The position numbers and the translations under genes are program-made. DNA of 50,604 bases from the NCBI GenBank assembly GCA_015523565.1, contig WAKA01000156.1, positions 1 through 50,604 on the forward strand, given 5' to 3'. Position 1 is the first letter of the stretch. Each line of letters starts with the position of its first letter. The stretch comes from Candidatus Heimdallarchaeota archaeon (lineage in GTDB: Archaea; Asgardarchaeota; Heimdallarchaeia; Heimdallarchaeales; Kariarchaeaceae). This document shows, piece by piece, positions 1 through 50,604 of this stretch. Under the pieces are notes generated by a model that was given only the letters and a program-made list of their open reading frames with translations, was not told where the DNA came from and searched no databases.

Positions 1-62
1 AAACTTCCTTTCTTTTTACTAACCAAGAGTAAGGTTATATTCTCCTATTTCTGAATTGATTT

Positions 63-1082
63 GTGCATATTCCAAAAGTCAAGTTAATTGGGGTTGGCGG
101 TACGATTGCGAGCATTAAAACACCTGAAGGTTTAATCCCTGGATTAAATGTTGATCGGATTATTCGGTCTATCCCTGAATTGACCAATATTTGTGAAATT
201 GATACCTTTCAGCTGATGAACCTTGATTCATCAAATCTGCAACCTGAAGATTGGATCAAGATTGCAAATGCTTGCATTGACGCTCTTAATGACCAAACAA
301 TCGAGGGTGTTGTGGTTCTACATGGAACCGATACTATGGCTCATTCTGCTACTGCTGTTTCTTTTCTTGTCCGAGATCAAAACAAACCAATAATTTTCAC
401 AGGGTCACAGATCCCTTTTGAATCATTTGGCACTGATGCTCGTCGCAACATTGTGGATTCAATCAGGGTAATCTTGGAAACTGACATTGCGGAAACAATG
501 ATTGTATTTGATTCAAAGGTTTATCGTGCATCTAGGACAACAAAATTGCGGGAATATGAATTTAATGCATTTGAGACTATTGACCCCACCCCAATTGCAG
601 AAATTGCACGCCGCATTGAGATCATTGATCCATTTGTCAAACGAAGGCGGAATTCTCTGGCTTGGCTTGATGGCTCAATAAATCCAAATGTTGCACTTAT
701 CCGTGCATTTCCTGGGTTGAAACCAAAAATGATGGAAACTCTACCCGAACTTGGCTATCAAGGTGTAGTGATCTCTGCTTATGGGGCGGGGAATTTGCCC
801 ACAAAAGAGAGGTCTTTGATTAAACCTCTGAGAAAGTTGTTGCAGGAGGGGTTCCCTGTGGTTGTTACAACTCAATGTGTTTTTGGAAGAAGTGAGCTAT
901 TTCTTTATGAGGCAGGGAATATGCTGTTGCAGATGGGGGTCATTTCGGGTTATGATATGTTGTCGGAAACTGCCCTGATAAAATTGATGTGGGTGCTGGC
1001 AAAGACGACTGAGATGGATGAAATCCGCAAACTGATGGGGAAAAACATTGCGGGGGAAATCCGTGCGAAGATTTTATTCTGA
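63..1082 (+). CDS. ansA: L-asparaginase, type I
   Basis: GGTIAS and HGTDTM catalytic Thr motifs, TGSQIP, YGAGN; lacks the N-terminal domain of GatD; GTG start. Confidence 0.9.
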   Translation: MHIPKVKLIGVGGTIASIKTPEGLIPGLNVDRIIRSIPELTNICEIDTFQLMNLDSSNLQPEDWIKIANACIDALNDQTIEGVVVLHGTDTMAHSATAVSFLVRDQNKPIIFTGSQIPFESFGTDARRNIVDSIRVILETDIAETMIVFDSKVYRASRTTKLREYEFNAFETIDPTPIAEIARRIEIIDPFVKRRRNSLAWLDGSINPNVALIRAFPGLKPKMMETLPELGYQGVVISAYGAGNLPTKERSLIKPLRKLLQEGFPVVVTTQCVFGRSELFLYEAGNMLLQMGVISGYDMLSETALIKLMWVLAKTTEMDEIRKLMGKNIAGEIRAKILF

Positions 1083-1331
1083 ACGGATTCTTTCCTCAAT
1101 GCCTTTTGCAAGGGTTGCCGCCTTGACAATGTCATCAAGTGTGTGCTTTAGTCTTCCCAAAGTCATTTTCCCCTTTACAATGACTTTGATGCCACCTTTC
1201 TCCTTTATTGTCGTGCAGGTTGCTTCTCCTGGCATTGTCTGGTTTTCTGGACTGACCGCGGCATCTAGGATATTTGGGTCTCCTTCAATGAAGACACTTG
1301 CTTCACATTCTAATGTTGGTTCACTGCTCAT
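1074..1331 (-). CDS. pcc1: KEOPS complex subunit Pcc1
   Basis: 85 aa from ATG at 1331; AVSPEN motif and C-terminal 'LGRLKHTLDDIV' match the Pcc1/LAGE3 pattern. Confidence 0.75.
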   Translation of the reverse strand: MSSEPTLECEASVFIEGDPNILDAAVSPENQTMPGEATCTTIKEKGGIKVIVKGKMTLGRLKHTLDDIVKAATLAKGIEERIRSE

Positions 1332-1369
1332 TATGAACTCTTTTTGCTTTTTACCACAAAACAGTTGCG

Positions 1370-1972
1370 TTATGGTGCTTGATTGTAGTAGGATGCCTTT
1401 GCCCAAAACACGAAATCATTCCATGAAACAATCCCAAATTCCTCCCACATCCCCCTGTTGATGTTATGGAATACTGCTGGCATATCTGCGATTGTGGGCA
1501 TTCTCCCCAATTCTTTCTCCATTTCTATCAACACATGCATGGCTTCAATCAACAGTTCTTCCTTGTTTCTCTTCATTTGTTTTATTCCACAGAATTCAAG
1601 AAAGTCCCCCCATGAATTTATTCCAAACCTTTTCCAATATCCATTGTAAATTGGTGTTGCAATTTTGCTAAATCCTTCAAAATGTGCTCTGGGAACTTTC
1701 CCTGTTCTTGTGAAAAAGTTGAGGGCTTCTTCTTTCGCTTTTTCAAGACCTGCATAGCCTTTCCACATGGTCTTTCTATTGGGAAGCAACCGTGCATATG
1801 CAAGCAAATCAAGCCAACATTCAATTCCGAATTCAGCATAACATCCATTGATCACTTTTTTATGTATCTCTGGAAATGCATTGTAAGAGGGTTCTTCTCC
1901 GAATTCCTGATAATAACCGTGCAAGGTTTTCTTCACTTCATGAAGCTCATGTGTTATTTCTAACTGCTCCAT
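1370..1972 (-). CDS. Protein with three ~55-aa repeats resembling homing-endonuclease-associated repeats
   Basis: Repeated G-x-x-P ... FGI-x-[SC]W-x-D units: FGIECWLDLL, FGINSWGDFL, FGIVSWNDFV. Confidence 0.6.
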   Translation of the reverse strand: MEQLEITHELHEVKKTLHGYYQEFGEEPSYNAFPEIHKKVINGCYAEFGIECWLDLLAYARLLPNRKTMWKGYAGLEKAKEEALNFFTRTGKVPRAHFEGFSKIATPIYNGYWKRFGINSWGDFLEFCGIKQMKRNKEELLIEAMHVLIEMEKELGRMPTIADMPAVFHNINRGMWEEFGIVSWNDFVFWAKASYYNQAP

Positions 1973-2003
1973 CCCTTTTGTGTTCCAACTTTCTTATTTA
2001 AGA

Positions 2004-2636
2004 TCAGAAAATGCTTACGGAGAGTTGCAGCAAAAGTTGTCCGAGAATGTAATTCGCGGAAATGAACCTTTCTGATTGGTTAAAATCCCTGTGAAATTCC
2101 CTATAAGCTATCATCATGTCTGATGAGACAAACAATGCCATCCCTAGTGCCTGTAGTAATGACGTGGTATTGGGGTTGTCAATTGCATTAAGGATCATGA
2201 TGCCAAAGGCGGTCATAATTGTTGCAGTATAGAATGCGGCTCCAATGGACAATGTTTTTTTTGAGGGGTTGTATGCGACTTTCATGTATCCTATGCTTCC
2301 AATTATCAAAACCACCATGCCCAGCAACCTCCAATCAGGTGTTGCAAGGGTTAATGCACCAAACGCATAGAGAAGATGAGCGACTGCAAAAAAGATTATT
2401 CCGTCGATCAATCGTATCTTTGTCAGTTTAATCCAATTTGCCATTGCCAAATCACCAAGCAATGACAAGGTCATTGCAAATGCAAACAATAAGATGGTGT
2501 ATGTTTTGGTATAGTACCAATTGATCCACGATCCAACTGCAAGAATCGTTGTGGTGGCTATGAAATGCCTCTTTTTTAGGGTTTTGAGATGGATTGCTTC
2601 CAAAGGCAATGCCAAAAGCAATATGATGGCTGTCAT
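2004..2636 (-). CDS. YhhN/TMEM86 family (lysoplasmalogenase-like) membrane protein
   Basis: Multi-TM; SLLGD, FFAVAHLLY and LFVSSD family motifs; ATGA overlap with the upstream gene. Confidence 0.8.
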   Translation of the reverse strand: MTAIILLLALPLEAIHLKTLKKRHFIATTTILAVGSWINWYYTKTYTILLFAFAMTLSLLGDLAMANWIKLTKIRLIDGIIFFAVAHLLYAFGALTLATPDWRLLGMVVLIIGSIGYMKVAYNPSKKTLSIGAAFYTATIMTAFGIMILNAIDNPNTTSLLQALGMALFVSSDMMIAYREFHRDFNQSERFISANYILGQLLLQLSVSIF

Positions 2637-3898
2637 TCGTGTACTCCCTGTATGTCCCTGTTTACCGTCTCATCTGCATTAATCCTGGCTCCACATCCGA
2701 TTTTAACTCCTGGGAGGATACTAACCCCGATCCCTGTTTTTACGTCATCTCCCATAATCACTCCCAATTTCCGTCGTCCACTTGAAATTCTTTTGTCTTT
2801 CACTGTCACCTTCACAGGTCTATTGTCATGCCTAAGATTTGCTGTGATTGTCCCTGCTCCCAAATTGCATTTTTCTCCTAAAATTGAATCCCCAATGTAA
2901 GACAAGTGAGCCGCATGTGTGTTGGCATAAATGATTGAATTCTTCACCTCGCATGCATTGCCAACTCTGCTGTTTTTCCCAAAATAACTTGCTCCTCTGA
3001 TATATGTGTTTGGTCCGATATCTGCCCCTTCATCAAAATAGGCTGGTCCTTCAATGTAAGTTCCACTCCTGATGCGTGCCGATTTCGCCACATGTATTTT
3101 CCCATATACCCTGACTCCTTCTTCAACGGTTCCCAAAACTTGAAATTCATTCTGCTCTTTTTCAAGAAGATGTTTGTTTGCCTCAAGCAATAGCCACGGG
3201 TAACCGATGTCAAACCATTTTCCTTTCAATTCATGGACATAGAGGTTATGCTTGTCGATAAGAGTTCGAATTGCATCTGTTAGTTCGATTTCTTTTCTTA
3301 CAGACAGGTCAATCCCATTGAGATATTCCCTCATATCCTTTGGGAAGATAAAGAACCCTGCATTCACCAATGCCTTGCCTTTTATTTCATTTTGGTCTGG
3401 TTTTTCAATGATATTAATTGCTTTCCCATTTTCTGTAAGGGTAAACACGCCATATTTTGAATAATCTTCTGCTTTGAACCCACATGCAAGGGCATCAAAT
3501 CCTTCTGTTTGCTTGAATGCATTCACTGCCTCTTTCAACTCGTCACGTTCGAAAACAAGATCCCCAAAGACAACCATGAACTCCTCTTCTATCCCTTCAA
3601 TGGCGCATTTAACCGCATCTCCTGTACCCCTCGGTTTTTCTTGGTAGATGCACCTGATATTCTGTGTTGGATAATGGGTTTCTATGAATTGTTTCACAAG
3701 TCCTGAAAATGCATGAATTACAACCCTTACCTCTTCAACCTCTTCAATTTCTAGTATTTGGTCTATCGTTCTCTGAAGAATTGGTTTTCCTCCAACTTCC
3801 AGCAATGGCTTTGGTCTATTGCAGGTCAACGGTTTTAAACGTGTACCCAACCCTGCTGCGAGTACAATTGCTTTCACAACATTGCAACCCTGCTCCAT
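2633..3898 (-). CDS. glmU: Bifunctional sugar-1-phosphate nucleotidylyltransferase/acetyltransferase (archaeal GlmU type)
   Basis: LAAGLGTRLKPLT..PKPL, hexapeptide repeats, HLSYIGDS, GAGTITANLR; start could be GTG at 3877. Confidence 0.9.
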   Translation of the reverse strand: MEQGCNVVKAIVLAAGLGTRLKPLTCNRPKPLLEVGGKPILQRTIDQILEIEEVEEVRVVIHAFSGLVKQFIETHYPTQNIRCIYQEKPRGTGDAVKCAIEGIEEEFMVVFGDLVFERDELKEAVNAFKQTEGFDALACGFKAEDYSKYGVFTLTENGKAINIIEKPDQNEIKGKALVNAGFFIFPKDMREYLNGIDLSVRKEIELTDAIRTLIDKHNLYVHELKGKWFDIGYPWLLLEANKHLLEKEQNEFQVLGTVEEGVRVYGKIHVAKSARIRSGTYIEGPAYFDEGADIGPNTYIRGASYFGKNSRVGNACEVKNSIIYANTHAAHLSYIGDSILGEKCNLGAGTITANLRHDNRPVKVTVKDKRISSGRRKLGVIMGDDVKTGIGVSILPGVKIGCGARINADETVNRDIQGVHE

Positions 3899-3933
3899 CA
3901 ATATAAGGATAAAGTTATTCTTTCGGGAATTTT

Positions 3934-4899
3934 CTATCTAAAAAGGTCAAACACTGGATCTTCTTCAATCTTGAGAAATCCCAACTGTTGTAGGGTATCG
4001 CCTAATTTTTTGCTTTTGAGGACTTGGATATCGATTGCCAAGAACTGTAACTGAAAAATTCTGTGGATAATGCCCTTTAAAACATTCTCCAGTTCATTTT
4101 CTGTATACTGTCCGCTGGCGTATACTCTAACATATTGGGTCAATATTGCCACTATTTCTCCATCTTGGAGGGGATATTTTACAATTTGGAGCATGGGTGT
4201 CTCTCCCCAAACGAATGGTTGTGCCACAGTGCTCTTTGATTTGATCATTTGTAACAGGTCAAATTCTTTTGTAAGGTAATCTCCTAAAACTCTTCTTCTC
4301 CCCTTGAACAAGTCGGTAATTTTCCTTTCTTTTGTTCCATCAATTACTTCTGTTCTGTTTAACTTTGTGGGTTGTTTTGGCAGTACTTCATACAGTTCTC
4401 CTTCCTTGAATACAAGATTGTTGTCCATTTCTTCATGATCCAAATCAAAATTAAGGTCAATCCAATAATTCTCAAGATAGTCTGTAATTTTCCCCTCTGA
4501 TAAATAAAGTTTTTCCGTTCTTTCGTCTTCCGCTTCTGCCCAAATGCTACTCATTCCCTTTTTATCCGCTATTTTTCTAAGCTCTGCAATAAGTTTTCTT
4601 GCAATTCCTCTTCCTCTGTACTCCTTATCAACAAGCAACCAAACAATATGCAGTCTTTCATCTTCGATAGAAACCGTATAATCAAGTTGACCAACTATTT
4701 CATTGTCGACTTTTGCAACAATTATCCCTCCACCACTTTCCTTGAGAATCGAGTAATGCCATTCCAATAGGCTCAAATCGCCCCACCACTGCAATTCCTC
4801 AAATCGATATGCTTTCTCTTCTTCTGAAATTCCATATTCCCTTAGATTCATTTTGACAATTTCTGGTAGGTCATTTTCAGTAGCCAATTGGATTTCCAC
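3934..4899 (-). CDS. GNAT family N-acetyltransferase
   Basis: Acetyl-CoA motif A: VDKEYRGRGIARKL; unassigned C-terminal half. Confidence 0.8.
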   Translation of the reverse strand: MEIQLATENDLPEIVKMNLREYGISEEEKAYRFEELQWWGDLSLLEWHYSILKESGGGIIVAKVDNEIVGQLDYTVSIEDERLHIVWLLVDKEYRGRGIARKLIAELRKIADKKGMSSIWAEAEDERTEKLYLSEGKITDYLENYWIDLNFDLDHEEMDNNLVFKEGELYEVLPKQPTKLNRTEVIDGTKERKITDLFKGRRRVLGDYLTKEFDLLQMIKSKSTVAQPFVWGETPMLQIVKYPLQDGEIVAILTQYVRVYASGQYTENELENVLKGIIHRIFQLQFLAIDIQVLKSKKLGDTLQQLGFLKIEEDPVFDLFR

Positions 4900-4988
4900 A
4901 AATGTTTTGACAAGGTATTTACATAAGAGGATTGTTTTAGAAATCCCTTGACAGAAAAACTATTCAATCCCCTGTCTTTTTATGACAT

Positions 4989-6275
4989 GTGCCCCCAAAA
5001 CCAAACTATTCTGTAGAACAGTTGATCGACGAATTGTTCCATGAGCCAGATTTACAAAAAAGACGGTATGTTCCGGACAAGCTTGCAAAATTAGGTGATT
5101 GGCGATCTACAGACCCATTGGGTAAAATACTATGTGACTCTTCTCAACCTACAATTTTAAGGAATGAATGTGCCGAATCATTGGGGAAACAGGGGGACCC
5201 TCGTGCCTTGGTTTATTTGAGTCAATGCTTGCACGATCCTGATCCTGAATTAAGAAGAACTGTTATTTGGTCTATTGGTCAAATAGGAAGGCCTGACGGG
5301 ATTGATCTTCTTCGCCAGACTTTTTTTGATAGTGATAAAATGTGCCTAAAATGGATTCCTAAGTCTTTGGGTCGGATTTTTTCTCCGCAATCTGTTGCAG
5401 TTTTGAAAGATTATTGGTTGCATTTGCAGGATCGTTTTCCGCAAGTCCCCCCCGCCTTATTAGTTGAAATTCTAAGGGCTGCCCATAATCTCTTTCCTTT
5501 TATGGACATTTCCCATCTTAGGTTTTGGTTTTCCCTTGCAAAATCACATTTGGATGATTCATCTCCAATTTTGGTTCAAGCCTCCCTGATATTGCTCAAT
5601 GATATTGTTTCATCCTCTGATATCCCCCTGCCTTGTAGCTTCTTGGAAGAAAAAAAACCTTTCCTTGTTAATTCTCCTGTCAAGAACCACTTTTTTATGC
5701 TTGCACATTCACTGTCATGCTTTCAAATTCTTCAATCTCTATTTCATGAACGCAATGATCCCTCAATACTTCTCTATCTTGCCTCTTTCCTTTACAATTC
5801 AAATCCTGGGCAAATAGACAAATATTTCTCTGATCAAAGATCTGCAATTCCTTTCACCAAAGGTCTTTTGTTTGACGAAATCATGGACAAGAAAATTGTT
5901 GGTATGCTTGAGCAATTAAAATCTGAAGATTTGGAATTCTTGCAGGTTTACTATTCATATCGGATGCATCTTGAACGACAGTTTTCAATTATTCAAGAGA
6001 TGCTTTCGGATCGGAGACTTACTGCGACTGCTCTTCGACTTTTATGGCTTATCCCCCCTGATGAGGATGTTACCTCTCTTCTGATGGAATATGTTCGCAA
6101 TGGCGAGAAAAAGTATGTACAGGCGGTTGTTTGGGTTGTGGGAAAGATATTGGAGAATTTCCCCCCCACCTCTGGTCTTCTTGATGTGTTGCACTATATT
6201 GTTGATCATGAGCGCATTTGGCATATTCGAAGGGATGCCCGTTTGCTTCTTTATAACTATTCCCAACATCTTTAA
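4989..6275 (+). CDS. HEAT (PBS-lyase-like) repeat protein
   Basis: Repeats LRNECAESLGKQGDPRA, LRRTVIWSIGQIG, SLGRI. Confidence 0.75.
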   Translation: MPPKPNYSVEQLIDELFHEPDLQKRRYVPDKLAKLGDWRSTDPLGKILCDSSQPTILRNECAESLGKQGDPRALVYLSQCLHDPDPELRRTVIWSIGQIGRPDGIDLLRQTFFDSDKMCLKWIPKSLGRIFSPQSVAVLKDYWLHLQDRFPQVPPALLVEILRAAHNLFPFMDISHLRFWFSLAKSHLDDSSPILVQASLILLNDIVSSSDIPLPCSFLEEKKPFLVNSPVKNHFFMLAHSLSCFQILQSLFHERNDPSILLYLASFLYNSNPGQIDKYFSDQRSAIPFTKGLLFDEIMDKKIVGMLEQLKSEDLEFLQVYYSYRMHLERQFSIIQEMLSDRRLTATALRLLWLIPPDEDVTSLLMEYVRNGEKKYVQAVVWVVGKILENFPPTSGLLDVLHYIVDHERIWHIRRDARLLLYNYSQHL

Positions 6276-6297
6276 GGTACCGCGTTTTTGCTTATTT

Positions 6298-7017
6298 GTG
6301 AAACGTATTTTCTTGGTTGCTGTTGGGATTCAAGATTCTGGGAATTTGGGTGCTTTGGCAAGGCTTTGCCATAATTTTGAGTTAAGTGGCTTGTGTACTG
6401 TTGATCGGCAATGTGAAATTGATGATCAAGCCTTCAAGCTTGCGACACATGGTTTTCGGTACTTGGAAGCGTTATTGGAATTCCAATCAATGGATGAGTT
6501 GTCTTCTTATTTCGATTACTTGGTGGGGTTGACTGCTCGTAAGGCTGGTGCTCGAAGTTATGAACGCACCGTTGAGTCTATTGTGGATGTGGCGTCTTTT
6601 GTGCGACCCTTGGATGTTGAAAAATTGGGCATCGTTGTTGGAAGGGAATCCTCTGGTCTTACAAATGAGGAAATCAAATTTTGTAATCGTCTTGCTACAA
6701 TCGAAATCTCTGGAAAATTGCCCGTATTCAATATTTCCCATGCCGCGGCTCTTGCTCTCTATGAATTGTTCCGATCACCCATATCCCAACTTGATCCTGC
6801 CATAAGCGCAATGCATGGCAAAACTCGTGCCATCCTTATTTCCGAGTTGGCATCAATTATTGATAAATTGTCTCCAGATCCTTGGTGGAGGAAGCACATG
6901 CTTCAAATTATGAGAAATGTATTTGGTCGGAGCCTAGTAAGCCAATCTGAAGCAAATGCAACCATTGGACTCTTCAAAAAGATCAACTTTGAGCTTACAT
7001 GTGAGAATCGGCAATAA
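6298..7017 (+). CDS. trmJ: TrmJ/SpoU family tRNA 2'-O-methyltransferase
   Basis: GNLGALARLCHNF, GRESSGLTNEE, FNISHA SPOUT motifs; start set at GTG 6298, downstream of the preceding gene's stop. Confidence 0.85.
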   Translation: MKRIFLVAVGIQDSGNLGALARLCHNFELSGLCTVDRQCEIDDQAFKLATHGFRYLEALLEFQSMDELSSYFDYLVGLTARKAGARSYERTVESIVDVASFVRPLDVEKLGIVVGRESSGLTNEEIKFCNRLATIEISGKLPVFNISHAAALALYELFRSPISQLDPAISAMHGKTRAILISELASIIDKLSPDPWWRKHMLQIMRNVFGRSLVSQSEANATIGLFKKINFELTCENRQ

Positions 7018-7086
7018 AATAGTGAATTTCTTCCCTGTGAATGGTAAAGAAAATAAAGTCGTTCCTTCATTTTAATATTGACTGTA

Positions 7087-7944
7087 ATGATAACTTTCCC
7101 CAATGTTTCCCTTATCGACTATTTGACTTTGCTTATTGATATCCTTATATTGTTGGGAATTGTCGGGGTAATTATAAAAAAATATTCGTCTCCAAAATTA
7201 TGCAATGATATTGAGAAAACAGAAAAAGACCTTCAAATTTGGAGGCGGGGATTGTATATTGCAGTTCTCTCAGGATGGGCAATCTCATATTTTTCGGTTG
7301 TTTCTCCATCCCCAATAAAGTTCCTTTTCCATTTTTCATTTGTTTCCGCAACTTCAATTACCTTGGTAATCTCACTTCCTGCATGGATTTGTAAAAAAAG
7401 AAAGTTGAGCTTGGTTTGTGCCTGTGACATTTATCGTTACAACGATTTCGAGCTAATGTTGTTGCTTGCTGTTACTGGATCACTGGCATTTATCCTGCTT
7501 CCCTCCAATGAAGCCGCAACATGGCTTTGGGTTTTTTTATTGGGCGCAGCGGCAATCTTGTATTTTGGAAAACCAAAAAAGAAAATTGAACATTTGAAAT
7601 ATCCTGAAGAACTTGCATTAAGAACTCTTGAGGAGTTGCAGGAATTTCTGATGACTGATCCCTCACAACGCAAACTGATCACTGTTCTGAAGGCAGAATG
7701 CGACTTTTGCAAGCTTCAGGCTGAAGAAATGGCAACGATCCCCGATATTGGTCGACTGTACCGTGTTATTGACTTGACCCATCTTGAGAACTTGGATCCC
7801 TTTATTCTCGAATTTCTCAATTTTGAAGACCCTTCTCGCATAAAAGTTCCTACAAGTGTGATTATTGACAATGGAATGAGTTTTGACAGAAAAGATGGGG
7901 TTCTTACTAAGGATGAGCTCTTGGCGATTCTTTCTGGCTTTTAA
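7087..7944 (+). CDS. Multi-pass membrane protein with C-terminal thioredoxin-like domain
   Basis: About 5 hydrophobic segments, then CDFC (CxxC) and IKVPT (cis-Pro loop). Confidence 0.6.
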   Translation: MITFPNVSLIDYLTLLIDILILLGIVGVIIKKYSSPKLCNDIEKTEKDLQIWRRGLYIAVLSGWAISYFSVVSPSPIKFLFHFSFVSATSITLVISLPAWICKKRKLSLVCACDIYRYNDFELMLLLAVTGSLAFILLPSNEAATWLWVFLLGAAAILYFGKPKKKIEHLKYPEELALRTLEELQEFLMTDPSQRKLITVLKAECDFCKLQAEEMATIPDIGRLYRVIDLTHLENLDPFILEFLNFEDPSRIKVPTSVIIDNGMSFDRKDGVLTKDELLAILSGF

Positions 7945-8548
7945 ATTGGATTGCCCATAATGTTTCTAATCCAAGTGAGAGTTCTCCAACGATTTCCACA
8001 TCACGATGAAACTCTTTTTGACCTCTTCTTTTTATTTCTGTAGGGGTTGTTGCTATTGAACTAAATATGATGAATGCTTGCTGTGAACTTTCAAGCCTGT
8101 TAATCATGTCCCAAGCTGTCTCATCACCCCTTTGGCCCCCAATAAGTGCAAGTCTTTCATTGTCACTCAGTGACTTGTCCATTTCTGGGTCTGCTGGAAG
8201 ATATGGGGGATTAAACAGCACGTTTTTTGGCATTCCTCCTTTCCGGATAGGGGAATTAAAATGTCCTGCAATCACTTGAAGAGGGCATCCATTCATTTCT
8301 GCATTTTGTTTTGTTAACTTAGTTGCCTCATAATTCATGTCAATGGCAATATCTCTTCCCTCACATTTTGATATCGCCAAAATAATTGATCCTGAGCCGC
8401 ATCCAATTTCCATCCATCCCTCATCTTGCATATTTTCATAGTTTTGCTGTCGTTTAATGCAATCAATCATCAGAAACGTATCTTCCCTCGGTTCATAAAC
8501 TCCTTCAACATATCTGATGTCTCTACCTTCAATCTCCTTTGTCGGGAT
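7907..8548 (-). CDS. prmC: HemK2/PrmC release-factor glutamine methyltransferase
   Basis: EIGCGSG, NPPY, GGQRG; conserved VYEPREDTFL lies upstream of the tracked ATG (8470); start tentatively placed at ATC 8548. Confidence 0.8.
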   Translation of the reverse strand: MPTKEIEGRDIRYVEGVYEPREDTFLMIDCIKRQQNYENMQDEGWMEIGCGSGSIILAISKCEGRDIAIDMNYEATKLTKQNAEMNGCPLQVIAGHFNSPIRKGGMPKNVLFNPPYLPADPEMDKSLSDNERLALIGGQRGDETAWDMINRLESSQQAFIIFSSIATTPTEIKRRGQKEFHRDVEIVGELSLGLETLWAIQFKSQKESPRAHP

Positions 8549-9377
8549 TTTTTCTACCTCCTGTCAATGGGAAATGCTGCATTTCCTTTAAGAACTCCAA
8601 AATCTCCACAAGCTCTTCGACTGATAATTGAAAAATTCTTTTCTCTTTTGCAGGAACCCCTTCCCATACCTCTTCTGATGCACTGCGTTTCAGGTACCCT
8701 CTTATTACTTTTCTGACAGTTCGATTTTTCAGTTGAAACAGGTTTCTAGTGAGCAATTGAAATTCGTCAATGTTTACCTCTGCTTTTTTTTCTAAGTCTA
8801 CTCGAACTACAGAGGAATGAACTCTTGGTTTTGGAACAAACGCTTCAGGTGGGACATCCATTATCTTTTTCGTTTTTCCCATCAATTGTGCAATTGCACT
8901 TATCCTTCCATAATTATGTGTTCCTGGTTTTGCAACGATTTTATCCACGACTTCCTTTTGAAGCATAACCGTGATTGTTGAGAACTTCTTCTGAAGTGCC
9001 TTGACAAATATTTGCGATCCAACTGAATATGGGAGGTTGGAGATAAAGTGGGTACTTGCCGGCCATTTGACCTTCAGGGCGTCTCCTTCAATTAACGTGG
9101 CTCCTCTCGCCTTTTCTTCAAGGATGGGGATGAACTTTGCGTTTTTCTCAATGATTGTTAAGTTTCCGCATACCTGCAACACTGCTTGGGAAAGTATCCC
9201 TAATCCCCCTCCCACTTCAAGAACATCGCTTTGCCTGTCAATGCCAGACGCTTGAACCATTTTTACGGCTACGCTGGGTCTAATGAGAAAGTGCGTCCCG
9301 CTTTTCCCTCTCATGTGACGTTTGCGTAACCCTAATTCTTTCATTGTGTTTAACGCAAAGCCTCGCCAATCAATCAC
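8529..9377 (-). CDS. ksgA: KsgA/Dim1 SSU rRNA adenine dimethyltransferase
   Basis: GTHFL, LEVGGGLG, SNLPY, MLQKE, FVPKPRVHS; GTG start at 9377 inferred. Confidence 0.92.
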   Translation of the reverse strand: MIDWRGFALNTMKELGLRKRHMRGKSGTHFLIRPSVAVKMVQASGIDRQSDVLEVGGGLGILSQAVLQVCGNLTIIEKNAKFIPILEEKARGATLIEGDALKVKWPASTHFISNLPYSVGSQIFVKALQKKFSTITVMLQKEVVDKIVAKPGTHNYGRISAIAQLMGKTKKIMDVPPEAFVPKPRVHSSVVRVDLEKKAEVNIDEFQLLTRNLFQLKNRTVRKVIRGYLKRSASEEVWEGVPAKEKRIFQLSVEELVEILEFLKEMQHFPLTGGRKNPDKGD

Positions 9378-9468
9378 ATTTATTCCTTCCACTTGCAAGG
9401 TCAAAAACAGTTGGATGTTGTCAACATATATTGAGAGTCTCACCCTAAAATAGTAAAAGAGAACAATA

Positions 9469-10314
9469 ATGGATAAGATAATGGCATTCCTTTTTTACGT
9501 TCTTATTGGACTGTCTGTCAATCTTTTAATCGGTTTCGTGGCCTACCTGAAAAAATCATTGTCTTTTCCATCTGGGTTTACTGCAGCAGGTCTAGTGGGA
9601 ATTACCATATTTCTTGCATCTTGGAAAGCTTGGACGGTTCTTATGTTTTTTTTTGTTTCTTCCTCTGCATTGTCAAAATTCAAAAAAACAGATCCTATCA
9701 AATCTGAGGCCATGGCATTCGCTGAAAAGGGGGATGAACGAGATGCCCTCCAAGTTTTTGCCAATGGTGGCACTGCATTCATTTTTTCACTTATTGTCTT
9801 ATTCATGTCTGGTGTGAATTTTGGTTCTTCCATGACCCCTCCTCTAATGGCAATTCTTGCCTCCCTTGCAGCAAGCACGGCAGATACTTGGTCCACAGAG
9901 ATAGGCACCAGTTCACGATCTCTTCCTGTTTTAATATATCGACCAACGGTACATGTTCCACGTGGCACTTCCGGTGGGATTACTGCTTTAGGAACCTTTG
10001 CATCATTGTTAGGTGCATTGTTGGTTGGTGTCGTTTCTTCCCTCCTCTTTTCTTCCTATGCCCTGCTATTGCCTATTGCCGTTTCTGGTTTTATAGGGGG
10101 TGTCATTGATTCATTACTTGGTGGGCTTGTACAGGCATCATATCGGTGTGTTGTGTGTCATAAGGCTACTGAAAAACGGATGCATTGCAACTCTCCAACA
10201 GAGTATGTCAAAGGAATCTCTTGGATCGACAATGATGCAGTCAATTTTATATCTAGCTTCCTTGCTGGCTTGCTTGCTTATTTTTTGGTCTATTATCCCC
10301 TTATGCCATATTGA
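9469..10314 (+). CDS. DUF92/TMEM19 family membrane protein
   Basis: RDALQVFANG, ADTWSTEIG, GTSGGIT, DSLLG, NDAVN; CxxC..HC insert. Confidence 0.9.
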   Translation: MDKIMAFLFYVLIGLSVNLLIGFVAYLKKSLSFPSGFTAAGLVGITIFLASWKAWTVLMFFFVSSSALSKFKKTDPIKSEAMAFAEKGDERDALQVFANGGTAFIFSLIVLFMSGVNFGSSMTPPLMAILASLAASTADTWSTEIGTSSRSLPVLIYRPTVHVPRGTSGGITALGTFASLLGALLVGVVSSLLFSSYALLLPIAVSGFIGGVIDSLLGGLVQASYRCVVCHKATEKRMHCNSPTEYVKGISWIDNDAVNFISSFLAGLLAYFLVYYPLMPY

Positions 10315-11695
10315 CCCATTCATCAATGATTTGGTCAATTGTTTCCAAGACTTGTCTTTCATTGTCATTTTCAATCAGTATTGCATCGCCTTCTTTTTGT
10401 GATATGATATTTGCCACTATGCCTGTTGTTCTTTGTATGATCTCTACAATATTCCCCAATTCATGGTCTTTCCTAATTTTTTTTGGTAAAACCAATCCAA
10501 TTGATGTTTCCGCCTCATTTCTCCCTTGGGTTATGACTGCAAAAGCCACATCGTCGGGCACTAAGCCTTCTGCTACTGTGATTTTTGCGACATTTTGTGC
10601 ATGTTGCCAAGGGATCATGTCTACTTTCACGTAATGGAGACTTTTCATCAAGTTGAAGTCTCTTGCCTTAATGTAATTGTATCCTGCAACTGCTGATTTC
10701 CTGATGTCTATGATTTTCGCCTTTATGGAATAATACACTTCATCTCTTTCTCCCAACAACAGTGGAATGGCCATATGTGTGATATTTTCATTGTATAGGT
10801 CTCTCAGAACTTGTGCAAACTCATGTGCATATTTCAGAATTGATCCCTCTGGTTCAAATGCAAGAATGTATTGCTCTCCTATAGGTGCTGCAGACATTGG
10901 CAAGTATTGGTTTGCAGAGGTTTCTACTGCAATGGCACTTACCAGTTTTTTCATTTCATTCTCAGAGAGGTCTTCAAGAGTTCTTTCTCCTTCCCTACTT
11001 TCAATTTCAATCCCCGCTTGGGTCAAGAGACGTTCCACATTATTCTTGTTTCCAGTAAGGCTTGGCAGGATTGGATTGGATGAGAAATATATCGCATCCA
11101 CAATGGGCATATAGTTTAAAGACAACAATGTCAAGCCAGTCTGCAAATGCAACTGTCCGTCTTCTATTGCATCGTGAAGAATCATTTCATTTAATCCCTT
11201 GAGTTGTCCATGGGTTGCCAATGCGCTGATGATCGGTTGCACAACTATATTCTTGACAGAATCCAACATTGGTGAGACAACAAAAAACATCATCGCCGCC
11301 AAAGTAGTGTGCTGACCAAAATATCCAAATCCCCCTGTATGGAAGACATTAGGCAAAACTTCACTGTTTTTTGCTGGTTGGGTGAAAACAAATGTTTGAC
11401 CTTCCCTTTTTGGGACTTTCTTTGCCTCTTCAAATGTGATGCCAATGATAATGGCATCGTTGTCTGTCTCAACAAGTTCTTCTTTTATGTCTTTTATCCG
11501 TTCAAATTTTTTTAAATGGACAGGGCTTTGCATGTGGTAATAATAAATTGCCAAAAGACTTGCCGCGACTGCGGCATCAATTCCATTCCAGTAATAAATT
11601 GTCACTGGATCTGTTGGTTCTTTGAGTTTCTCCGCAATTTGAATGGCGTTTGCCATGAAATCATCTAACCGTTGTATTGCGGGGACATCTTCCAT
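10301..11695 (-). CDS. GAN/RecJ/Cdc45-like DHH family protein, catalytically degenerate
   Basis: PIVDAIYFSSNPILPSLTG..LLTQAGIEI...RTLEDLSENEMKKL is typical of archaeal GAN; adjacent to uS15; metal ligands absent. Confidence 0.72.
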   Translation of the reverse strand: MEDVPAIQRLDDFMANAIQIAEKLKEPTDPVTIYYWNGIDAAVAASLLAIYYYHMQSPVHLKKFERIKDIKEELVETDNDAIIIGITFEEAKKVPKREGQTFVFTQPAKNSEVLPNVFHTGGFGYFGQHTTLAAMMFFVVSPMLDSVKNIVVQPIISALATHGQLKGLNEMILHDAIEDGQLHLQTGLTLLSLNYMPIVDAIYFSSNPILPSLTGNKNNVERLLTQAGIEIESREGERTLEDLSENEMKKLVSAIAVETSANQYLPMSAAPIGEQYILAFEPEGSILKYAHEFAQVLRDLYNENITHMAIPLLLGERDEVYYSIKAKIIDIRKSAVAGYNYIKARDFNLMKSLHYVKVDMIPWQHAQNVAKITVAEGLVPDDVAFAVITQGRNEAETSIGLVLPKKIRKDHELGNIVEIIQRTTGIVANIISQKEGDAILIENDNERQVLETIDQIIDEWVNMA

Positions 11696-11813
11696 AATAC
11701 TTTTTCAACATTCATTCTAAATCTTAAACCTGTTTCTAGACTCTGGATTTCATGTCGAGGTTTTTTGAAGTTCCTATCAAATTGTTTTTTAATGGCAGTT
11801 CCTTGTGAATTAT

Positions 11814-11855
11814 GAGAATGCTGGTGCTGTCTGAAAAGAAGCAACTGGTATTCTT
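11814..11855 (+). promoter_or_regulatory. Structured 5' leader (hairpin) of the uS15 gene
   Basis: GAGAATGCTGGT (11814-25) pairs with ACTGGTATTCTT (11844-55); upper stem GCT/AGC and TCT/AGA; GAAA tetraloop; TATA-like TTTTTTAA at 11785-11792. Confidence 0.6.
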
Positions 11856-11870
11856 CAAGGAGTGAATCAA

Positions 11871-12326
11871 ATGGCAAGAATGCATTCACGAAAAAAAGGT
11901 AAGGCGAAAAGTAGAAAACCATATGTGACTGAAGTTCCTGAATGGACTCCTCTTTCTGCCAAGGAAGTTGAGGAATTGGTAGTTCAGCTCTACAGGAAAG
12001 GTATCCCTATGGCTAAAGTTGGGATGATCCTTAGGGATCAATACGGAGTTCCCAATGTGAAATTGGTCACTGGCAAAAAGATTTCAAAAATCTTGGAGGA
12101 AGCCAAACTCAAGCCAGAATTCCCTGAGGATCTTATCAACCTCATCAAAAGGGCTATGAACCTTAGGAACCACCTTTCCGAAAACAAAAAGGATCTCAGT
12201 TCAATGCATGGGCTAAAGAGAATTGAGTCAAAAATTTACAGGCTTTCAAAATATTATCGAGAATCTGGTCGTATCCCCTCTGATTGGAAATATGATCCAA
12301 ATCGTGCTTCAGTTCTCCTTAGGTGA
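11871..12326 (+). CDS. rps15: Ribosomal protein uS15 (archaeal S15P / eukaryotic S13)
   Basis: MARMHSRKKG, LRDQYGVP, PEDL, IESKIYRLSKYY, WKYDP. Confidence 0.97.
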   Translation: MARMHSRKKGKAKSRKPYVTEVPEWTPLSAKEVEELVVQLYRKGIPMAKVGMILRDQYGVPNVKLVTGKKISKILEEAKLKPEFPEDLINLIKRAMNLRNHLSENKKDLSSMHGLKRIESKIYRLSKYYRESGRIPSDWKYDPNRASVLLR

Positions 12327-12947
12327 TTTTTCAAGGCGAACGACCAAGATTGGAATCTTTTTCTTGTTCCTTGAATGGAACTTGTATGTTTTTTTCAATG
12401 TGAATTCTTCGGCAAAATATCCTGTAAGTTCCCATCCATGTTTTTTCGTTAATTTTGCATAGTGATCTATGTTTCGTTTAACGCCATCCACCACTGCATA
12501 TATGACATTTGAATATTCAAATGCCTTACGGACAAACTCTGTATCCCTCATTTTTTTTTGTTGTATCCCAAACGGTGGATTCATTATTGTTGTGTCAATT
12601 GGAATGTTTGGACTCCATTCTCTTGCATCTTCTTTGATAATTTCGAGTGACACCTCGAAAATGTCTCTGTTTTGTTTTAATATTGTAATTGCATCTTCAT
12701 CAATCTCAACTGCAAAAACCCTTTTTGCATTGGTCATGGCCGCTGCAATTGCGAACCCTCCTGTCCCTGCACATAGGTCGACCACTGTTTTCCCTGAAAT
12801 GTCCCCCATCATTGCGGCTTGGTGTATGATTGTTGCAATTAGTGGTGGGGGTGTGGCATATTGCTCCAAATTCACTTTTGGGCTCGCAAATCCTTTCAAA
12901 TTTCTGCTTAAATGTCCTTCCAATTCTGATTTCCTGATATCAATCAC
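12309..12947 (-). CDS. METTL5-family rRNA m6A methyltransferase
   Basis: LEQYATP, DLCAGTG, MNPPFG, YKFH. Confidence 0.9.
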   Translation of the reverse strand: MIDIRKSELEGHLSRNLKGFASPKVNLEQYATPPPLIATIIHQAAMMGDISGKTVVDLCAGTGGFAIAAAMTNAKRVFAVEIDEDAITILKQNRDIFEVSLEIIKEDAREWSPNIPIDTTIMNPPFGIQQKKMRDTEFVRKAFEYSNVIYAVVDGVKRNIDHYAKLTKKHGWELTGYFAEEFTLKKTYKFHSRNKKKIPILVVRLEKSPKEN

Positions 12948-13096
12948 CTTAACTTCCTAATGTATTTTCTGTACTTCTTTTCTTTTTCCATGGAAAATCT
13001 CATTGGATAGGGGTGTTTTGCTTCACTTCCACATATGGGGCATTTTTGTTTCAATGTATATCTTCCACATTTTACGCATTTGTAAAGTGTCTTCAT
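12944..13096 (-). CDS. nop10: H/ACA RNP protein Nop10 (not in the ORF track)
   Basis: Hand translation: MKTLYKCVKCGRYTLKQKCPICGSEAKHPYPMRFSMEKEKKYRKYIRKLR; Zn ribbon with YTLK; directly follows aIF2-alpha. Confidence 0.93.
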   Translation of the reverse strand: MKTLYKCVKCGRYTLKQKCPICGSEAKHPYPMRFSMEKEKKYRKYIRKLR

Positions 13097-13105
13097 TTTT
13101 GTTCC

Positions 13106-13915
13106 CTATTTTTTGTCTGTTGGTTTTTCTGTCACTTTCAAGTCAAGTCCAAGCTCTTCCGCCTTTTGTTCAATTGTTTTTAGTGCGGCATGTTTGGCAT
13201 CTTCAACCTCCTCATAATACTTACTTGCCAAATAGAGTCGGTATTTTGGAGCTCCTATTGTTGTCAATTCATATTCAACATCCTTAAATTCTTTCAGCAC
13301 CTGTTCTGTGTCCAACAATGCCTCTTTGACCCGGAAAAGACCGTCTGGTGCAAAGGAACGAAGACCAATGACTATTTCCTGTTCTGCAATGCTGATTTTG
13401 ATGCTGGTCGTTGCAACTTCAACAATGACTTTTTTAATGTCTTCTGGAATGTCAATTCCCTCAAGTGCTTCAATCCCATCTGTGGCAACTACTTCAAATC
13501 CTGCATACAAGCTATAGTAGTTTTCTTCTAATGGTGGTCTGACAATTTGGTCTATCTCCTCATAATTTCTACCTAACTTTTCGGCAATCAACCTGATGAT
13601 CGCTTTTGCTGACATCATCAGTTTGTATTCCCTGATTTTTTCTTTTCGTTGTGAACTGGAGACACGTTTAATGCTGATATCCACTTGCCCTGTATTCTTA
13701 TTGACACGCATTACCTTTGCAACAACTTGTTGGTCTAGCCTCACGTGGTTTCGAATATTGCGTATCCACGTGGGTGCAATTTCCGAAATGTGGCAATACC
13801 CCTCTACCCCTGGATATTCCAATAATTTGGCATAAACTCCATGCCCCATGATTTTTGAGATTGATGCCACGACTAACTCGTTTTTTTGTGGAAGATTTAT
13901 TTGTTGAGCGCTCAT
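13106..13915 (-). CDS. eif2a: Translation initiation factor aIF2 alpha subunit
   Basis: S1 domain LLEYPGVEGYCHISEIAPTWIRNIR, VDISIKRV, C-terminal GAPKYRL. Confidence 0.95.
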   Translation of the reverse strand: MSAQQINLPQKNELVVASISKIMGHGVYAKLLEYPGVEGYCHISEIAPTWIRNIRNHVRLDQQVVAKVMRVNKNTGQVDISIKRVSSSQRKEKIREYKLMMSAKAIIRLIAEKLGRNYEEIDQIVRPPLEENYYSLYAGFEVVATDGIEALEGIDIPEDIKKVIVEVATTSIKISIAEQEIVIGLRSFAPDGLFRVKEALLDTEQVLKEFKDVEYELTTIGAPKYRLYLASKYYEEVEDAKHAALKTIEQKAEELGLDLKVTEKPTDKK

Positions 13916-14045
13916 CAAGACAGTTTCCTTTTTGCATAATAAAAGGATAAAGATTGTTTTTGATGCAATTTTTCTTTTTCACTTTGTGTTTTACCTCTTT
14001 GGATTTCTTCTAAAGATATTTCAAGGGTATGTTCTTTTTCTATAT

Positions 14046-14582
14046 ATGGATATTTTTGATCCATTCAAGTATTTCCCTGTCTCTTCTCCATTAGTTGGGA
14101 AGGTTCCCGCCCAACCCCAGAATTTTTGGATTGTGGCTGGAACTGGTCAAAGTGATTTGACTCCCTTGAACGCATTTGATCAGGCATTGTTTACTGCGGG
14201 TATTGGGCATTTGAACTTGATTCAATATTCTTCTATTGTTCCCTATACGAGCAAGATACTTCCCTTGCCTGTTCAAATTAAACCAGGGTCTCGAACTGGT
14301 GCGATTTTGGCTATCGCAAATGGTGTCCATAATGAGTTAATCTCTGCCGGAATAGCCATTGGCAATGTTCTTAATCAATATTATCTAGTGTTTGAAGGGC
14401 ATTTGAAAGGATCAAAAGAAGAACTTGTTGAAAAACTTAGGGGGATGCTTATTGAAGGTCTTTCCATTCGTGATGCGGATGTCTCACAAGATCTCTTTAT
14501 AAAGATACAACAATTGCATGTTAAACAAAGCTTTGGATGTGCTATTGTCGCTATCGTGTTTGACCCCACTTCATATTCATGA
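14046..14582 (+). CDS. pdaD: Pyruvoyl-dependent arginine decarboxylase
   Basis: LNAFDQALFTAGIGHLNLIQYSSIVP with the Ser-Ser cleavage site; ISAGIAIG. Confidence 0.88.
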   Translation: MDIFDPFKYFPVSSPLVGKVPAQPQNFWIVAGTGQSDLTPLNAFDQALFTAGIGHLNLIQYSSIVPYTSKILPLPVQIKPGSRTGAILAIANGVHNELISAGIAIGNVLNQYYLVFEGHLKGSKEELVEKLRGMLIEGLSIRDADVSQDLFIKIQQLHVKQSFGCAIVAIVFDPTSYS

Positions 14583-14681
14583 AAATATGTCTTTTCTTTT
14601 GTTTAACTTTCAGTTGCGAGGTTTCTTTTGTAGGCGGTTTTTCCAAAAGAGATATCTTTTGTACTGTTAAAGAGATTATTG

Positions 14682-14996
14682 ATGCAATCAGATTACCTAC
14701 AAAAAAGAAAGCGGTTAAAGAATGTTCTAAATCAAATAGGTTTCATTGTATTGGTGATCGGGATTTTTTTCAAAATAAGCATCTTTGATGTAAGTTTGAT
14801 CGTTTTGGCCATTTTTATCTGGATAATTTCTGGACCGCTTGCAACTATTGTATATCCTTCCCACGATAATGGGTTTTTGGAAAATTGTCCATCTTGCGGG
14901 ATGCTTGTTTCCGGTTCATATGATTATTGCATGGAATGCGGTGCAAGTCTAAAAATGGGGACTGATGCGACAGGGGCAAAAATAAAGGGTGATTGA
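14682..14996 (+). CDS. Small 2-TM protein with C-terminal zinc ribbon
   Basis: Two hydrophobic helices; CPSCG...YCMECGASL. Confidence 0.7.
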   Translation: MQSDYLQKRKRLKNVLNQIGFIVLVIGIFFKISIFDVSLIVLAIFIWIISGPLATIVYPSHDNGFLENCPSCGMLVSGSYDYCMECGASLKMGTDATGAKIKGD

Positions 14997-15028
14997 TTCT
15001 TCCCACAAAATAAATTTCTTCTTATTTG

Positions 15029-15661
15029 TCAGATTTTACTGACTAAGGATGCAAACTCTTTCATTTTAAATTTCAATATTTCTGGTTGTTGGATTCCAAA
15101 GCTTCCCAAAAGTGATTTTACAATCTGTTTTGTATCTGATGTGAAATAGTGCAAATCCAAGAAATAAAAAATGACATAGAATATCTGTGTGGGTGTCATC
15201 ATGAAAAACTTCAGCAATGTGTCTGGAGTCTGGACATTTTCCTGGATCTCTCTTTTAATCTCGATAATTTTTTCCAATCTGGTTCTCACATAATCAAGAT
15301 AAAAGACATCAATGCTTCCTCTTACTTTCAACTCATGTCGTATTTTCTTCACAAATCCCTCGTCTTGCTCGAAGACAAGATACCTGAATAAATCCGCCAA
15401 TCCCTTTAAATTCAAAAATGAAAACTCTCTTTTCACATATCTGAATATTTCTCGTCCAATCTCCTTGTCCTTTACCTCTTCCCTTTCAATGGTGGATTTG
15501 CATTTGCCGCAAATATAGACCCCGATGCTGTGCATCTCCAAGTTTCCCTTTGAAAAACAATATGAACATCTTTTATGCTTTCCCTTTGACATTGGGTTTC
15601 TTGATTGGTCATATGCAAAAGCCCTGAACATTGTTCCTACCATGTTTTTTTGCACCAACAT
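15029..15661 (-). CDS. Hypothetical protein with N-terminal C4 zinc finger
   Basis: CSYC...ICGKC followed by a helical domain; start uncertain. Confidence 0.6.
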   Translation of the reverse strand: MLVQKNMVGTMFRAFAYDQSRNPMSKGKHKRCSYCFSKGNLEMHSIGVYICGKCKSTIEREEVKDKEIGREIFRYVKREFSFLNLKGLADLFRYLVFEQDEGFVKKIRHELKVRGSIDVFYLDYVRTRLEKIIEIKREIQENVQTPDTLLKFFMMTPTQIFYVIFYFLDLHYFTSDTKQIVKSLLGSFGIQQPEILKFKMKEFASLVSKI

Positions 15662-15797
15662 ATGAATGGGGTGAATTCATTGGGCATATCCCGGTATTCT
15701 TTCCCATTCTCTTTGTTAAAAACTTCTTGTCCAAATTTATAAGGGGTATCAGAGACTTCTTTAAAGGTGATCCTGTTTATTGTTCCGCGCCAAACGT

Positions 15798-16133
15798 TTA
15801 ATCTTGGAGCTCATCCAACCTTTCCAGAAGGTCTGTTGCATTAGTTTTTGCGGCTAATGCCTTTACAATGTTTACAAGTTCATTGAATTTCTGGTTGATG
15901 TCCATCTTTCCATTTTCTTTCTTTTTGGAACTGGCGCCGATAAGGGATGCCTTTGATTTGTAATGATATGATCCTCCGAACTGATACTTAATCAATATCC
16001 CTTCGTCAACCAATGTCTGAAGTTTTTCCTCAAACCCTGGAATCCCTCCAAACCTGAATTTCAGCTCTGCTTCTGTCACTGTCACTCCTGGTGATGGAAA
16101 GACCTCCACTAACTTTTTTTTGAATTCTTCCAT
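15798..16133 (-). CDS. Small winged-helix-like hypothetical protein
   Basis: EEKLQTLVDEGILIK...YHY wHTH-like wing; short C-terminal helical tail. Confidence 0.55.
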   Translation of the reverse strand: MEEFKKKLVEVFPSPGVTVTEAELKFRFGGIPGFEEKLQTLVDEGILIKYQFGGSYHYKSKASLIGASSKKKENGKMDINQKFNELVNIVKALAAKTNATDLLERLDELQD

Positions 16134-16267
16134 GATATTCCTTCAAATTTTCAATATTTGAAGTTTATTTCCTTGGTTATCTCTTTTCATATGGTATAAA
16201 ACAAAAGGATGGTCTCTTATTTTCCCCCATTTTCTTTTTTTACAATTTCTCGGAGGCTTTTTTTCTT

Positions 16268-17005
16268 CTATTGGTATATGATGTTCTCCTTTGTCAACTC
16301 ATTAAGTTCATATCCAATTTTCTCATTGCCATTTTCGTCAAGAATGAACATTGTTGAAATTATTTTTTTCCCTTTCAATGATTGTATGGTGGGGTTGATT
16401 GTCACTTCTGATTTATTCATTGCTTCGCAAAGTTCATCTAAGGTCGCTCGACCTCCTTTTTCAATTAGCTTGACAATGAAATCTACCTCGTCTGCCGAAA
16501 ATCCCTTTGATCGCAACAGTTCTGAAATATGCAATATCATTCCTTGGTACTTGCGAAGATATCTCGCCGCTTCTCGTTCTAGAATGTCTACTTGTTTCTT
16601 TAATTGGGGAAGTTCTTTCAGTCCATTCTTGATGATTTCTTCTACGGTGTCTGGCTCTTTTGGAGGGGACAGTTGTAATGGGTTGGTTTCTCCAACCTCT
16701 GTCTGGGTTAATTGGCTTGCATGTGCCGCATAAAGATGTCTCCCAAAAGTAAATCTAAGATTTATGTCTTTGTCCAGTGAATAATATTCCCTATCTGGAC
16801 CAATTCCAGAGGATCTCTTTTCAGACGAAATCAATCCCGTATCTGCCAGCATCATAAGGTGGTTGCTAACCGCTCTTGGTGTGATGTTCAGGATTTTTGC
16901 AAGTTCATACGCATATCTGTCCTCGATACTCAATAATCGCAAAATTTCCCTCCGATGCTTGTTTGCCAGCAGATCAAGGATTGTGTCAATGTCCATTTCT
17001 TTCAC
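16268..17005 (-). CDS. ArsR-family transcriptional regulator with two HTH domains
   Basis: LANKHRREILRLL..AYELAK..AVSNHL..L...GLI; central coiled coil; second C-terminal wHTH; GGAGG before the GTG start. Confidence 0.85.
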   Translation of the reverse strand: MKEMDIDTILDLLANKHRREILRLLSIEDRYAYELAKILNITPRAVSNHLMMLADTGLISSEKRSSGIGPDREYYSLDKDINLRFTFGRHLYAAHASQLTQTEVGETNPLQLSPPKEPDTVEEIIKNGLKELPQLKKQVDILEREAARYLRKYQGMILHISELLRSKGFSADEVDFIVKLIEKGGRATLDELCEAMNKSEVTINPTIQSLKGKKIISTMFILDENGNEKIGYELNELTKENIIYQ

Positions 17006-17082
17006 GATTCATTGCCTCCGAATCTCTGCGTTCCTCTATTATACTTTACATACCATAGGTTATAAGGTTATGTTTTGTAAAA

Positions 17083-17901
17083 TTATCGGGTATTTTCCCA
17101 TAGGTAATCAAAATTGTTTTGAAAAACTCTCACAATACCTGGGTTGATGCTGAATTGTGGTTTGAATATTTTCCTTTGAAGTGTTCCTTCTTGTGTAACC
17201 CACATGACAAAAACCAATATTTTCCCATCCACGATAGTGCCCCGGGTTTTTATGGAGTCATCCAAATGAATTTTGCATGCCGCACCCCTTTCTTCCAATT
17301 CCTTTCGAATGGTCGTGGTATGCTCATCTTCTTCGGATTGAAGCAGTATTCTGATACGTACTCCCCTGTCTTGGACTTTAAATAGGCTATCTTTCACTTT
17401 TTCATACCAATTGAAAATATGTGTGAAGATGCAGACCTCCTTTTTTGCTTTTTCAATAATCTCTATTGTTCGACGTTCTGCATCCTCCAACGAGTTGAGT
17501 TGGGTTATGAGATTCTCTGGTTCTATTTGTGTATAGTTTTTCAAAAAAAGCGGCTGGACAATTTCTACAAACTGTCTTGTTAATGTCTTTATATTTTTCA
17601 ACTCAATCGCGAATTTTTCCTTGGTCTTTTCAACGAATGCATTGCTTGCCTCTGAAGGGGGAACGGCAGAATATACTCTTGGTCTGCTGTTTGACACTGC
17701 GACAAAACCTTTCCGTATTAACCCTTCTACCCCATCATAAACCCTCGAAAGGGGGATGCTTGCATATTCCGCAATCTGGTCTGCCTTCAATGATCCTATC
17801 TGATAGAGTGTGTGCATTATTTTTGCCTCATAATTCGTAAAACCCATCGAAAGCATGCATTGGGTTAAATCTGCCTCTATTTTTTTAGAGATTGTTGGCA
17901 T
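17083..17901 (-). CDS. TrmB-family transcriptional regulator
   Basis: GFTNYEAK, IPLSRVYD..L..KGFV..SRPRVY; PLD-like effector domain. Confidence 0.9.
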   Translation of the reverse strand: MPTISKKIEADLTQCMLSMGFTNYEAKIMHTLYQIGSLKADQIAEYASIPLSRVYDGVEGLIRKGFVAVSNSRPRVYSAVPPSEASNAFVEKTKEKFAIELKNIKTLTRQFVEIVQPLFLKNYTQIEPENLITQLNSLEDAERRTIEIIEKAKKEVCIFTHIFNWYEKVKDSLFKVQDRGVRIRILLQSEEDEHTTTIRKELEERGAACKIHLDDSIKTRGTIVDGKILVFVMWVTQEGTLQRKIFKPQFSINPGIVRVFQNNFDYLWENTR

Positions 17902-17999
17902 TCATTTCTCCTAGTGTTTTTCATATACAAATAGATAAGGAAAGAAACATAAATTCTCAAATAGAATCAATTAAATTACCTTGGTTAGGATGGTAAAAT

Positions 18000-18548
18000 A
18001 TGGACGGTCCTGACATTGTTTGGGTTTCTGATCAAGACAGTTTGCTGACTGCATTACTTATCAGTATTGCAGGTATGATCCTGATAGGGGTTGTGTTTAT
18101 TCCCCTGTCATACTCTTTCACGTTTGCCCCCATTTTTGCCTCATATCTTTTTGTCTTGTTTATTGGTGGGTTGGCATTCAAATACCGTGTCACCCCAAAA
18201 AAGAAATTGCAATTCCGAAAAGGTATGCATGTCTTTGAATTTCTAGCTGAAGGTAAAAAATCACTTTCTCCTGCTCGTTTTGATCAAATTGACGAGTTCC
18301 TTGTTGTGCCCCGTGACAATTTTATGGGTTCATTGAATGCAGAAAACTTCACAATGGATGACTATTGGAAGACAAAATTGATTCTTAAAATGCATGAGGG
18401 GACTGACAGCAATGGAAATCCGATTGGTGCAAATGCCTCTCTCTCATTCAACGGAACTGACTATAACTATGAATCTTTTATTTCCACACTCCTTTCTTGG
18501 GGGATCTTGAAATCTGGTTCTGGTGACTCCTTGCTTGTTTTTGCCTAA
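18000..18548 (+). CDS. Hypothetical 2-TM membrane protein
   Basis: Two N-terminal hydrophobic helices and a soluble C-terminal domain. Confidence 0.6.
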   Translation: MDGPDIVWVSDQDSLLTALLISIAGMILIGVVFIPLSYSFTFAPIFASYLFVLFIGGLAFKYRVTPKKKLQFRKGMHVFEFLAEGKKSLSPARFDQIDEFLVVPRDNFMGSLNAENFTMDDYWKTKLILKMHEGTDSNGNPIGANASLSFNGTDYNYESFISTLLSWGILKSGSGDSLLVFA

Positions 18549-18600
18549 TTTATCCTTGTCCAAACCTAAATGATTAATTTGTCTCTACATATTTCGATAT

Positions 18601-19431
18601 GTGAACGGAGTTTTTCAAATTAAAGGTCAGGGTGACTCTGACTGGGTTGCAATAGTGGCTCCTGGTTCCACTCAAACCCATTACTCAGAGGATCATCCCC
18701 TTATCGAATTACTTTCTGGTTATTTCTCCCAAATCTATTCAATTGACTTGCCTGGGCATGGATCACTTCAGAATGTGATTCCACGTGATGTGATTCATGC
18801 AATGGATATTTTTCTTCAAACAGTTAACCCTCTTATTGATGGGAAAAAAGTGGTTTTCTTTGGTTTTAGTTTAGGTGGGATTCTTGCATTGAAAAACTGG
18901 TCTACCCTAAAAAAAATGACTCAAAGGATTATCGGTGTCATGATTGGTGTTGGTCTAAAAATTGATGAGCTTACCATCCCCTCCATCCGTATGTTTTTCA
19001 CAGAAAGACACTATCGAATAAGCGGTTGGGAGAAAAAGATGGATGAAATGCATGGGGGGAACTGGAGAACCCTTGTGAACCGTATCGGGGAATGGTTTGA
19101 CCCCATGATCTCTCCTAACATTTATCTCACTGACGATGAATTGCGTGAAATAAAAGGACAGGACGTTTTTTACATTGTTGCAAATCGAGACCAGGCATTC
19201 AGCTTGGATGGCTTTTCAATTTTCCCAGATCTCCCAATGGTGGATCTGGTTTCCTATACTGCATTGTTTACTGGTCCTGATACCAGCTTACTTAACCCCC
19301 TTGATCCCTGTGATCTCTCACCACGGGTTTTTATTGTGTCCGGGCATCACTTTTCCTACTTTCATCCCAAGGCTGCATTTCCTCTTGTCAAATATATCAT
19401 TTCATATCTTCTCGATTGCTTAAATGTCTAG
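18601..19431 (+). CDS. Alpha/beta hydrolase
   Basis: DLPGHG, GFSLGG nucleophile elbow, candidate Asp (RDQ) and His (GHHF). Confidence 0.8.
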   Translation: MNGVFQIKGQGDSDWVAIVAPGSTQTHYSEDHPLIELLSGYFSQIYSIDLPGHGSLQNVIPRDVIHAMDIFLQTVNPLIDGKKVVFFGFSLGGILALKNWSTLKKMTQRIIGVMIGVGLKIDELTIPSIRMFFTERHYRISGWEKKMDEMHGGNWRTLVNRIGEWFDPMISPNIYLTDDELREIKGQDVFYIVANRDQAFSLDGFSIFPDLPMVDLVSYTALFTGPDTSLLNPLDPCDLSPRVFIVSGHHFSYFHPKAAFPLVKYIISYLLDCLNV

Positions 19432-19476
19432 TGTCTCTTTACGAAATAATTAAGAGATAGTAATTCGTAAGGAAAT

Positions 19477-20691
19477 ATGTTGAGTATGACCCAGCGAGAT
19501 AGAAAAGAGATTAGCTGGGTGCCGAGAAACTCTGCAATCATCTTTGCAGATGAAGACGTTGACGGCCTAATGTCTGGCGTGATCGTTGCCAAGCAATATC
19601 CCGACAGCTATCAACTGAAATTTGTAACTGCACGCTCGCTCACTGATGCGATGCGCCGGTTCCTCCATAAGGTGGAATCATCGAACTATGATGTGGATCT
19701 CGAAGATTTGGATGTGTACATTGTTGATGTAGGCATCAATCGGGGTTCCATCCATGAGTTTGCAGAAATCGCACGGAGAATGCGGGCTCTTGGAATGCGG
19801 TTACTTTACTTTGATAGCCACTCCAACAAATTCAATGGAAAGACACTGGTTCCCATCCTTGAGGACGCTGGTGTCATTGTCCATCTTGGACAAATCGGTA
19901 CTGCTGCCGCATCCATAATCCAAGAATATCTCGGCACCCCAGATACAGAACGCTTTAGAAAATTGGGTGCACTATCCGACCGTGAAATTAGTTTCAACGA
20001 AGCGCGTGATATGCTACATGAAAAAGAAGGTCTTAGGATGCTCCAAGCCGCAGTTGCATGGGGCGCATGGAAACGCCGTAGCTTTCTCCATCGAATTAGC
20101 CGGGAGCTCATTGCAAATCCCAATTTGAAATTTACGACCCACAAGGAAATAATTGAGTTGTCACGTAAAGCCAATAAGCATCGTGACAAACTTTACAGGT
20201 ATGTTGTCAGGCATGCGGATGTCTTGGAGGTTTCCCACAACCCTCGTATCCTTGCAGTATTCTGCTTGGATCGCAATGATTTTGGAAAGGCAAGAGGCAC
20301 AATTGCAGGTCATTTGGCTGGGGAATGGGGTGCCGTCATTATCTTTATCACCCCTGATGAAATGCCAAATTACTACAGTGTCAGTGTTCGAAACCACTAC
20401 CGCATAAAAGTGGACCTCGAAAGGCTCGGTCAGCTTGCCATGGCAGAAACAGCTGGTGGGTCTAAGGGGGCATACCGGATAACGATTGAAAAAGATAAAT
20501 TGATGAAATTCCTGATAATGGTTCAACAATGGACTTATTCCTTACGTCCTCCATGGATCCGAAGACGGGAAAAACGACAAAAGGTTCTGAAAAGTCAGGA
20601 AAGTCATTATACTGAAGTTCCTGATCCTTCCATACGTCCACCATTGGGTATGATTGACGAAAGACGAGAACGAATAAATCAAAGTTCGTGA
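19477..20691 (+). CDS. DHH family phosphoesterase
   Basis: DEDVDG, IVDVG, FDSH (DHH variant), C-terminal SVR...AGGSKGA DHHA1-like motif. Confidence 0.75.
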   Translation: MLSMTQRDRKEISWVPRNSAIIFADEDVDGLMSGVIVAKQYPDSYQLKFVTARSLTDAMRRFLHKVESSNYDVDLEDLDVYIVDVGINRGSIHEFAEIARRMRALGMRLLYFDSHSNKFNGKTLVPILEDAGVIVHLGQIGTAAASIIQEYLGTPDTERFRKLGALSDREISFNEARDMLHEKEGLRMLQAAVAWGAWKRRSFLHRISRELIANPNLKFTTHKEIIELSRKANKHRDKLYRYVVRHADVLEVSHNPRILAVFCLDRNDFGKARGTIAGHLAGEWGAVIIFITPDEMPNYYSVSVRNHYRIKVDLERLGQLAMAETAGGSKGAYRITIEKDKLMKFLIMVQQWTYSLRPPWIRRREKRQKVLKSQESHYTEVPDPSIRPPLGMIDERRERINQSS

Positions 20692-20784
20692 AAAATTGGT
20701 GAAAATTTCTCTTTAGCGTTGCAATTTTTTTTTGGCTTTTCCCTAGAGGTTAATATTTTTGAATTTAAAATAACCGTGATTGAT

Positions 20785-21957
20785 ATGGCAAAACTTGATT
20801 TCATGGCTGAAGAGCTTAAGAGACTTCGGGATGTAGGTCTTTATAATTCAATCCGTACAATTGCCTCTCCCCAAGGTGCATGGTTGAAGATTGAGGGGAA
20901 AGATGTCTTAAACCTATGCTCCAATAATTATTTGGGTCTTGCAGACCACCCTCGGCTGATAGAGGCTGCAAAGGAAATCCTCGACGAGTATGGTGTTGGT
21001 CCTGGGGCTGTTCGCTCCATTGCAGGAACCATGATCATCCATCGTGAACTTGAAAAATTGCTTGCTGAATTTAAGCAAGTTGAGGATACATTGGGTCTTC
21101 AATCTGGTTTCGTTGCCAATCAGGCAGTTATTCCTGCAATTGGTGCGGATGCAATTTTTACTGATGAACTGAACCATGCATCCATAATTGACGGGGTGCG
21201 GCTGACAAAAGCACAGCGTTATATCTATAAGCACAATGATGTTGAAGACTTGGCTGCAAAGCTTGAAGAAGGTGCTCAGCATGAACGAAAACTTATCATC
21301 ACCGATGGAGTCTTTTCCATGGATGGGGATATTGCTCCTTTGGACGAAATCGCAAAAATTGCTCAGGAATATAATGCCATCCTAATGGTTGATGATGCAC
21401 ATGGTGAAGGTGTTCTAGGTGACCATGGTCGAGGAATTGCCGATTATTTTAAGCTTCATAATGGGGAGGTTGATATTGAGATCGGCACTTTGAGCAAGGC
21501 AATGGGTGTTGTTGGGGGATATGTGGCAGGAACTAGGCTGTTAAAAGAATATCTCGAACAAAAGGCAAGGCCTTTCCTTTTCTCTTCTGCTGTTACCGTT
21601 CCAGACGTTGCCGCATCTATCGCTGCAGTAAGGATTTTGATGGCTGATGACTCTTTGGTGAAAAAACTGTGGGATAATGCCAAATATTTCCAAAAAGCGA
21701 TGCGGGACTTGGGATTTGATACTGGTAAAACACAAACTCCCATCACGCCTATCATGATTGGGGATGCAAAGAAAAGCTCTGAATTCTCCAAGAAACTTTT
21801 CCAAGAAGATATTTTTGCAATGTCAATCGGCTATCCCACTGTTCCAAAAGGTGCGGCTCGCATAAGGGTCATGCTTTCAGCTGCCCATTCAAAAGAAGAC
21901 TTGGATTTTGCTTTATCCAAATTTGAAAAGGTCGGTAAAGAACTTTCGTTAATTTGA
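20785..21957 (+). CDS. kbl: Glycine C-acetyltransferase / AONS family PLP enzyme
   Basis: [41 protein letters not shown]. Confidence 0.9.
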
Positions 21958-22113
21958 TTAGATTTGGTTGATTTTCTGAATCGGTTCTCTATGATCTTAC
22001 TTTATGTTGTTCATAGTGTTGTCTTGTTGTGCCCTCTCTCTGCACATTTCGTTTTTCGTATTTGAAGGTGGCTGTTTCGTCGTGGAAATTTTTCACAAAT
22101 ACGAATCCGCCAT

Positions 22114-22128
22114 GAAAAAGTTTAAAAA
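22114..22128 (+). promoter_or_regulatory. Archaeal BRE + TATA box for the subtilase gene
   Basis: GAAAAAG-TTTAAAAA, about 115 nt upstream of the ATG at 22244. Confidence 0.55.
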
Positions 22129-22243
22129 GTGTCTTAGATTCGGAAGTCTTGTCAAAATTTCGATCGTGAGGAATTGTTAAAATTCCTTGTGTATTGAATT
22201 TCCTTATCGGTGTTCCCGATAATTAATCTGTTTGGTGGTTCAA

Positions 22244-24016
22244 ATGAGTAGATTGGTAAAAATAATTTCACTATTTGTCATTGTTTCAATGACTTTTGGT
22301 ACAAGTGGATATCTTTTCCCTCTTGCAAATGAGGTGAAAATGACTAAAGGTTCTGTGACTGAAGCCATTTCTGGTCAAACTTATTACTATTCTGTCACTA
22401 GATATGGTGGTGGCAGGTATGATGAGTTTTATATCTCCACATCTGGGGCATCGCAGATATCTGCCGTACTTGATGGACAGACATCTGACGACTTGGACCT
22501 TTACTATCGTGCAGGGTCTAAGGTTGCAGGGTGCGGCACATATACCTGTTCCACTTATGATGATGTCAGTTGGAACAGTGGTGCATATGAAACAATTACA
22601 ATCAACAATCCTGCGAATACTGTTCACTGGTTCCGCATCCAACGATATTCTGGTGGTGGTCGTGATTATTATTATTTCACAATCACTGTTACTGGTGGGG
22701 GTTCTGATACAACTCCTCCGACAGTGACCATTACGTCTCCGTCAGGTGGATCTACGGTCTCTGGAACTACAACCGTCACTGCTTCAGCATCTGATAATGT
22801 AGGTGTCGATCGAGTTGAGTTCAAGGTTGATGGTGCATTGAAATACACTGATTATTCAGCACCTTATTCCTTTAATTGGGATACTACGACTGCAACTGAT
22901 GGTACTCATACAGTTTCTGCTGTGGCATTTGATGCCGCAGGCAATTCTGCAACTGATTCAGTCTCTGTGACCGTTAGCAATGGTGGTGGCGGTGGTGGTT
23001 CCTGTGGTGAAACGCCCCGTGTGACTGGGTCTATGCCTTGGTGGAATGACGCAATTGATGTTGAAAAGGCTCATGCTGCGGGTTGTTATGGTGGGGACAC
23101 GGTAGTTGTGGTTCTTGATACTGGTCTTGGTAGTGGTTACTCTTCCTTATTCCCCTCTGGCTCAATTTTAGCATCCTACTCCAAATCTTATACCAAATCT
23201 CTCGGTTATGATAATGTGGATTGGAACCAAGATACTGAAGGTCATGGTACCTCCGTCACTGCAACAATTTTAGGATATTATGTTCCAAGTTCATGGGGTA
23301 TGGTTAACAATTATGTAATGGGTGTTGCCCCCAATGCCCAAATTGTTATGCTCCGTGTTGTCTATTGGGTTGGTGGAAGTGTGACATACGCGGCAATGAT
23401 TGATTCTTGGGTTCAAGCGATTAATTATGCCATCAGTCTTCATAATGGTGCTCTTTCAAACAAAAATATGGTGATCTCAATGAGCCTTGGCTACAATCCT
23501 TCTGCCGCCCCAAGCTCTTCCAATACGGCTCTTGAAAATGCAATCAACAACGCGGTGGCAAATGGCATTGTCGTGTCTACATCTGCAGGCAATGATGGTC
23601 CTAATCCCAACACGACTGGCAATCCCGCAAACTTCGCAAATTCTGTTTCTGTTGCGGCAGCTGGTTGGAATGGATATACTGGTGCATATGGTGTTGCTGG
23701 AATTGACGACGATCTTCCTGAAGATGACTTTTCAAATTTGGTTATTGCGGATTTCTCATCCCGTGGGAAGGTGGATATTACTGGTATTGGCTGGAACCTT
23801 GCATTGCCGACATGGGACAACAGCTATCAATATATCTCTGGCACCTCATTCAGTGCCCCTCAACTTAGTGGTGTGTTTGCCTTGATGTTTAGCATGTATG
23901 GTTCGCAATCTGTAAGCTTCCTTGTCAGCACATTGCAGGCTGGTGCATATGCCATCGGTCCATCAACCACTTGGGGTGCTGGTTTCGTACAGGCTGATGG
24001 TGCTCTTGGGTTGTAA
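22244..24016 (+). CDS. Secreted S8 subtilisin-like serine protease with N-terminal PPC and Ig-like domains
   Basis: Signal peptide; DLDLY (PPC); DTTPPTVTITSP...ASDNVGV (Ig-like); triad VLDTG / GHGT / GTSFSAP; SAGNDG oxyanion Asn. Confidence 0.92.
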   Translation: MSRLVKIISLFVIVSMTFGTSGYLFPLANEVKMTKGSVTEAISGQTYYYSVTRYGGGRYDEFYISTSGASQISAVLDGQTSDDLDLYYRAGSKVAGCGTYTCSTYDDVSWNSGAYETITINNPANTVHWFRIQRYSGGGRDYYYFTITVTGGGSDTTPPTVTITSPSGGSTVSGTTTVTASASDNVGVDRVEFKVDGALKYTDYSAPYSFNWDTTTATDGTHTVSAVAFDAAGNSATDSVSVTVSNGGGGGGSCGETPRVTGSMPWWNDAIDVEKAHAAGCYGGDTVVVVLDTGLGSGYSSLFPSGSILASYSKSYTKSLGYDNVDWNQDTEGHGTSVTATILGYYVPSSWGMVNNYVMGVAPNAQIVMLRVVYWVGGSVTYAAMIDSWVQAINYAISLHNGALSNKNMVISMSLGYNPSAAPSSSNTALENAINNAVANGIVVSTSAGNDGPNPNTTGNPANFANSVSVAAAGWNGYTGAYGVAGIDDDLPEDDFSNLVIADFSSRGKVDITGIGWNLALPTWDNSYQYISGTSFSAPQLSGVFALMFSMYGSQSVSFLVSTLQAGAYAIGPSTTWGAGFVQADGALGL

Positions 24017-24161
24017 GCTAGTCCTCTAATTATGTAGAATAATTGTTGTCAATATTTTGGCTGTGTATTTTCTCACTTTTCAGTATGGTTTTCGTATCCA
24101 TCCCCTTAATCTTAGAATGAATGTCGTAATGTTTTTATAGTGGGTAATTATTATTTCATTA

Positions 24162-24659
24162 ATGGTGTATCATCGAAAACTTACTGTTTTCATTATGCTT
24201 GCCCTTCTAAGTTTGGCTATGCTCCCCCTTGCGGAAGGTAAGAATTCAAAACTGTCGACCACCTCTACAAGTGGATCCAAGGTGTCGATTTCTCTTCAAT
24301 TTACAGATGCATATTATGCTGATCTGGATGGGGATGGTGCTGCCGATGACATCTTTGGAGGGGTTGACCTATATATCAGCGGGTCGGAAAGGGTTTCTTT
24401 TGACTATTACATTACCTTGGTCTTACCATCTGGAAGGAGCTTTACCTATGCCTATAGGATCAGCACTCGCTATTCTTATTTGCATCTGGAAAATTATTTC
24501 TATGATCATGTGTTTGAAAGTGGTGATTATACTTTCATCGTTGAATTGATCACCAGAACAGGTGGGATTCAATATGACCCATATCATCATGTTTTCGACC
24601 CTCCTGGTGGTGTACCAACAGACCCAACCTATAGTTTGGTTACTTCAGGATCATATTGA
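24162..24659 (+). CDS. Secreted hypothetical protein with DxDxDG calcium-binding-like loop
   Basis: Signal peptide; YYADLDGDGAADDI; Tyr-rich beta-sandwich-like composition. Confidence 0.65.
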   Translation: MVYHRKLTVFIMLALLSLAMLPLAEGKNSKLSTTSTSGSKVSISLQFTDAYYADLDGDGAADDIFGGVDLYISGSERVSFDYYITLVLPSGRSFTYAYRISTRYSYLHLENYFYDHVFESGDYTFIVELITRTGGIQYDPYHHVFDPPGGVPTDPTYSLVTSGSY

Positions 24660-24675
24660 GTAGGGGACCTTAATA

Positions 24676-25830
24676 ATGGGGCAAGCCCAAACACTGGATT
24701 TTCATGATCTGATCATTTTCTACGAGCTATTGCATGATCCCTTGCAATCGGCCAATAAAATCTCATCCCAAGTTGGTCTGGCACCAACAACTGTTCGTGA
24801 TCGAATTTTCTCGATGAAGAAACGAGGTTTTTTGGGTGGCGATAAAACCTTTATTGATCCCGTATTAGGTGAACGTACAACAAGTGAGGTCAGTGTTTCG
24901 TATGACCCTCAATCATTAGGGCTTATCCGTCATCATGTCGTCTTTTCAAAAATAAAAACTCCCCATGAGTTAAACCAATTAATTAAGGTTTGTAATTTAC
25001 ATCCTTACACCCATTATCGTGCAGGGACATTTGGTGATGGTATGAATCTTTATACCCAATTTGATGTTCCTCCTCAAATAGAGGCTGATATGCTTGAATT
25101 TTATCGTAAAATTTCAAGAATGTTGGATGTCAATTATCATTTTCTGACTTCTCATTCAAAGACATCATCCATCCCTGATTTTTCACAGTTTTCCCTGTTG
25201 AATGGATGGAAAATCCCCCCTCTCGATCAACTATGGGCTGATTTCCTGGCAATGGACACTCCAAAACCTATTTCGACCCCTTCCCCAAAACCAAAAAAAT
25301 TGACAAATTTTGATGCATCTCTTCTAAGGGAATTGACAATAAACGCAAAAGTGTCTGTCAAGTTTTTATCTAATCAATATAATCGCCCAAGCCCAAGCAT
25401 TTCCCGACATCTTAAATATATCCGGGAATCCTTTATTGAAAGAGGTCTGCTGATTTATGATCCTTCTGTATTTGACCTTGACAGCATTTTGCTGATTTCT
25501 GGAAAATTCAAAAAAGATGCAGGGTTTTCTTCTTCCTCCTTAAGGGGCTTTGTTTCTTCAGGAATTCTCCCTTTTACCTCCACCTTGTACCAAAACAATG
25601 ATGAATTTCTTTGGATAACAACCTCTTCTTCAACCTATTCTGCACAAATCTGCAATTTTGTGTGGAGGAACACAGTCCCAGATTCCTTAAAGATATCTCA
25701 ATTAGATCGTTCATCCCGTTTCTCATACTTTTTTTACAACCTTAACTATGATGAGGTTGATGGATGGAATATTGACCGTGAGTATGTTCTTGACCAACCT
25801 CTTAGCCAATTGGAAACAAAAGGTCAGTAA
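24676..25830 (+). CDS. Lrp/AsnC-like regulator with two wHTH modules
   Basis: DLIIFYELLHDPLQSANKISSQVGLAPTTVRDRI and DASLLRELTINAKVSVKFLSNQYNRPSPSISRHL. Confidence 0.75.
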   Translation: MGQAQTLDFHDLIIFYELLHDPLQSANKISSQVGLAPTTVRDRIFSMKKRGFLGGDKTFIDPVLGERTTSEVSVSYDPQSLGLIRHHVVFSKIKTPHELNQLIKVCNLHPYTHYRAGTFGDGMNLYTQFDVPPQIEADMLEFYRKISRMLDVNYHFLTSHSKTSSIPDFSQFSLLNGWKIPPLDQLWADFLAMDTPKPISTPSPKPKKLTNFDASLLRELTINAKVSVKFLSNQYNRPSPSISRHLKYIRESFIERGLLIYDPSVFDLDSILLISGKFKKDAGFSSSSLRGFVSSGILPFTSTLYQNNDEFLWITTSSSTYSAQICNFVWRNTVPDSLKISQLDRSSRFSYFFYNLNYDEVDGWNIDREYVLDQPLSQLETKGQ

Positions 25831-25868
25831 TCCAAATCCTCTTTAAAAGTCAATCCAATGTCTGAATA

Positions 25869-26897
25869 ATGACAACAAAAGAACATCTTGCCCAACTATT
25901 CGCGGATGCACAATCGGGTGACCCTTCTTCCATGGTGGCTTTGGCGGAAGTATTGATTGAAGATGGCGGGTATGATGAGGCAGAGGAATGGTTGATGAAG
26001 GCCGCAGAGACTGATAACAGACGGTCTTTTATGTTGCTCGGTGAACTGAACCTCAAAAAAAATGATTTAGACAATGCCATGACATGGTTTCGAAAGGCCG
26101 CAGAGGACGGGAACCTTGCTGCAATGACAAATTTGGGTTTTTTGTTGAAACAAAAGGGTGATGTTTCACAAGCAGAAAATTGGTATTTATTGGCTGCAAA
26201 TCAAGGAAGTGCAATTGCCATGTACAACTTGGCAATATTTTACTTAGATCAGGACAAAATGGACTTGGCTATTAAATGGATGAAGAAAAGTGCCGAAACT
26301 GGCTTTGATCGGGCTGTTATCTCTTTGGGGGAAATCTATCTCCAAAAGGGTGATGTGGATTTAGCCCGTGAGTCTTTTGAAACTGGAAAAAATAAGGGGA
26401 TCTTGGATGCCTATTCTTATCTGCTGGATATTGCGTTGAGGAATGAAAAATTGCAAGAGGCTGAGGAGATTGCAAGAGAGGGCGTCCAACATGGTCATCT
26501 GGATTCAATTTCTAACTTGGGCTTTGTCCTTGCCGCTCAAGAACGTTATGATGAGGCGGAAGAAATATTAAAGACTGGTGTGGAAAAAGGTCATGCTAGG
26601 TCGGTTTACAACCTTGCTTCTTTATATGCCCTGCTTGGGAAGACTGATGTTGCATTGCAATTGTTCGCCCAGCTTGCCGATGCAGGTGACCCTTTGGGAC
26701 AGTTTGCTTATGGTACCATCCTGCTGGAAAATGATTATGTGGATGATGGTCTTTCTTGGGTTGAAAAATCTGCAATCCAAGGTAACTTGGAGGCAATGGA
26801 ATTTCTAAAAGAATATTATCGTGAAACTGGACAGCTTGATAAGGCACAAGAATGGGAAACAAAACTGAATTTGGATCAGTTCCTTCCATTTGAATAA
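25869..26897 (+). CDS. Sel1-like/TPR repeat protein
   Basis: Repeated AxxWxxKAAExG..AMxNLG units. Confidence 0.9.
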   Translation: MTTKEHLAQLFADAQSGDPSSMVALAEVLIEDGGYDEAEEWLMKAAETDNRRSFMLLGELNLKKNDLDNAMTWFRKAAEDGNLAAMTNLGFLLKQKGDVSQAENWYLLAANQGSAIAMYNLAIFYLDQDKMDLAIKWMKKSAETGFDRAVISLGEIYLQKGDVDLARESFETGKNKGILDAYSYLLDIALRNEKLQEAEEIAREGVQHGHLDSISNLGFVLAAQERYDEAEEILKTGVEKGHARSVYNLASLYALLGKTDVALQLFAQLADAGDPLGQFAYGTILLENDYVDDGLSWVEKSAIQGNLEAMEFLKEYYRETGQLDKAQEWETKLNLDQFLPFE

Positions 26898-26975
26898 AAT
26901 GATAATTGCAAATTCTCTTGCTTGTTGCTTTACCTTTATTAACTGTATGTAAATTATCAACTCAGAGATGCTCCC

Positions 26976-27869
26976 ATGACCACGAAGGACTACTTCTTCT
27001 TGCTTAGGCCCATCAATGTGGGAATGATCATTGCAATGACCGTAGCGGGCATGTGGTTTGGTAATCCTACGTTCTCTTATCCCTCAACCCTAATTAATTA
27101 CCTGTTGGGTATTGTTGTTGTCATTGCTTATACTGGGATTGCAATGATCCATAATGACATTTTGGACATTGAAATTGACAAGATAAATGCTCCTGACCGT
27201 GCACTCCCTTCTGGTCGTGTCAGTAAAAAATCTGCCTTGATCTATATGACCCTGCTCTTCTCTATTGGAACTGCATTTGGGGTGTTCTTGCGATATGAAA
27301 GTGTAATCCTTATGTTCTTGACATTGATTCTTTCTCTTCTTTATAACTGGAAACTCAAAAAAACAGGGTTTGTCGGCAACCTTATTGTCGGATATACTGC
27401 AACTTCTGCCTTCATTTATGGTGATGCCGTTGTTGCAGGCTTTACTCACTTTTGGCCTCCACAGAATTGGAATGCCTCTGTTTATCTGTTCCTTATATCT
27501 GCATTGTTGAATACCAGCAGGGAGGTGTGCAAGGGGATAATGGATACTGAAGGAGACCGGACTTATGGGGTGCAGACAATTGCAGTAAAATACGGATCCA
27601 AATTTGCCGCCCGGTTTGTTTTGTTCCTGAATATCTTGGCTTTGACCTTTGCAGTCATTCCCGTGATACGTGGTGTATTCGGCCCTGTATTCATCATCGC
27701 CGCAATATCGTTCCTAATTCTGATGCTTATGAATGGTGTCCCCCTTGTAAAATCTCCAAATTATGATACTGCCAAAAAATTCAAGGATTATCTGCATCCG
27801 ATAATGTTATTGGCATTGGTTCTTGTAATAATTGATATAATCCTTGGTGATATTCTGACTGTCTATTGA
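26976..27869 (+). CDS. UbiA-family prenyltransferase, DGGGP synthase-like
   Basis: NDILDIEIDKINAPDRALPSG, YNWKLK..GNL, REVCKGIMDTEGD. Confidence 0.88.
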   Translation: MTTKDYFFLLRPINVGMIIAMTVAGMWFGNPTFSYPSTLINYLLGIVVVIAYTGIAMIHNDILDIEIDKINAPDRALPSGRVSKKSALIYMTLLFSIGTAFGVFLRYESVILMFLTLILSLLYNWKLKKTGFVGNLIVGYTATSAFIYGDAVVAGFTHFWPPQNWNASVYLFLISALLNTSREVCKGIMDTEGDRTYGVQTIAVKYGSKFAARFVLFLNILALTFAVIPVIRGVFGPVFIIAAISFLILMLMNGVPLVKSPNYDTAKKFKDYLHPIMLLALVLVIIDIILGDILTVY

Positions 27870-27932
27870 TAAATGTGAAACTAACAACCCTCTAGTGGAT
27901 TGATTTATATAACCAGTGGGCTAATTCTACTT

Positions 27933-28475
27933 ATGGAAAATGAAAAGGCTCATTCGTTACATAAGATTGTAATATTGGGTACTCCTCGTGCTGGGAAAAC
28001 AACGCTAATGATTAAACTTTCTGGTAAAGAAGTTCCTCCTGAAGAAATCCGTTCAACTATTGGTGTTGATTTCCATATTGTACAATTTGAAAAAAATCAA
28101 ATTCGCTTACAGGTTTGGGATTATGCAGGGCAGGCTCATTTTAGAAATGCAGGTATCTTTCAGGATATGGTGCAAGGTGCTTCTGCGTTTTTATTCTGCT
28201 ATGACACAAGCAATACAACATCGATTGAAGAAATAGACGCATGGGTTCAAATAGCAAAATCCCATCCCAAATTCAATCAAACCCTCCGCTATCTTGTCGG
28301 TCTGAAAGTGGACTTGACAAGCAAGGGGCAGCAAATTGCATTGAATAACCTGATTCAAAAATATTTGGGCGGTGAAATTATTCAAAAACATTTCTTAATC
28401 TCATCAAAACAAGACCTTGGCATTGATATAATGGTCGATCAATTGGTTGAGGATCTTTCTGCCCTTACTTCTTAA
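27933..28475 (+). CDS. Rab-like small GTPase
   Basis: G1 GTPRAGKT, G2 STIGVDF, G3 WDYAGQ, G4 GLKVD, G5 SSK. Confidence 0.9.
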   Translation: MENEKAHSLHKIVILGTPRAGKTTLMIKLSGKEVPPEEIRSTIGVDFHIVQFEKNQIRLQVWDYAGQAHFRNAGIFQDMVQGASAFLFCYDTSNTTSIEEIDAWVQIAKSHPKFNQTLRYLVGLKVDLTSKGQQIALNNLIQKYLGGEIIQKHFLISSKQDLGIDIMVDQLVEDLSALTS

Positions 28476-28882
28476 CTGTATTCCTTGTGAATTTCTACAA
28501 GCGTTTCATCTAAAAGTTCTTTTACTTCCTTTGCTACTCCATGTACTTCTGCATTGTCTGTCATTCCCAACGCAGTTTCTGGATTCATGGCTGAAACAAC
28601 AATTTTCCCATCTGCATTTAAATAAACGACCACATTGCAAGGAAGCATGACTCCAATGTCTGGCTCTGCATTGAGTGCTTTATGTGCTCTTGGTGGATTA
28701 CATGCCCCTAAAATTTTATATTTTTTGACTTCCACTCCCAATTTTTCTTTCAATGTCTTTTTCACATCAATTTCGGTCAGTATCCCAAATCCTCTCTCTT
28801 TCAGAATTTCTCGTAGTTTTGATTCTACTTCATCAAATTGGTCTTCAGTTGCATTTAATGTTGTTCTGATTGCATAATCCAT
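28472..28882 (-). CDS. DUF302 family protein
   Basis: GFGILTEIDV, YKILGACNP, MLPCNVVV. Confidence 0.92.
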   Translation of the reverse strand: MDYAIRTTLNATEDQFDEVESKLREILKERGFGILTEIDVKKTLKEKLGVEVKKYKILGACNPPRAHKALNAEPDIGVMLPCNVVVYLNADGKIVVSAMNPETALGMTDNAEVHGVAKEVKELLDETLVEIHKEYS

Positions 28883-29036
28883 AATTATTCTTCTTCTTTT
28901 ATTATTTAAAATCTATTGCTTTGATTGTCCTTACGCACCCAATTTTATTTTCTTTTTATATTTTATGAACTCCTTAATTGAAAAATCATTTATTCTGTTT
29001 ATTTGGTTTATATATGTGGTCTTGTTTGATGAGATA

Positions 29037-30176
29037 ATGGAAAATATCACTGACCCTGTGTCTGTTCTTAGAAAGCTAGGTGAACCTTTAAACTTAAGCA
29101 CGAGTGAGTTTGAAACTGTTGTCACCTCCATTCTTTCAAAGTACCTTGAAACCCCCACCGAATCATTGGACAGAAAGGAATCATTTTTGAAATTGTTGAC
29201 AAAACTCATAATTCTTATGGAAAAACAGTCCCCTGATAACTCAAAACCTTATGTTTCCACGTTGTTGAAACATTGGATGGATCTGGGAAAGCTTTACTTT
29301 GCAGAAAGTAATTTCTTCAAAGCTGAGCAATTGTTTTCAAATCTAATGGACTTCAGTGCTTCTCATGATGCGGCTTCATACAAAAAAATTGCTTCAAAAT
29401 ACGTAATTATGTGTCAACTTGGATACTTTCATGATTTGGTTCGTGCTGCAAACATGTATCGTTATTTTGGGGATATTGAACGAGGTATCGGCTTGGCATG
29501 GCGTGCACTTATCCTGAGTCTTGATATTATTATGCGTGCTGAACAATTTGGACTTGATGTTGTCAATACTGTAAGACAAATTAAACCTCACTTTTTTGTA
29601 TGTCGTAGCATCCTGCTTGAAATTAATGATGACACGCGTCCAGTGGTGAAATTAAAATTAGATGAGTTGTATAACGCATATGAGCTCCTCTCTGATGATA
29701 TTCCTGATACACATGAAGAAATTTCCCTCTGGGTCGCAACCCATCGAGATTCTTTACAATATCTTATCCCTCAAGATACACCTTCACTTCTTGCCCTGAC
29801 ATCTGATGGACGGGTTGTCTATTATTCCAATATTGCCTCTGATTTGGATGGTGACATGGAACCATTTGCTCATTTGGTTGGTGGGGTGCTTACTGCAATA
29901 AATTCGATATTTATTGAGCAACACAAAAGATTGGGTGGGGCAATTAGGGAAATTATCACTGCTGAAAAAATCATTTACATCTCCCATAACAAATCCATAA
30001 ATGTGGCTATTTTTTGTGATTTCCTGACTGATGAACTTATCCAATTTGCGGATTCTCTTTGCGAAGAATTGGAAGAGGAATTCCACGACGTTCTTCTTCA
30101 ATGGTCTGGTCATGGAAAAGAAATTGCTCCCATTCAAAAATTTATCGAGAAACAAATATGTCAACTTGTCTCTTAG
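29037..30176 (+). CDS. Helical-repeat protein with C-terminal longin/roadblock-like domain
   Basis: TPR-like N-terminal half; C-terminus LLALTSDGRVVYY...LVGGVLTAINSIF.E....IREI.....IYI...F...L..WSG. Confidence 0.6.
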   Translation: MENITDPVSVLRKLGEPLNLSTSEFETVVTSILSKYLETPTESLDRKESFLKLLTKLIILMEKQSPDNSKPYVSTLLKHWMDLGKLYFAESNFFKAEQLFSNLMDFSASHDAASYKKIASKYVIMCQLGYFHDLVRAANMYRYFGDIERGIGLAWRALILSLDIIMRAEQFGLDVVNTVRQIKPHFFVCRSILLEINDDTRPVVKLKLDELYNAYELLSDDIPDTHEEISLWVATHRDSLQYLIPQDTPSLLALTSDGRVVYYSNIASDLDGDMEPFAHLVGGVLTAINSIFIEQHKRLGGAIREIITAEKIIYISHNKSINVAIFCDFLTDELIQFADSLCEELEEEFHDVLLQWSGHGKEIAPIQKFIEKQICQLVS

Positions 30177-30216
30177 ATGGACAATTACTTATACAATTCC
30201 TTCCCAATATTTCATA

Positions 30217-31632
30217 ATGGACATGCCTAGTGATTCAGAAAAAAATTTGAAACGCATTGCCCTGAATGCTTGGGAGCCTGAACAAAGGGCTGATGCCGCA
30301 AGGCAAATCCATGATCAGCAATTCCTTACCAAGCTTGTTTTGACCGATCTCTCTTCCAAAGTTCGTGACGCGGCAATTGAAAACATTATTGATCCTGACT
30401 ATTTGACGATCATTGCCACCCGTTCCAAATTTCCTTCTATTAGGACTGCTGCAATTTCAAAAATTTCTGATGAAAATAAGTTGGTTGAAATCATCTTGGA
30501 ATCCGATTTTCCAACTAGTGTTCGCGAAGCATTTGAAAAATTAAATTCTGATGAATCTCTTGCCACAATTGCCAAGCAGGTGGGAGGAACTCTTGGCAAG
30601 CAATCCCTTGCCCGAATTTCAAAACGATTTGACATTTTGAAGGATATTGCAATACGGTCTCGAGATCCAAAAATCCAATGGATGGCTGTTGAACTTCTTC
30701 AGTCACATTTCCCTGAAAAAAACATCCAAGACCTCTACTTCAATATGGCAAAAGATCAGACATTTCCCATTGAAATACGGTTGGATGCCCTGAACCAATT
30801 GAATGATAAACAATTCCTTTTTCAGTTGGCAATTGCGCTTTCTGATGTTCTCGTTGAAACTGAATCGTCTGGTTTGGCAGAAATGTCTCCCAAAATTGAA
30901 ATTGAATCAATTTTTGAAACAACCCTCATGAAACTTGATGATCCTGTCCATCTTCAACTTATTTCGATAATCCATCCCCGTCTTGTTCCTTTGGTCATGA
31001 AAACTATCCAACAAAAAGAAACCCTTCTCAAGATTTCTAATGATATGCCAAATCTTATTGACCTTGTTGTTCATGAACTTGTAAATCGGTTTGGTGAATT
31101 CAAGGATGCAATGGCTATTTACCAAACAGCCAATCAGGAAATGCGTCATGCAATTCTTCAAAAACATTTGAAATCTGATTTCTTAATTAATTTATTTGAT
31201 GTTGAAACCGACTCAGGGTTAACTTTGAAAATACTTGAAAGTATTGGTAATGAAGAAAAAAGAAAACGTGTAATCAAAAATTTTCCTCTTCAGAAATTGG
31301 AAATGTTAGCAACAACACTTGAAAAGGAGAACCCTCTTTTCTCCTCCATTCAAAATGAAATCGCAAAAAAAAGTCAGATTTCTTTTCAAACACCTGAAGA
31401 AGCTTTCAACTATGTGGTTGCAAACCCCAATTCCCCTGTTTCTTTGGATGCACTCGAATTAATGGTAGGCACTCCCTTTCTGGAAAAAATCCTTGACCAA
31501 ACAGTTCCTTTTGTATTGAAACAAAAAGTCATTGATCTGATGGATGAAATGACCCTGCAAATCGTGCTATTGACCGTAAGTGATATTCGAATACAGGATG
31601 AGATAAGGCAAAAGCTCCAAAGAAAGGCATAA
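30217..31632 (+). CDS. Alpha-solenoid protein with ~24-aa HEAT/LRV-like repeats
   Basis: LxxIAxx...VRxAAIxxIxD repeated at the N-terminus. Confidence 0.7.
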   Translation: MDMPSDSEKNLKRIALNAWEPEQRADAARQIHDQQFLTKLVLTDLSSKVRDAAIENIIDPDYLTIIATRSKFPSIRTAAISKISDENKLVEIILESDFPTSVREAFEKLNSDESLATIAKQVGGTLGKQSLARISKRFDILKDIAIRSRDPKIQWMAVELLQSHFPEKNIQDLYFNMAKDQTFPIEIRLDALNQLNDKQFLFQLAIALSDVLVETESSGLAEMSPKIEIESIFETTLMKLDDPVHLQLISIIHPRLVPLVMKTIQQKETLLKISNDMPNLIDLVVHELVNRFGEFKDAMAIYQTANQEMRHAILQKHLKSDFLINLFDVETDSGLTLKILESIGNEEKRKRVIKNFPLQKLEMLATTLEKENPLFSSIQNEIAKKSQISFQTPEEAFNYVVANPNSPVSLDALELMVGTPFLEKILDQTVPFVLKQKVIDLMDEMTLQIVLLTVSDIRIQDEIRQKLQRKA

Positions 31633-31678
31633 AGTTTTCTTCCAAAAAAAAAATAAAGCAATAATCAAGGGTGCTATT

Positions 31679-32713
31679 GTGGTAGTTGACATAGAGCAAG
31701 CATTTTCCCTGATTAAAAGAAACACCGAAGAAATCGTAAGTGAGGACGAGTTAAAACAAATCTTACAAGAAGGAAATCCTAAGGCGTATTGGGGAACCGC
31801 TCCCACTGGAAAAATCCATATTGGTTATTTGATCCCAATGAGCAAAATAGCTGATTTCCTTGATGCGGGTGTTTCCTTCAAAATCTTATTGGCCAATCTT
31901 CATGCACACCTTGATGACATGAAAAGTCCTTTTGAATTATTGGATTTTCGAACTGAATATTATCGCCAAGTGATCATGGGGATGTTAGAAGGACTGGGGG
32001 TTGACCCCAAAAAAATCACGTTTGTTGTTGGTACTGATTATGAACTCAATCCTGACTATAGCTTAGACCTATTGAAAATGGCTGCAATGGTCACCCTCAA
32101 CAGGTCTCGAAGGGCAGGTGCAGAAGTGGTTCGAACTGCCGATGACCCAAAATTAGGTGCATTTATCTATCCTCTCATGCAATCTTTGGATGTCCCATTT
32201 CTTGATTGTAATATCGCATTTGGTGGTATTGACCAACGGGGCATCTATATGCTCAGCCGAGAATATCTGCCACGGCTTGGCTATCCAAAACCTGTCTGTG
32301 TATTCAACCCTCTTTTACCAGGATTGACTGGTGAAAAAATGAGTGCTTCTGAAGAAGCCTCCAAGATTGATGCTCTTGAATCTCCCAAATCCTTAAAGAA
32401 AAAATATTCCAAATCTTTCTGCCCTGAAAAAATAGTTGAAAATAACCCTGTTCTGGTTTTTGCAAAATCTGTGATCTTTCCATACCTTGAAAGAACTAAA
32501 CAGACATTCGATGTCAAAAGACCTGAAAAATTTGGAGGAGACATATCATTTGAAAACTACGAAACTCTTGAAAATGCTTATGCATCTGGCAACCTTCACC
32601 CCGCAGATTTGAAAAAGACAATGGGGGCATATCTTGTTGATATCCTTGCTCCTGTGAGGAAACGGTTTGAAGCAAACCCCAAACTTCTTGAACAGGCGTA
32701 TCCTTCCTCTTAA
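31679..32713 (+). CDS. tyrS: Tyrosine--tRNA ligase (archaeal/eukaryotic type)
   Basis: YWGTAPTGKIHIGY, YPLMQSLD, FGGIDQR, KMSAS, LHPADLK. Confidence 0.96.
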   Translation: MVVDIEQAFSLIKRNTEEIVSEDELKQILQEGNPKAYWGTAPTGKIHIGYLIPMSKIADFLDAGVSFKILLANLHAHLDDMKSPFELLDFRTEYYRQVIMGMLEGLGVDPKKITFVVGTDYELNPDYSLDLLKMAAMVTLNRSRRAGAEVVRTADDPKLGAFIYPLMQSLDVPFLDCNIAFGGIDQRGIYMLSREYLPRLGYPKPVCVFNPLLPGLTGEKMSASEEASKIDALESPKSLKKKYSKSFCPEKIVENNPVLVFAKSVIFPYLERTKQTFDVKRPEKFGGDISFENYETLENAYASGNLHPADLKKTMGAYLVDILAPVRKRFEANPKLLEQAYPSS

Positions 32714-33315
32714 ATGCTATACAGACCTGTAAATAGCAACCAAGTTGCAACCATCGAGAAAACGTGAAAAATGTCATTGTGGTTGAAATGCTTATGAAAT
32801 CCTATTTTCTTTACTTGTATTACTGTCCCCACTGCTAAAACAATAAATCCCCAGATAATTTCGATAACTCCATTGACTTGGTCAGTCAAAAGACTATAGA
32901 TACATATCCCCATTGCCGACAACATTGCAATGCCATAATAGACTACTGCATCAAAAAACTGCCCATTTGTCCATACTCTGTAAAAATATGGGATCAACGC
33001 GAGCCCAAAAATCCACCCGACAATAGCGCTGATTTGGGGAAGCAATAGCCTAGTAATCCCAAAAATCAATGAGAAACTTGTCAATGCCAGTAAAATCAAG
33101 GTTCCCTTCCATGCAATTTTTTCTCTCTTTGGTGTTATATATTCCTTGAACCCATGGCTGGTTCCTCCAAATAATGCCCCAACACCTAATAGAAAAAAAT
33201 ATGAAATGATCCATGTTTCCCTGTATCCTTTGCTCAACATTATTGCTGCAAATGCAAATGCTTCAATCGTAATCATGTAATCGGTGATCATTGTTACAGG
33301 CTCTGTAATTTTCAC
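32710..33315 (-). CDS. Multi-pass membrane protein, DUF6962-like
   Basis: EPVTMITDY, GGTSHGF, FNHNDIFH; about 7 TM segments. Confidence 0.65.
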   Translation of the reverse strand: MKITEPVTMITDYMITIEAFAFAAIMLSKGYRETWIISYFFLLGVGALFGGTSHGFKEYITPKREKIAWKGTLILLALTSFSLIFGITRLLLPQISAIVGWIFGLALIPYFYRVWTNGQFFDAVVYYGIAMLSAMGICIYSLLTDQVNGVIEIIWGFIVLAVGTVIQVKKIGFHKHFNHNDIFHVFSMVATWLLFTGLYSI

Positions 33316-33390
33316 AATGACCCATTCTTCCTTTGTTTTTTGGAGTTATCTGTCTCGAATCGATTTTCTGCTTCATTGACAAATATGACT

Positions 33391-34323
33391 CTAAAATTGT
33401 ATCTCTGTCAATTTCCGGACTTTATCTATTTCTGTGTGTTTCTTCAATATGACAAATGGAATCGACATGGAGGGGTCTACAACAAACTCTTTTATGCCAA
33501 ATCTCAATGTCTTGCCATCTATGACAACCCTAGAACCGTAGAGGATCTCCAATGTCTTTCTTGGATTTTCATCTTCGGGTAGTCCTTCTCTTTTTCTTAT
33601 CTCTTCATACGCTTCTATTGCCATTTCTGAAATAGTGCTGTTTTTCAGATCCAAAATCACCTTTACTTTTTTCCGGGGAACGATGAAATTGGCTGAAGAA
33701 TGAATTCCTCCTAATGTCAAAATCTGTAGTGCATTTTCATTCAAATTGACATATCCACCATGGGATAATGCCCATCCCGTGGACCCAATCGATGTTGAAA
33801 TCATCACTCCATCAGCCATGGTTGTTGTGATGGCACTATACTTATTTGAAGCCCCTGATTCAATCTCTACTGTAAATTTAGCGAGATGTGGATTGACTTG
33901 CGCATAAACCTCATTGACCGCCAAATATCTTTTTCCCAAAATTTCAACTCGAAGAATTGTTCTGTTGTGAATGTTGTAATCCCCATTGAGAATCCTTTGG
34001 AATCCTTCCTTGAACTTTTTTTCACCGAACTCAAGTTGTTTCAAATAGCCTACGGAAGTTGGTCGTGTGACAGGGACGATGGGTTTCAATTTTGCAATGC
34101 TGCCAAACGAATCATAAAATGTCCTAATCAACCATGCAACAGACCCATCCCCTCCCACCGTAAAAATAAAATCACATTCGTCCAATATCTCAGGTTCAAC
34201 TATGGCTTGACTAAAATGATAACATTTCGTTGAAGGGGAAAGGGTGTTAACATATTCCCTGATTTTCATAAACTCTTTTTGCTCACGTGAGCTTATGCAA
34301 ATCCCCTTTATTCCTTGTTCCAC
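33391..34323 (-). CDS. nadK: NAD(+) kinase
   Basis: GGDG, AVNE, ADGVMISTSIGSTGWALSHGG. Confidence 0.85.
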   Translation of the reverse strand: MEQGIKGICISSREQKEFMKIREYVNTLSPSTKCYHFSQAIVEPEILDECDFIFTVGGDGSVAWLIRTFYDSFGSIAKLKPIVPVTRPTSVGYLKQLEFGEKKFKEGFQRILNGDYNIHNRTILRVEILGKRYLAVNEVYAQVNPHLAKFTVEIESGASNKYSAITTTMADGVMISTSIGSTGWALSHGGYVNLNENALQILTLGGIHSSANFIVPRKKVKVILDLKNSTISEMAIEAYEEIRKREGLPEDENPRKTLEILYGSRVVIDGKTLRFGIKEFVVDPSMSIPFVILKKHTEIDKVRKLTEIQF

Positions 34324-34372
34324 ATGCTTTTTTTAATCCTTAGTCAATTTAAATATAATTCATGGAGATGGT

Positions 34373-35389
34373 TCATTTGTTCTTTTGTAAATCAATCATC
34401 GCATCAGATGGTTCATAACTGTGTCCGATTATTGGATGGGGGAGATATGCCTCATCAATACGTCTGATTTGCTCTTGCTTTAAATTAATGTCCACTGCAT
34501 CTATTGCTTCCTCTAAATGGGATAACTTTGTCACACCCACAATTGGTGATGTTATGCCTGGTCTATGGAGTATCCAACTTAATGCTGTCTGTGCAACAGA
34601 GGCACCAATCTCTTCAGAAATTCCTTTGATTGCATCCAATACCTCAAAATCATTTTTCCTGAAATATCTTGCTTTCAAGTATGGGTCTGACCTTAACCGT
34701 TTTTCATTTTCTCCTTCTTTATCCTCTGGTTTGTATTTCCCAGATAAAAATCCTCTTGCTAATGGTGACCATGGAATTATCCCCATCCCCTGATCAATGC
34801 AAAATGGAATCATCTCCCGTTCTTCTTCTCTATAGATTGCATTGTAATGATTCTGCATTGTCGCAAACTTTTCAAGTCCCAACAATTCTGCTGTGTATTG
34901 GGCTTTTGCCAATTGCCATGTGTACATGGAACTTGCCCCTATATGCAATACATATCCCCCATCAATCAATTGGTTTAATGTTCTCATCAGGTATTCAACA
35001 CTAACAGAAGGATCCCATCTGTGAATTTGGTATAGGTCAATATAATCTGTATTTAACCTTCTGAGTGAATTTTCTATCTCTCTTGCAATGTGGTACCTAT
35101 TCAATCCCTTGTCATTTTGGCCTGACCCCATGGCAAATCTCACTTTTGTGGCAATTACTACGTCATCCCTATAATCCCCTAAAAGCTCCCCTGTAATCTC
35201 TTCACTCCTCCCTTTTGAGTATACATTGGCTGTATCAAAAAAATTGATGCCGGCATCAATTGCTTTTTCGACAATTGGTTTTGCCTCATCTATCTCCAAC
35301 TGCCATTCTTGACCATTGCCAAAACTCATCATGCCTAAACAAATTCTCGAAACCGTAATTCCTGTTTTTCCAAGCTTTGCGTATTTCAC
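34373..35389 (-). CDS. Aldo/keto reductase (YajO/aryl-alcohol dehydrogenase-like)
   Basis: FFDTANVYS.G.SE, IATK, DLYQIHRWD, PWSPLARG. Confidence 0.92.
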   Translation of the reverse strand: MKYAKLGKTGITVSRICLGMMSFGNGQEWQLEIDEAKPIVEKAIDAGINFFDTANVYSKGRSEEITGELLGDYRDDVVIATKVRFAMGSGQNDKGLNRYHIAREIENSLRRLNTDYIDLYQIHRWDPSVSVEYLMRTLNQLIDGGYVLHIGASSMYTWQLAKAQYTAELLGLEKFATMQNHYNAIYREEEREMIPFCIDQGMGIIPWSPLARGFLSGKYKPEDKEGENEKRLRSDPYLKARYFRKNDFEVLDAIKGISEEIGASVAQTALSWILHRPGITSPIVGVTKLSHLEEAIDAVDINLKQEQIRRIDEAYLPHPIIGHSYEPSDAMIDLQKNK

Positions 35390-35431
35390 GTCATATTCAC
35401 TTATTCTTTGCTTAAGTGTCTTTTCTTTTTC

Positions 35432-37210
35432 CTATTTGTTCTTGACTTTGATTTCCTCCAGATATTCTGCACTTTGGGTCTGGAAATAGAGTTCATACAT
35501 TTCCTTGTATGCTCCCTGTTGGGAGATCAGTTCTTGGTGTGTTCCCTCTTGAACAATTCTCCCCTTCTCAAGTACTATGATGTAATCTGAATTCATTATG
35601 GTTGTCAATCGATGGGCAATGACTAATGCAGTTCTATTCTTAAGTAGCTCATCCGTCGCTTCTTGAATCTTCGCCTCTGTATACAGGTCAACAACAGATG
35701 TGGCCTCATCCAAAATAATGATGTTTGGGTTTGAAAGCAATGCTCTGGCAAAAGAAATCATCTGTCTTTGACCTGCCGATAAATTCCCTCCTCCTGATGT
35801 GAGGTATGTATCCAATCCGTCCGGTAATTGGTTTATGAATTCAACTGCTTGAACTGCTTCCAATACTCTATAGATTTCATCGTCAGTTGCATTGGCTTTT
35901 GCAATTGTCAAGTTCTCCCTTAACGTTCCTTCAAATATGAATACTTTTTGACTGACCATCCCGATTTGTTTTCTTAGGGTTTCTATTTTGTATTCTTGGA
36001 GAGGGATTCCATCTATTAATATTTCTCCTGAGGCAATATCATAGAAACGCAACAATATTGCCGCAAGTGTCGTCTTTCCGGCTCCTGTATGTCCAACAAT
36101 TGCCACCTTCATTCCTGGCTTGACATGGAATGATATGTCTTTCAACACTGGTTCTCCAATTACATATTCAAAATTTACATGCTTGAAGACAATTTCTCCT
36201 TCAATATCTTGTTGTTTGTCACCCTCGGCATTTTCTCGATAGGTGGTGTCACTTGTCAAGGTCAACATCCTTTCCAAGTTTCCAAACATGCTCTGAAACC
36301 TGCTATAATTTCTGGCTAACCCAAGAGCAGGTTCATAGAAGTAATCCAAAACAAAAATGAATAGGTAGAATTCCGACAAGTCAATTGTTCCAGCAATTAC
36401 TTCCATCGAACCGAAAAAAATTATGACCAACAGTGAAATATGGCTCAAAAAGTCATTAATGGGTCCAATTATAAATATTGCAAATGCCCTTTTGATGGAT
36501 GCACGATATGTGGCCTCATTGACCTTCTTAAATGTCGTAACATTCATCTCTTCCCTGCCAAATGCCTTGCTTATTTCTATGGCACGAAGGCTTTCATTGA
36601 ACTTTTGATTGACCGATGCAAAATTCCTCCTCCATGTCTTTTCAACCTTTTTTTGGTATTTTCTCAAAACAAATGCAACAATGAAAAATGCTGGAAAGAA
36701 AATCATGGAAACCAACGTCAATCTTCTTGAATATGTAAATAATACCAAAACAATCATCAGCAACTGGACAAGTTGCGTCAATACATTTGCAAAGTTCAAT
36801 CCCGCATCATACATCTCTTGGATATCATTTGTAACTGCAGATGCCAAAACCCCACTTTCCTGATCATCAAAAAAAGACACCTTGTTATGGATGACTGTCT
36901 TGAATATGTCATTCCTCATGTCCTTGATTATCTGTGAATTAAACCTGACAATCACAACTTCCCGAAGGATCTGCACAATCCATTGGGTCAATAGCAATGA
37001 GAAATAAATGGCTAATGGCAGGATAATTCGAGCTGTCTGTTTTGCTCCTAAATGTCTTCCAACCAAGACTGAAAACCCCTTCTGAAAGGCAATTGGGGCT
37101 ATGGTGGAAATTGCAATTGAAAGCAGCAACAACAAAACAGTGGTCAAAAATAACTTCTTGTAGGGTCGGATATATCCCCACAAAAACCGTGTTAAGCTTT
37201 TGGAACTCAT
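35432..37210 (-). CDS. ABC exporter half-transporter (TMD+NBD), consensus Walker B subunit
   Basis: GHTGAGKT, LSAGQ, ILDEATS, IAHRL. Confidence 0.92.
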   Translation of the reverse strand: MSSKSLTRFLWGYIRPYKKLFLTTVLLLLLSIAISTIAPIAFQKGFSVLVGRHLGAKQTARIILPLAIYFSLLLTQWIVQILREVVIVRFNSQIIKDMRNDIFKTVIHNKVSFFDDQESGVLASAVTNDIQEMYDAGLNFANVLTQLVQLLMIVLVLFTYSRRLTLVSMIFFPAFFIVAFVLRKYQKKVEKTWRRNFASVNQKFNESLRAIEISKAFGREEMNVTTFKKVNEATYRASIKRAFAIFIIGPINDFLSHISLLVIIFFGSMEVIAGTIDLSEFYLFIFVLDYFYEPALGLARNYSRFQSMFGNLERMLTLTSDTTYRENAEGDKQQDIEGEIVFKHVNFEYVIGEPVLKDISFHVKPGMKVAIVGHTGAGKTTLAAILLRFYDIASGEILIDGIPLQEYKIETLRKQIGMVSQKVFIFEGTLRENLTIAKANATDDEIYRVLEAVQAVEFINQLPDGLDTYLTSGGGNLSAGQRQMISFARALLSNPNIIILDEATSVVDLYTEAKIQEATDELLKNRTALVIAHRLTTIMNSDYIIVLEKGRIVQEGTHQELISQQGAYKEMYELYFQTQSAEYLEEIKVKNK

Positions 37211-38958
37211 TGCAAAACCTCCAATGGCGGGAGCTTGTAATGCTTCTCAAACAGCCTCCTGTAAAAAAGATTTGTGCGGATAAGTGTTTCATGATTACCC
37301 ATTCCCACTATTTTTCCACCATCAAAAATCAATATTGCATCTGCCTTTGCAATAATTGAAAGCCTATGCGTTGTCAAGATTGTTGTCCGAGTCTTCAATA
37401 CCTCGTTGATTGCCTCTTGGATCTTCAGTTCTGTTTTTGCATCCAATGCAGATGCCCCGTCATCCATTATCAATATACTTGGATCCATTAACAGTGCTCT
37501 CGCAATTGCAATTCTTTGGGCCTGTCCCCCGCTTAATTTTACGCCTCCTTCTCCAACTAGGTTGTCATATTTCTTTGGCAGTTCCATGATGAAATCATGT
37601 GCCTGTGCAAGCTTTGCCATTTCTATGACCTCCTCCCTTGTCGCTTCTGGCTTTCCGAATCTAATGTTTTCCAAAATCGTGTCATTAAACAGGAAAATGT
37701 CCTGCTCTACTGTTGCAATATGTTCCCTTAGGCTTTCATTTTTGTATTCCTCAATTTTTCTCCCTCCAATCCTGATTTCCCCTTTTGTGGGCAGATAAAG
37801 TCTTTGAATCAATTTTGTGATTGTTGTCTTTCCAGATCCTGGGGTGCCAACTATTACAACTGTCTGATTCTCCTCAATCCGAAAATTAATGTCCTTCAAT
37901 ACGAATGGACTGTCTTTCTCATATTGAAACCAAACAGATCTAAACTCTATCGTTGCAGGTTTGCCTGTAAATTCAAAGTTGCCATCCATAAACATTCCCG
38001 GATCAGGACTATGGATTACCTCATACACCCTTTGGGTTGCCGCAATCATTGAGATTGTCATCCATGATGTCCAATGGAGCTGTTGGGCGGTTGCTCGGGA
38101 TAGCAACAACAGTCCCACCAACAAAACAACGTCATGGATGGATATGGCTTGTGGATTGATTGACGAATAATAAACCACTCCTGCGATGGCTCCAACAGAA
38201 AAAATATTCAATATCAATATTGGATAGAATACTGCCCATTTTTCCCCTTCCTCTATTTTTGCTTTCATATGATTGTAGACTTGTTTGGCAAATTTTTTCT
38301 TTAAGTGTGCCTCTGCAACATAATTCTTGATTTCCCTTATCCCTGAAAAAGCCCCGACCGAAATTTCTGATAGTTTTGAAAACTCTTGAAGCGTTGTTGT
38401 ACTTAAATCTAAAATATCCAATGTATATTTGAGCGTTGCAATGACAAAAAGAATAAATCCTAAAAGTAACAGAAACCCAAATGTTCCATTAATCCTAAAT
38501 GCATTATAAAGTGTGACGCCCCAAATGGCGATCACCCCTATGATTATCCTTACTGCTGGTGATAGGCCAATATTGATGGTTCGTGTGTCTCCTGTTGCTC
38601 TTCCCATAATCTGTCCTATGTTGACCTTGTCGTGATATGTTTGACTGCGATATTGCAGATTTGTAAATAGCTCCTCTGTAATGTCTGTTGTAACTCGATG
38701 TGCCAAAACCTCATTTATGAACGAAACCGAAAAGAACACAAAAGCTTGAACAATTGCAACAATCAGGATTTTCTTGAGAATTTCTGAAATGGTTGCAAAA
38801 TTGGGATTGTTCAGCAATTCCCCAACTGCTTGGGATGTCAATGAAATTGGAATTGTAAACATCATCGCCTCAAAAAAAGACACAATCAATGTATAAAATG
38901 TCTTTAATGGGTATCGCATGTGTATTTTCCAAAGCCACTTCATCCCTTGAAGTTCCAT
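37207..38958 (-). CDS. ABC exporter half-transporter (TMD+NBD), degenerate Walker B subunit
   Basis: GTPGSGKT, LSGGQ, IMDDGASALD; start set at ATG 38958; ATGA overlap with its partner. Confidence 0.92.
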   Translation of the reverse strand: MELQGMKWLWKIHMRYPLKTFYTLIVSFFEAMMFTIPISLTSQAVGELLNNPNFATISEILKKILIVAIVQAFVFFSVSFINEVLAHRVTTDITEELFTNLQYRSQTYHDKVNIGQIMGRATGDTRTINIGLSPAVRIIIGVIAIWGVTLYNAFRINGTFGFLLLLGFILFVIATLKYTLDILDLSTTTLQEFSKLSEISVGAFSGIREIKNYVAEAHLKKKFAKQVYNHMKAKIEEGEKWAVFYPILILNIFSVGAIAGVVYYSSINPQAISIHDVVLLVGLLLLSRATAQQLHWTSWMTISMIAATQRVYEVIHSPDPGMFMDGNFEFTGKPATIEFRSVWFQYEKDSPFVLKDINFRIEENQTVVIVGTPGSGKTTITKLIQRLYLPTKGEIRIGGRKIEEYKNESLREHIATVEQDIFLFNDTILENIRFGKPEATREEVIEMAKLAQAHDFIMELPKKYDNLVGEGGVKLSGGQAQRIAIARALLMDPSILIMDDGASALDAKTELKIQEAINEVLKTRTTILTTHRLSIIAKADAILIFDGGKIVGMGNHETLIRTNLFYRRLFEKHYKLPPLEVLQ

Positions 38959-39028
38959 CTTCTTTTTCTGAACTGTTCTGATATTAAAAAACAAAGAAAG
39001 CAGACACGTCTTTATGGGAAAGAAACAC

Positions 39029-40447
39029 TTATTGTTTTGTAGTATGTGCCACACTTGAGAAATTGAATTTTTCCAAATGTGCGGCCGGACATGTGTTCAG
39101 TTGATACATCTTCCTGTCTGAAGAAAGCGATATGACATTCCCTGGTCCAAATGCCCTTACAAAACTTTCAGTATATCTTAAATTTCTCACTGCTCCAATA
39201 ATTTCCCCGTTTTTTACATGATATAGCCCATTTCTGGTCAACCCTGTTAACCCTCCCTCCTTCCTGATAGTGAAACGATTATACCAGAAGTTTTTCACCC
39301 ATAACCCATTGTCAATCTCTGAAACCAGATCCCTGTATTTTTTCTGACCGGCATTGAACACCCCTGATGCAAAAAAAGCACTGGTTTGACCGAAAAAGGA
39401 AAATGTATGGCCAGTTGCATCATTTTTGTCACCCAAAAATCTTGCCGCATTGAATGAGTCATAGGGTATCATTTTTAAAACCCCTTCGTCAAAAACAGTG
39501 GTATTCGATGTGGGTAATCCTTCTCCGTCGAATGATCTTACAATATAGGCAAGTTCAGGTTCCAATGGCAAGTCCCTCATTGTGATCTTTTCATCAAAAA
39601 TCTGGTCTCCAAGCCTGTCAGATGCATAGCTATTCGATTCATGGAAACTGACCGGATCCAATGAGAACTGTGCAAATAGCATAAGGTCGGAAACTGCCTG
39701 TGGCCCCAAAACCACTTCATATTCTTTGGCAGGTAAGTCAATCAGGTTTAAGGTATCTTTTGCTGTATTTGCCGCTTCTTTAGACATTTCCTCCACATTT
39801 GGGATATTGCCCCTGAAATACTCCTCTTCCTGCCCATATCCCCTGTGGGACTTGTCAGTCTCAGATTCAACAATACAATTTACCTTGAAATAATGTCCAT
39901 TGGATGAGCTTTCAGCATCAATTCCTTCTGTGCTCACAATTCGTTGATATGTGATGGTTGTGGACGCCGTACCGGAAACAATGACTTTATCATGTATCTC
40001 TTCAGCAGCATTAATTGCCTTCAATACTTCTTCAACCCGTTCTTCAACACTCCAATCGTTTGCCCCCAAATTTTTGGGATGCCCTGCTCTTGGATCTGGA
40101 AGTCCTTGGTAAAATGGAATTTCTGGAGACCCTGACATTATCTTTTCCACTTGTTCAAACAAGGTCATGAGACCTTTTTCTTCAATCATTGTGGTTGATC
40201 CCGCTCCCATCCTCTTGCCATTGACCAATTTCAATGCAAAAGAAACTTCTCCATATTCTGTCGGTTGCGTGATTTGATTGACTGCATATCTTGTCGTACC
40301 AGAGAAATTGTAATTGGCTGTGATCTGGGCTTGGTACCCTTTCTTTTTTGCCTCCCTCATCAAAAAATCAATCCCATCGTTCAATTTAGTGAATGGGTTT
40401 CCATATTCGTTTATGTCCAATACACTCTTTGGATTGTAAGACATCAT
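39029..40447 (-). CDS. TldE/PmbA family protein
   Basis: TRYAVNQITQ, FDGEG, LTGLTRNG, NLRYTES; no HExxxH. Confidence 0.88.
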   Translation of the reverse strand: MMSYNPKSVLDINEYGNPFTKLNDGIDFLMREAKKKGYQAQITANYNFSGTTRYAVNQITQPTEYGEVSFALKLVNGKRMGAGSTTMIEEKGLMTLFEQVEKIMSGSPEIPFYQGLPDPRAGHPKNLGANDWSVEERVEEVLKAINAAEEIHDKVIVSGTASTTITYQRIVSTEGIDAESSSNGHYFKVNCIVESETDKSHRGYGQEEEYFRGNIPNVEEMSKEAANTAKDTLNLIDLPAKEYEVVLGPQAVSDLMLFAQFSLDPVSFHESNSYASDRLGDQIFDEKITMRDLPLEPELAYIVRSFDGEGLPTSNTTVFDEGVLKMIPYDSFNAARFLGDKNDATGHTFSFFGQTSAFFASGVFNAGQKKYRDLVSEIDNGLWVKNFWYNRFTIRKEGGLTGLTRNGLYHVKNGEIIGAVRNLRYTESFVRAFGPGNVISLSSDRKMYQLNTCPAAHLEKFNFSSVAHTTKQ

Positions 40448-40525
40448 ATCCTCTGATTGCAAACTTTTTTCAGAATATAAAAATCATCTGCATCCTGATT
40501 AAATTAAGGGAAAGTCTTTATTTTT

Positions 40526-41974
40526 CTAAATTATCTTGTCGAGCCCTGGGAACCTTTCAAATAAAATTCTTTCGTACACTGTCGATCCATCAAAAGTTTG
40601 GTACAATCTTTCAAAATTTGGAATCATTTCCACCGCTTTCTCTGTTTTATGCAAGATTTGGTTGTGTATCTCTGAAGTTCCTTCATAAATTGCCAAAACC
40701 CTGACATCCCTCATGACCTTGTTCACTTCATATTCCGCAACAAACCCATTCCCTCCAAATATTTGGGTTGCATCATAGGCCATTTGATTAACCACTTCGG
40801 ATGTGTAAATTTTTGAAGATGACACGAAATGATGGGCTAACCCTCCTCGTACTGCACCAGGTACCATTGATGCCGCTTGTTTTTCAGGACCTTCTTTTCC
40901 GCCAGCACCCACATCTACGGGAACCCAGCCCTTATTGTATCGATCCAAGGTATAGCCTGCCCTATATCCATACTCTTCCATCCTCGGAATTGTCCTCATC
41001 ATTTCCGTAAGCTTCTTTTCAATGACTGGGAATTGGATGATTGGTCTTTTGAATTGTTCTCGCGTCTTGGCATAATCCAATGCCTGAACAAATAATCTTT
41101 TTGCAGCGGCAATCCCTTGAAAACTTACTCCGACTCTCATCCCCATTAACCTTTCAAGCACTTTCCTGTATCCATCTCCAACTTCTGCAATTACATTCTC
41201 CTTGGGAACTGTGACATTTTCAAACAACAATTGTGCAGTGGGCGATACATGTAGCCCAGACTTTTCTTCAACCCTCAATGGTGTAATGCCATCAAGATCC
41301 GTCACTAAAAAGACATTTGTCCCTTCCCTTTTGCCATTGACTATGTTCTGTGCAAGGAAAAGCCCTGTATTCGCATATCCCCCATTTGAAATCCAAACCT
41401 TTGTCCCGTTCAGGACATATTCATCTCCTACCAATTCAGACGTTGATTTGACTGCTTCGAGGTTTGACCCCGCTCCTGGCTCTGAAAATGCCACATAACC
41501 TAGACGCTTTCCTTCAGCAAATTCCTGCAAGATTGGTTCGAAGTTTGGTTTATAATACTGCACCAATGCTTCAATGACTGATAGGGAAATCATGATCATA
41601 ATTTGCAGGGAAATGTCATATGTGGCAATTACCTCTGAAATTGGACCTTGGAATAAGTTGCCAAACCCCATTCCTCCCAAATCCTCAGGCAGGAAGAAAC
41701 TGTATAGTTGGTTGTCCCTTATGATTTCATACACTATTTCTTCGAAATCTTTTGGAAGGATGACTTTACCATCTTCCACTTTTACACCAATATGATCCCA
41801 TTCCCTTGCTTTGGTTCGTATATCCTTTTTCTCAAGAATTGTATCGATCGTACTTATAATATCAAAAAAGACATCAATTGCATCCTGATCAAACCCCAAT
41901 TTTGGGGCATAACGATTGATCAATTCCTTTCGCTTTGCATTTAGGTTGAAATTTTCTAAATCTTCCACACTCAT
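40526..41974 (-). CDS. Acyl-CoA dehydrogenase
   Basis: FSEPGAGS, LNGTKVWISNG, REQF, QIFGGNG, IYEGTSEI. Confidence 0.92.
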   Translation of the reverse strand: MSVEDLENFNLNAKRKELINRYAPKLGFDQDAIDVFFDIISTIDTILEKKDIRTKAREWDHIGVKVEDGKVILPKDFEEIVYEIIRDNQLYSFFLPEDLGGMGFGNLFQGPISEVIATYDISLQIMIMISLSVIEALVQYYKPNFEPILQEFAEGKRLGYVAFSEPGAGSNLEAVKSTSELVGDEYVLNGTKVWISNGGYANTGLFLAQNIVNGKREGTNVFLVTDLDGITPLRVEEKSGLHVSPTAQLLFENVTVPKENVIAEVGDGYRKVLERLMGMRVGVSFQGIAAAKRLFVQALDYAKTREQFKRPIIQFPVIEKKLTEMMRTIPRMEEYGYRAGYTLDRYNKGWVPVDVGAGGKEGPEKQAASMVPGAVRGGLAHHFVSSSKIYTSEVVNQMAYDATQIFGGNGFVAEYEVNKVMRDVRVLAIYEGTSEIHNQILHKTEKAVEMIPNFERLYQTFDGSTVYERILFERFPGLDKII

Positions 41975-42189
41975 AAATCCACCATCTCTGAATTTTCCTT
42001 ATTATATGTTCATAAAACATCTTTATAAGATTTCCAGCTAAGAATTAGTGAAAAGACAATATTTCTTTCTATTCGATGTTTTTTCGTACTTCTTCTGCTT
42101 GATTTCCTCCCCAAAATCACCTGAAAGTTTCATTAACAAATCATTGGACAATCTAATCAATTTATTAACCCCCTTTGATTTTGATAATT

Positions 42190-43650
42190 ATGGATGTTGA
42201 TCCCTCCTTGCTTGAATTTGCCCTTTCAAAAGCGATGGGTGCAGACGTTACATATGCCGACGTCAAATTTTTGGAAAGAAATAGTGTGTCTGTGACCGTA
42301 AAAAACGGAGTCATTGAAGGAACAAACAAAACTCTATCTGCAGGTATTGGAATTAAGATTCTCTTTAATGGAGGATATGGTTTTGCATCAACCAATGTAT
42401 TGGATCGTGAAAACATTGGAAAAACAGTGGAAAAGGCTTTACGTGTTGCCAAAGCCACATCAAGAGCAATGAAACACCCTATAGTTCTTGCTGAGGAACC
42501 TGTTTATGAAGACAAAGTCATCACTCCAATGAAAAAAGACCCTGTCCAAGTTGAATTGGAAGAAACTATTGCCCTTCTTATTGATGCATCAAAGGCGGCA
42601 GACATTGGGGATCCGCGAGTTAAAGTAAGAAATGCATATTATAACCACTGGAAAGATCATATGATCCTTTGGACTTCTGAAGGGTCTCGTATCGACCAAA
42701 CAATTGCCGTGACTGGTGGTGGCGTTTCCACTTTGGCTGTCGGTAATGGTGAAACCCAGACACGAAGCAAGCCTTCATCGTTCAGGGGTGATCTTTCCAC
42801 TGCTGGTTATGAATATCTTGAAACCCTTGACTTAGTTCAAGTTGCACCCGAAGCAAGCAAAGAAGCTGTTGCCCTTCTTGAGGCACCCCATTGTCCAAGC
42901 TTGAATGATGCCACATTGATTCTTAAACCTGCCCAACTGATGCTACAGACTCATGAAAATGGACATGGATTTGAACTTGATCGTGCCCTTGACTATGAAG
43001 CGGCATTTGCAGGAACCAGCTTTCTCAAACCTCATCTGCTAAACAAACTGGATTTCGGAAATGAATTGGTCACCATTGTAGCGGACGCTACCTATCCAGG
43101 GGGGCTAGGTACTTTTTACTATGATCATGAGGGTGTCAAGGCCCAAAAAACCACATTGATTGATAAGGGGAAATTTGTTGGATATCTCTCTTCAAGAGAA
43201 ACAGCTCCATTGATCGGATTGGATCGATCTTCTGGAGCTTCACGCGCATCTGCTTACAACCGCATGCCTCTTATCAGGATGACCAATATAAATCTACAAC
43301 CTGGCGACTGGAAGTATGAGGAAATAATTGAAGATACAAAGGATGGCTATATGTTCGATACAAATGTCTCTTGGAGCATTGATGACTTACGGCTCTCGTT
43401 CCAATTCGGATGTGAAATTGGATGGAGGATTGAGAATGGGGAAATCACTGGCTTGATCAAAAATCCAAGCTATACTGGCATCACCCCTCAATTTTGGAAT
43501 TCCGTTTCAGCCGTCGCAAACAAGGATGATTTCAAAATATATGGAACTCCAAATTGTGGAAAAGGTGAGCCTGGTCAAGTTATGTATACTGGTCACGGAT
43601 CTTCAACGACTCGATTTGAAAATGTGAGAATTGGCGTTGTCCAGAAATAA
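42190..43650 (+). CDS. tldD: TldD family metalloprotease
   Basis: THENGHGFELDR, YDHEG, IRMTN, NCGKGEPGQ. Confidence 0.9.
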   Translation: MDVDPSLLEFALSKAMGADVTYADVKFLERNSVSVTVKNGVIEGTNKTLSAGIGIKILFNGGYGFASTNVLDRENIGKTVEKALRVAKATSRAMKHPIVLAEEPVYEDKVITPMKKDPVQVELEETIALLIDASKAADIGDPRVKVRNAYYNHWKDHMILWTSEGSRIDQTIAVTGGGVSTLAVGNGETQTRSKPSSFRGDLSTAGYEYLETLDLVQVAPEASKEAVALLEAPHCPSLNDATLILKPAQLMLQTHENGHGFELDRALDYEAAFAGTSFLKPHLLNKLDFGNELVTIVADATYPGGLGTFYYDHEGVKAQKTTLIDKGKFVGYLSSRETAPLIGLDRSSGASRASAYNRMPLIRMTNINLQPGDWKYEEIIEDTKDGYMFDTNVSWSIDDLRLSFQFGCEIGWRIENGEITGLIKNPSYTGITPQFWNSVSAVANKDDFKIYGTPNCGKGEPGQVMYTGHGSSTTRFENVRIGVVQK

Positions 43651-43651
43651 T

Positions 43652-44404
43652 TTATTTTAGCTTATCAATTAAACTTGTGATGATCTGCTTTAATACATCC
43701 ATTTTAACATTGAATAATTCTATGACTTCTTCATGACTGATCTGCGCTTGCATACCTGCTCCAAAATTTGTAATCACACCTATTGTTGCATAATCTATTC
43801 CCAGTTCCTTCGCAAGAAATGCTTCTGGTGCTGATGTCATCCCCAAATAATCTGCCCCCAACATTCTCATCATTTTCACTTCTGCCGCCGTCTCAAATCG
43901 AGGGCCATTTGAAACTGCTATTGTGCCATGGGGGACATATGGATGTTCTTGTGTTTCTAACACTTTAATGATTTCCTGTCTGACTCTCTCTGAAAATGGA
44001 ATGGATACGTCTGTATGAACCACCCTCTTGAACTCTTGTGGAACGGTTACATCTGAATCTCCCATGAAAAATGTCTGTATCCTGTTGGATGTGAAATCAA
44101 TTATCTGATCAGGAACAACAAATGTTCCTGGCTGAATATCCTCTCTTGTCGTCCCTAATGCGTTGGTAGCTATGATTGTCTGGACTTCTTTCAAAAACAA
44201 CGCATAGATATTTGCCCTGTAATTGATCTTATGGGGAGGTACCGTATGGTCTTTACCATGTCTTGCCATGAAGTAGACATGATTGCCGTCTTCCATTTCC
44301 ATTTTCATAATTTCTCCGCTTAATCCAAATGGTGTGGATATCCTCTCTGTTTCTCCCGATCCCATTGTATAAAATCCTGACCCCCCAATTATTCCCAATG
44401 CCAT
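43652..44404 (-). CDS. MTAP-family nucleoside phosphorylase, probably 6-oxopurine/methylthioinosine-specific
   Basis: GIIGGSG, RHG..H..PPH.INYRANI, GPRFET.AE, GMT, TNFGAG. Confidence 0.88.
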   Translation of the reverse strand: MALGIIGGSGFYTMGSGETERISTPFGLSGEIMKMEMEDGNHVYFMARHGKDHTVPPHKINYRANIYALFLKEVQTIIATNALGTTREDIQPGTFVVPDQIIDFTSNRIQTFFMGDSDVTVPQEFKRVVHTDVSIPFSERVRQEIIKVLETQEHPYVPHGTIAVSNGPRFETAAEVKMMRMLGADYLGMTSAPEAFLAKELGIDYATIGVITNFGAGMQAQISHEEVIELFNVKMDVLKQIITSLIDKLK

Positions 44405-44496
44405 GTGTTCTGGAATCAAATGTGCTTAAATAAATGTTCTAATTAAATCAACAAAAAATGCAGTTTCCACCAAAAATAAAAATTCCTCAAATAACT

Positions 44497-45861
44497 ATGT
44501 TTGTGTCTCCCGAAACAACCTTGCTCAAAGCAAAATATCTGGTCACCAATACTTCCTCGTTTTCTCCACAAGTTATTGTTGACGGTGCAGTTCTTATTGA
44601 AGGAAACAAAATCATTCAAGTCGGTTCACAAAACGATATTTCCATGACTACAGATTATGTCTATGATTTTGGTCATCATGTAATCCTCCCGGGATTGGTC
44701 AACGCCCATTCGCATGCTGCAATGACGTTGTTCCGAGGTTACGCTGATGACCTTCCGCTTCAGGAATGGCTGAACGACTATATCTGGCCGATTGAACGAA
44801 AAATGACCAAGGATGATGTTTTCATTGGTGCCAAACTTGCCGCTGCGGAAGCTCTCCTTTCTGGAACAACCCTTTTTAATTCACAGTATTGGCATCCCTC
44901 ACAAGAGGCCGATGCATTCAAGGAAGTTGGTGTTCGATTAACTTGTGGTCCCCCTACCCTTTCAGGAATGGCGAAACTTACATTTCCAACAGAACTTATT
45001 TCTAAATATCATGGGAAATTCAATGACTTCGTCAGGATATCCATGAACCCCCATGCCCCTTATACTGTCTCTCCGGAAGGATATCAAAAGATCAACGATT
45101 TTGTTGCCAAGTTCAATGCCCAACGCTCAGAACATACTCCTCCCATGATTGTCCATACACATGTGGCCGAAGCTGCTGATGAAATGATGGCTATCCATGC
45201 ATTTGCAGAACGCGAAGGTTTCTCCATCAAGAGTGAGATAAAAACCCCTGTCCAATACATGGATTCTATAGGTGCATTGACCCCCTTTACCTTAGCGGCT
45301 CATGCAATTGAGGTGCCTGCCAATGATCAAAGAATTCTTGCCGAAAGAAAAGTCTCTGTCTCAATTAATACTGAATCAAATATGAAATTGGCAAATTCTG
45401 TAGCCCCTGCAAAAGAATACTTGAATCTTGAAATGAATGTTGGACTTGGCACTGATAGTGCATGCTCCAATAATGCACTTGACATGTTTTCCACCATGAA
45501 GTCTACTGCTATTGTTCAAAAAGGGTTTTTCAAATCCGCAGTGCGTCTTCCTGCCCCGACTGTCCTTTCAATGGGAACCGTTGGCGGTGCTTCGGCAATG
45601 GGTTGGGACAATATAGGCGATCTTAAACCTGGCTATTATGCAGACATTGTGGCTGTAGACCTTAATTCTCCTCACTTGCGTCCCATCCCCTCTGAAAAAA
45701 CACTTATCTCGCATCTAGTATACGCCGCAAAAGGATCCGACGTCACTGATGTCATGGTTGGTGGCACTTGGAAACTTCGAAACAGAAACTTGATGGCTGT
45801 TGACTTGCCAACTTTGCTTGAGGAATTTGAAACAAAATCACTGGATCTTCTTTCTCGTTAA
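44497..45861 (+). CDS. mtaD: MTA/SAH deaminase-like amidohydrolase
   Basis: NAHSHAAM..FRG.ADD, PHAPYT, HTHVAE, AH, SNMKL, GTDSACSNN; start 44458 or 44497. Confidence 0.85.
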   Translation: MFVSPETTLLKAKYLVTNTSSFSPQVIVDGAVLIEGNKIIQVGSQNDISMTTDYVYDFGHHVILPGLVNAHSHAAMTLFRGYADDLPLQEWLNDYIWPIERKMTKDDVFIGAKLAAAEALLSGTTLFNSQYWHPSQEADAFKEVGVRLTCGPPTLSGMAKLTFPTELISKYHGKFNDFVRISMNPHAPYTVSPEGYQKINDFVAKFNAQRSEHTPPMIVHTHVAEAADEMMAIHAFAEREGFSIKSEIKTPVQYMDSIGALTPFTLAAHAIEVPANDQRILAERKVSVSINTESNMKLANSVAPAKEYLNLEMNVGLGTDSACSNNALDMFSTMKSTAIVQKGFFKSAVRLPAPTVLSMGTVGGASAMGWDNIGDLKPGYYADIVAVDLNSPHLRPIPSEKTLISHLVYAAKGSDVTDVMVGGTWKLRNRNLMAVDLPTLLEEFETKSLDLLSR

Positions 45862-46706
45862 CGGGAGTCCCACCAAAGCTTTTGGGTTGATGGATCCCAA
45901 CCTGTACGCAATCCCTCGTCAAAATTATCCAACTTCCTCATATCCTCTTCTTTTAGCTTGAAGTCAAAAATGGACGCGTTCTCTAAAATCCGCTCTTTCT
46001 TTGACGATTTCGCTAAAACAATTAGCCCTTTCTCAATTCCCCATCGCAACAAAATTTGGGCTGGTGTTTTTTGGTATGTCTTTGCAATTTCAATCAGCCG
46101 GTGGTCATCCAATTTTCTTCCTTTTGTCAATGGACTGTATGCCTCAATCTTAATTTCTTTGCTTTCACAATATTCCTGTAATGATTTTTGGTAAAGATAG
46201 GGTGAAAATTCAATTTGGTTCACTACTGGAATAATTTCTGAATCTGCAAGTAATTCATCTATATGGTGTTCCATATAGTTGGAAACCCCTATTGCTCGAA
46301 CCTTTCCTTCCTTGTACAATTTCTCAAAGGCTTTCCACGTTTCCATCCTTAGTTCCTCAACTGGCCAATGGATTAAATACAAGTCCAAATAGTCCATATT
46401 AAGTTTTTTGAGTGATTTTTCAAATGCATGAAGTGTTTTTTCATAACCGTGGTCTCTATTCCAAAGTTTTGAGGTGACAAATATTTCCTCCCTGGGAATT
46501 CCGCTATTCTTTATCCCTTTACCGACATCCTCCTCATTTCCATAAATGGCGGCTGTGTCAATATGTCGATATCCTATCTCCAATGCATACTTTACTGCTT
46601 TCTCTGTTTCCCCTCCTGACTTCGCCCGATAAGTCCCCAATCCAAAAATGGGGATTTCAACCCCGTTATTCAATTTCATTTTTGTGTCAATCGCATAATT
46701 GTCCAT
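45858..46706 (-). CDS. Aldo/keto reductase (2,5-DKG reductase-like)
   Basis: GYRHIDTAAIYGNE, DLYLIHWP, IGVSN, AYSPL. Confidence 0.92.
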   Translation of the reverse strand: MDNYAIDTKMKLNNGVEIPIFGLGTYRAKSGGETEKAVKYALEIGYRHIDTAAIYGNEEDVGKGIKNSGIPREEIFVTSKLWNRDHGYEKTLHAFEKSLKKLNMDYLDLYLIHWPVEELRMETWKAFEKLYKEGKVRAIGVSNYMEHHIDELLADSEIIPVVNQIEFSPYLYQKSLQEYCESKEIKIEAYSPLTKGRKLDDHRLIEIAKTYQKTPAQILLRWGIEKGLIVLAKSSKKERILENASIFDFKLKEEDMRKLDNFDEGLRTGWDPSTQKLWWDSR

Positions 46707-46728
46707 AATTGTAATTTTTTGTATCCCT

Positions 46729-46977
46729 TTAATCATTTTCCATTTCACGATTGTTGTCCATTTCCATTCTAAGAATTTTCTTTATTGCCTCATTTGCAGT
46801 CGTCTGAACCTCCAAATACTCGTCTTGCATCAATTCTTTCAGGATATCCCAGATTTCTGGAGGAACCTCTTGCAACTCACCAATGAGATAAGCTGCTTCC
46901 ATTCTTTCTGTCTGGTCTTTACTTTTTGCCAGTTCCAAAATTTCCTGAATAGTAATATCCACCAATTTATTGTTCAT
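46729..46977 (-). CDS. Small HEAT-repeat protein
   Basis: ERMEAAYLIGEL, LMQDEYLEVQTTANEAI. Confidence 0.65.
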   Translation of the reverse strand: MNNKLVDITIQEILELAKSKDQTERMEAAYLIGELQEVPPEIWDILKELMQDEYLEVQTTANEAIKKILRMEMDNNREMEND

Positions 46978-46998
46978 TTTTATGATTAAATACTATAC

Positions 46999-49176
46999 CT
47001 ATTGGATTGTGTTGTTTGGTTGAATTGTGACCAAAACTTTTTTGAAAACTGGTGTTTTTGAAAGTGGATCTATTTGTGGTGGAACCAACAAATTTCCCTC
47101 TGGAAAGAACATCCCTACATTTCCCTCTTTGATTGGAGATTCCACTGCTTCAACCCTCATCCTGCCAACTTCTGATCTAATCTCTACCCAATCCCCATTT
47201 TTGGCACCAACTGTTTCCAAATCCTCTTTTGAAATAAAAACGACATTTCGATGTTTACTGCCCCGATATACATCCTCCTCATCATAAATGATTGTGTTGA
47301 ATTGACCTTCTGAACGGAATGTCATTAAATTCAGTTTCCCCTTTGGTGGTCTCGCATCACGAGGCTTTAAAACAAAAAGATTTGCTTTCCCATTTTCTGT
47401 CGAAAACTTTGGCTCATGTCTTATCCGTCCTTCTATTGTAAAATCATGCTCTCTTACATTTTTTATTTGTTGCATTCCTGGGATGATATTCCCTATCAGT
47501 TCTCTTATTTTGTCATGATCCCCCATGTTTTTCCAATCGACACCCCCCTCATTACCAAATAACTCTGTTGCAAGCTTGATAATTATCTCTGTCTCAGATG
47601 GCAATTTCTCATCTGCCGCTTTTTCCCCTCCAACAGAATACCTGACAAAATTGAACATGGATTCTTGGGTTGTTCCCTGCTTCTCCTCATCCCTTGTTCT
47701 TACAGGAAGTATCAATGCTTCTTTTCCCTGTCCGTATAAATGCCCAAGATTTAATGTTGTACTTAACTGACAAGTGAACTTGATATTGTTGAGTGCCTTC
47801 TCTGCCCATTTTGATGCGGGATTTGATCCATAGAGATTTCCTCCCAAAAAAAATCCAACGTCTATCTCTCCCCTTTCCGCGGCCTTCATTGCTGCAAATG
47901 TATCAAATCCCTCCCTCTCTGGAACCCTTATTCCCAAATTTTCTGCAATTGCATCAATGACCTGCAATTTTAATTTTGGGACAACCCCCATCGTTCCCAC
48001 TCCTTGAACATTGCTATGCCCTCGAAGTGGTAGTAGGCCACTCCCCTTTCTCCCTACTGCCCCTATTAGTAATGACAGGTTTGCCAGCATTTGCACTGTT
48101 TCCACCCCATGTTTTTGGTGTGTCAAACCCATGGCCCACGCAAATACTGGGTTTTTTGCTTCTAAGATGTATTTTACTGTCTTGTCCAATTCTGGTTCCG
48201 AGATGCCTGAATACTCTAACAATTTATCAATATCTTCATTTTCAAGATCTTCTAGAAACTCTTCTGCGTTGTTGCAGTAATTTTTGAGAAACTTAATGTC
48301 TGATCTTCCCAGTTTATGGATCTTAACCGCAATTGCCTTGAAAAATGCCATGTCGCCCCCACAATGCGGTTGGACATAGAGATTTGCAATTTCAGTTCCA
48401 AACAATAACGACCTAAAATGACTTGGAATGGCAAATCTCTCTAAACCCACTTCTCGGAAGGGGTTGACCACAATTATTTTCCCTTTTCTTTTCCTGAGAT
48501 TCATCATATGTGTCATAAATCTTGGATGATTGCTACTTGGATTGGCTCCTGCAATCATGACCAAATCCGATTTTTCAAGGTCTTCCAACTTTATGGTTGC
48601 AGTTCCTGTCCCGAATACCTTTGACAGTCCAACTCCGCTTGCTTGATGACAATAATAACTGCAATTGTTTATGTTGTTTGTTCCCAATTGCCTTGCAAAA
48701 ATTTGCAATAGGAATGCCGCTTCATTTGAAGACCTGCCTGAAACATAGAAAAACGTTTTTTCAGGTGATGTTTCTCTTAATTTTTCAACTATTGTCTTGA
48801 ATGCCTTGTCCCAACTTACTGGAAAAAACCTGTTTTCCCCCTTTGGTTTATGCAATGGGGTTACCAACCGACCTGCCAATTCCAATTCTCTTGGACCTAT
48901 TTTTTTCAAATCATCGACTGTGTTTTCCATAAAAAAACTTGCAGGGATTGGTTTGAGCATGTCTTGGGCTTGTGCTTGCATTGCCTTTTTACAAACCTGA
49001 AACCCCTTCCCTAGCTCATTTTTCATCCCCTTCATTCCAAAAGCACATGTTTTGCATGTATTTTGCTTTCGTAGTGCCCTGAAAAGCCTAATTGTTCCTC
49101 CTGCGCGTTTTCCCATCTTGAAGGTATACTTGACTGCATGCCATCCCCCTGCTTGCCTCGGTCGTTTATTGCCCAT
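46999..49176 (-). CDS. FdhF/YdeP family molybdopterin oxidoreductase
   Basis: AGGW, SGRSSNEA, NNCSYYCHQASG, LRGHSNVQG, RSEGQFNT. Confidence 0.9.
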   Translation of the reverse strand: MGNKRPRQAGGWHAVKYTFKMGKRAGGTIRLFRALRKQNTCKTCAFGMKGMKNELGKGFQVCKKAMQAQAQDMLKPIPASFFMENTVDDLKKIGPRELELAGRLVTPLHKPKGENRFFPVSWDKAFKTIVEKLRETSPEKTFFYVSGRSSNEAAFLLQIFARQLGTNNINNCSYYCHQASGVGLSKVFGTGTATIKLEDLEKSDLVMIAGANPSSNHPRFMTHMMNLRKRKGKIIVVNPFREVGLERFAIPSHFRSLLFGTEIANLYVQPHCGGDMAFFKAIAVKIHKLGRSDIKFLKNYCNNAEEFLEDLENEDIDKLLEYSGISEPELDKTVKYILEAKNPVFAWAMGLTHQKHGVETVQMLANLSLLIGAVGRKGSGLLPLRGHSNVQGVGTMGVVPKLKLQVIDAIAENLGIRVPEREGFDTFAAMKAAERGEIDVGFFLGGNLYGSNPASKWAEKALNNIKFTCQLSTTLNLGHLYGQGKEALILPVRTRDEEKQGTTQESMFNFVRYSVGGEKAADEKLPSETEIIIKLATELFGNEGGVDWKNMGDHDKIRELIGNIIPGMQQIKNVREHDFTIEGRIRHEPKFSTENGKANLFVLKPRDARPPKGKLNLMTFRSEGQFNTIIYDEEDVYRGSKHRNVVFISKEDLETVGAKNGDWVEIRSEVGRMRVEAVESPIKEGNVGMFFPEGNLLVPPQIDPLSKTPVFKKVLVTIQPNNTIQ

Positions 49177-49219
49177 AATTCACCAATTTACTTTATTAAT
49201 AAATAGTTTTCCCAGATAT

Positions 49220-50440
49220 TTATTCTGAAGATTGAATCCCTTGCCCTGTAATCTCAAAAACGGCTTCACTTTCCGGTAAAACCGGACTGTCAAAAACCTT
49301 GATTACCCGTTTCTCGCCCTTCGACTTTCTCAAGTAAAAACGTGTGCCTGCCCAATGCCCCATGATGTTGCCGCCGACTGCTGTGGTTGGATCACCAAAG
49401 AATTGAGCTGGGTTTGCCTGAACTTGGTTGGTGACAACAACAGCCACATTGTAGGTATCTGCAAGCCTGTGAAGGCTGTTCAGGTGGGCATTGAGGATCT
49501 GTTGCCTTTCTGCAAGCGTCCCCCTTCCTGCATATTCTGCCCTGAAATGAGCCGTGACCGAGTCAACTATGACAATTCCATATTCATCAGGATGTTTACC
49601 CAAGAACTCTAAAAGCTTGATCACTGCAACCTGCTGATTGTCACTGTTTTTTGCGCGTGCATAAAGTACATCTCGAAGAACATCATTGACATCTTTTCCC
49701 CATCCTTTGTCTCGAAATCGGTTTGCAATCTGGACAATCCTTGAAGGTGAAAAAGTACCTTCTGTATCTATATAGATCGCTTTTTTCCCCAATCCCCCCA
49801 TTTCTGGAGGCAATTGGACAGTAACTGCAAGCTGATGACAAATCTGTGATTTGCCTGATCTGAATGATCCAAAAAATTCGTATGTCTCTCCTCTTCTTAT
49901 TCCCCCATTTCCCAATTCCTCAACAAATGTCAATTTATCCAGTGTTTCCGCCCCAAAAGTGAACGTCTCTGACTGTTGCATTCTTTCAAGCACTTCTAAT
50001 CCTGTCGTAAACAGTCCTCCTCTGATTGTTTCCACAATGAATGTCTGGTATCTCATTGCCGCATTTGCAGTCAATCCATACCTTTCCTCCAATTCCTTGA
50101 CTGGAGTCGTTTCAAGCAACCCAATGCTCATCCCCTTTTCCCTAAGGGATCTTGCCGTTGTTGGTCCAATCCCTTCTATGTCTTCCAAATCTATTTCTGG
50201 TTCATAGTTTGGGTATAGCTCTGGAAACATTTCTGCAATGTTTGATCTTAATTTTTTTGCCGCAGGTCTTGTAAGCCCCGCATTTTCCAACTCTATCATT
50301 GACGCTTCCATCAATTTCCGAGGGGTGTCTATTCCCTCTTCAATTAGCATCTTTGCGGTTTTAGGTCCCAATCCGGGAACATCCTGCAATGCCATGTGAT
50401 CAATGGTCAAAATATTTTCATTTTCCAATTCTGTTGCCAT
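49220..50440 (-). CDS. radA: RadA/Rad51 recombinase with tandem N-terminal HhH domains
   Basis: GSFRSGKS, YIDTEGTF, IVDS, FRAEY.GRG.LAERQQ, TNQV, DSP.LPESEA; ATG at 50440. Confidence 0.93.
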   Translation of the reverse strand: MATELENENILTIDHMALQDVPGLGPKTAKMLIEEGIDTPRKLMEASMIELENAGLTRPAAKKLRSNIAEMFPELYPNYEPEIDLEDIEGIGPTTARSLREKGMSIGLLETTPVKELEERYGLTANAAMRYQTFIVETIRGGLFTTGLEVLERMQQSETFTFGAETLDKLTFVEELGNGGIRRGETYEFFGSFRSGKSQICHQLAVTVQLPPEMGGLGKKAIYIDTEGTFSPSRIVQIANRFRDKGWGKDVNDVLRDVLYARAKNSDNQQVAVIKLLEFLGKHPDEYGIVIVDSVTAHFRAEYAGRGTLAERQQILNAHLNSLHRLADTYNVAVVVTNQVQANPAQFFGDPTTAVGGNIMGHWAGTRFYLRKSKGEKRVIKVFDSPVLPESEAVFEITGQGIQSSE

Positions 50441-50604
50441 TATGTAATCTTTGGAAATTCTAGAATATAGTATAAGGGAGGCGTGGATAAAACTGAATGC
50501 GCATTTTAATAACACGCAAGGGAAAATGTAAAAATAGTCTGTTCAATAAGACTATGAGGGAGACCTCCTGATGATCTTTGCACCTATTGACTCAAACACT
50601 GTAT

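Follow-up and report, generated by a model that had tools for sequence, protein, structure and literature searches.

A candidate uS15 leader in Ca. Kariarchaeaceae: a conserved 5' hairpin resembling helix 22 of the 16S rRNA

Upstream of the uS15 gene in Ca. Kariarchaeaceae lies a hairpin that copies both ends of helix 22 of the 16S rRNA at the spacing of the rRNA, with ordinary base pairs replacing the non-canonical middle of the rRNA helix. Because this conserved leader hairpin copies the docking site of uS15 on the rRNA, the protein probably limits its own production through its own mRNA. The analysis started from a 50,604-nt stretch of DNA of a Candidatus Heimdallarchaeota archaeon (the window; its genome, G000, is called the query genome), in which an autoregulatory leader RNA had been proposed. 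Comparative evidence supports it well as a new r-leader candidate restricted to one family; it would function like the bacterial S15 leaders but lies outside every S15 family of Rfam.

The hairpin claimed at 11814-11855 was reproduced by the MFE fold of 11798-11870, with 18 bp, two single-nucleotide bulges, a GAAA loop and four G.U pairs, and the tandem G11823.U11846/G11824-C11845 is present in this fold. Against dinucleotide shuffles its stability had a z of -4.4 on the + strand (0/200 shuffles) and of -1.1 on the - strand. The sequence and the coordinates of the hairpin stand as first described, but the register at its base had to be revised: the conserved pairs are G11814-C11856 and A11815-U11855 with U11854 bulged, not G11814.U11855. 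Across 22 leaders the first of these basal pairs is G-C in 20 and G.U in two, and the second is A-U in all 22. The GAAA loop and the apical bulges are not retained as functional parts, as they vary across the family, in which the apex has 6-27 nt and no shared sequence. The features are listed in Table 1.

Table 1. Positions of the leader, its promoter and the adjoining genes in the window
Feature	Position	Strand	Remarks
Divergent DHH-family gene (DHH-CID domain), upstream of uS15	10301-11695	-	Context
TATA-like box TTTTTTAA of the uS15 promoter	11785-11792	+	Ends 21 nt before G11814
5' strand of the outer helix	11798-11805	+	Promoter spacer DNA between TATA box and inferred start; outside the element
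Inferred transcription start	11813-11814	+	T11813/G11814 YR step, TATA spacing; uncertainty about 3 nt
Basal GA	11814-11815	+	Pairs with U11855-C11856; equals 16S G656-A657; G and A invariant
5' arm of the 9-pair stem	11816-11824	+	Ends in G11823 G11824 (16S G666, G667); last two G invariant
Apical extension with GAAA loop (11833-11836)	11825-11844	+	Variable: 6-27 nt, sequences unrelated across the family
Single-nucleotide bulges of the MFE fold	G11829, A11843		GAAA loop at 11833-11836
3' arm of the 9-pair stem	11845-11853	+	Starts with C11845 U11846 (16S C739, U740); C invariant, U in 16/22, G in 6/22
Single bulged nucleotide	11854	+	Equals 16S A748; U in the query genome, A in 18/22
Basal UC	11855-11856	+	Equals 16S U749-C750; U invariant; second base C in 20 leaders and U in two
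SD-like AGGAGTGA	11858-11865	+	Directly 3' of the stem base
uS15 (S15P/S13e) gene, 151 aa	11871-12326	+	PF08069 and PF00312; archaeal-eukaryotic type

Comparison of the family sequences indicates that the hairpin is real and conserved. The structural conservation expected in relatives was found in 24 of the 25 Ca. Kariarchaeaceae loci, in which the hairpin precedes uS15 exactly (22 loci) or with one arm 1 nt short (two loci; in G007 and L146 the 3' arm, read by eye, is one base shorter). These loci come from 12 family genomes, all of which have the motif upstream of uS15, from 11 further in-family contigs and from two metagenome loci, and they include close kin (L147 and G010; P0031 and G011). 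For the 11 contigs, which were picked by protein only, a prediction was written before the DNA was consulted, and 10 of them had the motif. The leader motif was not found at P0038 (L232), an in-family uS15 on a long branch; a TATA-like word stands about 43 nt before its ATG, suggesting that the leader of this gene is short.

As a strict pattern we used GA, seven variable bases, GG, an apex of 6-27 nt, C(U/G), seven bases, one bulge and U(C/U). With 7/7 pairs it occurred 10 times in the 7.1 Mb of the query genome, and not once in 123 uS15 upstream regions from outside the family. Among the other Heimdallarchaeia examined, uS15 was not preceded by the motif. With a covariance model, the leader copy was the best match of its genome wherever it was scored. 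A search of 151 Asgard genomes with this model gave three weak extra matches (25-28 bits), which were rejected: two fall within ORFs, and the third overlaps an ORF of the opposite strand. This search, which scores few candidates per genome, passed over known copies and so is no proof of absence; specificity is better controlled by the direct inspection of the 123 non-family upstream regions.

In the 22-row alignment 95.9% of the cells were paired, compared to 26-56% in slid controls, and seven of the 11 pairs had changes on both sides. Since kin are not independent, we used a tree-aware null, in which the approximately 82 substitutions inferred on the uS15 tree were redistributed among the 14 variable columns. 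The covariation that had been proposed as a check was clear: the seven variable pairs covary strongly. Pairing holds in 150 of 154 cells, whereas 5000 tree-aware runs never gave more than 119 paired cells, and the compensatory cells numbered 55 against at most 34 in these runs. On the tree, the seven middle pairs changed 4-9 times each, and the top G-C and the basal A-U not at all. RNAalifold recovered the same helix unaided, except for the G.U/G.G column. The alignment rows were chosen by a pairing-aware pattern that favours pairing, a bias bounded by the genome-wide and outgroup rates and by the blind set. All 36 wobble cells in the 22 leaders were G.U and none was A.C, which argues for an RNA structure on the + strand, and the + strand was more stable than the - strand in 22 of 22 leaders; an RNA rather than a DNA palindrome, as first proposed, agrees with both results. 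In computed ensembles the core stem had a probability of 0.8-1.0 in most leaders and GA/UC was partly formed (P 0.01-0.79). In most leaders the stem would thus be folded before any protein binds.

The resemblance to helix 22 was assessed with six 16S rRNAs of the family, numbered as in E. coli rrsA, because the query genome has no assembled 16S. In these rRNAs G656 and A657 are paired with U749 and C750, A748 is bulged, seven stacked pairs follow (three Watson-Crick, then mostly non-canonical), A665 is unpaired, and G666.U740 and G667-C739 close the series; the 656-750 pair differs in two of the six (A-U, G.U). The leader matches this arrangement in register: it has both of these basal pairs, a bulged nucleotide on the matching side, seven pairs, the G.U and the G-C. 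Mimicry of helix 22 through the G.U/G-C tandem, as originally predicted, holds for the G-C, which is invariant (22/22), and for the G.U at the helix 22 position in 16 leaders, but G.G replaces the G.U in the other six. It is also wider than was noted at first, because it extends to the basal GA/UC and the bulge at the rRNA spacing. G.G is the only departure at the wobble position and its six leaders belong to two clades on the careful tree. The S15 leader of T. thermophilus, a validated one, carries G.G in place of GU/GC (PMC4684408). We considered that U740 of the 16S rRNA might have changed in the G.G genomes, which was wrong for both of those with rRNA (G004, G009). The three-way junction with its G-G-C base triple was absent from the family leaders, which have no conserved 654/655 equivalents and no closing helix. 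The junction supplies most of the rRNA affinity of bacterial S15 (PMC8470358), and validated S15 leaders need only one of the two sites, G.U/G-C or junction (PMC7247131, PMC4684408).

In E. coli S15, residues H41, D48 and S51 read the G.U/G-C motif (PMC4684408, PMC8470358), and they align with H101, D108 and S111 of the query uS15. Every family member keeps the equivalents of H41 and D48. The residue at the Ser51 position is often Gly or Ala, also in many members that keep G.U. Residue 110 (window 12198-12200) corresponds to E. coli His50; most archaea have His there, and most family members Ser. With all six G.G leaders this residue is Ile, Leu or His, and one His110 protein keeps G.U. Among the blind cases a coupling of the two was right in 3 of 4 for G.G with non-Ser110 and in 6 of 6 for Ser with G.U, but on the tree it amounts to only 1-3 independent pairs and is non-significant; it stays a lead. 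In genus g3 (L007, at 1501; L013, - strand, at 1953; L147, at 601) uS15 apparently starts with ATA, which follows an SD at a distance of 5-6 nt and where an in-frame ATG is missing; this would be a non-AUG start on a ribosomal protein. ARAGORN called one tRNA-Stop and three undetermined tRNAs in the query genome.

Both neighbours of uS15 in the query genome are on the - strand, the downstream one encoding a methyltransferase. This arrangement gives uS15 a promoter of its own there and probably a monocistronic mRNA. The DHH gene is upstream and divergent in the query genome and in G001. Most family loci have a gene of 416-470 aa (DHH-CID where annotated) after uS15 on the same strand, and an NTP-transferase gene upstream. 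The leader outlasted this rearrangement of the neighbourhood. The only ribosomal gene seen downstream of the leader was uS15, with its own promoter.

The TATA-like box claimed upstream of the hairpin is in place (TTTTTTAA), and 21 of the 22 leaders have a T(T/A)(A/T)A word whose end is 20-24 nt upstream of the conserved G. Genome-wide, the query genome has a strong TATA peak 22-26 nt before ATG, which shows that many genes are leaderless, and an SD peak 5-9 nt before ATG, with GGAG/GAGG peaking at 7-8 nt. In the genes of leaderless type the end of TTAA is 22-26 nt upstream of the ATG, most often 24 nt. A pyrimidine-purine step is found at the conserved G or the preceding A in 22 of 22 leaders. 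From the TATA spacing and this step, we place the start of uS15 transcription at about G11814, giving a 57-nt leader that opens with the hairpin. The uS15 mRNA would then begin at or within about 3 nt of G11814, with the hairpin at its very 5' end.

The SD-like sequence that was said to adjoin the hairpin does so (AGGAGTGA, with the uS15 ATG at 11871). The SD lies outside the stem; in 16 of 22 leaders the distance from the stem base to its first nucleotide is 0-4 nt. In five leaders of two separate clades (L008, L230, L234, L235, L237) a second short hairpin stands between the leader stem and the SD and puts the SD at a distance of 20-24 nt. This hairpin could stack on the leader stem as helix 21 does on helix 22. 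The outer helix 11798-805/11856-63, proposed to sequester the SD, had to be given up, being neither conserved nor downstream of the inferred start. On paper it has 8 bp in the query, a length reached by 4% of shuffles in that genome, and the longest such pairing averages 4.6 bp in the 22 leaders versus 5.0 in shuffles. Its 5' strand sits 5-13 nt after the TATA box and so is probably not transcribed. The word GTTCCTTG occurs three times in the window (11798, 12366 and 18296), probably by chance; the copy at 12366 forms one side of a hairpin that resembles a terminator and follows directly on uS15. Many folds show a second helix in which the SD is paired to the first codons, but the cost of opening the SD was not above that of synonymous codon shuffles (mean z 0.12; 10/24 above zero), and for this reason we do not claim it.

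We regard it as likely from these comparisons that uS15 binds the pre-folded stem beside the SD and blocks translation initiation. The hairpin would form at the very 5' end of the mRNA, folded without protein, and free uS15 in excess over rRNA would dock on it as on helix 22. H101, D108 and S111 would contact the G.U/G-C pairs, and a second contact would be made at the bulge and GA/UC. Because the equivalents of rRNA 751-754 are the first nucleotides of the SD, bound uS15 would block or trap the 30S subunit and lower uS15 synthesis. A base-pairing switch would be unnecessary for repression; in bacterial selections it was enough for repression that S15 bound beside the SD (PMC5100602). The rRNA, with the three-way junction in addition, is expected to outcompete the leader. 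The register match to helix 22, the covariation, the uS15-only context and the invariant H41/D48 equivalents count for this feedback. The lack of a three-way-junction mimic, Gly or Ala at the Ser51 position in many G.U members, the incomplete formation of GA/UC in the ensembles, a bulged U and not A in the query, and the one family member without the motif count against it. The conservation of GA could be owed in part to the initiator. The main difficulty for plain occlusion is presented by the five leaders with the extra hairpin before the SD, which weaken a simple steric model.

It is unlikely that the hairpin serves another factor, such as a different protein of the small subunit, a complex that contains uS15 or an RNA-binding protein unrelated to it, with the likeness to helix 22 partly coincidental. 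The missing junction and the varying Ser51 equivalent would fit such a factor, and the matched positions beyond G.U/G-C are just five, for which the chance of a match is about 1e-3 by a rough post hoc estimate; however, the element occurs before uS15 only, and the positions fixed in it correspond to the uS15 site in the rRNA of the family. It also seems unlikely that uS15 binds but acts on transcription or mRNA decay, through promoter-proximal pausing, termination or access of a 5' nuclease. This could explain why the hairpin is at the inferred +1 in all leaders and why the SD is 20-24 nt away in five, but no U-tract was found after the stem, the SD abuts the stem in most leaders, and initiation is the step on which validated S15 leaders act (PMC8470358). 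Also improbable is a ligand-free, constitutive hairpin at the 5' end that shields the mRNA from 5' decay or tunes initiation: the stem is stable alone in most leaders and sits at the 5' end, as such a role would need, yet this leaves unexplained a weak G.U/G.G at one fixed position, the fixed distance of nine pairs, a destabilising bulge and neighbours that change freely. A DNA-level inverted repeat (a transcription-factor site) or a chance palindrome, which the location shortly after a TATA box and between divergent genes might suggest, is very improbable given an arm identity of 48% over the variable pairs, a spacer of 6-27 nt, the covariation (tree-aware null 0/5000) and the excess of G.U (36) over A.C (0).

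To our knowledge, very few cis-regulatory RNAs of archaea have been described. In Methanococcales, L1 represses its own mRNA through an rRNA-like L1 site; its ligand and fold differ from those of the uS15 leader. The archaeal L7Ae leader is similarly reported to let a ribosomal protein repress its own mRNA via an rRNA-like site, with a different ligand and fold (a k-turn) (PMC5539422, PMC6298567). Closer to our case are the S15-Methanomicrobia (RF03137) and S15-Halobacteria candidates, likewise archaeal, located before uS15 and proposed to mimic rRNA, and predicted only (PMC7247131). In these leaders, reported by Eckert and Weinberg (2020), uS15 is often followed by a recJ/DHH gene, and they mimic the multistem junction (PMC7247131), whereas the Kariarchaeaceae leader is a single hairpin that mimics helix 22 656-667 including G.U/G-C. 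The cmscan against Rfam that had been proposed gave no S15-leader match at E <= 10 in the window, and five family loci had no match at E <= 0.5; in control loci S15-Methanomicrobia was matched at 60-71 bits. The leader was also unmatched by the covariance models of the bacterial S15 leaders and of S15-Methanomicrobia and S15-Halobacteria (clan CL00121).

Among bacteria, the E. coli rpsO operator likewise uses G.U/G-C (H41, D48, S51) without the three-way junction (PMC4684408, PMC8470358). It forms a pseudoknot (entrapment) in equilibrium with two hairpins and includes coding sequence, whereas the Kariarchaeaceae leader would be a pre-folded 5'-end hairpin with a second rRNA-like end. The leaders of Thermus thermophilus, Geobacillus and Rhizobium act near the SD and also have a long helix in which G.U/G-C, or G.G in Thermus, is separated from a second contact by about one turn, but all depend on a helical junction (PMC4684408), and the Kariarchaeaceae leader has no 5' strand to close one. 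Unlike bacterial S15, the Kariarchaeaceae uS15 carries an N-terminal extension and belongs to the archaeal-eukaryotic type. Human RPS13 (uS15) likewise binds its own transcript, in intron 1, where a helix with G.U/G-C was proposed (Malygin et al. 2007, PMC2095825). The human feedback acts on splicing, and no homology to our leader is implied.

The uS15 leaders are a model for the evolution of RNA-protein recognition. If our reading is true, the Kariarchaeaceae leader would provide a minimal ligand of 31-45 nt for uS15 of the archaeal-eukaryotic type, and its natural variants (G.U versus G.G; with or without the second hairpin) make the determinants of binding directly testable. It would also place uS15 feedback in a lineage next to the eukaryotes, in which RPS13 regulates its own splicing, although continuity is not implied. 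A literature search, mostly outside subscription journals, found no Asgard uS15 leader. That this is the first autoregulatory uS15 leader of Asgard archaea and a new architecture, with a junction-free copy of helix 22 running from +1 and occluding the SD, is a tentative and rather doubtful claim; its strongest form would add RNA-protein co-evolution (G.U to G.G with loss of Ser110) and separate uS15 leaders in each Asgard lineage. Since S15 regulators arise easily (PMC5100602), the leader would strike a specialist as convincing and useful more than as startling.

Other conserved sequences were observed upstream of uS15. In family f6 of the same class (L130, L131, L133, L135, L136, L137) a different conserved leader with three hairpins lies about 125 nt upstream of uS15. 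Its third hairpin pairs the GGUG of the SD, and 6 of its 38 pairs have compensatory changes among the 6 genomes. No Rfam match was obtained in the two loci scanned. This element is a second candidate uS15 leader of Asgard archaea and recalls the three-hairpin type of Thermus. In family f2 (L016-L030, L111-L125), CCGCCTTCG is conserved in most loci 20-30 nt upstream of uS15, even with another upstream gene (L120), and is the exact complement of 16S CGAAGGCGG near helix 23a. The related GCCTCGCCGCC precedes uS15 in several loci of Methanomassiliicoccales/Thermoplasmata (e.g. L037, L046, L050). In Thorarchaeota (L044, L073, L077, L080, L082, L083, L085, L094, L101, L104, L107) we saw GGGGCAGACCC ... 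TTTTGGG ... AGAGG between the TATA box and uS15, with a weak consensus fold (-3.1 kcal/mol) and no covariation term. Three loci from genomes titled Eggerthellaceae, Acutalibacteraceae and Faecalibacterium (L056, L057, L060) have an archaeal uS15 and Methanomassiliicoccales-like upstream DNA, and these contigs are likely misbinned.
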